A DNA stretch of 64,000 nucleotides, from positions 20,036-84,035 of the forward strand of contig CDMY01000412.1 of assembly GCA_001179505.1 (NCBI GenBank). Reading direction: 5' to 3'. The DNA is from Vitrella brassicaformis CCMP3155 (Eukaryota > Protista > Chromerida). Of the stretch, positions 1-64,000 are shown piece after piece; position 1 is the stretch's first letter, and each line of letters opens with the position of its first letter. The notes below the pieces were generated by a model. The model did not search any database. It was given only the letters and a program-made list of their open reading frames with translations, and had not been told where the DNA came from. The position numbers and the translations under genes were made by a program.

Positions 1-2064
1 TCGCTGACCGAGCATCTTCATGCGGCGTGCAATTGTAGAGGTAAACCTGATCTCGCCGCCCATCTCCGTCACCACCAGGTGGAACTCGGGGTTGTGCAGC
101 TGGTTGGATCGGTGGCACCGGCCGAACTGCTGCACCGCCTGATATAGGTGACAACAGACAGACAGACAGAGCAGCCCCGGAGACACACACAGACAAAGAG
201 AGAGAGGCAGTGGGTTGGGTTAAAGTGCTGCTCCTTCTGACCTTGTCGGCGGACCAGGGAAGCTCCAACGTGTACTGGCCAACGAAGAGACAAACAGAGA
301 TGTGTGCACTGTCTATACGGAGGCCATTTCGTTGCGTGGCTGCATACCATGACTCGAGGCCGTCTGTTGCCGGCTCGTCTGTCGGCGTGCAGTGAGATCC
401 CCGCACTCGCCGCCTCTGTGATGATCGCGATGCGCTTCTCGCCGTCCTGGAACAACTGCCGCTCCCTGACAGCCACATCCATCCATCCATCCATCTCTGT
501 GTTTTGTGGCTGTGTGGGTGGATGTGGCTGCCTTGGCCGATCAACCGACCTGTTGTTGATGGACTCGCCCTGCCTGCTCGACTGGCCGCGGCTGTATTTC
601 CCCCTGTCGACATACTCACGACGACCGGTGCTTGGGTTGACCTCGTAACGCTTCGAACGACCTGGACGAAGAGATGAACAGAGGAAATGACTGGCTGGAG
701 GATTTATGGGTTTATCCGTCTTCTAGTGCACTGACCGGTCAGCTCAGCCACATGGCCGGGCCCGCCAAACTCCTGAAGAATGGCGTCCAGAGGGTTGGGG
801 CTGCACGAACGAACAATCGGGCAATGGAGTAGGGTGTGTGGGTGTGGGTGTGCGTGTGTCGGTCGGTGGCTTACGGCATGTCAATGTTGGCCAGTCGCTC
901 CTCTGCAGGACGATGGATGCATGGACAGGCAGAGACACATGGGTATGCGCGTGTGTGTGTTGCCTGCCTCCCGCCCTGTCCCCCCTCTCCTTACTGATGG
1001 CCTGTTTGCGAGCGTCGTAGTCGCCCACCTCGTAGCCGCGCACGTCCTTGGTCTTCACCCACTGCACCCATCCATCCATCCATCCATCCATCTATCCACG
1101 CACACAAAGCAGCAGAGATCAGAGGGCCCTTACCTTGTCGAGAAAGTGCTCGAGTATGAGATGGAGGCCAGCGGTGTTCATGGCCTCCTGGTCTTCATCG
1201 TTGTCCGCATCATCACGACGGGCCTCTTGCTGGTCGGCCTTCTCTCGGTGCCGGGCCTCGCCTGTCGACCACCTGTACACACACAGAGGGGTGGGGTGTG
1301 TGTTGCGGGCTGTGTCGTGTGTGGTGTTGATATATTGTGTACATAGAGAAGATGACGGCCTTTCCATGGGCGAGGTCCTGAAGGAGTGGCACAAGGGACA
1401 CCATGGTGTCCTCGGCTCGGCTAGCCCCCCATCCCCTCCCCGTACCTTCCTAGCCTTGCGCACTGCAGTGGGTATTTTCGTGGCGACAAGCAGGATGCGG
1501 AAGAACCGCTGTGCACTGGCCCAGAACTGCATCGTCGCCACCCTGTGTGATGCATTCGATGAAGGCGCACACATGAACGAAGCCATGCGCAGAGAGAGAG
1601 CCCTGTCGTGCGGCTGTGTGTGTGTCTGTATGTGTGTCTGGCCGGCCAGCCGGCCGGCTAGTTTGCCCCACTTACATCCGCTCATCGTTGTGGATTGTGT
1701 ACTTGCAGTCCGGGCTGGAGCAAACCGCACTGTAGACGAACACAAAGACGGAGAGCGGGTGGCACCGCCTCCACGCCCGCACATTGCCAATCTCTACCTA
1801 CCATTCGGGTGTGTTTCCGTCGTGCCAGTGGACATGTGGGTCTTCCTTGGTCTCGTTGAAGAGGGCGAACACGTCCTGCCACACCACCACTGCCGTCGAG
1901 TAAAGGTTGGTCGCGTCGTTCTTGAGGCCGATCTGTAGAAAGGCACACCAAGCCACCACACACCCTGGTACACATCCATCCATCCATCCGCCCATCCAAA
2001 CAGCACCTTGACGACTTCGAACTTGCAGCCCTGGTAGCTGAGGGTTCTGGACGAGAACTGTACA

Positions 2065-2100
<36 letters not shown>

Positions 2101-5095
2101 CATAGACACAAGGAGGAAAGAGATGCGTCGAAACGTCATGTGTGTCATATGTGTGTCGGTTCGTGTCTGTCTTTATCTGCCTTTCTTTCTGCGTGTGCTT
2201 ACGAGTCCCTGCGACTTGATATTTATCGTCAGGCACTCCATCCCGGACACGGCGTTGTAGTTGATCCGCTGATGCAGCTGTGGGAAGCTTGCAAACGGAG
2301 TGCCCGGACCTACACACACATCAACACATCAACAACCACACACATGGCATGGCAGCCACCCATTGCATTGCACCTGGGCGCACTCCACCCTCCCACTCAC
2401 TCAGTCACTGACTCACCCCAAAGGCCCAAGCGCGACATGTAGCCGAGATTGCGCAGCTCTGATGCGGCGGTCGCTGAGGCGTAGATGACATGCGCCTTGG
2501 GACAGAACTCCTGCTCACACGTGACAACAAACACGCCAGGAAGGATGGATGTGTGGATGTGTGGATGGATGGATGGATCCATGAGCTCATCGGTGTGTGT
2601 GTGACGTGCCTGGAGTTTGGCCACGAGCAGGCCTGTGAGGGATGCGCCCTTGGGCGTCATGTTCTGGCTGTCGAACTCGGTGCCCTTGCCCGTCAACTCT
2701 GGTGCCAGATTCTTGGCCTGCACACCCGTGGCGACTGTCTACGTGGATATTGGTCTGGACGTGGCGACCTTGTGCGATTCGTCGAGTACGATGGCGCCCT
2801 GAGCGTCCTTGCCGCCCAGCCACTCGACAATGGCCGCGAACCGGCACAATCTACACACACCACACCACACCACACACCAAACAGAGAGGATCGTGGATGG
2901 GGGTGTGGGTGTGGGTGTGGGAAGAGGCGGGTACTTGGGATCATTGAGTATGTCGTGGTCGCCCTTCTTGAGCCGGGCTGACAGGTCCTCTGCCTGGCTC
3001 TTGGTGTTGTGCTTAACGAAGTACATGTAGCTGCAGAAGAGAATGCCGTTGCCTGAGGGCATCAAGGAAGCGCACACGCATCCAACACAAACAACACCCA
3101 TATATGTGTATGTCTGTGTGGATGGATTGATGTGTCTGTGTATGTGTGGCATAGCGGGTGGATACATGAGGGTCCGAGTTTGTCTTGGAGTTTGAGTTTG
3201 TTTTCGCGGTTGCTCATGAAGGAGTCGAACACCGGCATGCCCTTGATGTTGGCCAGCGGAATACTCAGACGCAGATCATCTGAACAATACAGCACAGCAC
3301 AGCACAGCACAACACACAAAGGCGTATACTAGTGGGTGTATGCAGCATGGATCGTGCGTGTCTGTGTCCGTGTGTACCTATGTCTCTCTTTGAGTCCATT
3401 TCGAGGTCGGGCGAGACACTGAACCAGATGTGCCGCTGGTTCTTGGTCAGCCGCTTGTGGTTGTGCACGTGCCCAATGAACGCCGCCATGGTCCGCCCCT
3501 GCTCCCAACCAACCAACCAACCAACGCACCAGTGCACCACTCATCAATGAATGACTTGCATACGGCCACAGGCGGATGCGCGTGCTGGTGTGTGGTGTGG
3601 TTCTGACCTTGCCGCTGCCGGTTCCGTCACCGAGGCAGAAACCACCCCGGTGCCCAGAGTCCAACAACTGACAACGGGCATTCGGATGTGGGCGTGTTGG
3701 GGCTGGGGGTGGGGAGGGGGTGTGTGTGTGTGTGTGTACCTTGCTTGAGCGTCGGCACGTGGATGATCGACTCCATCTGAACGCTCGACAACAGGCCATG
3801 ATCCACTACCCATCTGCAGGACAGACAGACAGACAGGCAGCAAGGCAGACGGAAAGGGCGGGAGGAATGAATGATGTGTAGACACGTGTGTGCACGTCAC
3901 GAGCAATTAATTACTTGGGCATGTGTACGATGTCCGTCTGGCGGAGCGGAGGCAACTTGACCGCATGCAGAGTGGCCGACTGATATGCGCATATGGAGGC
4001 ATAGATGACGGGCGGCTGCTGGATGGTTATCTATCTATCTCGGCTCACCTCCGCCAGGACCGCAGGATGCTCATGACCGAAGTTGAACAGCGACGATCGA
4101 CGCACGGCCTTCATGACCTCCTCGCCCCCACCAGCACCTCCACCCCCAGCACCATCCTGACACACACGCACCACACATCCCTCTCATTACAACAGCCGCC
4201 CACGAATTGAAGGAAATGTGTGAATTGCTTACCGATCTATCGTCGTATGGGTCGGTATGGTGCTGCTCGAGGTCGTATGGGCACAGTGGTCTGTTCTTGG
4301 CCTCGCTCCAGTCCTTGGGCAGATGCCTCAGCGGGTGGTCACCTCCTGCACACACCACACGGCGAGAAGCCGAAGTGTATGCGTCTTTGTGTGGCCACCA
4401 TGGTCCGTCTGCATACCTTTGTTTGCATTTGCCTTCTGGCGGTGCTGTCCGATGTCATCGTCGTCATCGCCGCTGCGCAGATGACAACGAGGTGCCCCGC
4501 CCCTCCTCTCCCCCACCTGTGCAGGTGTCTGTGTTGCTTACTTGTCCGTCAGGTCCCAAATGGAGCCGCCACCCATCCCACCCCGCCCCCCGCCACCATC
4601 AGCACGGCTACGCCCACCCGCAGCAGCGGCAGCGGCAGCGGCAGCGGCAGGGGCAGCGGCAGCAGGCCGCTTGCCGCCCTCAAACACGTCACTGGACGCA
4701 ATTTGACAGCACAATACATACGTGTACTGGTGGGGGTGGAGACCATCAAACAAACCACCATGTCATATGTATGCTGTCCACCATACTTACTCATCATCGA
4801 AGGGCCAGTCATCATCGTTGTCCTCCTCTTTCTTCACCTCCGGGCCGCCCTTCCCCTCCACCTCCCCATCGAAAAACAGCGCCACGTCGTCATCGGAGTC
4901 GAAGAGCTTGTCAGCCGCTGCTGCAGCTGCTACAGGAGCTACAGCCGGTGCACTCTGCTGCTGCTGCCGCTGCTGCTGCTGTTTGTGGGTGTTCTTGGTT
5001 CGTTTGGTGGACGGCGCGTTTTTGACGAGGATGATCTGGCAATCGTCCGACTCGTCGCCTTCATCACTATCAGCCGGGCGCTTTCGCTCATTCAT
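1..5095 (-). CDS. SBNO1: Strawberry notch homolog (SBNO-family SF2 helicase-like protein), multi-exon, runs off the left edge
   Basis: Minus-strand exons give [38 protein letters not shown]|[59 protein letters not shown] and [11 protein letters not shown]. These match the SBNO motif order. The start [10 protein letters not shown] at 5095 is inferred. Confidence 0.93.
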
Positions 5096-5602
5096 GGTGT
5101 GGCGGACACGAAAGGACGGGAATGGCCGCCGCCAGAAAATTCACATGTGGTGGGAGGTCCCGCTGGGGGGAGCAGCTGCGCGCAGCAAAGAGGTGTGCAC
5201 ACAGGCAGCCAGTCGGCCAAGACCACTGCGGGACGTGACACTGAGCGAGATGATTTGCGGAATGTCCCATTTAACCGATGAAATTTTGTGCGTTTTTCCC
5301 GGTGACCTTCATTCATTGTGAGCCGTCGCAATGACCTGCATGTGGTCCAGCGTGCCTCACTGATCACTGTAAAGCAAATTTTACCTCCAAACACCCACAA
5401 ACAGCCGAGATCGGGGCCGCCAAAGTGGGGTCAAGCAAGCAAACGAGAAGCAGCGAAGCAAACAAGCTGCGGAGCACCATGAATGGCTTGCCTTTGAGCC
5501 CACAGTAGCATTTGCAGTGAAAGAGCGACTCCGCCATGCGAGTCAGGTGGCCTGCTGCGACGCCCTGGTGACTCAGACGGCCAAGCAGAAGGCGTGTGAA
5601 TT

Positions 5603-5690
5603 GCCTCGCTTAAATGGGACCTCGGTCATATGGGAAACTCGTTATATGGGACACCCTGGGCAGTGTCCCATTTAGCCGAGGCCCACTGTA
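5603..5690. mobile_element. Small MITE-like or pogo/Tc1-like inverted-repeat remnant
   Basis: gcctcgcttaaatgggac (5603-5620) matches the reverse complement of gtcccatttagccgaggc (5665-5682) at 16/18. The right end reads ...cccactg|ta, i.e. TA-CAGTG on the minus strand. Further partial copies of the motif lie at 5621-5652 and 5264-5278. Confidence 0.45.
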
Positions 5691-6205
5691 CTTTTTGCTT
5701 GGGCAAGGAGTACGAGCTGGAAGAGAGGAGAGGAGAGACAAACGGTCTCAGTAAAACCATCCATGGATAGCTAGCACGGCTGACCACGACCAGGACGGCT
5801 TGCCTGCCTGACCTGCACGTGAATAGAATAGTTACTCATCGACATCATGTATATGTACAGCCGCCCAGGGAGATGCGGGGCGGGGGGGAACGTGGGCGGG
5901 AGTGTGTGCTGTGTGCATTCATGTTCATGGTGTCTAAGGGACTCTCGAACTAAAAAGCGGAGACAAGTCAAGTTTTGAAGGGGTCAAGACCGACCGACCG
6001 ACCAGCCGGCCATCTATCTATGTCGGTCGAAAGGCTCAATCAATCAGTGAGCGCATTGACTGATTGCTATACAGTCCAAGCATGTCGGTCACGTCACGCA
6101 CACAGACGGACAGACGCAGCGTTGCTGCTCACAGCCAACACCATCCCAGTACCACTAGCTTGTTAGTACAAATCAGATCACCCACCCAAGCCATCCCTCG
6201 ATCCC

Positions 6206-6934
6206 TCATTGTGACGGTTCGAAGGACTTCATGCTCTCGACGTTGAAAATGTAGTCGCTGTAGTGCGTCTTGGCGAACCATGCCATGTCCCGCTCCTGAA
6301 TGATGTTCATGATGCGCTTCTTGTCCTTCTCGCGCTTCTTCTCCTGGTTGGGGATCCGCTCAGCCTTGCGCTTCAACTCGTCCATCACGCCGCACTCACG
6401 CAGCTCGTACATGTACAGCTGCGTCCACCGGTCCACACTATAGCAAACAGCAAACAGACACACAGACACACAGATGTGAGTCACTTCATATATATATATA
6501 TCTCTCTCTGCGTCCCTGTGTGTGCCGCGCCGCCCAGTGCTGTGCAGCTATGTGTGTGTGGCTGTGCTTACTCGACTTGTCCACTTTGGAACTCTGCGTC
6601 GAGTTCGGCGAGCGCCTGGTCGAAGTCCCAGTCGTCGGCATCCTCATCGCAGTCCAAAAAACTGACCTCCACGATGTTGAGCGGCGACGGTCCCCGTGCT
6701 GGCGCCCTTGACGCACCTGCAACCCCCCGCCCACACATCCACCACACCCACAGGCAACACAGGCATAAGTTGATCTGGCCTGGTGCAAATCTCTGCGTGT
6801 CGTCTGTGCGTACCTGGTGGGTATTTCCTGAGTCTAGAGAGCATGGTGGGTTGGGGGGCGACCAGCTGGAAGGCGCTGGATGAGCACAGCAGGCCCAGCA
6901 CAGATGCGGCGCGGAGGGAGAGGGAGATCAACAT
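6206..6934 (-). CDS. Plastid-targeted small basic protein resembling ribosomal protein bS21
   Basis: The leader MLISLSLRAASVLGLLCSSSAF-QLVAPQPTMLSRLRK looks like a signal peptide, an SAF motif and a transit peptide. The last exon VDRWTQLYMYELRECGVMDELKRKAERIPNQEKKREKDKKR resembles the bS21 core. The family match is by eye only. Confidence 0.55.
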
Positions 6935-7145
6935 GTTCGTCGGCTGGATCTTCGACGCACTCCACTTCACAGACCACTGAGGGCTCTCTGTGCGTCCAAG
7001 GACGCTTCTTCGCGCGGCGGTCCTGGAAGCGCAAGCTCGCAAAAGAGCTTGCAATCGTCTCGCAAACCCCTCTCTTTCTCTCTCGACAGCAATGCATCGT
7101 TTGTAACGGCGAGTTTGTTTGTTTGTTAGTTAGTTGTCAAGAGAG

Positions 7146-9547
7146 ATGGTGTGTGGTCCGACGCGCAACATCACGTCCATCTACATCAAGTACCGTTCGG
7201 ACCACAAGAACAAAAAGAACCGATTCGGCATCAGCCTGCTCGGCGGAGGCAGCCCCAGCCATGCAGAAGCCGGTCAGGGAGAACAAGACGCACACACACA
7301 CACACACACACGCCTGCCGTGCGGATCTCTCGTGTGTGTGTGCGTGCGCAGGGCAGCAGCGCCTTCTTGCGTCGACCTCTGGTAAGCCGCAAGGCAGGCA
7401 GGCAGGCAGGCAGGCAGCTGGGCCGCGGGAGATCAGATCTTATCAGACAGCTAGCTGTCCTGGCCCTGTACGGACGCTGTGTGTGTGTGTGTCTTGTGTG
7501 TGTGTGTCTTATGTGTGTGCGGCGATGGCCCCTCCCCGTGTAGAGGAGGACATCCAGGAGGTGGAGATGACGCAACTGCCGCCCGTCTGGGTGAGCAACC
7601 AGCCCATCAACACAACACCCCACCGTACGGGAGGGCTGGGCGACGGACTGTCTGTCTGTTGTGCTCAGGTTGATCTGATAGAGGACGCGCAGGACGACAT
7701 ACAAAAGATCAAAGACAAAAGTGAGTCAGTCAGTCAGTGAGGGAGTGAAGGAGTGAGGGAGAAGATCCATGGGAGGGATGCGATGCGTGAGGCATTCATT
7801 CCTTGTTTGGTGCCTGCGGTGTGTGCGGTGTGTTGTGTCGGTGGCTGCAGTTGCGACGCTTCAGCAGAAGCAGCAGCGACGCCTGCTTAAGGTGCGCAGC
7901 GCATAGAACACAACACCCCCGCACCAGCACTCACTGGAGGGAAAAGCAAAGGCGTGTGTGTGATTGTGAAGGTGTTTGGCGAGGAGGGTTCCAACACGTC
8001 GCTCGAGTCCGAAATCGACAACCTCTCACACGTCATCACAGCGGTCAGGGAGACAGGGAGGGAGGGACGGAGCGAGGGACCTTTGCCATCTGTTTGTGGT
8101 CTCTCTGCATGTGTCATGTGTGTGTGTGTGTGTGTCGTGTTTGTTTGTGTGTGCCTACCGTGCAGTTGTTTCGTCAGTGTGAGGGTCGTATCCACCAGAT
8201 CCAGACCAGGGGCACCGAGATGGGCGTCACCAACAAGGAATACGCACTCAGGCAGAACGCACAGGTCAGTCAATCAATAGGCACATGCCTGCACGCCTGC
8301 CTGCGATATGTTGTGGGCACACAGCCATTGCAATCAGTACATTCAGCAGCTTGTGTGAATGGAATGTTTGGTTGCCTGTGTGTGTTGGTTGGTTGGTTGG
8401 TTGGTTGCTTCATTCATTTACTTCAGCGCAGTGTGGCCAATCAGCTGCAGAAGCTGTCTCAGGACTTTAGGAAGCAGCAGAAAAACTACCTGCAGGGTAC
8501 GCACACACACACACACACACACACACGGACGAGACCACACCCGACCCGACACCCACCCTCTCTGTCTGTGTGTGGTGTGGACGGATGGTAGAGTTGAAGA
8601 AGCGTCAGTCCGGCGGCCGCGAGATATTCGAGAGCGCATCCGAGTCGACCACTGATGACTTCGTACGCTAAACCACACACACACACACACAGTGTCCGTG
8701 CCACGCGCTCTTACGATGGCTGGCTGGCTGGATGGATTGGTGTGTGGCCACCGCAGGGTTTCAGTGAGAGTCAGGTGAACGAGCTCGAGACCATCGAAAC
8801 GGACGTCAACGCACGCAACCAGGTGGGGTGGGCGGCTCGCTGGGTGGGGGCTGCACAGACAGACGATGCACAGCAAGATGAATCCGTTGCTCATCAGTCG
8901 TATGGCCTCCCTGTGTGTGCGTGTCATCATGTGTCTGTGTGTGTGTGTGTGTGTGTCAGGAGATCGCGCACATCGCGCAGTCGGTGGCTGATTTGCACAA
9001 CATCTTCAAAGAACTCGCCGTCCTCGTCATCGACCAGGTGGGCTGGGCATGGATGCCATCCATCCCGTCCCATCCCCCCCCCACACACACATACAGCCAC
9101 ACGTGTGTCTTTGTCTGTCTGTTTGTTTGCCCTCGTCGATCGTCTGTCTGTTTCGTCTGTTTCGTCTGGTCAGGGCACGATGCTTGATCGCATTGACTAC
9201 AACGTGGAGCAGGTCGAACAAAGGGAGGCACACACCGAACCCAACGTGACCACGTCCTCTGTGTGTGTGTGGGTGTGGTGTGTGCGTTTGTTTGCTGCCA
9301 ACAGGTGGTGATGCAGACTGAGGAGGCCAATGTGCACATCGCCAAGGCCGAGAAGCTGCAGAAGAGCGGCCGGGCAATGAAGTGCATACTCGCCCTTGTC
9401 ATCGCCATCTTCGTCATGGTAATAAACGACGACACACTCACGACTGAGGACATATTGTCCACTGTGTGTGTGTGTGTGTGCGTGCAGCTGGGTTTATTGA
9501 TCTTGAAGCACACCGGCCACAGGAGGCTGCAGATGGCCGACGACTAG
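7146..9547 (+). CDS. STX16: Syntaxin-16 / Tlg2 / SYP4-type Qa-SNARE
   Basis: N-peptide TRNITSIYIKYR; LPPVWV; Habc helices; SNARE motif EIAHIAQSVADLHNIFKELAVLVIDQGTMLDRIDYNVEQ; C-terminal transmembrane segment CILALVIAIFVMLGLLIL. Introns are GT-AG. Confidence 0.93.
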
Positions 9548-10791
9548 ACAGACACACAAATGCATGGATGGGCGCGTGCGTCCGTGTAGATTGCTGCGTG
9601 AGGAAATGAGTGAATGGCCTGTTGGCATGTTAGTATGTTGATTGACTGAAAAAGCCACACGCACAAATCAGTAGTCTTTGTCTTGCATCTCAAATTTGCC
9701 GATATAGATCGACCTCACGCACACAACGCACCACACTGCATAACACAGCACAACACACAAATCCTTCCTTGTTTGCCTGCTTGCCTGGCTGCCTGGTACA
9801 CTCACACAAGACTTGACGCACCCACCGGCCGGCCACACAAGAGAGGGATACAGACGTACGCTTCAGTCAGTATGTGTGTAAGTAAGGATGTGGCTCTTTA
9901 TGGATACAAACAGAGCAAGGCACACACGCACACACGAGTGAGTGAATGCACTGTTTGCCTGCAGCAGGGCAGTGGAAAAAAAGACGAGGCCCAGCACCAC
10001 AACACACACAACAGCACAGCACAGCACGCCTGCCTGTGCGTGCGTGTGCACGGGCCACGTTCATCAATCATGGAGAATGCGCAAGGTCATCCTTCCATCT
10101 GGACATCCCATGAATCGCGTCGCATGCTCGAAGTAAGAGTCCCGCGTAAAGCTGTGTACGGCCGGCGCACAGGCCCAGGCCGCCCAGCGAAAAAGGGGGA
10201 CACACCACCACCCACCGACACAACACGCACGTACGGCGCACGAGTGAACACAGACAGCATGAGGACGACACACAGACAGACAATCAGACAGACAGAGAGA
10301 CGGTGGTAGAGAGAATAGAAGAAGGTGTGATAGCTGCCTGGACGGCTGAATGGGTGGACGAATGGATGGATGGATGGCAGGGGAGAAAACACCGGATGAC
10401 AGAGAGAGAGCGTGTCTGTTTGTCTGTCTGGATGGATGTGATGGGGGGTGGAGATGGGGAGGGGGTGGGGTGGGGCGGTGCCTCTCTTCATTGCACTGCA
10501 CTGAATGCATTGCCTGCATGCCATGCATCGACCAGTTCAAGCCTGCCTGCCTGGGTGTCAGTCAATCTGTCCCTCCCTCCCTCCAAAAGCCATCAAAACA
10601 CGACAAAACTCAATCCATCAACACACGGACAAGAGACAGCAGACAGACGGACAGACAGACGGACAGGAAAGAGTGAGAAGTACGAGAGGAGACGAGACGA
10701 CACGGCACACAGCAGCCAGACCACACACAGATTGCCAACCAGCCAGCCAGCCAGCCAGGCGACTGCGCTCCCCCTGTCCTTCTTTCTTCCT

Positions 10792-13700
10792 TCACGGCCC
10801 CTCCTGCCCTCCCCCATCTCCTCCGCCCTCAAGAAGCGGGCCCCTGTCGACCTCTTCTGCGGCACCATCGCCATCACCATCGCCATCGACTTCTTCCCTC
10901 AGGTTATCCTCCCCACCGCTCTCCCCGCCATATTCCTGCAGCACCATCTGACCATCACCACCAACGCCGCCCACAAAGGCCGGCGCGTCGGTGCCAGTGG
11001 GGGCAGCCACCACACCGCTCGACACAGACGGCACCTCGCCGGCAGGACTCACACCTGCACTCTCCCCACCGGGCGTGGGGGCGGGGACAGCGACAGGGGC
11101 AGGGACAACCGGTGGAGAGGGAGAGAGAGACGGCGATTGCGATGGTGCGGCAGGGGGAGGGACAGGAGGGGCGGCGGCGGAGGCGGTCTGCAGGGAGTCC
11201 GACAGAGTGGACGACGACCGCGAGAAGTCAGACGACGAACGGAGATCGCCTTGCGGGACACCACCAACACCACCACCACCAGCAACACCCGTACCACCAG
11301 AAGCGGACGGCTGTGCAATGCCACCCTGCGTCGATGTGGGAGGGAGGGATCGGTGGGGCGAGAGAGTGGATGGGTGTGAAGAGGAACTGGCGCTGGCGTG
11401 TGCGCTGCGGGGTGTGGACCGCTGTGAGTGTGAGGTGGGACCAGACGAAGTGAGGAACGACCGGTGGATGCCTGTGCCGCCCTCGTCAGAACCCTCGAGG
11501 CCCTCCTCGATGAGCTGCGGCCCACCACCGACACCACTGCCACCCCCTGAGGCCGATAGAGGGCCGCTGAGGTCGATCTGTGGCAGACCCTCGTCGAAAT
11601 CGGGGATGTCCACACTTGTGGATCGATCATGAGACACACAGATACACATGGATGGATGGAGGAAGGTGATGTGCAGTGTGGTGTGGTGTAGGTACCTGAT
11701 GGTGGCTGGGAGGGCCTCGAGGCCAGGGATGAACTCGGCCGGTAAGTGGACGCCATGCCGCTTCATGAAACTGGTGGACCACACAGACAGACACATATGA
11801 TCGATTGCTCGCTCATCTGACGCTTGCGTACGTTCTGCGCCGTTCTTCCTCCTCCTCCCTCATGCGCGTCAAGACGTCACACGCACTCATCGCCTTCACA
11901 CACACACACACACACACACAGTGCCTCCATCCATCAGCTGGCGAGTCTGGTGTGTGTGCTGTGGTCAGTCAGTTAGTTACCCTAGCGACGTATTTGGCTT
12001 TGAATGTCCTCCTCCTGGCGATTTCGGTGAGGGCCGCCTGGTAGGCCGACGGCATGCGGTCGATGTGACTCAGGTGGCTGAAGTCAGCCTGACGCACAGG
12101 AAGGGATGAATGGTCAGTCATGTTGGTTGGCTGCCTTTTGCGTGTGTGTGTGTGTGTTACCTTTTGTTTGTTGAGCGTTTCTTCGAAGACCACTCCCTGA
12201 CTCGACAGCTGGTGGATCCGCGACTGCAGTGCACACACATACACACACACACAGAGCCATGTGAGGCGCAGACAGGCTGGCATGCTGACGGACTGACAGA
12301 CCTGCAGCGATGAGACCTCCCTGAGGTGCTCCAGGAAGGCTGCACACCGGCTAGACTGACACATGAGACGCAAGGGCACACAAACAGGCAGGCAGGCAGG
12401 CAGGCATCAGAGACGCGTGTTGGGTTAGGAAGCATGCGGGCTGGCTGCCAGTGGCTGATGGGATGGGTGTGTGTCTGTGCCCCCATCCCCCATCCTCTCA
12501 CCCATCTGACGCAGCATCGGGAGTAGAGCTCCTTGACCTTCTCATGCAGATCCTGCACACGACCCAAGTACTCGTGCTGACAGACAGACAGACATGACAC
12601 ACACCACGCCACACACAGCCAAACCAGATCAGATCAGATCTATCCACAGTCTATCTTTCAACAAGATTCACCCACCCACACACCGACTCACGGACCTGTT
12701 GCTTCTCCTTCGCGAGCAGCTCTGCGGCGGCTTCCGGCGAGAACGAGCGGACGACGTCAGGGTGCTCTTGTGGCCTTTGTGCGTCGCCGACGCCGACCAT
12801 ACTGATGGTGGTGGAGGCCTCGATGGTGGGCTGCGGGGGCAGGGTCTGCAGCAGACTCTTGAAGGTCGCCTTCTGCTGACGCAGCAGCTCGTTGAGCTCA
12901 TGCATGTTCTTCTCCACCGTCTCGTCCGCACTGACCACAGACAGACAGTGGAGCGAGGGAGTGTGTGTGGTGTGTGGTGGGGTGGGGATTATTGGTTGTG
13001 TGGTTGCTTGCTGACCAGAAGTCGTTCATCTTTTCGAGTTCGCCGTCTGTGTGTTGTCCCGTCTCGATGGCCACCTTCCGCAGCTGCTCGATCCGACGGC
13101 GGATGCGGTCTGACGGATTTCACACACAACACACACACACACACACGGACAGACACATACAGACATGGTTTTCTCTCTGTCCTTGGCCGGCCTGACTGAC
13201 TGCGTGGCTGGCAGGTTTACCGTGGTCTGCCCCACAAGAGGCCGCGAACTGCCGGATGCGCTGCTCGGGGACCACATCCTATAGCACCACACACAACGAA
13301 GGAAGGATGTGTCCAGCCCCTCCTTCCTTCGTTGGCTGACGAAGCTGACCGCGAGTGTGTGTCTGCCCTGCAGGCGCATGGCAGGGTGTAGCTCCACCTC
13401 CCTCAGCCGCCCGATGGCGGCATCCAGCCCCTCAAGGACACTCTGGTGACGGGCGTGCACGCCCGTCGACTTCTTCGAGAACGCATCGACTGAAGCCAGG
13501 AATGTGCTGAGGAACATACATACACACAAACAAAGAGGGAGAGAGGGAGGGTGTGCTGCGGTTGTGGCTCTCTCCCTTTGTGTGACGGTTCGGTCGGTCG
13601 GTCGGCCACTGACTCACTCACTCTTTGTGGTGTAGCAGGTTGGCGATGACGGCCCTGCAAGCCCTCTTCTGGCGCCTGACCCGCTCGTGCAAGTCAGAGA

Positions 13701-14621
13701 TCGCCATCGACAGCGAACGGGTCCCCTCGACCACCAACTGCACAAACCCATCCATAGGTACCGAGAGGTCGGTGCAGTGCAGTGCGCTGCATTGAATTGA
13801 CTGACTGACACTGACCCGAGCATCGTGCATGGCGTTGTGGAAGCTCTGTAGGGCTGCACAGAAACACACACTCACAGACGAGGGTTTACGCAATGCCGGC
13901 AGCCGACTCATAGACCCTGTGTGTGTGTGTGTGTGGCTGTCTGACCAGGGTCCAACGTCTGTGCGGATGCCGACCGAAAAAGCTCCTCCTCGTCAGCTGA
14001 CATCCACACACACACACACACACAAAAAGAGCAACACACTCGGTCCACTCGCGGATGGATAGATGTGTGTGTGTGCTGTGGCTGCCCCACGACTTTGCGT
14101 ACCTTCTAGTTCGACGTGTGTGGAGGTGGTGAGTCTGTGAGGACGGAGGAAGGGGTCGTCGCCCGAACCCTCGCCGCTGTCTATGAGACCTGACGGGGCC
14201 GACGATGCCGATGACGACTGCGGGGCGCCTGATGACGACGCCGACACATCGGTGCCCTTCTGATCCAGCGACGAACGGCGAAACGTGAACCACCAACGAT
14301 CCTGCCCATTCGTACACACACACACACACACGCATCGATATGGCCATTTCTCCCCTCTCTCTGTCTGTGCGCGTGTGCGCGTGTGTGTGTGTAGGTGTGT
14401 GTATGTGTGTCGATTACCCTGTCTGTGTCTGCGCCCCCTCCCCCTCCCCCTTCAGGCAGCAGTATGATGTCCTGTACGGGCACTCTCCACTTGTCGGCCA
14501 GTTTGGCCTTGAGTGCCTCGTTGGGTCCGCCCTTCTTGCCCACATCGATGCGCTCCAAGTGCAGCACCTCACCGTACAGCGCGTCGCACACCGTCACCGA
14601 CGTCAACGCAGACACGTGCAT
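10792..14621 (-). CDS. ATG11/FIP200 (Atg17-like domain) scaffold-like protein
   Basis: Ubiquitin-like N-terminus (VTVCDALYGEVL...VPVQDIILL), AIGRLREVELHPAM, MPSAYQAALTEIARRRTF and FMKRHGVHLPAEFIPGL are patterns typical of ATG11/RB1CC1. The C-terminus is long and low-complexity. Confidence 0.65.
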
Positions 14622-15420
14622 CAATCAAACAAACAGACAGTAATCAGCCAAGCGATTCGATAATCAATCCAATCAGATCAAGCGGTGTTGCCCACGATGA
14701 GCAGACGACAGCCGTGGCGTGGTGGAGGGCACGACACTGGCCACGCCGACCTCCTCCTCCCAACAGACGTACTGGATGTGGCAGCAGGAACAGGTGGCCA
14801 CTCGAGCATGGTCACCCCGAGACCCGCCGATGAATGCCGCGCGCAGACAGCCCTGCTGACCACTGACTTGCACGACAAACCGAGGCGTCCAGGGTGGGCA
14901 GCTGTCGATGTCTTGAGAGATCTGACGTCACCAGCCGACGTCCGCGGATCTGCCTCACGCTGTGTCGAGTGGAGAGAGGGCGATAGACAGAGAGGTGTAG
15001 CGTCAGCAGAAGAGGACAGCGCAGGGAACAACTTCTTTGCAAGCTCGGCAGCTAAGCTCGCAGGTGGGGAATGGGGAGGGACCCTCCTCGTCGGGTAGCC
15101 CCTATTACTGCTGAGCACCATTCTCTCTCAGGATGTGCGCAGCTGATTGAGTTGCTGGCCTTTCAGTCGCCCTTCCACTGCACTGCACCCTATTCTAAGC
15201 TCTGCCGTGATACTGATACATCCCATTTCTGATGCCGTACGACCACGTGACAGCGTGCCTGACCAACATCCTCAGGGCCGGAGCTGACCCCAACTCATTC
15301 ACAGGTCAATGAATGAGCGAATCAGACAAAAACGCAGACAATCAGACAGACAGACAGACAGACAACAAGAGCCTTGATGCATCCAAGGGGAGTCATCGTG
15401 TGTGCGCGTGTGTGTTCAAG

Positions 15421-16241
15421 ATGAGCCAAAGGGCAAGCGGCGGACCTTATTGCTCGTGGCCATGGAGGAGGCCGTCAAAATCGACACGACCGAGCGCATT
15501 GAGATACTCTTGCAGGCCAAGGCGGACCCCAACAAGCCCTCCGAGCCCCCCAACACCTACCCAGTCGAGTGGGCGGTGAGCCGCGGCCAGCTGCACCTCG
15601 CCCGTCTGCTGCTCACACACGGCGCCGACGTCAACCTGCCATTCGACAAGAACGTGACGGCGCTGCACATGGCGGTGCACGCCGACGATATGGACATGGC
15701 CACACTGCTGGTGGTGGACCATGGTGCCAACGTGAATGCGACCGACATCAAAGGCCAGACGCCCATATTCTTCGCCAAGTCGCGGGCGATGTGCGGGCTG
15801 CTGGCGGCGCACGGGGCGGACCTGCACGCCCTCAACGCCCTGGGCCAGTCGGCGCTGCACCTGGCTGTGGCGCGTGACTGCCTGCCTGTGGTTGAGTACC
15901 TGACCGACGGCAGCCGTGTGAGTGGTCTGCTTGACGCGCAGGACTTCCAGGGTCTGACGGCTTTGCACGTGGCGGCCTACTACGACAACCGTCGGTGTGT
16001 GCGGCTGCTGTTGGACATCGGTGCCGACTGGGGTCTGAGGAGCAAGAACGGCCACACGGCGCTTAGCCTGGCCGACAAGCAGAAGCACGACCAACTGGCC
16101 TTCTACCTGTACAACAGACAGACACAGCGGCTGTGGGGCGGCTGGGGGGTCCTCAGGAACCCCGTGTTTCTCGTCGGCATGGCCGTCGTGGGCACCGCTG
16201 CTGTACTCAGGTACTACGTGATATACAAGGGGAATAAGTAA
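15421..16241 (+). CDS. Tail-anchored ankyrin-repeat protein (5' exon not resolved)
   Basis: About six ankyrin repeats (TALHMAV, GQTPIF, GQSALHLAV, GLTALHVAA, GHTALSLA) followed by a hydrophobic C-terminus, PVFLVGMAVVGTAAVLRYYVIYKGNK*. Confidence 0.88.
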
Positions 16242-18024
16242 ATGGCTGACAGACAGACGGGGCGGTGCATTGATTTGACTGATGGTTTGGTTGGTTGATT
16301 GGCTCAGGTGGGGTGACATTCAGAGCCTGGTGGTCGACCTGTTTGAGGGCTTCCGGGCCGCACACACGCAGTGAGGCGTGCGCTGCATGGCCATCGACGG
16401 TCACATGCAGGCAGGCAGGTCCATCAAATCAACGCAGGGAGGTGCAGTAACTGCAGTGCCTGCAGAGGAGAGATGTGTGTGTGAGAGGAAGGTGTGTTGT
16501 GTGATGTCGTGCGCTGCGTGTCGTCATCTTATCTGGTTGTCTGGTCTTTGCTCCCTCCGTTTTGCTCTTCCTTGTCCGCGTGTGCAGGTAAGGTAGATAG
16601 GTTGCTCGACTGACTGACTAAGTGGGTCTCTCGCTGGTGTCCGTGACGTGCTGTGCTGTGCTTGCCTTGAGTGTCTGATGCAATTGCAGCCTTGACTGCG
16701 TTATTAGTGCTGTGCTGTGCTTGCGTGACGTGAGTCAGTGGGTGCGTCGGTGAGTGTGCGCGTGGTGTCAGTCAACTCTTGATGGATGGACACTGAATGA
16801 ATGAGGGAATGAATGCCTTTCCTTGAGTGAATGTGTACGCATCCAGGCAGTGTGTAGAATGAATGGATACAGACAGACCATCAATCAATATTGCATCGAT
16901 CACATATAAACTGACGGTAGGCAGGGCAGGGCACAGCCTGCCTGTCAGTCAGTCACATCGATCAGGAGGTATGTATGTATCCATGTGATATGTAAATGGG
17001 TCTGTCCATCCATCCATCCATCCACCCACCTGCACCCACCAGTCAGTCACCCATATCACCTGGCCAGGGGAGATATCAGCCATCTCAGCCTCCCCCCACC
17101 CTGCTCGCATCGTTTGTCTTACAACAGGACACCCACACCGCACCGCACCGCACCGCATCCCACAGCAGCCGGCACGGCAACCAACGTACGCACGCCCCCT
17201 CTCCCCAAAACATACACACACACCGACAGCAAAACCAGTTGGTCTGTCTTTCTTTCTCTCGGGTGTCAGTCACTGGCGCTCGCCTCGCCTGATCATGAGT
17301 GTGTCGATTATCTCAACCAGGTGGGAAAAACAACACACAGGTGTAGTCCAAACATGCAGGAACACATGGATGGATGAGTGCACGTATGCATAAATACACT
17401 GCCAGCGTGCCAGCCAGCCACCCACCCCGCCAGGCAGCCAGCCAGACCCAGCCAGCCATCAGCATGTAGGTACGTACTTACACGTCAGTCATGTAATGTA
17501 GGCAGGCAGACAGACAGGCAGGTACATACATACATCCACACACACAACAAGAGAGAGGGATGGATGGAGATGACTCACCATCGCTTGAATTGGCTGTTTG
17601 TAGATATGTATGTATGTATGTGTCTATGTGATGTGCACTGACTGACTGACTGACTAACTGACTGACTGACGTGAGTGCGTAAGTGGATGAGGAGGGAGGG
17701 AAGGAAGGAGGAAAGGACTCATGGTATGTATGGTGCGCATCGCATTGTCTATCTGATGAGTCTGTGTCTGTCTGTCTGCCACATAAATACATACATCGGG
17801 CGGGGCGGGCAACCAACCAGGTGGCTGGCAAGGTGTACTGGCACGCATACCATACGACAGGGGAAGGAAGCAAGGCGAGTGAGGAAGGAGGAAGGAGGAA
17901 AGAAATGAACATGGGACACCCACCCTGGTAAGCTGGGTTGGGTTGGATTGGGTTGGGGAGGGCGCCACGCAACGAGAGAAAAGACAAACTCAGTCAGTGG
18001 CTCGGCGGGTGTGTGTGTGGGTGT

Positions 18025-20006
18025 CTATACGGCGATCCACTTGACGACCTGTCCGTTCTCCCACATGCCCTCCTTGACCACGCCGTCCTGACCCTTGTGC
18101 CAGCCTACACGCACGCACGCACGGACAGTCAGGGGAGTCTATGTGGTCACGTGACTGACTGACTGACTCCCCAACTGACTCCCCACCTCACTCACTCATT
18201 CACTCACCTTTGCCCTCCTGTTTGCCGTTGACCCAGTTGCCCCGCACCTCAGACCCGTCGGGCCAAGAGAAACGACCGGCGCCGTGCTTCCTGATGGGCA
18301 GAGCGGACACGCACATGTGTGGACCGTTGCTGTATCCCGGTGGTAGTTAGTTACTTGTCGCTTTTGTATTCCCCTTCGTAGACTTTGCCGTCGGCCCAGG
18401 TGAACTTGCCCTGACCGTCCATGCGATTCCGCTTCCACTGCAGACGTAGGTGGTTGGGATACACGACGAGCAAAGGCGGGCGGCATTGTGTGTGTGTGTG
18501 TGTGTGTTGTGATGCGTGTGTGTACCTGTCCTGAGTACTCCCTGCCGTCCGGCCACTGCAGATCGATCCGCCATTTGCAGACATCCATCCATCCATCCAT
18601 TTGAGACGATCTGTTGGCTTGTCTGTCTGTCTGTGTGTCTGTCTGCCTAGTGTGCGTCCTGCTTGGCTTGACTCTGTGTGTGTGAGCTTTACTTTGAATC
18701 TGCCGTGTCCGTGAAGGTTGTCTTCGTAGAAGGACCCCTCGTACGTGGCGCCCCCCTCCCACCGAAAGGTGCCCTTCCCCTGCTTCTTGCCCTCAACAAA
18801 ATGACCTGGGGGCAAGCAAAGACAACGCACACACATACATACACACACGCACAGGCGCATCTCTGCCACGCTGCTGCGTGTGTGCCGACCGACCTACGTA
18901 CCTTCATAGTATGATCCGTCCGGCAGTCGTTCGACGCCTGGACCGTGTTTGCGTCCGTCTCGCCACTCGCCCTTGTAGGAGGTGCCGTCCTTTTTGGTCA
19001 GGTGGCCCTGGCCCTCCGCCTTGCCCTCACGCCAGTCACCCACGTAACTCGTGCCGTCCTTCCACACCTACAGACACATAACGCATAAAACCAGGCAGGC
19101 AGGGAGGCAGGGAGGGAGATGAGCAAGGATCAGACAGAGGCCCACCCATCCCATCAATCGCTCTTTCTTTCTGTCCTTGTGTTACCTGCTCGCCCCTGCC
19201 GTGTGGCTGGTCGTTCTGGTGCAAAAGGGGTCACACAGAGCATACATACGCAGCGTGTGTGTGAATAAATGAGGTGTTGAGTGTCTCAATTGTCTGTGTG
19301 ACTGTACTGTGCGCCCACCCTCATTTGTCCCGAGTAGAAGGCCCCGTTGTCGAGCTTGTGGTTCTCGACCTCGTTGTACACACCCGCCTCAGCAACCTGC
19401 ACATACACACACATCGACACACACATTCACATTCCCTACGACTAGTGTCCATTTACCGACCCTACCCTTCATCTGTGTGTGTGACTGACTGACCAGGTAT
19501 GAGTGGTTCGCTGACAGCCACTGGTCGCCCCTCCGGGCGTCGTGAATGTTGAAGTGCGACGAGTCGTCTGTGGCGCCGGTGCTGCTCATGTTGACGGCCC
19601 CGCCCTGCACCGACGGGCGGATGAGCTTCCGGTCCATGTCAGCCCACTCGCTGATGTCGATCTGATGCTCATTCTGACATGCCGACCACACAAACAAGAT
19701 ACAGACAGACATGGGCTAGGCGTGTGAAGTGAGTGGTGTTTGGGTACCTACCGTTGGCGGCAGCGGCCACACGCCTCCCCTGTGGAGGCACTGCTGAGCC
19801 GGAAAACTGCACTGCACACACTCAATCACACACACAACAGACCACACAACCACAGCAACACAACAACACAATACGCTTTCGTGCCTTCCTCCTCTGTTGC
19901 AGCTTCCAAAAATCGTCCCGTCTCAAACTCCCAGAGTGGCCTCTCTGTCTTCCTGCCTCGCTGCAGCTTTGCGAGCTGCTTTGCTCCTGTGTACCTGGTT
20001 GCCCAT
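18025..20006 (-). CDS. MORN-repeat protein with a possible N-myristoylation start (MGNQ)
   Basis: Repeated YxGxW/F...GxG motifs: GTSYVGDWREGKAEGQG, GGATYEGSFYEDNLHGHG, GKVYEGEYKSDK|KHGAG, GSEVRGNWVNGKQEGKG. Stop TAG at 18025-18027. Confidence 0.9.
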
Positions 20007-20255
20007 TGCGCTGCAGAAGGCCGCGGACACCGCCGCAGCAGGCGAAAAGACGGGATGCCAGGACGTCAAGGGCAGCACTGCCTGCCTAACCGCATTGCCA
20101 TTCCAGGCTCCCACATCCTCAATAGCGCGTTTTTCTCAGGAAAGGGACGCTCGGAAAGTGCCATTAAGCTCGCACGAGGGGAAGGAGTGACGAAACAGCT
20201 GCATGGTCTGCCTGTGGCTTAGGGAGTTGGTCCGCCGTCTGTGTGTGTGAATCAG

Positions 20256-23200
20256 ATGGCAGAGGGGCTGCATTCCATGAGTTCAGTAGCCATGGACCTG
20301 GAGCGGGAGATAGCGGCGTCCGTCCACGCCGTCGAGAGGGAGAGGGACAGGTACGCCTGGCCTGCATGCAATGCAATCCATGCAGATATTGACACACCAA
20401 CCGATTGCCGCCGTCCGGCATCGCACACACCGGTGTGTGTGTGCCGTGCGTGTGTTGGTTCAGGCACCGTGTGGAGAGCGATGCGTTAAAGAGGGAGGTG
20501 GAGGCGCTGCAGCGGAGCAACCAGACACTGGAGCTGGAGCTGGCCAAGGCGCGCCACGACAACCTCATACCGAAGCCACACACAGCCCTGGCTCACCGAC
20601 CAATCCCCTCGCCCCTCAATGAGCGGCCACCCGCCCTTCCACCCGCCACTGTGACAGCCATGGACACAGCCTTCCCAGGGCCCGCCCCTGCCTCTGGCTC
20701 AGACAGGGACAGGGAGAAGGTCGGGGATGTCGACAGTGAGGAGCGTGCCAAGCTCAAGGAGCGGATCAGCGAGTTGTCGAGCCGGGTTGAAGGTCTGGGT
20801 GGGGCCAAGGGCGGCGCGTCGCCCTATGACTCAGAGTTTCTTGACGGTGGGAGGGGCGGGTACTCGTCGGCGGCGCCGCATGGCCCTTCCTCTTCCTCTT
20901 CTTCTCGTCTGTATGGCGGTGTTGGGGTCGGTGCTGGTGGCGACGATGGCGGAATGGGCGCACGGTGAGTTAGCCGAACAAAGAGTCAGTGAGCGCGTCC
21001 ATGTGCATGGATCCCGTTGGCTCATTCAGTGTGTCGGGCGGTTATGGGTTCCGGCTGCCGTCTGCTCGTGCCGGCGCGGCCGATGACCTCCTGCCGCCCC
21101 TCCCTGGCAGGACTGCTGCAGACGAGGGCGCACGCACAGCCACACTCGCACATACGGACCCTATCCACGACACACACCCACCTGTGAGCACGGCAGAAAG
21201 ACAGACTGACAAGAGAGGGTGCCTTGTCTACCGGCATCATGTTCACTGTCTGTCTGTGGTCGTGCATTGCAATGCCATACGATTCAGGTGCCTCCGTACA
21301 CGAGTGGCGCCACCCTCCGCCCCACATCAGTGCCGTCACCAACCAGCCCCCCAGGAGCTCATCCTCCTCATCCTGCTGCTGGTGCTGGTGCTGGCATGAG
21401 TGGTGTGGTTGGTGTGGGTCAGGGTGCGTTGGAGGCAGGCGGCCCGGCGCGGTCTCGCAGACTGGCAGACGAGGTCGCGGAACTCAGGTATGGTACACAC
21501 GAGCGCACCCAGACATGGCTGAGTGAATGGTGGATGGTTGTGTTGTCTTGTGCGTGTGATTGTGTGTGCAGTGAGCTGCTGCACGAGTCCAAGCGGATGA
21601 TCGAAGCTGAGGCCGACAGGCAACAGGTCGGAGTGAGTGCTCACATTGTGTTGGGCGTGTGAGTCGCGTCTGTCCATATGTGTGTGTGTCAGCTGTGCCG
21701 CGAGCGCATGGCGCAGGCTGAGAGGGAGGCCCTCGTGGCCGGCGAGGAGGCAAACAGAGCTAGGATCGAAAACGAAACCCTCAATGGTTAGTTAGTACAC
21801 GTCCACACACACTCTGCCAGATTACTGCGGTGTGTGTGTGTGTGTGTGTTTGGTTGCCTCACTCCCTCACTCATGGGATGCAGCTGAGATAACGTTGTTA
21901 CGCGAGGAGGTGGAGAGGGAGAGGACATTCAAGGAAACCAAAGAGGTCAGTCAGTCAGTCAGACAGCCACAACGATGCTCAGCAACGGCCACGGGATCCG
22001 CTCGCTACATGTGTCTGTCTGTCTGTCTGTCTGCATGGGCCCGTGGTGCGCAGGAGTTGCTGCGTGAGGCCCGCCGGCAGAGGGACCAAGTCGAGGTGGG
22101 TACCCTCCCTACGCACAACCCCATTGAATGTGTCTGTCTGTCCATCCATCCATCCATCCATCCCATGGGTCCGTCGTGCATTCCCTCCCCCTTTGTCTGT
22201 GCTGTGCTGTGCTGTGCTGTGCAGACGGACCTTCTGTGCAAGTGTGAGGCTTTGGCGGCAGAGCGGGACCAACTCAGGGTGGGTGGGTTAGGCAGCCAGT
22301 GCAGTGCAGTGCAGTGCACTTCGGAAAGGAAACCTTTCTCTGTGAAGGGGATGATTTCATTTCATTTCCTTTCCTTGATGCCTTCATGATGGATGGCATG
22401 GATGTATCAGTGTGAGTTGGAGAGCGCCCATCGTGAGCTGGAGGCGCTCAAGTCGGGCCTGCGGTACGCCGAGCAGGAGAAGACACAGCTCACCTCGCAA
22501 CACGCTCTCACCAAACAACACGTAAGCATCCACCCCAAAGACGGGGCTGTTGTGCCACTCACTCACTGTCATCACGCCCAGCCCACATGTCATGTTTGCA
22601 TGGATCGGATCCATCAGCTGGAGGGTCGCCTGAAGGAGGCCGAGGAGAAGAAAATTGAACTAGAGGTGGGTGAGCTCCATCCATCCGATGGATGGGTGGG
22701 TGGATGGATGCTTGCATCTTGCTGTGCCTGTCTGTCTGTCTGTCTACTGGCCATGCAGATTGAGTTGGATCGTTGTCGGCGTGCCTTGATGGACCGAGAG
22801 CAGGACAGCGACACCGCCAGGCAGAAACTCATGTACGTCACCAGGGAGAAGGAACGACTCGACACACAACTCAAAGGTAGGGAGGGAGGGAGGCAGGTAG
22901 GTAGGCAATTGATTGGTCATTGTGCGACACAACAAGCATCTCTTTCCCTCCCTCCCTCCCTCCCTCCTTTATTCACTGTCAATCAGATTTGTCGCGCGAG
23001 ATAGCCCGCAATGACCCCGATGCAGCAGCGAAGGCTGCTACCGCCAAGGCACACACACACATACACACACACACAGTCAACACACCAGAAGGCAGCTGCA
23101 AGTAAGTCCTTTCCCCGTGTGTGCTCTGCTGCTCAGGCTGAGGAAACAATACGCTGCCTGCAGGACAGGTAGGGTAGATGGATGGATGGATGAAGGAGCG

Positions 23201-24820
23201 AGTTCTGTGAGAATGAATCTGAATGTTGGCATCCTTGGCTGGATCAATGCCTGCAGGGTGGCGTATCTGACGCACCAGCTGGAGGCGGAGCGGTCCAAGA
23301 CGGCCAAGAAGGGCCTCATTGGGGGCACCAGAGCCGACACGCAGCACCACCCACATCCACATCCACCACCCGCATCAGCACCCGCACCGAATGCATCGGT
23401 AAGTCCTAACCACCAACACACACCATTGCCCGATGGATGCATCCACACACACCGCCCTGTGTTGTGTGTGGCCGGTGTTTGTTCAGTTCCCCTCTCCCCA
23501 GTCTGGCGCTCGTGTGCGGTGTCCGTCTGCGCCTCCGCGACACACAGGTGCCGCCCCACACTCACGCAGGGGCGCCACGAGAGGTGTTGGTGGCGGTGGT
23601 GGTGCGGGCCACACAGCGGTCAGGAGGACCCCACGTGCTGCGGCTGAAAGGGAGGACTGGCGCGTCAAACTGGGCAGGGCACGACCAGGTATATGAGCAA
23701 TATACAAGACGGGCACTTGATTGGCTGGTTGATTGAGCGATCTGTGTGTGGGAATGGTTGTATGTTTGTATGTCTACAGGTGGCGGTGAGACGTGTGGTG
23801 TGGCTGAGAGGCTGCGGGAGCTGGAACACAAGTACCAGAGAGAGAGGGAACGAAACGCACTGGTAAACAAAGGACAAAGGAAGGGAGGGAGCGAGGGAGG
23901 GACCTGCACACACATACACACACACACACACACACACAGTTCCTGCCCATACCCGTCCTTTTTGGCTTTTGGATCGGTCAGCTGTCCAAGAAGCTGGGCG
24001 AGTCTCTAGAGCTCGTCCACGGCCGCCTGCGCGAGACCCGACAACACATACCCAAGCCACAGCCACACGGCCAACCGACTCCAACACCTCCTCCAGCCCC
24101 ACCAGCCCCACCACCTGACACCGGTGATGATGAACAGACGCAGCAGCAGCAGCAGCAGCCTGCAGCAGGGCAGACGACTGGTCATTATGTGCCGGCTGTT
24201 GATGTGGGCGGCTATGTCGGCCCGGAGGTTTCAGAGTGCGGTCGTGGCGGCCGCATAGGGGAGGGGGTGCCCTATCCGCCATCCATGGAGAGCCCCTCCA
24301 GGCTCATGATGCAAGGTGGGTGGGTGGGGTGGGTGCAGACAGGGGCAGCCGCGCCACCTCTCACGGATGCAATCTCTTTATGTGTGTGTGTCGTACGTGC
24401 CTCCCAGGTGTGCCAGCATCGGGTCTGTCGTACGCCACGGCCATCCTGCCCGACGAGGAGCTCTCAGCCGCCCCCACGCCCACCCCGCCTCCGTCCAACA
24501 CCGACCTCACCAAACCACCACCCACCAAACGCAAGACCACCAAGCCAGCAGCAGCAGGGGGACAATCCGGACGACAGGCGAGGGACCTGCCGCGTGCCGA
24601 CCCATCCCCCGTCTGTGCGCTGCCCATGAGGCCGACTGCACACCCCCATTCCCATTCGCATCAGAGCAAAAGGGCATCTCGCGGCCGAGGCCAGTCTGAG
24701 CCCAAGAGGGCGCCGTTTGCCACGGTGATGGGTGCGCGTGTGAGGTCTTCGGGCTTCTCCAGGCCGCCGTCGCCCGTGCCGACTGGTGGGAGGGGCGGAG
24801 GGCCGCGCAAGAGGCCGTGA
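20256..24820 (+). CDS. Large coiled-coil protein of unknown function with a Pro-rich C-terminus
   Basis: Many short heptad-rich exons (ESDALKREVEALQRSNQTLELEL, ELESAHRELEALKSGL, IHQLEGRLKEAEEKKIELE) bounded by GT-AG. The last ORF ends GGPRKRP* at 24820. Confidence 0.8.
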
Positions 24821-24836
24821 TTCACTGACTGCGGGG

Positions 24837-25135
24837 NNNNNNNNNNNNNNNNNNNNNNNNNNNNNNNNNNNNNNNNNNNNNNNNNNNNNNNNNNNNNNNN
24901 NNNNNNNNNNNNNNNNNNNNNNNNNNNNNNNNNNNNNNNNNNNNNNNNNNNNNNNNNNNNNNNNNNNNNNNNNNNNNNNNNNNNNNNNNNNNNNNNNNNN
25001 NNNNNNNNNNNNNNNNNNNNNNNNNNNNNNNNNNNNNNNNNNNNNNNNNNNNNNNNNNNNNNNNNNNNNNNNNNNNNNNNNNNNNNNNNNNNNNNNNNNN
25101 NNNNNNNNNNNNNNNNNNNNNNNNNNNNNNNNNNN
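24837..25135. other. Assembly gap (run of N)
   Basis: About 300 consecutive N bases. Confidence 0.99.
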
Positions 25136-25525
25136 NGTGTTGTCTGGCGTGTGAACGGTGATTGACACAGTTGGTTGGCAGAACTCATATCTGAATAAAA
25201 GGAAGGGGACAGACTGTGGACATGAATGACATCCATGCGTGTACATTGGCAAAAATGCGTGTGCAAAACGTGTGTTTGGCACGTCCGTACGACCTGCCTT
25301 GGCATTTATAGAAGATGGTCAGTGACACGCCCGTCTTGGAACGCAGCTAGGTGCGCAACAGTGCTGTGGCCCGGATCAAGTAACAAGAGGCTGGCCAGGA
25401 TCGGTGTTTCTCTCTTTGGGACACAACACCATCGCATCAGCACCATCGTTGATAGGTAAGAACAAAAAAACCGGACGCGCAGATCTTAATCCATGACGTC
25501 ATTGGTGTTGTATGTTGGTTCAGAC

Positions 25526-26656
25526 AGCTCCCACCTTCATCTTGACGAAGATCACCATGCTGGACACCCACTTTTTCACCTTCTCCCTTCGCATCGCAAG
25601 CGTGCTGGAGTTTCTGGTGGCGCTGGCCTTCCCATACGCCTTCCTGATGAGCAACAAGGGCATCGCCATGCTCAACGGGTTCGTCCTGCCCTTACAGAAG
25701 GGCGGGATGACCGATGCCGCATTGGCGGAGGCACAGCAGGCATCTATCGAGTCCATTCGGGCTGTCAGCGCGCCCACGGCATTCCTCTGCCTCGTCGCGC
25801 AGTTCGGCGTGCTGTTTATGCTCGGCTTCCAGGTGAGATGGTGTCGGATTGGCTGACCATCCAAAGAGCTGGCTTGATGGCTCCTTGGGGTGTCTGTGTC
25901 CTATCCCTCTCTGTCTGTGTGCGTCTTTGATCGATCAGCTGCGTGTGTCGTGGCTGGCGACAGCAACTCACATAAGGCAATACCGGTCCGGGTGTGATCT
26001 GCTGCACATGGGCGTGCTCTTTGGCCTCATTTGGACGTGCATCCACTTCGGCATCTGGGGCATGGCGTCCAACTACATCAATGCGCCCGACGCACAAGTG
26101 GCGGAGCTCATCCGGGGACCGTTCCTGATGGTACGTAACGACACACAAGGGCGCTGCAGTGTACCTTCGTGGCTCGTGTGTGTGGACGTGCGTGTCAGAC
26201 GATGGCGATGCTGGGCGACATCTTTTTCTCGGCTCAGTGCCTCATGTACGGCCCGGCCATCTTTCTGCTCGACCGCTACCAGCCCACCGAGGTGACTGGA
26301 GGTGTGGCCAGCAAGCCCAAGGGCAGCACATGGCTCGGATGGGCAGTCATCATCACCAGAATGGCCACCAGCTGCGCAAGTAAGCCAGCGGCTAGGCAGG
26401 AAGGCAGAGAGGAGGGGGGGTGCGATGGCTGTGTGTACCTGTTTGCGCGTGTGCAGTATGTGGGCGTGTGATCATTCCAATGACGTGGACCCCCACCCTG
26501 ACGACGCCCTATGTGTGGCTGGCGCTGTCCTTCATGCTGGTCGCCGGAGCGTGCAGCACCGCATGGGCATTTACCTTCGAGCCAGCCGTCAATCGCCAGC
26601 TGATGCTGCTCGAGGGCGGACAGGCCAAGACACACTCACCGACCAAACGCAGATGA
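25526..26656 (+). CDS. Multi-pass membrane protein of unknown family (start unresolved)
   Basis: At least four in-frame spliceable exons carrying 5-6 hydrophobic segments (IASVLEFLVALAFPYAFLM, FLCLVAQFGVLFMLGF, LHMGVLFGLIWTCIHFGIW, VWLALSFMLVAGACSTAWAF). Confidence 0.7.
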
Positions 26657-27452
26657 GCCTGGAGTGCTCAACCGAGAGAGATGGACTGGCCTCTGTGTTG
26701 TGTGTGTACGTGTGTATGGGTGGGAGTCTGTGAGTGAGTCATTTTGTAGTGAGATTGATGGATGGATGGATGGATGGATGGGCGGCGGCCTGGCTGGCTG
26801 GCAAAGCAGGGTATGTATGTGTCATATGGCGGTTAGCCGAGACCTTGAGCATCTTTTTCGTTGGACTGAGAGCGTTTGAGAGTATTTGTTGGCGTCTGTG
26901 TGGGGGTAGTCTCCCACACAGGGACAGGCCACGCCACATGAGGGCGGGGGAGCCAGTCCATTTTCTCATTGTCATCGACTGCACCAATGGTCATCTTTTT
27001 CGCCTTCCTTTTCATACGACAAGTCTTTTTCTGTCTTGACGAGACACGCATGACGAATGTTCTCTTCAACGACACTCAATTGTGGACTCATCTGTCCACC
27101 TGCAATTACGGCACTCACACGTACATGTACATCCTACGACGCCGCAACCCCATACAAAGACGCCGCACGTCATGGCACTCCAATAAAAGCACAAGGCAAA
27201 TCAGCACAGTCTTGCCACGAATCAACGCCCCATCCATCATGCCATTAATTGATCATCACAGTGTCCTTGCAACTCGTACACTACACCTGAGTAGTACTGC
27301 TTTTTTCATGCACTCTTGGACACATCTGTCTGTCTGTCTGGCTGGCTGGCTTGTTCACTATCGCACCAACCCATCCCATCCGCCATGGATAAAAATCACA
27401 ATGCACGCATCACAGAAGAAATGAAGGAAGGGCTCGCTGCCTGCCTGCCCGC

Positions 27453-30400
27453 TTAATCCCGGTGTCCCTGATTGTATACGTGCACCGCACTCTTGGCCTT
27501 GGCGCGACACACGGGGTAGGTCAGCACCTTCTTCTTGTCCTTCTTGGCCGTATCCTTCATTCGCTCCAAGCACCCTGCACACGCCACACATGTGCATACA
27601 CGACACTGTTCATTGATCGACCCCCATACGCACATACGTACGTACCCTTGCAGAGGCACTGGTGTCCGCACGGCACGAGTGCAATGTCATTCGGCTCCGC
27701 CAAACACACCACACACGTCGTGATGGTTTTGTCCTTTCCGCCGCCTTCGGCGTGCTTGGCCCGTTCCTCCTTTAGCTGTGCCTGCATGTCAGCGATCATC
27801 TTGGCGGCGGCCTCCTTCTCTTTGCGCAGCTGCTCGGCCGCCTCTCTGTCTTTTGCCTCCTTTGCTGCGGCGAGGCGGCCCTCCACATCTTTCTGGTAGG
27901 ACTCGTCTCGCAGCTTCATCAGGTGCTCGTTGGACTGGTCCCTGAGCTGCTTCAGGCGATCCGACTCACTCTTGGCAGACTGCTGGAACTGCATGACGGC
28001 GGGAATTGACGTGAGGCCGTCAAGCTTCTCCTTGGTCAGCCTGAGGAGAACACACAGGCAGGTAGGCAGGCAGATAGACAGTGTTGATAAGTCTTCTCAC
28101 CGATCTGCGTCGCGTTGCCTGAGGTCTTCGTTGTCGTCAATGAGGCCTTGCAGCCTGCTCCTGTATGCGGCCCTCTTGGCCTCGGCCTCGCTAACCGACA
28201 CGATCAACCTGAAACAAACCAGACACGCATACAGAGACATACGTACGATTGTGCGTTCCATCTGTGAGTGTGTTCGGTGCCGTCTTACTCATGGATAACG
28301 GTGTGCACGTCCTCCATGTGTTCTTTAGCCATGGCGATTTTTGCAGCAATGTCGCACTCGGAACGGTCCAGCTCGTCCAGCCATACACGCTCTGTAGCAG
28401 CAGCAGCAGATGGCGGAGGGCTGCAGACATGCCATCACACATATGCAGACGTACGCAAGGGCCGCATGCCTTGTCTGCTGCCGCCCACCTGTCGCTCCTT
28501 GGGGGCATGGCGGGAGGGGGAATGGGAGTTGGGGCTCGGTCATCACTCGAAGGCGCGGTTGGCTGCCCTCCGCTGGCGGCCTGTGAGAGCTCCATCAGCC
28601 GCTGCGACACGTCTGAGGTCATGAGTTGGCGCAGCTCCGTGTCGCGCATGTCGATGGAGCCCTGGAACCGCCGCACATCGTCTGCTGTGGCCTTCAACGC
28701 AAGCTCATCCTCACTCAAACTGATATACACACAAAGGGCAGACAAGGAGAAATAATAGAAACACAGATTTAGGCGCACACGTGTTCCTGCCTGCCTGCCT
28801 GCCTGCCTGCCTACACGGGATTGGCCTCGCGCAGTCTGTCGTTTTCGTCCGTGAGCTGTGCCTCTTGTGCCTCCATCTGGCCGAGCAACTCCAGGACGTG
28901 ACGCAGAGAAGCTTCCAAACTGACGAGCAACAACAGGGCAAGACACACAAAAGCGTCCTTCACATGGAAGAGCACGTTGGCTGTGCTGCGCACCCTGTCT
29001 TCTGCTCCTCTGCAGCGGCGATCTGCCCCTTGAGCTGATCCAATTCCTCAGCCGCCTCCTGGAGCGATGCAGCGATGGCCATCTCAGCCTCACGTTCCTC
29101 GTCGGTTCTGCACACACACAAAACACGACGACACACACTCGAGTTGATACCAGTGATACATACTCACAACCGTGTGGCGTGTGTCACCTGTGGTCTCTTT
29201 CCACTGTTGCTGCTGCTGGTGCTGCCGCTGCTTCCAGTGGTTCTCGATAGCGTGGCCCGCCCTCAAAGGACGACGGGATCTCCTCGAGACCGGCAGGCGG
29301 TGGAAGAGAGACCGAGGCTTCGAAAGATACTGCAGCAGTGGGGCTGTGGTCTTGGTCGTCGCTGGGTGGTGGTTCGCTTGCCGCCCCGTCCTCTTCCCCT
29401 TGCGCACTCCTGTCCGCTGTCGGCAGCCGGTCACCTTCAGACAGGTCTGCAGCCCTCTCGTTGCTTGGCTGAGGTGGACTTGCTGCGGGTGGCAGCAACT
29501 GCACAGATGACTGGAGCGTCTCGGTGTGGTGTGGTGCGGGTAGCGGATCTTCCCTCACCTCAACATCACCACTGCTTCATACCACAGACAGAGAGACACA
29601 GTCGAATAATCTGTGGATGTTGTGAAGGCTGAATGACGTCTGACCTGTCGACAGGGGTGGTGGTAGCATATGACTCGACGGCCGATCCCTCGTGACGCCT
29701 CACGACCATGCCCCTTTTCCCTTTCCTCCTGCGTCGCCTTGCCTGTCTCGTCATCGACAGCTCGCCAGCCTCGTGCTCGTGCTCGTGCCCGGGGAAGATC
29801 TCACATAGGTCCACATGTGAGCAGATGTCAACGCGTCGCCGTCTCACTCCTTCCAGCACTTCGATGAGGGCCTCCTCGCTCGCCGGATGCCCTGACTTCC
29901 GCAGCTGTCTGCTGTAGAACTCGACTGACATAAAGAAGCCATCGCTAAGATCCTCGGGGTCATTCGCATGACCCATGAACAAAGTGAGGCCTTCCCCCAC
30001 TCCGAGCGGCCGACAGGCAAAGCCGACTCCGACGCACGACGATGGATCACTTGGCGGGTACCCCTCAACCAGCACACGAAATTCACGCAGCTGCTCCGCC
30101 ATCTGAGGATAGAGCTCTCGGAACGACGCGTTTTCCGGCAAGTCCACGACCTCTCGACACGCATCAGCGAGAGCACGCGCCCGTGCAACCAGCCGCTCTC
30201 CCACGCCGCCGTCTTGCCATGCCTGGGGGCCCCTCCAGAAGCACACCGGCATGTCCACGACGATGAGTGGGCACCCCGATTCACGAAAGATGGTCAAGTC
30301 GGGTCCCACGCCATCTGCACACCTCCAGCCGAGACTCGCATGCCCGCAAACGATCCGAATGGGATGTCCAATGTGCAGACAGGCCAGCTCGAGCGCCTTG

Positions 30401-33400
30401 CACAGGCCCTGAGGCGTGAGAGACTCCGCCCATGAGGCTGACCCAGCCAGAAGGGCCCATGAGCCTTGCACAAAACCGACTGTGTCCACGGGCCCTTCTG
30501 GCTGAGACCGCTTTTTGCAGACACCCAGCTGCGCGAAACTGATGACAGCGCTTGTAGGCAGGTGGGATGCGGCCTTGACCGAAGCCACCAGCGCCTTGGC
30601 CGCCTTTATTGCCTCTTTGAGGAGCTGCTCCTCGATCGGCCGGGCGGTGTTGTCGCGTGGCTGCGGTGTCGGAAGCGGCGATGATGGGGGCACGACGAGA
30701 GCAGACGACGAGCGTGCCGCACTATCGGACTGGGGCAGATGACACTCTGAAGGCATACAAGAAAGCGTGGACTAAGTGATTGTACGCCCTTCGCCCACCT
30801 TCGTCAAGTCGGTGATCTTGAGATAGCTGAGTGTCAGTCTCAGCACCCTCTGGTACTCGGTCAGGTGCCTGAGCGGCATTTGACTCACAATTGCTCGCAC
30901 GAGAGAGCTGCCGAAAGAAATAAATGGACACCAACCATGAAGATATGTGACGATGAATGAAGGGATGGTGATACGTACATGAGTATTGACGGGGCCGCCA
31001 TCATGGCCACAGCAGCCGCAGTGGGCGGTTGTCGATGCTGGGTGGCTCGTTGATGCTGCTTCGTCACGATCTGCAGGCGTTGCTTCTGGTGTGTCTGCAT
31101 TCGGCTTCCTTTGCGGAACGCGAGCCATACGTGTTACTCCGTCGCACCCATGAAATGGGACAACAGAAAAGCCTGCATGTCAGAGAGAGGAGCAACGACA
31201 CCGATAAACCCTCCCCCTCTGCCTCTCTCCTCATTCGCGTGCACACACCTTGTTGTGATTCATCGCTGGGCAGACTGAAGTGCCCGGTGGCATCATGCCG
31301 TTTGCCTTCCAAATCCATGCAGAGAGGGTTGGCCCAGCCAGCCACCAGATTGCAAAACGAAAACACCGTCTTGTTCTCGATCAGCATGCCCCTTTCGAGC
31401 CCTTGGCAAAGCAACAGCTTCATCATCATGCTCATCGCCGTCGACACGTCGGGAAGAGCGATAGACGCACTCCACACAGAGGGACGGCTCATGTCGCCGA
31501 AGCGACATGCGGCTGCAGGACGATCCCGACGCGCTCACAGCCAGGCACGGACGAGGCCTCCGATATCGCCCTGAGGTGCCGCAAGGCGAAACAAGCTGTC
31601 GAAGGCACCTCCCTCGTGTATTGCAACTGAGTGCCGTTGAGCATTTTCAGCTGGTTGCGCTGTAAAAGGCTCGTACACCGAGACATTCCCTCGCAAATAA
31701 ACCGGACTGACCACACACACACACACACACACACACAACGCATAGACGTCTGTCTGTCTGTCTGCATTTGTACAGCTGCTCGCTCTAGAGTGGACCCATC
31801 GGGCGCCGCAGCGGTCGGTGCAGAAGGAGACCGTCCCCTCTCTTGCACGCCTTGAAAGAAATTCGCCCCATCTGCATGGTAAGCAACTGTTGAGAAGTCT
31901 CTTCCTACTGTGCCGTGCAGCTTGCTTACCATGCACGCCGCGCATATATTGCTGCATCTTCTTAGGAATTTCTCGACCCAAAGACGTGCTCCGCTGCGCC
32001 GAGTTCGCCCACTCGGCCGACGACATCACACCATCGACAAAGCCCCTCCCTGCCGATATCGCCTCCTGAAGCTTCTCGTCTGTCAGATCGGTCGCCCACT
32101 GTGTGTGCTGAAAGCACTGAGCCTCGAAGACGAAGCCGATGACGTCCACACACACCCCATCGATAGACGCCTTCGTAGCCACACTGACTTGGACCGCGTC
32201 GCCCCTGCCCTGCCTCGCCAGTGCCTCCTTTTCTGACTTGGTAATCGCCTTGGCCCTGAGCAGCGCATGCTTGACCGCTGGCAAGGGCTGTTGCGAGTCG
32301 AGGGCGGCTGTACTTGCTGACTGTTCGATGATGGGTACAGAGAAGATAGGATCATCCGGAGTTGCGATTGGGAGCTGCTGTGGATGACTGTTGGTCTCAT
32401 CGATGAACTCGAAGGTCAGGAAGCTCCCCTTTGGTATCGCCTCGTTGCTGAAGAGGCACACAGTAGGGGCAGTCGGGGCTGCAGTGGATGGACTTTGGAG
32501 AACAACCTGAAATACAATCAGCAGTCACTTGATAGAAGGTGGGTCAAGCTTCCTTACAACGCACCTTGGCTGTCAGGTTTGGTTTGTCTGACCGCGTAAG
32601 GAAGCGTGCTGCATTGCCGAAGTATGTGGTGTCAATAGCATGGCCGATTTCGCCGAGACTGACGCACGGGAAGACAGGCAGTCGCTTTTGCACACGCTGT
32701 TCGACTCGACCTCGTAGCTGAGAGGTGGCGATCAGCTCGCCAGCAAGCTGCATCACAAAGACGCCTGCCGGAATCACTTCCTAGACCACAAGATGGCACA
32801 AAAAGGGTTTGCTCACATGTATGACAGCCTTGTGCTCCTCACTTGAGCAATGAGCGAATATCGTTCATCATCTCCTCCCCTTTCCACAGCAACACGCCAA
32901 TGTACTCCGGGAAGGAAATGTAAACTATTAGTACGCATACAAAACGACATGCACCCATACTCGCGGTGTGATTGTTTTGTTGCTCACTCAGCAGGGTACT
33001 GCTCCGTGTTTCCTGCCGTCGGCAGCTTCGTGAAGGCAATGGACTCCTTGGCGTATGTGAACGATATGTCCTGTTCGAAGAAGGGCCTGTGTCTGCATCC
33101 AAGGAGAGGAATCGCCATATCTTCTTGTCCCTGAGAGATTATGTAATCTCAATGAGCAAACCAGGCATTACACAGATATCAACAAGAAGCGAACCTGAGA
33201 GATGTCTTGATCGATATTCCAATCCACAAGCGGCTCCGAAAGCAGAAGCGACACGCTTGCAGGGGGCTATGTTGGTCGACGCCGTCCTCTGGTGGCTCCA
33301 AAGGAAGGTACGCATTGACAAGCTTGCCACGCATACTTGTGGGGATGGGCAGAATGCGAACGCTGTCATCCATGGCCAGATGGAGCTGGAACGGAAAATG

Positions 33401-34875
33401 CAGCTCCTGAAAGAAATACAAAACCAAGCGGATCCGTCTCTCATCCGATATGATCTCGTCTCATTCCCTCAGTCTCACTGGACGGGGATAGAAACGGTGC
33501 TCCATTTGCTGTCTCTCGCGCCACTCCCTGAGCCGCTCATGACTGCTCTCCAATAGGCAGTCAAAAAGGGCTTTGAAGCACAGAAAGCCACCACCAGAAG
33601 TTGACAGCTCGTGAAAACACCCATCGAGCGGCGATGCGACGACCACTCGATGCGGCCGTCCAGACGTGCATCGATGCTGCTCCTGGCTCTTGGCGAGATC
33701 CAGGACGAAGGGTGGTGATTCGGGTGATGGCATGCGGTCGTCATTGACTGCAGCAATATAACCATATTGTGTGGTATTGTTTTCTTGTGTGGGACGTGTG
33801 TGTCACCTGGAGGTCTCCAACCGGAATCGTTAGGCAAAAAAGACAGAACGAACTTCCAGCAGCCCTTGCCGGAATGGTCGGATGTCCTGAAGGCGTCCTC
33901 AACGCAATAGTGACCATCATATCGAAAGCCATACCTGCAATACGAAGAGAAGAGACAAGCACTCGCATTTGATGCTTCTGTTGCTCATGTATTCCCTATT
34001 GCTCTCTCACCTCGGTGCAACCTCTGAGCGCGTCTCGAAGCATCGGATGACCCTCACGTGCATGCCGCTCACGAACGAATGCAGCATAGGTTGAGCATGT
34101 ACATCCCTGCCGTCTGCATCGTCCCTCACTGCATAAAGGATGCGGTCTCCCTTGTCGTCGTGACCATCATCATTGACCAAGACACACGTGCATATCTTGA
34201 TCATGGTGTCGCCGAAACGAACACTGACGACTCCATCCTCTTTGTTGGTAACGCCCGTCAGCCGGAAAATGTGTGGGAATGAGAAGATGGTGCCGGGGGC
34301 AACACCCACTGTATGGTAAGGGGCGGGCTTCACGCGAGGCATGAGAGGGTCCAGCCACTGTGCGATCTTCTCCTCAACGCTGTCTGCAGCTGCCTCCACT
34401 GAGCTGAGGTCGCTGAGGTCAGGGCAGCTCGCCAGCTCTCGCATAAACTTGCTCTCGATGAATGGCACTCTTGCCTCTTTGGAGAGAAGCATGTAGCGGT
34501 CGAACTCCTCACCCATCAGCACTGAGCCTGCATGGAACAGCAAAGCTGAAGATCTGTAACAAGTCGTCGATTCCCTTCCCTACCTGAATCTGAATCGATG
34601 TCCGTCTCCTCGAGAGGGAGATCAGGTCGAGTGGCCTCATCAGCATGATCATTGGTTCTCTCGCAGTCATCCACGGTGTCGTTTGCTTCACATAAAGGGC
34701 CCGGCTGAGAGGCGGACGGCCTTCTTGAATCAGCCCCATCGCGTGCAGCTCCTGACTGATCCTCACGTGACTCATCGCGTGCACCTGCGAGCTTTTTTTT
34801 GCATTTACGCTCGTACAGAAGATCCGTTGATCCCGGATTCTTTCCCCCGGATTCGCTCTTCAAGTTTCGTGTCAT
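27453..34875 (-). CDS. SRA-YDG + degenerate pre-SET/SET + UIM + coiled coil + RING-HC protein (SUVH/UHRF1-like hybrid)
   Basis: SRA: GVAPGTIF...DDKGDRILY...HVRVIRCFE...APRYGFRYDGHYCV...GCWKFVL. Pre-SET start: DISQGQEDMAIPL...FTYAK. SET: IPAGVFVMQLAGELI...IDTTYFGNAARFLTRSDKPNL...IPKGSFLTFEF. UIM: EEREAEMAIAASLQE. RING: CVVCLAEPNDIALVPCGHQCLCKGC...YPVC. All exons can be joined in frame through GT-AG introns. The domains are well supported; the single-gene model is less certain. Confidence 0.75.
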
Positions 34876-34884
34876 ATCACGACC

Positions 34885-35666
34885 ATGATGAAGCTATCTG
34901 CTGTCTGCCTGCTGTGTGTGGCGGCCCTCGTGTCCGCTGCTGCCGAGTCGCATCCCTTGTCGGTCGTTGAGGGTTCACACCACTTTCTGGAGATGAAGAG
35001 GGACCTGCAGGACCGTGTGCCCATGCCCATGCCCATGCCGAAACCTCAGCCTGAAGATGACGGCAAGGAGGTACGCAGGACAGAAAGGAGGGCCAGCAAA
35101 CTGCTGTTGTGTCGCGGGATGGGACCACTGTGTGTGTGTGTGTTTGTGTCAGATGAAGAGGGACCTGCAGGACCGTGTGCCGATGCCCGTGCCGAGGCCT
35201 GAGCCTGAAGATGACGGCAAGGAGGTAGGCGGAGGGAGCCAGCAAACTGCTGCTGTGTCGGCCGAATGAGACCACTCTCTGTGTGTGTGTGTGTGTGTGC
35301 CTGCGTGTGGCAGAGTGGCGGTCCCGCCCGTGCGCTCCAGGAGCCTGACAACAAGCCCCTGCCGGAGCCCAAGCCCAAGCCCGTCGAGGCAGCCCCCGAG
35401 GGCGTCTTCCAGCCCATGCCCGTTCCCATTCCCGACGTGAGAGAGTGATGACACGCACAGAGAGCCACGCTGTCACTTGACCTCTGCCTTGTGTGTGATA
35501 TGATCAGGGCCGCCTTCGCGGGCTGAAAAAGCTCAAGGAGGCCGGTGAGCCCAGAGAGGACCACATACACATTTTGTGCTCATTCCATTCGTCTCTGTAT
35601 GTGTTTTCAGATGTCCCTCGCCAGGATGAGGATGATCCCATGCCCAAGCCCTGCCCCGGCTGCTAG
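34885..35666 (+). CDS. Small secreted Pro-rich repeat protein with RxL/KR motifs
   Basis: Signal peptide MMKLSAVCLLCVAALVSAAA. Five exons in frame: 34885-35070, 35153-35224, 35314-35436, 35508-35544, then the last exon to stop 35666. Units are MKRDLQDRVPMP...PEDDGKE (twice), RALQEPD and RLRGLKK; the protein ends PMPKPCPGC*. Confidence 0.85.
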
Positions 35667-36975
35667 TCAAGACGGGTAGGGGGATGCACACGTAATGGGA
35701 CAAGAGGGTTTGTTGCTTGTGGATAGATCGGTAGCCTGGCCGTCAATGTTTGTGGGATGGCAGGGCCATGCCTGGCTTGGCTCTCACCCTTCTTTGTCTG
35801 TCGGCATGACATGTGTGGATAACCACGTTGGGTTGCATCGGTGTGATGCGTGTTGCTCAACTGGCTGGGAGCTTTGCATCTTCTCAGCCTAATTAGTCAG
35901 TCAGCCACACACGAGAGGGAGGAGATGTCCAGTCCACAGGCACGTCAGGGCAGGGCAGCACATGTCGATCGGCATTATTTATCTTTACTTAGTGTGGCTC
36001 CATTCCATTTATACGAATATGTACATGCAGTGCAGTACATGGCTCTGTGTCTCTAGTTGCGTGTCCGCCTGCCTCCCTGCCTCCCTCCCTGCCTGTCTTG
36101 TGTGATACAAATGGCATCGCCTGTGTACATGTGTGTGTACGTGTGCATAAGCAAACCTGCACGTGTACCGTCGCTGCCCTGCGAGTTGTGTGTGGGTGTG
36201 TGTGCTGCTGGCGTGCCTGGGGAATGGGTGGATGGGGGCGTTTCCGTCGATATGGACTGACTTGTTTTTAAGTCGAGGTGACATCTGTAAGGTGGGTGGT
36301 ATTTGATGAGAGCGGAGCGGCAACATCGTAGCCAATGGGCTATTTCTGTGCGTGGTATCCAACCCAGTTAGCCTGCCCCCCTCGTTTCGTTGTCGATAAC
36401 CATGGATACCAATCTAGATGCCCCATGTCTACGGATGCGCATGAGGGCAACGGGGGAAGCGAAAAGCACATGATGTGCATCTTCGGTACGTACACCGTGT
36501 CGTCGGCTGGGTGTTTCCCCCAGCGACTGACTGACAAAGTCGCTGGGGGGTGGCGGAATGAATTTTCGTGAACTTTTGGTCAAGTGGAAAAGGGACATGT
36601 AGATAGCCGTCCGTCCATGTGCAGGTCTGTATGCTCGTCTCATGTGTGCGTGTTGTTTATAGTGAATGAATGCGAGACTTTCTTATTTGCATCAAAGGAC
36701 TTGTTTGCAGATTCAGCAGTGGGCATCGGCACGAACCATTGAGTGACAAGTATCGATGACATCGAGTCAGGTCGGACACGAATGTGCATGAGCTTCACTG
36801 TCAAACCACCACATCGCCCACACCCCGATCATTCAAACCGTCCATCTGCCAGCCCTTCTCACCCGGGGCACCCCCACATCTACATTCGTAGCTGGGGCTG
36901 CGTGTGGCCACACACAGAGAGGGAAGGCACGAAAAACCCCACGCACACGCACCAGATCGACCAGCTAGCCTGCCT

Positions 36976-39580
36976 CTATCTGTATGAAGTGACAATGTCC
37001 TTCAAGTTGTCGACAGTGATGGTCTTGGGTTTGGCCTCGGCCCATATGCGCGGCTCCGACACGCGCAGCCTCTCCGCGGCCGTCTCGGTGTCGTGTGTGG
37101 ACGCCTCCCACGCTATCGCCTCGCCCACCTGCCGCATCTCGGTCCAGACCTTCTTGGCGTCGCCCACCTGGATCTGAGGCACCACACTGCACTCACACAC
37201 ACACGCACACACACACACACACACAGACGAGGGATGGGTGAGGGATGATGGGTGTCGCTGCCTGGCCTGCTTACTCACGTGGTGAGTTTGTTGAGGAAGG
37301 CGTCTTCGGTGTATGTCTCGTCGTCATACACGATCATCATGGAGTCGGCGAAGCTCTTGTCGCGGCCATCACCTCCCGTTGTGCCCACCTCGGGAGTCAA
37401 CTCCTCCTGCACACAACACACACACACACACACCCACACCCAGCACGATGCTTGCTGCTTGCAGGCAGCTCTTTCCTCTCCCTGCTCATTGTGTGGCGCA
37501 GCGCACCTCCTTGACTTCTTCTTTTCGCTCCTGCTGTTTGAAGGACGTCTGCATCTCCTTGAACTTGGTGGGGAGCTTCGTCTTCTGCCGCCCAATGGCC
37601 GCCCCGCCGCCTATCGACATGGATGGCTGGGATGTCTGCACGCACATGGGGAACAGAAATATACATGTACCACCTACCCATGTGTAAACGGCGTGCGTGT
37701 ATGCTGCGGTGTGGTACTTACCATCTCCCATTTGAGGTAGAGTGTGGTGGCGAGCTCGGGCTCCTCCACCTTCTCGCCTCGCTTGATGGCTGGATCAATG
37801 TTGATCAGACAGACAGACAGACAGACAGAGAGACAGACAGAGGGTCAGCCACACATTTTGCCGTTCCTTCCCTCCCTCCCCATCACACCCCATCGATGCA
37901 TGCCCACTGATTGCTTACCGATTTCTTCCTGTATTCGTTTGAGGTTCTCCTTGGCCCTCTCGTTCTGCTGGCTGACGACCACCTGCTTCCTCTGGCGCTT
38001 GGTCATCATCTTCCACTGCGACAGCTCCTCATAACGAGACAAGTCTGCACACACAGACATGGGCGAAGATGTGGGTGGTTGCATGCTCATTCATTGTGTG
38101 GGTACGCGTCACGCTCACACGCACCTCTTGGTGGTGGGGGCTGTGCGCCCTCCTGCATCCACTCGTCATACATTTCCTGGATGCGGCCGATCAGTGCCGT
38201 CCGCCGGTAGGGCGCCTCAAACAGCGACTCTGCCATTCATGACACACACCCACACGCAGATGGACGAGGGAAGATGCTTCATCGCCTCTCTAATGCCCTC
38301 CTGTTTCTTGGCTTACCGATGTTGTCTCGTGTTGGCCTCTCGTAGCTCGGGTCGGTGCTCATGAGCAGTGCCTCGTACATGGCCTCGTCAGCCGACAAAG
38401 GACGCTCAGCTATGCTAAACGCCTGAATGAGCCAACCACACACATACACGGAGGAACGTAGGCATGTGGCCGCCCTCTTGCAATCGATGATACGCCGCGA
38501 ATGAGAGTACCTCTCTGTTTGGGACAGTGTCAGGCTGGTCGATCCCTTCGTATATGGCCTGTGGGATGGTCGGCAGGTCGTCGAGGATCCTGTAACGCTC
38601 CCACATTGACGGATCCCGAAACTCATCCAACTACACACACAACACACACAACACACACAATATGAGCGCATGCACGGTCTCTTTTGCACCCTCCCGCCGC
38701 CTGCTCACCGTGCCGCCGACTTGCTGCCTATCCAGCGCCATCGTCCGGATTTGTTTAAACTTCTGGTGGGCGATGCGCTCGAGCTTGTCGGCCTGCTTCT
38801 CCTCCCACACCTGATCGATCACGTCGTATCGGTACGACGGCTGCAGCTCATCTGCCTCCCCCTTGCTGCTCAAGGCCATCCGCAGCCGACGCGCCACCGC
38901 AGCTGACTCGAGGCAGTCCTGCTCCTCGGCGATGGACTCGATCTTGCCGATCAGACTCTCAACCTCACTATCGCCCGCCAGGCGTTCAAGGGCTGACGAG
39001 CTGCCCTTGGGGTCACGCAAGGCAGCCAAAAGCTCTTGCATCTTAGCTGCGTGGTCAGCACATACACAGGGATGGGCAGTGGAAGAGTGGTCGAGTCTCT
39101 GGGTGCCTGTGGGTCTGTACCGTCGTTGAGTATGTCCATTGTGTCGTCGACGGGCAGGACAGTGTACTCTGGCGGCGCATCATAGTACAGCTGGGGGGAG
39201 GGGTGGTACCAGGTGGGCGTCCTGTTGATGTCAGACGGCGCCTTCTGAAACACACACACACACGACCACACTCAGAAAGATGCGGCCGATGATCCGATGA
39301 TGCATCATCTCCCACTGATCTACATGCATCTGCATGTGCTGCGCTGCCTGCTTGCCCCACCCACCTTCCTTGGTCTGAATTTGTTCTGCTTCTTGGCGCC
39401 CTTGAGCTGCACTCGTGACGACATCATGACTGTCGATGGAGGGCGGCCGGCATCTGCCCTCCTCCTCAGCGCAAGCGAGCGATCAAGGGCAAGACGGGTT
39501 GGGGAAAGCAGAAAGGCCGCCGAAGGCGCGACGAATGACGCGAGCGTCACCAGCGCCGCCGCCATCGCCTGGATGGGCAT
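36976..39580 (-). CDS. Plastid-targeted protein with an N-terminal cL38/PSRP6-like segment and a long C-terminal extension
   Basis: The leader MPIQAMAAALVTLASFVAPSAAF-LLSPTR... looks bipartite. It is followed by SSRVQLKGAKKQNKFRPRK|KAPSDINRTPTWYHPSPQLYYDAPPEYTV and about ten more exons ending ...IVTSYR*. Confidence 0.7.
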
Positions 39581-39745
39581 CTTCTCACAGATGGAGAGGG
39601 GCGGACGCCGCAGCGCTGTCACAGCCCGTCTGTGCTTCTGTTTTACCTCTTCTTTTCCTTTGGTCTGCTTGGCTTAGCTCGCAGATTAGCTCGCAAATTG
39701 TAAACTCAAATTCTGTGAATCAATTGATTGCAAGAAGACCAACAG

Positions 39746-40194
39746 ATGGAGGAAGCGCCGGTTCATTTGGATGCGTCGGGTGTGCTGCGAGAGGTGGACG
39801 AGCTGCACGCCTCGTTCATCGCCGCCCGACGTCGGTGTGACGAGCTGCAGAAGCAGATCCGGGAGGGAGATGGGCGCCACAAAGATCTGCTCGCCATCAT
39901 ACAAGACAAAGACAAAGGCACGCCATTGACACACACACCACCGACACACTGCAGTGGCTGCTGATTCACACCTCTCTTTTTCTCTCTCTCTGTGCGTGTG
40001 TGGATGTCAGAGCTGGGTGTGTTGTGTTCGTTGGCTGGTCGGGCGGATGCCGTGGAGGCGCACGAGAAGAGCTTCATCGAGACATCAGCGGCCCTCCACG
40101 ATCAGCTCACTCAGAGGGACCGACAGATGGCCAACCTCAACAAACAACACGATGCACAAATCAATGCACTCCAGCAGCAACACAACAAGAAGGT

Positions 40195-40226
<32 letters not shown>

Positions 40227-41147
40227 GAGAGAGAGAGACACAGGGCAGATGCAGCCATTGACCTCCCTCCTTCTCTCTCTCTGTCCGTGTAGGTGAGTGA
40301 GTTGTCTGACGAGCTGATGCGTGTGCGTGAGGCTGAGTCCACACTCGCGGCGCAGCTCACCCACACCAAACAGCAACTCAACCACACACACCACAAGTAA
40401 ATGAGTGTCGCGTGTGTGTCGTGTTTGTATGAGAGCAGCACAGCACAATGTGTGTGTGTGCAGGTATGAGTCGGTGTGTGTGGAGGTGTCTCGCTGCCGT
40501 GACGCCATCAAGCAGAGAGACGCCGACATGCGAGCACGCGAGCAGCAACACGCACAGCAGCTGCAGGCAAGTCGCTCAGACACACAGAACACAGGCACAC
40601 AGGCAGGCAGGCAGCCATCGATGGATGGAAGGATGGATCACGTGTGTGTGCGTGAATCAGGATCGTGATCGTGTGCATGCCGAGCAGCGTGATCAGTACG
40701 AAAAGTCGCTGCTCGACATGTCGGCCAAAATGACCTCTTGGTAGACATACACACACACACACACAGGGAGAGGCAGATCGACAGGCAGCAGTGGCTGTGT
40801 TTGTGTTGTGTGTGCAGCAACTCTGATGTCATCAAGAAGCGATGCAATGCCCTCAAGGCACACCACACCCAACACACGCATAGACCGACCAGCGCATGAA
40901 TGCTTGTGTGTGCACGTGTCATGTGTCCATCAGGTTGAGTTGGACGACAGGAAACGCAGATTGGATGTGGCCGAGACGGACAATGAGCGACTCAAGAAGC
41001 GGTCAGGATGGAGAAAGCAAATGGATGGATGGATGGATGGAGAAATGTGTGTGTGAGTACACGGTATGCAGTTTGAAGGATTTGGAGGGCCTGTGCCGTA
41101 CGAAGGGCATCAACATGCTCAACACAGCCGGCTTCGGGGGACGGTGA
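39746..41147 (+). CDS. Coiled-coil protein of unknown function
   Basis: Multi-exon, heptad-rich: MEEAPVHLDASGVLREVDELH..., QMANLNKQHDAQINALQQQH, VELDDRKRRLDVAETDNERLKKR, ending GFGGR*. Confidence 0.8.
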
Positions 41148-41560
41148 TGCCAGAGTGTGATGTGTACGGACAGACAAAACACAACGCGCACTTTGCGTGA
41201 CAGCCAGACAGATCTATACCAACACGCTCACCACACACACAGGCGGCGGCGGGGGACGGTGATGCCAGAGTGTGATATGTACTGTATGGACACACACACA
41301 ACGCACACAGTAACACAGACACGCGAGACAGCGAGACAGACACACGAGTAATGTTCATCCATGGACGGACAGACGGACAGTGTTGAAATCGCAACGTGTC
41401 TGTGAATGGGTGAATGAGTGACAGAGACCTCTTCTACTTGAGGCTTCAGGATGCATTCAGTGAACAATCGTCCACCACAAAGCCCTCCACAAAATACACG
41501 CCTTCATGGGCCAGACAGCACAGCACCACATAGCGAAGCCCTTACGACACGCCCGCCTCG

Positions 41561-43044
41561 CTAATGCATTGGGGCTCCAGCAGTGGCGTTGCCGTGCGTG
41601 GTGTTGAATTCCATGCCGGGCGCGGCCAAGGAGTTTTCGCCGAGGCAGTTGGTGACGTTGTAGACCTTCTCGTTGGCCTCTCTGAGGGTGGTGCCGTTCT
41701 CAGCCTCGCACGTCATGCTCTGGAACTTGTACCCGCCTGCTCGCACGGAGGAAGGGGCCAAGTAAGGGAACGAGAAGCTTTCTTTGCTTAACAATCGTGT
41801 CATTTTACCTTGGTCTGGGCCGCAGCACAGCCCTCCACAGTCCTCGGTTTTCTTGCACGAGTGCAGGCTGCCGTCGTCATGCTTGAAGCAGCGGTACTTT
41901 AACCTGCCGGTGACTCCAGGCGCATCAGTCATCATGCAGTAGCACGCCCCTGAACACATGGCACACCGCAGCCAACCAAGAGGGAGAGAGCGCTCTTCTG
42001 TTGTCCCTCTGCCTCACTTGGCCCCTTCCATGCGTGTGTCTCGTTTGTGGCATTTGCCCCTCTGCCAGCTGGTGTGTCGTCGTGTGGCTGGATGTAGCGG
42101 GCTGACACCTCCCCAAAGCTGGGGGCTATCGAGTTGAGGGCCGCACCCTCCTTCGCCTGCGCCTCCTGGCTCACGTCGGGGCGCATGTGCACAGGCTTGA
42201 ACAGATGCTTAAAGACACCAATGCTGTGCTCATAAGCTGAGAAACCCACACACATACAGATACATGAACGCATAGATATTGTCGGATTGTGCATGTGCGT
42301 GGCCGCTGTCAATGAAGCTCTCAGTCTCCTTGATTGGCTGGAGGAAGCCGGTGCCGAGAACGCCCCGTCTCGGCTTCTGGATCTTGGGGACAGGAGATGT
42401 CTCGTTGGAGTCGGTGGCCGCTGTCTCATTCAAAGCTGCTGTGGAGGCAACGGGGCCTTTCAGCTGCATGAAATCATCAAGAAGAGAGAACACCCGCCAT
42501 TTGCCTGCTCTTCCTCCTGCGCACCATTGTCTTGAGGGCTCGTTGGTTCTCAGGTTGCTTCAGAGAGGAGAGAGCAGTGCTGATTCCACCAAATGGTGTG
42601 ATGCGGGCTTCGGATGGGCGGCGGTCGTCCTCTATGTAGCCCTCCTTAGTGCCGACGGGCAAGGCATCGCGAGGCTCGGGAACCTTGTCCGATATCTTGC
42701 TGTCATCATCATAATCGGTGGACTTGGCGGCGACATCATCACCTTCAGAGGTGCTGTCAGCTGCGGTAGTGTTTGCAGTGTCGGCACTCTCGGCCAGCCC
42801 TGCAGCAGTGTCGTTCAGGGCCTCGTCAGCTGCCGCACTGGGGCCCTGCATGATTGGACACACACAGGCACAGACACGCACACACACCGGGAAATGGGGA
42901 CCATTGCAAAACAATCTGTGAGCTGTGCACCTCCTTCGGCTGAAGCACAACTGCGTGTGAACGCCCCGCGCGTGCCACGCGGAATGCAGCGGAGGCCAAT
43001 GTCGCCAGGAGGACGATGAGGCGCATGGAGAAGGGCACCTTCAT
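41561..43044 (-). CDS. Secreted glycoprotein with a C-terminal Cys-rich domain
   Basis: Signal peptide MRLIVLLATLASAA; acidic Ala/Thr-rich middle with many NxT sequons; C-terminal GACYC...KYRC...SCKKTEDCGGLCCGP...MTC...NC. Confidence 0.75.
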
Positions 43045-43129
43045 CTGCCGATGACGGACGGAGAGAATACGGCTCGTTAGATTTCGAGGAAAGGGGCAGA
43101 GGGGAGAGGTGGGGGCAAAAAGGTCGCGG

Positions 43130-43524
43130 GGCCAGGGTAAATTTTTTTGGGAAGAGATAATTGACAGATGGCATCCATGCACTCGCTTGTCCAAATCGCC
43201 TCCATGAATCTATCCACATATGCCTATGCACAAAGGGCACGCTCACTCATCCGATGAGAACACCCCAGCCCCGTCCATCGCCCCAACACCACGCCATGAC
43301 TGCCTCCCGCCCCTCAAACACAGGCTAGCAGCCCGCACCAATGCAACGGACAAACGAGCACGCAGCCACCCATGCACCCGCCCTCGCCCCCTATCTGACC
43401 ACCCCTGCCTCGTCAACAGCTGCTCAGTCAAGCGGGTGAAGAAGTGCTCCGCCTCCCTCCCCCACACCCCATCGACGGTGACGACCAGAGGGGTGAAGGT
43501 CATGGACCAGGCCAGGGTAAATTT
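43130..43524 (-). mobile_element. 5'-truncated non-LTR retrotransposon fragment (RLE-type C-terminus) with TSD and A-tail
   Basis: Direct repeat ggccagggtaaattt at 43130-43144 and 43510-43524. An A-run on the minus strand abuts the left copy. The internal ORF FTPLVVTVDGVWGREAEHFFTRLTEQL...WLRARLSVALVRAASLCLRG matches the end of restriction-like-endonuclease non-LTR ORFs. Confidence 0.8.
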
Positions 43525-44503
43525 CGTCGTTCTGACATGCGATCTGGACAGTGATTCTTGAGAGTCGCATGTATGTATGACATACAGGGGTAACGACGAT
43601 GGCAGCGGCTTCCCACTCACTCAGATGCTACATCCTCCAATACTCGTCCTGCCTGTCCATATCTCTGTCTGTCAGTGTGTCTGTGCGTGTGCTATGCTAC
43701 AAGCCCGTCTGTGTGCAAGACGCAAAGAGACATAGCAAACGCCGCACAGCGGAAGAGAAACAGACAGACAGACAGACAGACGAGGAAACTGACTGACAGT
43801 GAGGAATGCATACATTTGTGCGACAAATCACTTTCCTGCTGATGAGCATGACTGTCTGCATGAAAGTCCAGTCGTGCACACATACACACACATCAACGAA
43901 CAGTAGAGCAGTGCTGTGTGTTTGGATGTGTGGATGTACACCACACACACACACACACTCACACACATACACATACACACAGAGCACTCGCCCGCTTCCC
44001 ACACACCGACGCATGACAGCCGCCGCGTACACTGATCGCTCCCCAACAGCGCGTAACCACCAAAATGACTTCCCGCACGGCTAGCTGCTCAACTGACTAG
44101 AACAACCCAGTGAAGACCTCTTCTCTGCCTCCACGGTCACCAGCAGCTCAGCAGGGCCACTAGCAGTGGTCGGGCAACCATGCCTGCCTGCCTGCTGTCT
44201 GGCTGCGGGCTCTTGTGTTCCTGTGATTTGCATGCATCACCCCATTGTAAGTATACACTTCAGACGCGAATGTGCATATCACATCCAGCCCTCACCCAGC
44301 GAAAGACCCCAAAACACACACCGCCAGCCCCAATCCCCATCCACCGCACCAGATATCGCGACCCCTTACGCGCACAAACACTGTGAAGTGAAGCAACGCG
44401 TCGAGCTCGCCGCCTTGTTGGAGTTTGACTCACTTTCGACTCACTGAGGCGGCGGGGCGCCTCTGCTGGCCGGCCGCCTCTGGCCCTTGATCCGCGCTTC
44501 AAC

Positions 44504-45060
44504 TTATCGCAACCCCAGCCTCTCCTTGAAGCGACAGCACACAGCACACTTGAAGCAATCCGGGCAGACGAGTTGGATGAAGTAGACGAGGACGCCCCCG
44601 CCGACAGCGCAGAGCAGGAGGCCGCCAAACTTGAAAACAGACGCAGACTCCTCACGAAACACGAAGCGGAGTCCGCACATGTACAGCAGCACGAAGAACA
44701 ACAGGTACATAATGGCCCGACATCGCCTGCACAGAGTGTCAAACTCGGCGTCATAGGTCGCGTCGTCCTGATCAATCAACATGCAGTCAATGCTCCAGTC
44801 GGTTTGGGCATACGCGTCGCAGAACCCGTCCTCGTTCTCCTGGGCCACCCCCTTCTCCTCCCTGAAACACAACAAATCAGGGACACACCACCACACTGTC
44901 GCTGATCCCATCCCACGTGCCCACGTGTGCTGCGGACCTACCTCAGACGCTGCCACTCCGCAATGATCATGGCGCTGCGCTGCTCTTCGGCGTGCATCGT
45001 CACCCGACCTTCGGACCGCAGCTGACTATCCTCGTCCTTGAAGTTGCCTTGGAGATCCAT
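44504..45060 (-). CDS. Small two-TM membrane protein of unknown function
   Basis: Two exons join in frame (…WQRL|REEKG…). Hydrophobic segments AIMYLLFFVLLYMCGL and FGGLLLCAVGGGVLVYFIQLV, followed by a Cys-rich tail. Confidence 0.65.
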
Positions 45061-45163
45061 ACTCGTGCGGACGCGGGACCTCAACCAAGTGGAGGGTTGA
45101 GGGTCAGGGTCCGAACCCTGCAGCCCCAACCCTAACAACGTTTCCCTGCAGCCCCTCGGCAGG

Positions 45164-46649
45164 ATGGACAGCGAAGAGGAGGACGCGATTGCGTGCGATT
45201 CCAGCTACAGCAAGTGAGTGAGCCGAAGCAGATCTGCACCCACCCCGCAGTCAGTGCATTGATCCGTCCGTTGGTGGTTCGGTTCATTCATTCAGCATCC
45301 CCCCTCCCCTTGTGCCCGCTGTCCTGTGCAGGGAGGACTGGCTGCAACGACTCAAAAGCGTCGAACTGTACGAGAGGTAAGCACCAGTGACACAACAGTA
45401 CGCAGTGCCATCGATGGTGGGTGCTGTGTTGTTTGAGCGTGTGTGTGTGTGTGTGTGTGTTGGCTGTGTGTGCCAGCGACATCCATGAGGTGATTCTCAA
45501 CTTCTTCACCGTGCATGGCTTCCAGGATGCGGCAGAGGAACTCATGAAGGAGGCGCAGCTCAGAAGTCAGTACTCAAGCAGACAGACAGACAGACACATC
45601 CATGGTGTGGTGGCTGGCCATTTGTGGGTGCCTGCGGTGTTTGCAGCTGAGATGCCGATGACGTCGATAGGACGGCGGCAGGAGATCCGGCAGGCGCTGC
45701 TGCGGGGCGACATACCCACCGTCATGAGCACCCTCGATGACCTGGACAGAGAGGTAGGCTGCCGCACGGAATGAATGAATAGGGGTCATGGATGCATCGA
45801 GATCGAAGCCCGATCCATGACCCCAGATACTCCGCCGCAACCCCGAGGTCCGCTTCCAGTTGAAGCAGCTGCAGCTCTTCAAAATCATACAAGATGTACG
45901 TACACTGACAAAACAGCAACTCACAATCAGCACCGAGGGGAGATTACGGCCATGATGCGCACCATGACTCTGTCTCTGTGTGTGTGTGTGTGTGTGTGTG
46001 TGCAGGGCAACACGTTGGAGGCGATAGACTTCGCGCAGACACACCTCGCCCCCGAAGTCACAGAACACGTAAGTAGCCCCAATCAGTCAGGACCGCCTTG
46101 CTGTGCTGATGGTGCCAGTGCCTGCCTACCTTGTGTTGTGTGTGGGGTTCATCAGCCCCAACTGTTGCCCCGCCTAGAGGAAACCATGGCCCTCCTTGCC
46201 TTCGGAGACCTTAAGGCAACAGAGAGGGAGGGAGAGGCGACAAGACAGACAGATGCGCTTCGCTTCCTTTTCTGTGTGTCGTATACAGAGTCCCGAGGCG
46301 CAGAGGTTGGCTGAGGGGTTGATGGAGAGGGAGGAGGCGGCGCGGGCCGTCGATGACGCCATACTCGAATTCTACTCCATACACCAAGGCAAGCAACCAC
46401 TCTGCCAGCCATGTCTGGGGAGGGCATGTCCGTCTGAGTATGTGTGTGTGTGTGTGTGTGTGTACAGAGTCGACGCTGGAGAGTCTGCTGAAGAACTGCA
46501 AGTGGACGCAGCGTCAGCTGACGGAGGGCAAGGGGTGCGTGTTCCCCACACTGGTCGACGCCGCCGAGTGCCGGTTCGAGCCAAGCTCAGACTCAGACGC
46601 AAGCCCTGACAGAGACAGGGGGGCGGCAGACGCGGTGAACAGAGCATAG
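45164..46649 (+). CDS. GID8: GID/CTLH complex subunit GID8 (TWA1), LisH-CTLH-CRA
   Basis: EDWLQRLKSVELYESDIHEVILNFFTVHGFQDAAEELMKEA (LisH); RQEIRQALLRGDI...FQLKQLQLFKII (CTLH); AIDFAQTHLAP...LEETMALLAF...VDDAIL...LESLLK (CRA). Confidence 0.88.
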
Positions 46650-47464
46650 CATACACGCGGTGGCCACGCACTCAAGTGGTCACATATATATGTTTTCTTA
46701 TTGCGCGCCGTATGTGCTGTGTTTGGGTGTTGTGTGCGCTTCAGCTCTTCCAGCCATAGCTATGCGAAGGCGGGCATCTCCTCTGCCTGTGTCGGGGGGT
46801 GGGTGGATCCGGTCTGATTCGTGTAGTGTATCCTATCAATCAAGGATGAAGGCTGTCGAGCTGTTGGTGGGGTCGGCCGGTTGTTGCTGCTGTAGAGTCT
46901 AGCTTTTTGTGTACGGTGCGGTGCTGATGTGGGCATGTATCACTTCTGGATGGGAGGGATGGTGCAAACAAAGGAGTGAGTGACCGAGGCCTCCCCTTTT
47001 TATGTGTGGGGATCCGGTCATCCAGCATTAATTGTGGGCGGACACTGTCTGAGGCAATCACACCAACCGTCGTTCCGAAGCCCACACCCCCACCAGCACA
47101 CTCATCGCTTCACTTTGTTGTGCATCCCACCCACGTGCCTCTGCAGTCGGTCAGTGATAACGATGCATCCACCCACCCACCCACACACACACATCCATCC
47201 ATCCATCTGCATGCCTTGCCTGTCCCTCCCTTAGTCTTCCCCCCTGATCATGAAGGCGCCAAAACTGCACACACAGTGTCTGTCGATCAGCCTGTCTGTC
47301 TGTCTGTCCGCAGTCGCGGATCAATAGGTCGATAAACTGCTGCCTCCCAGTCCTTCAGCACGGGCAGCCTGCTTCAATCCAATTATACAAATGATGGATA
47401 GATACCTCAAGCAGAGCCGGGATGCTGTCTGTGTCCACAAACGGGTCGGCGGGCGGGCTTCTCG

Positions 47465-50400
47465 TCATCTGTACTCGTCCTGCTTGGGCAGCGGGAAGTC
47501 GACGAAGTCCCCTGCATACCATCACGCGAGTCACACATACACAACACGCACTCAGTGTGTGCGCGTGTGGGTTTGGTGCGTGTCTACCATTCTCGAAGAT
47601 GCACCTTCGTGGCGAGAAGCCCACCAGAATCCCACGGTCCTGCAGCCACCAGTACCCCAGGCCAACAAAAAAGGCAGATTCGCATTGAAAAGACGTTCTC
47701 GCATCTCTCTCTCCCTCGCTCCCTGCCTGTGTGCCTGCCTGTGTGTGTGGCATATATCCGTGGGTACCAGCAGGACGAGTTGGTTGAGTCTCTTGGCCGC
47801 CCTGTAGGCCTTTTCAAAGCTCTGGAACCGCAGCACGAGCATCCCGTGGTTGTGCCACTCGAGGTTGTTGAGCTGGTAGCGCGTCCGCAGGCACGACGCC
47901 GCGTCCTGCTCCTCCGCACGAATGGGAAACGACTCGCGCCAAAACGGACTCTGACGTCAGTCAGTCACACACAAAGGAGACTTGCCGATCGATCCCCTGT
48001 TCCTTCTCACTCACGCACGCACCTCATATTTGTGTGTGGATCGTGGGTAGAAGCTCTCGGGGTCGTCAGGGACGCCCCGCGGGGAAACAGCAGGCACCAA
48101 CGGGACGCCCAGAGACAGTGATGACGACACACTTGAGGTGGCGTCGTGGACGGCCACCCCATTCTCGCGCATCACCTCTGCCCAGCCGTCTGCAGCCCGT
48201 CTGGCGGTGTCCTCCCTGGCCTTGAGCTTCGCCGCCAGCTGCTGCACGGCGGCAGGGAGGGGCGGCGCCGACCACTGAAATGGGGGGAGAGGGGGAGGGT
48301 GAGGGACGGCAGGAGACTGAGAGTCACCGATAGCAGCGGCAGCAGGGGGCGGTTGTGCTGGTTGGGGATCGTGACGGTCTCCTTGTGTGTCTGCCGTCGG
48401 CCGGTCTTCGGCAGCAGCCGGTGACGATGAGTGGATGGGCTCCTCAGTAGGGAGGTCCTCATCTGTGCCGAAGATGCTCGACATGCCGTGGGGGACCGCC
48501 GGCAGCGACCCTTCCATTCCACCTCCACCCATGCACATCATCTGCTGATGCTGATGCTGGTGCTGGTGGTGGGTGGTCTCTGTCTCGAGCACATAGGCGA
48601 AGTCCTCCTCGACCTCCACTGGCTGGTGCTCGTCGTGTTCCTCGTCGTGGCCGTGGCCACCGTTGAGACCCTTGCGGCCATCCACAGGCTGAGCTGGGAG
48701 GCCGTTGAGAGCCAATGGTGCAGAGCGAAGGGGGGACCCAGAGCGTGGGTTGCCGACTGTGGGTGGTGACGATGGAGGTGCCGTCTCTGCTGCGGTTGCT
48801 CCGGTCCTCTTCTTTTTGTTTGTGTGGTCGTGAGGTGAGCCAGCCCCAGCGGCGGTGGCGTCGTCGAGTGCCTCGCACTGGATCGACAGCACACGGCCCG
48901 ACTGAGCCTCAACCTGATGATAGATAGACACACACACATCCATCCATCCATGCATCCATCCATCCCATGCTGCAACTTGCTGCCCTGGCTGACCTTGAGT
49001 TTGTTGTAGTTCCATATCTTCGGGTTGGTCATCTCCAGGAGCACCCTCGACGACACGGGCGACGAGGGGGTGAGCGTGGCCGGCTGGCCGTCGGCATCCA
49101 CCTGCTTGTCCTGCTGCTGGTTCCTGGAAATGGCGGCCACGTGCGACACAGCGCGGGACTCAACCGTCAGCGCACGGCTGAAGATCTCAAGCAAATCTGA
49201 CACGCGCACCATGACACACACACACGGATCCATGGTCGGTCAACAGGCAAGCTGTGCGTGTGGGCAACTGATAGGTAGCTAGTTACCTACCTTCGTGTCT
49301 GAATTGGTATGGTACGTTGGTGACGATGAGTGTCTTGCGCTGCTCGGCCGGCTCGGGGTACACCAGACGCCAGACGTTGGTGCGAGACCTCTCACTCTGG
49401 CATCCATCAAGGAAAGGAAAGGCAGGGCACACAAGCACCAGCAGTGAGCTGCACAGACGTGCTGGCTGATGCTCTGTGAAAGGTGGGTGTGGCCTGGCCC
49501 TTGCTGCCTCCCTGCCTCACCCCGCAGAGGACGCCGAACGTCCGGAGTGCGCTGCGTGTGGCCCGCTCCTTCTGATGCTTCTCGGCAAACTCTGATGGAT
49601 GGATGGGTGGGCTGACTTCAGTGTGTCAAGATGCATTCAGTGTTGTTTGTTCTTGCCAATGAGAGCGAATACGGGTGAGAATCTGGCCCTGATCTTCTCC
49701 TCACTCGCAGCGTCGCCCTTGATGGCCAAACTCCTCTGCACCCATACACACGTACCCACAGTATGACTGACTGGGTGCGCCACATCCTTTGACTGACAGC
49801 CCAGCCGACAGGTCTCACCTGCATTTCGGTGTCGATGGTCCTCAGCCGTTCGTTGAATATCTCGACCTTACACACACGACCACAGGGCCGAAAGGCCTGA
49901 AACAGAAAGCGGCAAACCAACAGTAGATCAGCGTTCGTGCTCGTGGCGCATCTGCACGTCTGCCCTCTGCCCTCTCGCCCAGCCTACCCTACCCACCCTC
50001 TGTATGTCCCGCGGCGTCACGTCCGCAGGAAGGTTTGTGACCAACACCTGATTGGTCAGTCAATTTGTGCGCACACACACACATTCACACATGCAGGTCA
50101 GGTCGCGTTGTGTGGATGGTTCTGTCTTTACATACCCTTTTCCTGCTTCTTGTTCCGTCGGGCTCCACCTCCGGGTGGTCCCACGTGACGGTCATGTCTG
50201 CGATCTTCTTATGCTTCATTGCCGTCGGTGGCGGTGGCCTGACACACAGAGGGAGGGAGGGAGGGAGGGAGGGAAACAGACGCAAGACAGAATCACAACC
50301 CCATCCAGTCAGCCATCCTCTTCGTCTGCGCGTCCCCCCAGTCACCTCTTAACGAGTCGCCTCGCCGCCAGAGGGTCGTTGTCGACCGCCGACCGACCTG

Positions 50401-51446
50401 CAGACGACAGCGTCGACGCAGCCGCCTGCGGTGCCCCCACCCGCCCCTTGGCGTCCTCGTGATCGGGTGGATCTTCGTCGTCCGCCTCGGAGTCTTCGTC
50501 GTCCGAGAAAAGGTCCGGGTCGTCGAGGTCGATGCCCGACCGGGAGGAGAGGGCGAACATGGAATAGTCGCTCAACACAGACTGGGGGAGGTTGTCGACG
50601 TCAGGCTCACGCTGATGTCAAATCAGTCAGTGACATGGCATGCGTGTGTGTGGATTCGTTGTATGGATGTGCTGATGTGTGCTAACGTATGGTGACGAGG
50701 CGTCGTCTTGGATGTCGGAGGAAGCCTCGAGGTGGTCGGGGCTGATGAAGTCCACGGCACGACGCAGGCGATCCAAGCATAGACCCTCATCCAAACCTGC
50801 ATTGATCAACCAACCAATACACACACAACACACAGACGGACAGCGCATTCATTGCATTCTCTGTTCATTCCCCATCCACTGCACGGCTTTCTGTCTGGAG
50901 CACCCACCAGCCCCCCCACGCACCGGTGTCTTTGAAGATGCCCCTCTCCCGGACCTCCTTGACCAGGCGGCCCTTGCTGGCGTCGCTCCCCTGCGTCCGC
51001 TTGTAGTGCCTTATCTTGTCAATCAACACGTCCATCTTAGCCCGGGGCACCCGCCCCGCCAACTCGCTGCACAGCTTCGACGCCACCACGCACCCCGCCT
51101 CCCTGTCCACGTCGTCATCACGGTCAGCCGACTGCGAGGCAGCGAAGGGGAGATCGTGTGTGACCCACTGGTCGCTCGTGCGGTGGTGGCTGACGGCCAC
51201 CTGCTGCTGCAGCTGCCGCGATGAGGGCCGCGAGTGTGGACGGCATGCTGATGCTGAGGCGGCACACACCACAGGCGCATTGGCCCATCTGAATGGCGGT
51301 GGGCAGGGGAGGGGGAGGGACGAGGCGGGGAGGTGAGCTGATCTGCTTGTGGCTGCCATGGCCACCCTCCGCCGCACGTGTTGCTCGATGAGTTCGAGGG
51401 ACCGGGAGAGGCCCGAACGCGGCACCGCCAGCTCGTACTGATTCAT
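47465..51446 (-). CDS. RRM-containing RNA-binding protein (2-3 RRM-like domains)
   Basis: RNP2-like VLVTNLPADVT...AFRPCGRVCKVEIF, KTLIVTNVPY, and MLVLRFQSFEKAYRAAKRL. Ends GDFVDFPLPKQDEYR*. The start is uncertain. Confidence 0.7.
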
Positions 51447-52195
51447 GACTGATGCACGCGACACCGTCGTCGACCAAGTGCCAGATAAGTCATATGACAA
51501 GACTCTAAGACATGCGAGCTTGAAACTGCGAGTTCTGGTGGTGGTTAAGGGTAAGACTGTCCGTGTGTCCATGCGCTGTGACGGTCGATTACATTCGCAT
51601 CTAAACTATTGAAAGCAACGATCAAAGCATTCGCTACCAATCATGGGAGCTTTGGGGACATGGAGAACGCTGCCTACATGCAATAAGCTTCGTCTGCGTC
51701 CATGGTGTCTGTCGTTCGACTGGTGACTGATGCATTGGCACACGTTGGCACGCCATGTAACGGATTAGCCCAGTAAGCTAAGCTGTGGTTATCCATCTGC
51801 GGGCCGCATCCACCTATTTCCTTTATACGCGACAACCACTCACCCACACAAATTCATACACCCATGGGGCGCACGTCATGCCACGTCATGTGGCTTCGCA
51901 GATATGAAACTGACTGTGATGAAAACAACAGCGACTCACGCACGAGCTGCTGGCGCCAATTAGTCCGCACATCTCAGATCGTTCCACCGGTCTGTCTCGC
52001 CTGCCTTAGTGCAAACACCCTAGTATACATACAAGGACACACACAGTGCAAAGAGCAGCTGTGACAATCACGGAAAAACCACGCACACAAACACTCACAT
52101 CCACAACGAACAACATATAATTCTACACCTACTTATTGCCTGCCTGCACCCCGCGATGGACTAGTGTCCACATTTGCGCCTGCCCGCCTCAGGCA

Positions 52196-53365
52196 TCATT
52201 AGCATCTCGTGTCACCTCGGTGGGTATGTCTGGTGGGCACACACACATACACACACACACTCATGCACACACACACACGCATCTGTCCGTCTGTCTGTCT
52301 GTCTGTCTGTCCGTCTCTGTGCGCAGCTCGTTACCTAAAGTCCTTACCTGGTTCTGACCACACCATACCCTCCACAGTGAATATGAAGGGGTCAGCCTCA
52401 GTCATACCCCTGCACTCAGACATGACGCACACACACACACACACACGCACTCTGAGGGTCCGAAAGTGTTCGTGTGCCGCCACGTGCACATACTTGTCCT
52501 CGCCGAACACATTTTTGATGAGTTCGTTGTCATTGGCGTGCACCTCGACCACCTGCTGGTTGTCGTCGAGGCGCATGAGCTTCACGTCATGTTCGCTGTT
52601 TTCGCTGTTGGGGAGCTCCCGACGGAAGGTGTCGAAGAGAAAACGCTTCACGTCAATGACGTGAAGTTTCTCGAAGTTGCCACCCGAGTTGTCGAGGCCG
52701 CCATCGGTATCCAGCACATCAAACAGGAAGGGGCCCGAACTGAGGCCGCCTCTGGTGCAGTGGAATTTGAAGTAGCGAAAATCCCCAATGCCAATACGCA
52801 TGGGCTCTGATGGTCACACACACACGCGCACGCACGCACGCACGTGTATCCGTCGTCTGCAGACCATGCCTGTCTGTCTGTCTGTCCGTCTCTGTGCGCA
52901 GCTCGTTACCTGAAGTCCTTACGTGGTTCTGACCACACCATACCGTCCACAGTGAATACGAAGGGGTCAGTCTTAGTCATACCCCTGCACACAGACATGA
53001 CGCACACACACACACACACGCACTCTGAGGGTCCGAAAGTGTTCGTGTGCCGCCGCGTGCACATACTTGTCCTCGCCGAACACATTTTTGATGAGGTCGT
53101 TGTCATTGGCGTGCACCTCGACCACCTGCTGGTTGTCGTCGAGGCGCATGAGCTTCACGTCAGCTACGCTCTTGAGCCGCGTCGGTAGGAAATTGTTGTA
53201 GAGGAAACGCTTCACGTCAATCACTGTCTCGAAGCTGCCACCGGGATGGACCACCCCAAGCAGGAGGGGGACCGAACTGAGGCCGCCTGTGGTGTAGTAG
53301 GACTGGAAGTAGCGAAAATCCGCCAAATCAATCGGCTCCATGGCCAGTTTCGGCGGGCCCGACAT
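52196..53365 (-). CDS. Tandem-family gene copy 1, with two repeats of an about 120-aa unknown (possibly ubiquitin-like) domain
   Basis: MSGPPKLAMEPIDLADFRYF...FRTLR|GMTKTDPFVFTVDGMVWSEP splices in frame to QPMRIGIGDFRYF...FRTLR|GMTEADPFIFTVEGMVWSEP|DIPTEVTRDAK*. Confidence 0.7.
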
Positions 53366-53773
53366 CTCTCTCTGGCAGTGCGGGGGAGAAGTTGGATCTT
53401 GGGTGCGCAACGTTCGGCACGAGAGGGACGACACACACTTTCGTAGGACGCTGGCGAGGCTGGTGAGGCTGTCAAACACACGACGGAAGATCATCCCACT
53501 CGCCGGGGCACACTGCAGCAGTGGTTCCAGGAAGCACACTGCGAGCTTGCGAGCTCGCCAAAATTAGCTCGCGGAAGGCAGCCCCCCCTGGCAGGCACTC
53601 CCTGTTCAAGGACTGCTACTTCAACAACCGCAACGTTGGGACAGTCGCGGAAAAACCACGCACACAAACACTCACATCCACAACAAACAACATATAATTC
53701 TACACCTACTTATTGCCTGCCTGCACCCTGATGGGCTAGTGTCCACATTTGCGCCTGTCCGCCTCAGGCATCA

Positions 53774-54603
53774 TTAGCATCTCGTGTCCCACGGGTCGCA
53801 TACGGCGGGTATTTCTGCTGGTCGCGCACACACACACACACACACGCGTATCTGTCCGTGTGTCTGTCTGCATACGCGTGTCTGTTTGTCTGTCTGCTTG
53901 ACTGTCTGTTTGACTGTCTGTCTGTCTGTCTGTCCGTCTCTGTGCAGCTCGTTGCGTAAAGTCCTTACGTGGTTAGGTGGTGTTGGCAGTACGAGACCCT
54001 TCATAGTAGCCAGTATGAATGGGCTCTGATGGTCACATACACACGCACACGCACGGACGTGTTTCTGTCCGTCGTCTGTCTGCTACACGTCTCTGTCTGT
54101 CTGTCTGTTTGTCTGGCTGGCCTCTCTGTGCAGCTCGTTGCGTAAAGTCCTTACGTGGTTCTGGCAACACCACACCCTCCACAGTGAATAAGAAGGGGTC
54201 AGTCTTAGTCATACCCCTGCACACAGACATGACACACACACACACACGCACGCACTCTGAGGGTCCGAAAGTGTTCGTGTGCCGCCACGTGCACATACTT
54301 GTTCACGCCGAACACATTTTTGATGAGGCCGTTGTCATTGGCGTGCACCTCGACCACCTGCTGGTTGTCGTCGAGGCGCATGAGCTTCACGTCAGCTACG
54401 CTTTTGAGCTGCGTCGGTAGGAAGTTGTTGTAGAGGAAAAGCTTCACGTCAATCACTGTCTCGAAGCTGCCATCGATATCCACCACATCGAGCAGGAGGG
54501 GGACCGAACTGCGGCCGCCTGTGGTGCTGCGGAACTGGAAGTAGCGATAATCCGCCAAATCAATCGGGACCAGTTTCGGCGGGCCCAACTCACCATCACA
54601 CAT
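53774..54603 (-). CDS. Tandem-family gene copy 2, with a single domain (3' exon usage uncertain)
   Basis: MCDGELGPPKLVPIDLADYRYF...VIDVKLFLYNNFLPTQLKSVADVKLMRLDDNQQ... is highly similar to the first repeat of copy 1. The 3' flank 53650-53790 duplicates 52072-52213. Confidence 0.65.
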
Positions 54604-54798
54604 CTCTCTCCTCCACAGGGGGGGTCGGGAAGAGGTGGGGGTGGTTAAGGGTACTAAGGTTTGGCGGAACCGGGGGGGTCAAAACGAAGGTTGTGAGCTT
54701 TCCAGATGAATGAAGGGTGATTCCGTACGAGGACTGCCCACCAGCGTTGGCAGCGGTGATTCATCTCATCTCATGTGTGAAAGGAAGGCTCACCAGCG

Positions 54799-56031
54799 AT
54801 GGCGTCTGATGGGCTCGATAAGAGGGTGGAGTCGTACCTCACCATACACCTCGCTATCGTCGCAGTGGAGTTCCTCTGCCTCATACGTACACAACGACAC
54901 ACACACACACACAGACACGCACACATCAACACATCACATGCATCCATGCCGTCTGCCCGCCCTGTGTGTGCAGTGGTCTACTGGATCATCCGGAAGGTGC
55001 GCCGGCGGCTGCTGCAGAAGAGCCTCCGCAAGTTCCCGCCCCGGCGGTTGGCCCTGGAGGCGTCCGACATGACCCGCACCATGTACGTGCAGGTGCTGGA
55101 GCAGTTCGTCAAGCAGGAGCAGCTGCCACACGCCGTCAGACCCAGCAAACGAGACGCCGCCGACAAGGGGTGCGACAGGAACGACGAGTGCGATAGACAC
55201 GTCCACCACAGACAGGTGGGCCATGCGTGCATCACACGGGCAGGGAGGGAGGGAGGCGGTGTCGGGCAGGGGTTCGTGGATGTGTGTGTGTGTGTGTGTG
55301 TGTGTTCAGGAGATAGCCTTGCAGTGGCACAACATAGAGACGGCGGCGTGCTCGTATGACCGCAGCCTCAGACGCAAGAAAAACCAGACAGTGCGGGAGT
55401 ACCTCCACAGTGAGCGAGCCGAGCCACACACGCGCCCCATGGATGTGTCAGTCAGCTCATGGAGACGTACGTACGTGTGGCGGGCTGTGTGCGCCTCGCC
55501 TCGCCTCGTTCAGGTTTGGTTGATTTGGCGGGAGGTGGGGAGGCGTCCTTCCGAAACAATGTGGAGGACTACCTGACGTACTACGAGCTGGCCAAGTTCA
55601 GCGACCGGGAGTTCGACGCCAGATCGTTCGGAGAGGTCATGAAAATCGTACTGGCACTCATTCAGAACCTAGAGGGTCCGCAGAACCAACACACCCACAC
55701 CCACACCCACACACCCACCCACCCACACACACACAACACCGACCAGTTCAGAGCTGCGCTGTATGTGTGTGTGTATCATTCAGGGAATCTCGGCCGCCGG
55801 TCTCGTTCGTCGCCCGCCACCCCCCTGGGCCCGCCGGCCGACCACTCTCCAGTAAAGCCGTCATCAGCCCACCTCCACCACCTCCACCATTACCCCGACA
55901 GCGACACGTCTCATGGCGAGCAGGGGCGGCGGCGGCGCGAGGGCGGCAGGTGGATGCGGCCACGCAGGGCACACAGGGATAAAGATAAGGGTAGAGATAA
56001 GGGTAGGGAGCGGCGGAGGGGCGAGGGGTAG
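54799..56031 (+). CDS. Membrane protein with a DLT1/DUF4129-like C-terminal region
   Basis: N-terminal TM (IHLAIVAVEFLCLI..VYWII), then NQTVREYLH...VEDYLTYYELAKFSDREFDARSFGEVMKIV, the TxREYL...YExARF pattern. The 3' end is approximate. Confidence 0.65.
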
Positions 56032-56410
56032 GTAAAACAGACGGACAGACGAGGGTGGGAGAGGAGAGGGGGAGAGTGTGTGTTAGGGAGGGAGGGATGG
56101 GTTGTGGCGGGTTGCTGACGGACGTGTGTGTTCGGGTGGATTTTGCTGACGGAGGCGATGCATGGTGTCTGATGTCCGTCCTTAGCTTCCATCCCTTGTT
56201 TGTGACGGAGACTCCATCCATTTATTGGAGTGTTGTCTTGTCTTGTCTCCTGTCTGTGTGTGTTGATATGTTCATATCGGTCGATCATAGAGACCGTTGC
56301 TTGGTTCCTTTCAGTCAGTGTCCAAACCTCGCTGCCGTGCCGTACACGCCACGTCATGGCCTGGCCCAGTGTGTCGTCTCCCTCGTCGCCCACCGTACCG
56401 CAACAGCGCT

Positions 56411-56507
56411 GATTTGGACGATGCACATCGACCAAACAGCGACGTCGCCGACAGTGGGTCGTCAGAGAGAACAAACCCGAGCATTGATTGCACTTGACCA
56501 GCAGCAC
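56411..56507. repeat. About 100-bp direct repeat, copy A
   Basis: gatttggacgat...atcgaccaaacagcgacgtcgccgacagtgg...gagcattgattgca...cttgacc.gcagcac recurs at 58444-58542. Confidence 0.85.
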
Positions 56508-56642
56508 TTGTCTTGTCTGTCGCTCCCGCTCGTTGATTGAGTGATTGATTCGCTTCGGCCGCACTCACTGAGTATCTGTCCATCCTACCTCAGCATGCAG
56601 CTAGACACTCTATCCACGTGTCTGTCTGCATTCTTCCTCATC

Positions 56643-58234
56643 TTATTCCTCCTCCAGCTGTTGCTGCTGCTGCATGATCCTGCGTCTCTTGGCCTGGCGC
56701 ACCCACCGCCCCATGCGCACCAGCTTGCGGTAGTTGGGCATCGGCAGTGTGAGGCGCGGCCGTTTCCTGACACACACACAGAACAACACACAGAGACACA
56801 CACAGAGACACACACACACAGACGTCCGTCCATCCATCCATCCGTCCGTCCACACGACACAGCACAAGACAACACACACACACGAGTGCCTCCCTGGCTG
56901 GCTGTGTGGCTGGCTGACCGGTCAGTTCTTGTCGATCGAGCAGTGTGTGGCTGCTGTGCGGTCGTCTGTGGCGCCTCGTTGGGGTTGTCGGTGCTCCTGC
57001 GGGGGTTGGAGAGATAGTAGCGGGAGTTGCCGCGCTTGACGAGGAAGTCCGCACAGACCAACTCACCCAAATACTCTGGGGACCAACCAAGACAGACAGA
57101 GAGACAGACAGACAGACACAGAGAGAGAGAAAGAGGGATGTGTGTGAGTGGTGTGGGGTGTGCGTGTGTGCAGTTGCGGACCGTCAACGCACAGGAAGGC
57201 CTTCAACAGATTCTTCTTGACTGCACTCACACACACTGTGTCTGTGTCTGGCTGTCTGTGTCTGTGTGGGCTCGCTGCACTCACCGCACTCGTTGTGTCG
57301 CTCGCAGAAGGCGCGAATCTCACCCAACACCGACAACTGAAACATCACGCCACACACGTGGGTAGACAATGGACGGCTCATCCATCCATCGTGTGCACCT
57401 GTTGGCCGTCGTCGTGAGCATCGACCGGCGCCATCGCAGCGTCGTCGTCTGAGTGACACACACACACACATCCAAGGACACACGTGGGTGTGGTGTGCGC
57501 TAGATCTTTCTGTGTCTCGTCTGCATACCTGCGTGGTCATTGGCCTCCTCGTGGTGCCCCTGCTGGTCGTTTTGGTCGTCATGGATGTCGTCGAGTGTCG
57601 ATGCCGTCTTGACCTCGAGTGTCATCTGGTGGTGTTGCGTGTCGATGCCGCCACAGGCGCACTCGAGTGGAATCTCGTTGTAGTGAGCCGGCGGGTTCGA
57701 TGGGTCGGTGGGGATCAAGGGCCTGAAGTGCTTCGGCTCGTACGTGGGAGACACGCGCTCGTCGAGCCTGCAGTGCAGCCAACATGCCACGCGAGTGAGA
57801 CAGACAGTGAGGCAGACAGTGAGGCGGATGGTCAGTGGTCATTCAGTCTGTCAATGATCTTTATCCGATCCGATGGACGACAGCTGCTTACATCATTGTC
57901 ATGGTCAGGTAGCGGTCATCTACACACACACACATACAGAGAGAGAGAGAGGAAGGATGAGCATCTCATCTTGTGTGCGTTGATGGGCCTGGCCTGCCTG
58001 GCAGCGGGCTGAGCTCCTCTAAAGACAGACAGACACACAGACAGACAGACAGACAGAGGGGATGTCAGTGTGTGTGGGGTGTGGGTGTTGAGTGGCTGCC
58101 ACGTGTGCGTGGGGCCGGGTGATTGTGTGGTGAGTGATTGTCTGCCGACTGCATAGCGATTGCGTGCCGCTGATGTGTGGCAACGGCAGCCTGATGGTGG
58201 CGGACTTCTGCTGGGTGGCCTGGGCCGTTGCCAT
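56643..58234 (-). CDS. Hop1/ASY1/HORMAD-like meiotic axis protein with most of the HORMA core missing (possible pseudogene or misassembly)
   Basis: MATAQATQQ...ISGTQSL resembles the HORMAD N-terminus. It is followed by ELSPLP|DDRYLTMTM|MLDERVSPTYEPKHFR...CGGIDTQHHQMTLEVKT, the HORMA C-terminal strands. A winged-helix-like segment LVCADFLVKRGNSRYY and a basic C-terminus follow. Confidence 0.65.
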
Positions 58235-58443
58235 TTCTACTCACTCGTCTCAATGCGACGCGACAAGAGAAGAAAGAAAGTGATCTTGTCGCTTAAGAGA
58301 CATTGACGTAATACGTATGCAACTCATCTAACGAATTCCCGATCGATCGTCCGTTGGTCTGTGTCTGAGTCTGTCTGTCTGAGTGTCTGTCTGTCTGTCT
58401 GTCTCTAGATCTGTCGCTCCACTGCATCCCATCCGACGGCGCC

Positions 58444-58542
58444 GATTTGGACGATATCGACCAAACAGCGACGTCGCCGACAGTGGAGCGACAGAGAAAA
58501 CAAACACGAGCATTGATTGCAGTGCACTTGACCGAGCAGCAC
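58444..58542. repeat. About 100-bp direct repeat, copy B
   Basis: Same orientation as, and high similarity to, 56411-56507. Confidence 0.85.
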
Positions 58543-59560
58543 AACCACTCGCTATTCAATCGACCCATTGGGCAAAGAGCCCTGCCAGTCAGACGCAGGG
58601 CAGCACAGGACAGTGAAAGAAAGGGCATGCAGGCATGCAAAGCAAGGCAGGCAGGGCACATGACCCCAGTCATTCAAAAGATGATCGATGGGTGGCACCG
58701 TCTGTCTCTCTGTCTGTCTGTCTGTCTGTCAGGCAGGCAGGCAGGCAGGCAAGGGAGGTGATAGACAGGCAGGCAGACAGCCAGGCAGGCAGGCAAGGGA
58801 GGTGATAGACAGGCAGGCAGACAGCCAGTGAATTACAAACACACCCGCCCTGGCGTGCCCTGCCCTGCCAGGCGCGCGATAGGTGTGTGTACTTGCACGC
58901 CTTGTGCAAGACAGACTACCCCACGCACCATGATACATACACCCACAGACGCACTGATGCATCCATGCCATACAGACGGGGCAAGGCAAGGTAAGGTAAG
59001 CCAGGCAGGCAGGCAGGGGCAGGCAGGCAGTCTGGACAGACAAGTCGTCAGGAAGCGCTAGCAGTCGTCATATCCATTAAATACCCCCTCGACCGACCGA
59101 CCGACCAGAGAAGGTGCCATGCCATCAGACAGGTAGACAGGCCATGAAGGATATGCAAGGGAGGGGGGAGAAAGACACAAGGGACGGGAGTCATAGATAC
59201 ATTACATTCATCAGCGATTTAAACATCCCCCGACCAGCCCACCGACCCACCGACCGACTCAAAATCATATCCCCACAGACACGACAGCTGGCAAGGGGGA
59301 ACCTCTTTCACACACCACACCACACCACACCACACCCACCACTCTGCGCACCCTACAGACCAACCAACCGACCGACCAATCGACCAACCTGTACAGACAA
59401 AACGGGCTCCCTGTGTGGATCAAAACTGGGCTGTACACCCAAGCCTGAATAAAGCAAGGACACACGGATCGCTATGCCATCGCCTCTCGTCTTGTCGCCC
59501 GCTATGCGCTATGCACAGACAGCTTAAATACATACACACATAGACGAGACGAGCGATCGA

Positions 59561-62500
59561 TCAGCCGGCATGAATTCCCACCCTCGCTCTCCTACGCTTG
59601 GCACCCGCCAGCAGCACTCGGGCGGGGTTCCTCAGGCGTCTCACCGACGCTGCTGCCGCCTTCTTGACGACAGCCTTGCTCACAGGCGAGGCCACAGACA
59701 GCTTGTCGGGCCTCTTGGTGACGGTCTTCCTCTCCCTCTTGGGGTGGTGAAGCTGGTTCGGCGTGGCCTCCATGGTCCTCATGGTGGGGCCGCTGGTGCT
59801 GCTGCTGCTGAATTCCTCGTCAAGGATCTGTGCAACCACGATGCACGACTAGGTCTGCGTATCCGTGTGTGTGTGTGTGTGTGTGCAACGAACCCTGGCT
59901 ATGAATCTTCTGAGTGCGTCGTATCTGACGTCGTGTCGGTGGGCCACCTTGCAGATGTTCATGTGGTTGGCAGCTGCCACCACCCTCAACTCACCGTACT
60001 GAGGGTACGCACTCGCGAGCGGCACCACCTGACCGATCAACCAAAATCGTTCCATCGGAAGCGACCAATGTACTCCGATGTCTCTGTGCCTCCCTGTCTG
60101 TGTGTCTGAGGGCCTACCAGGTCCTTTTGGTTGAAAGGCAGCTCCACTGGGATGCTCTCCGCCATCGACAACACACGGATGTCTGCAACAGACACAGAAG
60201 CGATGGCATTTGCAGTCAGTCGGCGCTGGCGGTCAAACGGTCAGCTGACTTTCGTTTTGCGAGATGTGTTTGAAGTTCTCGTTGAGTCGGTGTAGCTCGT
60301 CTGACGGCCGGAGGTTGTGCGTGATGCCCGAGAACATCGGGCGGAAGAGCCGGGGGACACGGGCGAGGGGGGCGCCGAGATGCGGGACGCCGTAGAAGGC
60401 CACGCCTCTCGTCGCGCGGCGCAAGTCCTGCATCAACCACGGACACCATCAGACAGACAGACAGACAGGCTTGTGTCCGCATACACCCACTTTCAGATGT
60501 GGTGGTGGTTGTTTGTTGTCTGACCTTGTCCGCCTCCAGCAGCAGTTTAGTGAGCAGCCCTCCAAGTGAATGGCACACGAATATCACCGGACGACCTGGC
60601 ACACCGACACCCTGCACACACACATCATACACATACACAGACACATTTGAACGCATCAATGCATTCTTTAATCCACCCATCCATCCATCAACCTACTCAC
60701 CGCTTCCCTGAGGTTGTGCAGCAGTGTGGCCGCCAGATGCTTCAAGTGAGATGCTCTCGTCATCCGCCCCTGCCCTCGGCCGTTGTCGCCCTCTCCTCTC
60801 CTCGTGGCTGGCGATGACGGCGTATCAACATGAGAGGGTGACGCTGCTATGTCATCCATCTGGCCGCCCTTGAGCCGCCGCCCTCTGTTGTTCTTTGCAG
60901 CTAGAGCAGACCCGCCTTCCAGAGAATGCCCTGCGAGTGCCCTGGGCGGCTCTGAGTGGGCACCAGCCGTCTTGACACGATGTGGCCGGGTTGGGGAGTC
61001 ACTCCTGTGGTCGTTGTGTTGGTGTGGGTGTCGGTTGGCCTGGCTGCTGGTGCTGGGGGAGTGTCGTGGAGTGCGCTGCCGGAACAGAGGGGCCTGCAAG
61101 GAACGGCACCGGACACAGGAGGTGTGTTGGCTCATGCATGTCATGTGGGCGTGTGTCTGCTTGGCTGGGTCCCTTACTGGGTAGTTGACAACGAAGATGC
61201 GAGATTGCGGAAAGTCGACAGGGAGGAGTTCCCGCGGCCAGTGCTCATCTTGGTTGGACGCCATGTCCTCCATCTCCGTCTGCTGCTGCTCCTCCTGCTG
61301 CAGCTGCCGCTCGATGTGCTGCAAACCCTCCACCAACGCCTCGGTCGTCGCGCCGTCGACACCCTTGCCCGCCTCGCTCAACAGACGACCCCAAAAACGA
61401 CTGATCAAACAACCAATCGACCCATAGGCAGGCACAATTCATGACAAGTGAGAAAATCGTGGCTGGGCTACTCTCTTTCGCTCACCCAAGGTTGACCGGT
61501 GACATGGCCAGCTGCTTGGCGAAGTGCCGGACGCGCAGTGCGAAGCCCCCATCGCTCTCGCTCGCCCTCAGGTCATCCGCTTCATCCGCCTCCCTGATCG
61601 ACGACAGCTCTCGGTCAAGGTCCGCCAGCCACTCAGACACACTCTCGCTCCCATTCACACCCACACCCACATCCACATCCACATCCGCAGCGGGCGACCC
61701 GTCACATGTGGCCACCGGTGCCTCTGCTGCAGCGTTGTTGGACCTGCTGCTGTAGAGGGCCGTGATGACTCGCCGGCCCCGGGATGGTGCCGGGCGGCGC
61801 AGCGGCTCCGCAACGATGCGGGAAGGAATGGCGTGAGGCAGGCGTCCGCGTGAGCCAGCAGACGGGTGAGCTCTGACAGCAGCAGCTACGGGACGATTGG
61901 ATGTCTTGTCAACATTTGGTCCACTGCTCTGCTGCTCTGCATTGTCCTCCTCTCCCTTGAGCCGCCGCCATGTCTTGAATGCAGATCCGCGGAGTCCGTG
62001 TACGAGCACGATGTCGATGGGGACGCAAGAGGGATGTGATGGCTCACCCGCACCCTGCACACAGACAGAGGGACAGACAGAAGAATGGCTGACAGGGCTC
62101 ACATGTTTGGCGGGTGGACATGGACATGGACACGCACCTTGCTGGGGGGCTCTGACGCGTCGTGTGCAGGAGGCACAAACATCGCATACACACCTGTATC
62201 GCAGGCATTCAATGCACACACACACACACACACGCACCAACGTCAGTCACCTTCTTTGCTGCCTGCGGGCGGTCCATCTCCTCCCCCAGTTACTCCTCAC
62301 CGTCAGCCACCCGAGGCCAAGGTGATATCTCTCCGCCTCTCCGTTTCATGGCGGCCCCGCCGCCCACCTCCATCTGCATCACATCGGTGCCTCCCTCAGC
62401 CTTCACCGGCGCTATGTCACCCATCCTCAGCCACCGACACACTGACAGCCGATACCGCGACGCTCCAACAGGCAGCGCCCGAGGGGCCACAAAGGATAGC

Positions 62501-62850
62501 CTGTTGGCCCATGGCAGCCGTGGCAGCCGGGGCCCCACCATCCTCCATGGCCGTGTGATGGGCACGCCCCGCCTCCGTGCGCTGGCCGCCCACGCAGCGC
62601 CCGCCAGGCCGTGAGCTGCACCCACAAGGCACAGACCCACGCTCCATCGCACCCACCGTCGGCCGCCCTTCTGCGCGCTGTCTTCATCCCGCTGCTGACG
62701 GGCTGGCTGTGTGAGCCAAGTGGAGGGGCGAGTGAAAGCGGACGCCCGATATCTCTGCGGGAAGCTGTCGTCGAGGGCTGCAAGGCTGAGGTGGATCTGA
62801 AGGCAGATGGCCAACAAGAATAGCGCCCGCCGTAACCGCTGCCCCGTCAT
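59561..62850 (-). CDS. SERAC1: SERAC1-like alpha/beta hydrolase
   Basis: GVYAMF...IDIVLVHGLRGSAFKTW, HWPRELLPVDFPQSRIFVVNY, VIFVCHSLGGLLTK (nucleophile elbow), TRGVAFYGVPHLG, ANHMNICK. The start is uncertain. Confidence 0.85.
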
Positions 62851-62953
62851 GAGGCTCTCGGGGTAAACCTGCGTTTTTCGGACACAACGATCCGCGTGTC
62901 GGCATTTAAGAGCTCGCACGGGGGCTGGGGGCTCCAGACCGGTGCTTCGAGCG

Positions 62954-63546
62954 ATGGAGGGAGAGGTCTGCCCCGACAGCAATGCACAAACAGCCAACAT
63001 AATGATTGTGTGATGGCTGTGTCCGCAGGACGACATCTTCGAGGCCGTCGGGGCGGGCGAGTTGCTTGCTGTTACTAAGCTCATCGACAAGCACGGTGCG
63101 GGCCGATGAGCTGTATACGGATGGACTGAGCACGTATACGGATGGACGTACTCTGTGCGGGCCTGTACGTGTAGGTGTGGAGATACTGGACAGACGAGAC
63201 GAAGATTCATCTAGCAAGGTACGCAACCGAGAAGACGACGGAAATGCGCTCCCCTTTGTCTTCCATGCGCGCAGCCCACGCCCTTCATTGCAGCTGCGAC
63301 GAAAGGGCACGTTGCCATCATGAAGGTCATGTACGATCGTTACGGCCCGTCGATATTGCAGCAACGAGACATCGTACCGACACAGCCAAATACCCATTCA
63401 TGCCGCTGGTGATGATGAGATGTCCTGTGCTGTCATGGACTGCAGGGTGATCAGACTGCGCTGCACTGGGCTGCATGGGGAACGAAGCTTGCAGCTGTCA
63501 ATCAGCTGCTGGCGTGGGATCCCAAGCTGATCGACGCTGTCAGAAG
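62954..63546 (+). CDS. Ankyrin-repeat protein, apparently incomplete
   Basis: MEGE|DDIFEAVGAGELLAVTKLIDKHG|...|PTPFIAAATKGHVAIMKVMY...|GDQTALHWAAWGTKLAAVNQLL. I found no further exon or stop before the window end. Confidence 0.7.
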
Positions 63547-63887
63547 TGCAAGTCGGTCCAGGGTTTAGGGTCTAGGGTTCATAGACCGACGGTCCACTGA
63601 TCTGTGAGACAGGACGGCTGTTGAGTCTTTGTCCGTTCCATGAGACAGGCCATGGCGGACAGGACGTCAGACAGGATGGACTGACGCATACTACATGTCC
63701 TACGTGGACTCTCCACAAAATCCACAGACCTTACGTTGCATTGACTTAATCCTTTATCCGGGACTGACCGCCCGGCAGATCCTCTCTTCACCATTCTCCC
63801 CGACTCTCTCCCCCCTATTCTGACATGGGCGCAGCAATCTGGTTTGTCTTTTCCGCTTGATCGGCAGTTGGGCAGATCCTAACAGGT

Positions 63888-63980
63888 CTGTCTATCATCC
63901 GCCTGTCGGCAGTCTGTCTGTGCAGCAGCCTGTCTATCATCCGCCTGTCGGCAGTCTGTCTGTGCAGCAGCCTGTCTATC
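63888..63980. repeat. 42-bp tandem repeat (about 2.2 copies)
   Basis: The unit ctgtctatcatccgcctgtcggcagtctgtctgtgcagcagc occurs twice, with a partial third copy. Confidence 0.85.
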
Positions 63981-64000
63981 GTCTGTCTGTCGGCAGCTGA

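What the first reader, a model, noticed from the sequence alone, without database searches (positions are those of the whole stretch)
32400..33200. The SET domain looks catalytically dead and the pre-SET zinc cluster is missing
Seen: the canonical RFINHSCxPN reads RFLTRSDKPN. The ELxFDY motif with the catalytic Tyr reads FLTFEF. GWG reads RYS. No post-SET CxCxxxxC follows. The pre-SET start DISQGQE..IP...FTY is present, but the 9-Cys cluster that normally follows is absent. Established: NHS and the terminal Tyr are needed for SAM binding and catalysis, and Arabidopsis SUVH2/SUVH9 are inactive SRA-SET adaptors. Inference: an independently derived pseudo-methyltransferase scaffold.
Basis: partly seen in the sequence, partly recalled or inferred. 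Interest (0 to 1): 0.7.

Follow-up and report, generated by a model that had tools for sequence, protein, structure and literature searches.

The report
Dead SET domain fused to RING ligase
An alga related to malaria parasites carries a histone-methyltransferase-like domain that keeps its shape but has lost every part needed to methylate, much as two plant proteins have, and here it is joined to a ubiquitin-ligase tail; a one-base frameshift just upstream leaves open whether this copy is still made.

Summary
The stretch is on the minus strand, in the Vitrella brassicaformis gene whose public product is CEM11255.1 (1791 aa).

- **Dead active site.** The SET fold is recognisable: Pfam 27.5 bits, and an AlphaFold core with pLDDT 80-97 and Z 14-16 to solved SET domains. 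But GWG reads RYS, the Tyr of EYxGE is Leu, NHSC reads TRSD, and the catalytic Tyr is Phe. These positions are invariant in 112-120 of 114-120 SET homologues.
- **No zinc clusters.** The pre-SET interval has 1 Cys, against 12 in a canonical paralogue. There is no post-SET motif.
- **Splicing cannot restore it.** The NHS site lies in the middle of an exon, and the flanking introns sit at positions conserved in the paralogues.

New points:
- The genome holds four SRA-SET genes, two canonical-looking and two degenerate. The decay therefore happened inside this lineage, with substitutions different from plant SUVH2/9.
- The SRA base-binding pocket is also degenerate.
- The dead SET lies in the same exon as the start of a tail (UIM, coiled coil, RING) that belongs to a RING-ligase gene family. 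Other members of that family lack SRA and SET.
- A 1-nt frameshift upstream of SET is hidden in the annotation by an implausible intron.

RNA evidence could not be obtained. The verdict is a real pseudo-methyltransferase, a new variant of a known kind. A scaffold role is inferred, not shown.

The parts
27456..34775 (-). Span of the annotated coding sequence of CEM11255.1 / A0A0G4FE57 (P0001, 1791 aa, 24 exons)
   Evidence: P0001 was retrieved with the exon at 34013-34525 and named. It was mapped exactly onto the window. Pfam on the whole protein gives SAD_SRA 116-250, SET 445-554 and zf-C3HC4_3 1727-1765.
33832..34312 (-). SRA (YDG) domain in two exons (intron 34010-33935). The structural core is kept but the base-binding pocket is degenerate.
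   Evidence: Pfam gives 35.7 bits, E 8.6e-9. The best solved relative is SUVH9 (4nj5), E 8.7e-4. GGY...YTGQGG of SUVH9 aligns to ND--...YAVRDD here. The canonical paralogue C356 keeps GGYDDD...YYVGEGG.
33262..33266 (-). Run of five C where the reading frame shifts by one base relative to the paralogues
   Evidence: Homology to paralogue C508 runs in one frame up to ...GVDQHSP (tblastn E 7.5e-9). It then continues in another frame as SLLLSEPLVDW...DISQ (60% identity over 20 aa, E 1.9e-5). The annotated bypass intron 33336-33206 removes sequence with coding-like codon usage. Its acceptor scores -3.6, for a sum of 3.1 against 9-24 for 20 other introns of the gene.
33195..33255 (-). Exon piece encoding ...SLLLSEPLVDWNIDQDISQ, the first half of the pre-SET start
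   Evidence: homologous to C508, C356 and C897.
33131..33194 (-). 64-nt GT-AG intron splitting DISQ|GQE. It is absent from the paralogues and flanked by the 9-bp direct repeat ATCTCTCAG.
   Evidence: The paralogues read D(A/V)SQGRE without interruption. The sequence is unique in the genome. Codon score is negative in all frames.
32988..33130 (-). Exon with GQEDMAIPLL...FTY...IAFTKLP: the start of the pre-SET region, with a single Cys
   Evidence: The following intron (32987-32925, phase 2) is at the position conserved in C508 and C356.
32843..32924 (-). First SET exon. RYS at 32863-32855 replaces the GWG AdoMet loop.
   Evidence: Alignment to ASH1L and to the paralogues. Gly is found in 112/114 homologues at both positions.
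32565..32780 (-). SET core exon. QLAGE (32750-32736) stands for EYxGE, and RFLTRSDKPN (32606-32577) for RFINHSCxPN.
   Evidence: Pfam SET E 4.5e-3 for the exon alone. PDB phmmer to SETMAR gives E 7.3e-5.
32393..32506 (-). Last SET strands. FLTFEF (32422-32405) stands for ELTYDY, with the catalytic Tyr replaced by Phe.
   Evidence: This is the end of the confidently modelled core, P0001 429-560.
31931..32392 (-). Same exon, continuing without a stop. It has no post-SET Cys motif and holds the first conserved blocks of the RING-family tail (P0001 581-714).
   Evidence: The ORF is continuous. It is 58% and 39% identical to the collinear paralogue at C989:155548-156019. Codon usage is coding-like, +0.19.
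27456..29106 (-). UIM-like motif, coiled coil and C3HC4 RING finger at the C-terminus of the annotated protein
   Evidence: Pfam zf-C3HC4_3 E 6e-9. Paralogues at C770 (87%) and C989 (68%). The UIM and coiled coil were read by eye.

Best explanation
The stretch encodes the pre-SET remnant and SET domain of a lineage-specific SUVH-like (SRA-SET) paralogue of Vitrella brassicaformis. The beta-fold and its pseudoknot framework are kept. Every element needed to bind AdoMet and transfer a methyl group is replaced: both Gly of GxG, the Tyr of EYxGE, the Asn-His of NHSC and the catalytic Tyr. Both zinc clusters are gone. It therefore cannot methylate lysine (shown at sequence level; about 0.9). It arose by duplication of a canonical SRA-preSET-SET-postSET gene inside this lineage, independently of plant SUVH2/9 (inferred; about 0.8). 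In this copy the dead SET is joined, within one exon, to a member of a RING ubiquitin-ligase family (shown at DNA level). The likeliest role is a non-catalytic chromatin-docking or scaffold module that brings an E3 ligase to chromatin (inferred; about 0.4). Whether this copy still makes a SET-containing protein depends on an unresolved 1-nt frameshift upstream.
For: Motif replacements agree across three independent alignments. Pfam SET and SRA both score above their gathering thresholds on the public protein. The AlphaFold core has pLDDT 80-97, with Foldseek E 1e-8 and VIA Z 14-16, rmsd 1.9-2.5 A over 120-135 residues, to solved SET domains. Fourteen of 22 near-invariant SET columns are kept; of the 7 lost, six sit in the AdoMet-loop, EYxGE, NHSC and catalytic-Tyr motifs. 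That pattern is not what uniform decay gives. Cys counts are 1, 3 and 12 in the C412, C508 and C356 paralogues. There are four SRA-SET paralogues, two canonical and two degenerate, with shared intron positions and phases. The degenerate sister C508 looks intact. The SET C-terminus and the first tail blocks lie in one uninterrupted exon, and the tail is collinear with a paralogue at C989 that lacks SRA and SET.
Against: A one-base frameshift relative to all paralogues lies at 33262-33266, and no well-scoring intron restores the frame. No RNA evidence could be obtained. No orthologue was found in any other organism, so selection could not be measured. The structure model was driven by an alignment of active SET domains, so it shows compatibility with the fold, not proof of it. 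The SRA pocket is degenerate, so DNA-methylation reading is doubtful. The link between exon 10 and the later exons passes through about 530 nt without coding signal.
Confidence: 0.55

Rival explanations
1. Recently broken gene. The frameshift at the C5 run is real and not rescued, so translation from the SRA start stops about 25 codons later. The dead SET and tail are then an untranslated relic (or are made only from some other start). The 'pseudo-enzyme' in this copy would be on its way to being a pseudogene.
For: Both frames around 33264 are homologous to the paralogues. The segment removed by the annotated intron has coding-like codon usage. All frame-restoring introns score 3.1 or less, against 9-24 for real ones, and the annotated one is 131 nt long next to an 11-nt exon. 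The assembly is Illumina/velvet with ICORN correction, so homopolymer errors should be rare (PMC4501334). The annotators used Augustus, which keeps frames open (PMC4501334).
Against: About 1420 codons downstream stay open, with canonical splice sites at every mapped junction and coding-like codon usage. Any break must therefore be very recent. A consensus error or a weakly used intron is not excluded.
Confidence: 0.3
2. Artefact of the gene model: correct splicing would restore NHS, the catalytic Tyr or the Cys cluster.
For: The gene is intron-rich, and one annotated intron is doubtful.
Against: RFLTRSDKPN lies in the middle of a 72-codon exon, flanked by residues homologous to the paralogues. 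FLTFEF lies 33 codons into a 191-codon exon. The three introns around the SET exons are at positions and phases conserved in C508 and C356. My own reading and the public model agree at all these junctions. No Cys-rich open frame exists in the introns.
Confidence: 0.02
3. Still an active methyltransferase, with an unconventional active site or needing a partner subunit.
For: Activity of SUVH2 was once reported and then disputed (PMC2582956). The fold and the RF...PN pseudoknot framework are kept.
Against: Four residues invariant in 115-120 of 116-120 homologues, plus both loop glycines, are all replaced at once, and both zinc clusters are missing. SUVH2/9, which are less degenerate, do not bind AdoMet (PMC2582956).
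Confidence: 0.03
4. The dead SET has no role of its own. It is a passenger linker that came along when an SRA-containing gene fused to the RING-ligase gene.
For: The fusion point is only about 25 residues after the last SET strand. This part has no orthologues and evolves fast.
Against: The sister paralogue C508 keeps a similarly dead SET as the C-terminal domain of an apparently intact gene without any tail. Structural columns are selectively kept.
Confidence: 0.1

Closest known systems
Arabidopsis SUVH2 / SUVH9 (inactive SRA-SET adaptors of RNA-directed DNA methylation)
   Same: SRA followed by a SET domain that has lost the RFxNHxCxPN consensus and the post-SET region. Those proteins do not bind AdoMet or methylate histones (PMC2582956). 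SUVH9 (4nj5) is the best solved match of this SRA domain.
   Different: SUVH2/9 read CYxSHSxxPN (His and Ser kept), have a pre-SET region (PMC2582956), which from recall still carries its zinc cluster, and have an SRA that binds methylated DNA. Here RF is kept but NH reads TR, the catalytic Tyr is Phe, the pre-SET Cys cluster is gone, the SRA pocket is degenerate and a RING tail is attached. Origin is inside the chromerid lineage, not the land-plant clade (inferred).
KYP/SUVH4, SUVH5, SUVH6 and the Vitrella paralogues on contigs C356 and C897 (canonical SRA-preSET-SET-postSET H3K9 methyltransferases)
   Same: Same domain order, same SQG(R/Q)E pre-SET start and FTY block. Intron positions are shared with the C356 and C508 paralogues; the C897 splice sites were not mapped.
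   Different: Those keep NHSC, the catalytic Tyr and CxCx4C, and C356 has 12 pre-SET Cys; C897's pre-SET is only partly Cys-rich by eye. This copy keeps none of them.
UHRF1 / plant ORTH (VIM) proteins (SRA plus RING E3 ligases)
   Same: An SRA domain and a C-terminal RING finger in one annotated polypeptide. A chromatin-directed E3 ligase is a possible function.
   Different: Pfam found no UBL, tandem Tudor or PHD. A dead SET sits in between, and the SRA lacks the stacking Tyr and the GxGG of the 5mC pocket. A published survey lists UHRF1 as not detected in Vitrella (PMC10538959, supplement).
Green-algal SRA-SET proteins without a detectable Pre-SET (class IV-1B, Chlorella and Micromonas)
   Same: SRA directly followed by SET with no Pre-SET domain call (PMC5725981).
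   Different: That paper does not report whether their catalytic motifs are intact. It lists no RING tail among 17 Su(var)3-9 architectures in Archaeplastida.

Membership tests
SET-domain lysine methyltransferases, SUV39/SUVH class | SET fold | tested here: met
   Pfam PF00856 27.5 bits against a cut-off of 22.4. AlphaFold core pLDDT 80-97. VIA Z 14-16 to Set1, SET8, MLL1, EZH2, ASH1L and SETD2.
SET-domain lysine methyltransferases, SUV39/SUVH class | GxG AdoMet-binding loop | tested here: not met
   It reads R-Y-S. Gly is found in 112/114 homologues at both positions.
SET-domain lysine methyltransferases, SUV39/SUVH class | NHSC motif of the pseudoknot (AdoMet binding; the Cys is a post-SET zinc ligand) | tested here: not met
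   It reads T-R-S-D. N 120/120, H 120/120, C 119/120.
SET-domain lysine methyltransferases, SUV39/SUVH class | Catalytic Tyr of ELxF/YDY and Tyr of EYxGE | tested here: not met
   Phe at 556 (Y 115/116) and Leu at 462 (Y 120/120).
SET-domain lysine methyltransferases, SUV39/SUVH class | Pre-SET Zn3Cys9 cluster | tested here: not met
   1 Cys in 58 residues, against 12 in 115 in paralogue C356. The own-genome Pre-SET scan matched only C441 and C356, not this locus, and the exon and whole-protein Pfam scans gave no Pre-SET hit.
SET-domain lysine methyltransferases, SUV39/SUVH class | Post-SET CxCxxxxC | tested here: not met
   No Cys in the 36 residues shown after FLTFEF, and none for about 80 residues by my reading of P0001. 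C356 has CRCGQPGC and C897 has CFCGSSKC.
SET-domain lysine methyltransferases, SUV39/SUVH class | Methyltransferase activity | not testable with these tools
   Needs a biochemical assay.
SUVH2/SUVH9-type inactive adaptors | SRA domain N-terminal to a SET domain with a degenerate NHxC and no post-SET | tested here: met
SUVH2/SUVH9-type inactive adaptors | Retained pre-SET zinc cluster and the clade motif CYxSHSxxPN | tested here: not met
   It reads RFLTRSDKPN and has 1 Cys. The motif is taken from PMC2582956.
SUVH2/SUVH9-type inactive adaptors | Orthology to the land-plant clade | not tested
   No plant sequences could be brought in by reference. Paralogy within Vitrella argues against it.
SUVH2/SUVH9-type inactive adaptors | SRA binds methylated DNA | tested here: inconclusive
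   The pocket residues GGY and YTGxGG are replaced. Binding itself is not testable here.
UHRF1 / ORTH-VIM SRA-RING E3 ligases | SRA and RING in one polypeptide | tested here: inconclusive
   This holds in the public model. The junction between SET and the start of the tail is inside one exon. But there is a frameshift between SRA and SET, and a weak bridge between exons 10 and 12.
UHRF1 / ORTH-VIM SRA-RING E3 ligases | PHD (and UBL or tandem Tudor) reader modules | tested here: not met
   No such Pfam hit at E up to 1.

The most novel reading that the evidence does not exclude
One polypeptide unites SRA, a dead SET, a UIM, a coiled coil and a RING. That would be a chromatin-directed E3 ligase built on a SUVH skeleton, in which the dead SET (perhaps still gripping a histone tail) and a degenerate SRA dock the ligase on chromatin. 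It would be a functional analogue of UHRF1/ORTH, assembled independently in an alveolate that a published survey lists as lacking UHRF1.
Probability: 0.2. Interest if true: 0.75.

Novelty: new variant of a known kind. Interest (0 to 1): 0.45.

Why it matters
It would be a second, independent case, far from plants, of a SUVH-type methyltransferase turned into a non-catalytic module. This suggests the SRA-SET unit is useful as a chromatin-docking device even without enzyme activity. I found no paper describing SRA, SET and RING in a single reading frame, although the SRA domain is named after its separate association with each. The case also exposes an annotation problem: a frameshift hidden by an invented intron and an 11-nt exon in the public model. 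The practical weight is limited. It is one orphan gene in one alga, and expression and function are not shown.

Tried and rejected
- AlphaFold on the single sequence failed (pLDDT 32).
- Alignments of the long protein with paralogue exon fragments (A1, A5) were scrambled. I did not use them as search profiles, so no family-wide SRA-SET search or tree with plant SUVH proteins was made.
- Homologue searches found nothing beyond the protein itself: the SRA N-terminal exon against 1.84 billion representatives, residues 100-600, the whole length, and the ESM Atlas for residues 900-1262.
- The idea that the 64-nt intron at DISQ|GQE belongs to a repeated 'introner' family was rejected, because the sequence is unique in the genome.
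- A resemblance between intron 32987-32925 and the Cys remnant of C508 was judged chance, because that intron sits at the conserved paralogue position.
- My own 56-nt frame-restoring intron (33311-33256) was rejected on its splice score of -6.6.
- I did not search with a joined spliced model of my own. Exons were searched one by one by reference, and the public protein P0001 served for whole-protein work.
Full report
**Source and gene.** The window is contig C412 (20036-84035) of a 72.7-Mb genome in 1064 contigs. A search with the exon at 34013-34525 against 1.84 billion protein representatives returned one protein, P0001. It has 1791 aa and is 100% identical over the query. It is CEM11255.1 / A0A0G4FE57 of Vitrella brassicaformis CCMP3155, named only 'RING-type domain-containing protein'. 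The gene is on the minus strand.

**Gene model.** My own reading of the sequence gives GT-AG introns of 56-76 nt. Exact mapping of P0001 shows that the public model uses the same junctions at every exon from the pre-SET start to the end of the SET domain. I did not search with a joined model of my own. Exons were searched by reference, and P0001 was used for whole-protein work.

- RFLTRSDKPN is at 32606-32577, FLTFEF at 32422-32405, and RYS at 32863-32855.
- The pre-SET start reads ...DISQ (ending at 33195), then a 64-nt intron, then GQEDMAIPLL...FTY (from 33130).
- HMMER alignments to solved SET domains place TRSD under NHSC, RYS under GWG and FEF under YDY.
- In an alignment with 120 SET homologues found with a profile of the three paralogues, the replaced positions are nearly invariant:
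  - Tyr of EYxGE 120/120 (here Leu)
  - Asn 120/120 (Thr)
  - His 120/120 (Arg)
  - Cys 119/120 (Asp)
  - catalytic Tyr 115/116 (Phe)
  - both loop Gly 112/114 (Arg, Ser)
- Splicing cannot restore these residues. The NHS site is in the middle of a 72-codon exon, with homologous sequence on both sides. The three introns around the SET exons are at positions and phases shared with two paralogues.

**The fold is kept.**
- On the whole protein, Pfam SET scores 27.5 bits (cut-off 22.4) and SAD_SRA 35.7 bits (cut-off 30.7).
- With the 125-row alignment, AlphaFold2 models residues 429-560 at pLDDT 80-97. The single-sequence run was useless.
- Foldseek gives E about 1e-8. VIA-align gives Z 14-16 at rmsd 1.9-2.5 A over 120-135 residues to Set1, SET8, MLL1, EZH2, ASH1L, NSD and SETD2.
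- The model rests on an alignment of active enzymes, so it shows compatibility with the fold rather than proof.
- The pattern of residue retention is more telling. Of 22 near-invariant columns, 14 are kept, one is conservatively changed and seven are lost. Six of the seven sit in the AdoMet-loop, EYxGE, NHSC and catalytic-Tyr motifs. Even decay would not spare the structural columns in this way.

**Zinc clusters are gone.**
- Between the SQG start and the first SET strand this gene has 1 Cys in 58 residues.
- The paralogue on C508 has 3 in 88, including a CxxC remnant. The paralogue on C356 has 12 in 115.
- After FLTFEF there is no Cys in the 36 residues shown, and by my reading of P0001 none for about 80 residues. 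C356 has CRCGQPGC and C897 has CFCGSSKC at that place.

**A family of four SRA-SET genes.** Own-genome searches with Pfam SRA, Pre-SET and SET models and with the SET core exon led to three more SRA-SET genes.

| Copy | AdoMet loop | EYxGE | NHSC site | Catalytic motif | Post-SET |
|---|---|---|---|---|---|
| C356 | GWE | EYVGE | NHSC | ...SY | present; 12-Cys pre-SET |
| C897 | GWG | EFAGE | NHSC | LTYDY | present |
| C508 | KWE | EVAGE | RHSE | ...SCF | absent; stop 36 codons after SET |
| This gene (C412) | RYS | QLAGE | TRSD | FLTFEF | absent |

- C356 and C897 look active. C508 is degenerate like this gene.
- Exon by exon, this gene is somewhat closer to C508 than to the others. The two share IDTxYFGNAARF, loss of the EYxGE Tyr, Phe at the catalytic Tyr, and loss of both zinc clusters.
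- I infer that inactivation began before these two copies split. C508 seems intact, so a dead SRA-SET has been kept as a gene for a long time.
- The substitutions differ from plant SUVH2/9, which read CYxSHSxxPN and keep the pre-SET (PMC2582956). This fits independent origin. A tree with plant proteins could not be built here.
- SRA-SET without a Pre-SET call also exists in Chlorella and Micromonas (PMC5725981).

**The SRA pocket is degenerate too.** Its best solved match is SUVH9, E 8.7e-4. The core blocks (VRVIR, FRYDG, WKF) are present. The GGY and YTGxGG blocks are not. They read ND-- and YAVRDD here, while C356 keeps GGYDDD...YYVGEGG.

**DNA methylation in this alga.** Vitrella has cytosine-5 methyltransferase-like genes. 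A published survey lists a DNMT4-like and a DNMT2 gene, with UHRF1 and HELLS not detected (PMC10538959, supplement). Whether the alga has 5mC is not recorded there.

**The tail.**
- Residues 524-714 are one exon (32506-31931) without a stop. It holds the last SET strands (FLTFEF, 551-556) and, from residue 581, blocks that are 58% and 39% identical to a gene at C989:155548-161960.
- That gene is collinear with P0001 from residue 581 to the RING finger: middle domain 38%, UIM 77%, RING exon 67%.
- A further paralogue at C770 matches residues 1390-1791, with up to 87% identity.
- Neither locus has SRA or SET.
- The exon end after ...GVH, phase 1, recurs in at least one of the two C989 repeats, and probably in both.
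- So at DNA level a dead SRA-SET module is fused to the N-terminus of a member of a RING-ligase family.
- The next link is less sure. The 530 nt between 31930 and 31403 show no coding signal, and the two annotated bridging introns score 10.2 and 8.1, at the low end of the range.

**A frameshift hidden by the annotation.**
- Homology to C508 runs in one frame through ...YLPLEPPEDGVDQHSP. It then continues in another frame as SLLLSEPLVDWNIDQDISQ. The shift is at a run of five C, 33266-33262.
- The public model removes 33336-33206 as a 131-nt intron and keeps an 11-nt exon.
- The removed piece has coding-like codon usage (+0.23).
- The acceptor scores -3.6. The intron's total is 3.1, against 9-24 for 20 other introns of this gene, and no alternative frame-restoring intron does better.
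- The assembly is Illumina, velvet and ICORN, and the gene models come from Augustus with RNA-seq hints (PMC4501334). An assembly error is possible but not likely.
- If the shift is real and not rescued, translation from the SRA start ends about 25 codons later, and the SET and tail are not made from that start.
- About 1420 downstream codons remain open with good splice sites, so any break is recent.

**Most likely mechanism.** The domain is a pseudo-methyltransferase (about 0.9) that arose within the chromerid lineage (about 0.8). Selective retention of structural residues, an intact sister gene with the same defects, and recruitment into a fusion with an E3 ligase all point to a non-catalytic docking or scaffold role (about 0.4 for this copy today). 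The main rival is that this copy has just been broken (about 0.3). Restored motifs through other splicing, or residual activity, are each very unlikely.

**Limits.**
I went on with other tools, so there is no read evidence for expression, splicing or the C run.
- No orthologue outside Vitrella was found, so dN/dS could not be computed.
- The splice and codon scores come from small training sets taken from this gene itself.

Noticed in passing
window 33262-33336 (minus strand): One-base frameshift at a C5 run relative to all paralogues. The public CDS hides it with a 131-nt intron (33336-33206) that has a very poor acceptor, followed by an 11-nt exon (33205-33195).
   Followed up: yes
window 33131-33194 (minus strand): A 64-nt intron that splits DISQ|GQE, absent from the paralogues C356, C508 and C897. 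It is flanked by the 9-bp direct repeat ATCTCTCAG, which supplies both splice junctions. It looks like a recent intron gain by insertion with target duplication. The sequence is unique in the genome.
   Followed up: partly
L011 (G000:C356:128500-136500), L013 (G000:C897:189500-197500), L012 (G000:C508:13500-22500): Three further SRA-SET genes. C356 and C897 look catalytically competent (NHSC, catalytic Tyr, post-SET). C508 is degenerate like the window's gene (RHSE, Phe, no post-SET, 3 Cys) but seems intact and ends 36 codons after SET.
   Followed up: yes
window 33832-34312 (minus strand): The SRA domain has lost the GGY and YTGxGG blocks, which from recall of the UHRF1 literature line the 5-methylcytosine pocket. 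Its structural core is kept. The exons of this SRA did not even reach the hit list of the own-genome Pfam SRA scan.
   Followed up: partly
L020 (G000:C989:154500-164499) and L021 (G000:C770:168000-177999): A multigene family of coiled-coil plus RING proteins (84 six-frame matches to the last 171 residues at E up to 1). C989 is collinear with P0001 from residue 581 to the end and carries two tandem copies of a 'QHTQWA' block with no Pfam family.
   Followed up: partly
window 31403-31930 (minus strand): About 530 nt between the SET/tail exon and the next coding-like exon show no coding signal in any frame and hold (CA)n and (GTCT)n microsatellites. Annotated exons 11 and 14 score as non-coding, so this part of the public model is doubtful.
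   Followed up: partly
window 34775-34885: The start of this gene (annotated ATG at 34775, or an upstream in-frame ATG at 34875) lies only 10-110 nt from the ATG (34885, plus strand) of a divergent gene for a signal-peptide, Pro-rich repeat protein. This is an extremely compact head-to-head pair.
   Followed up: no
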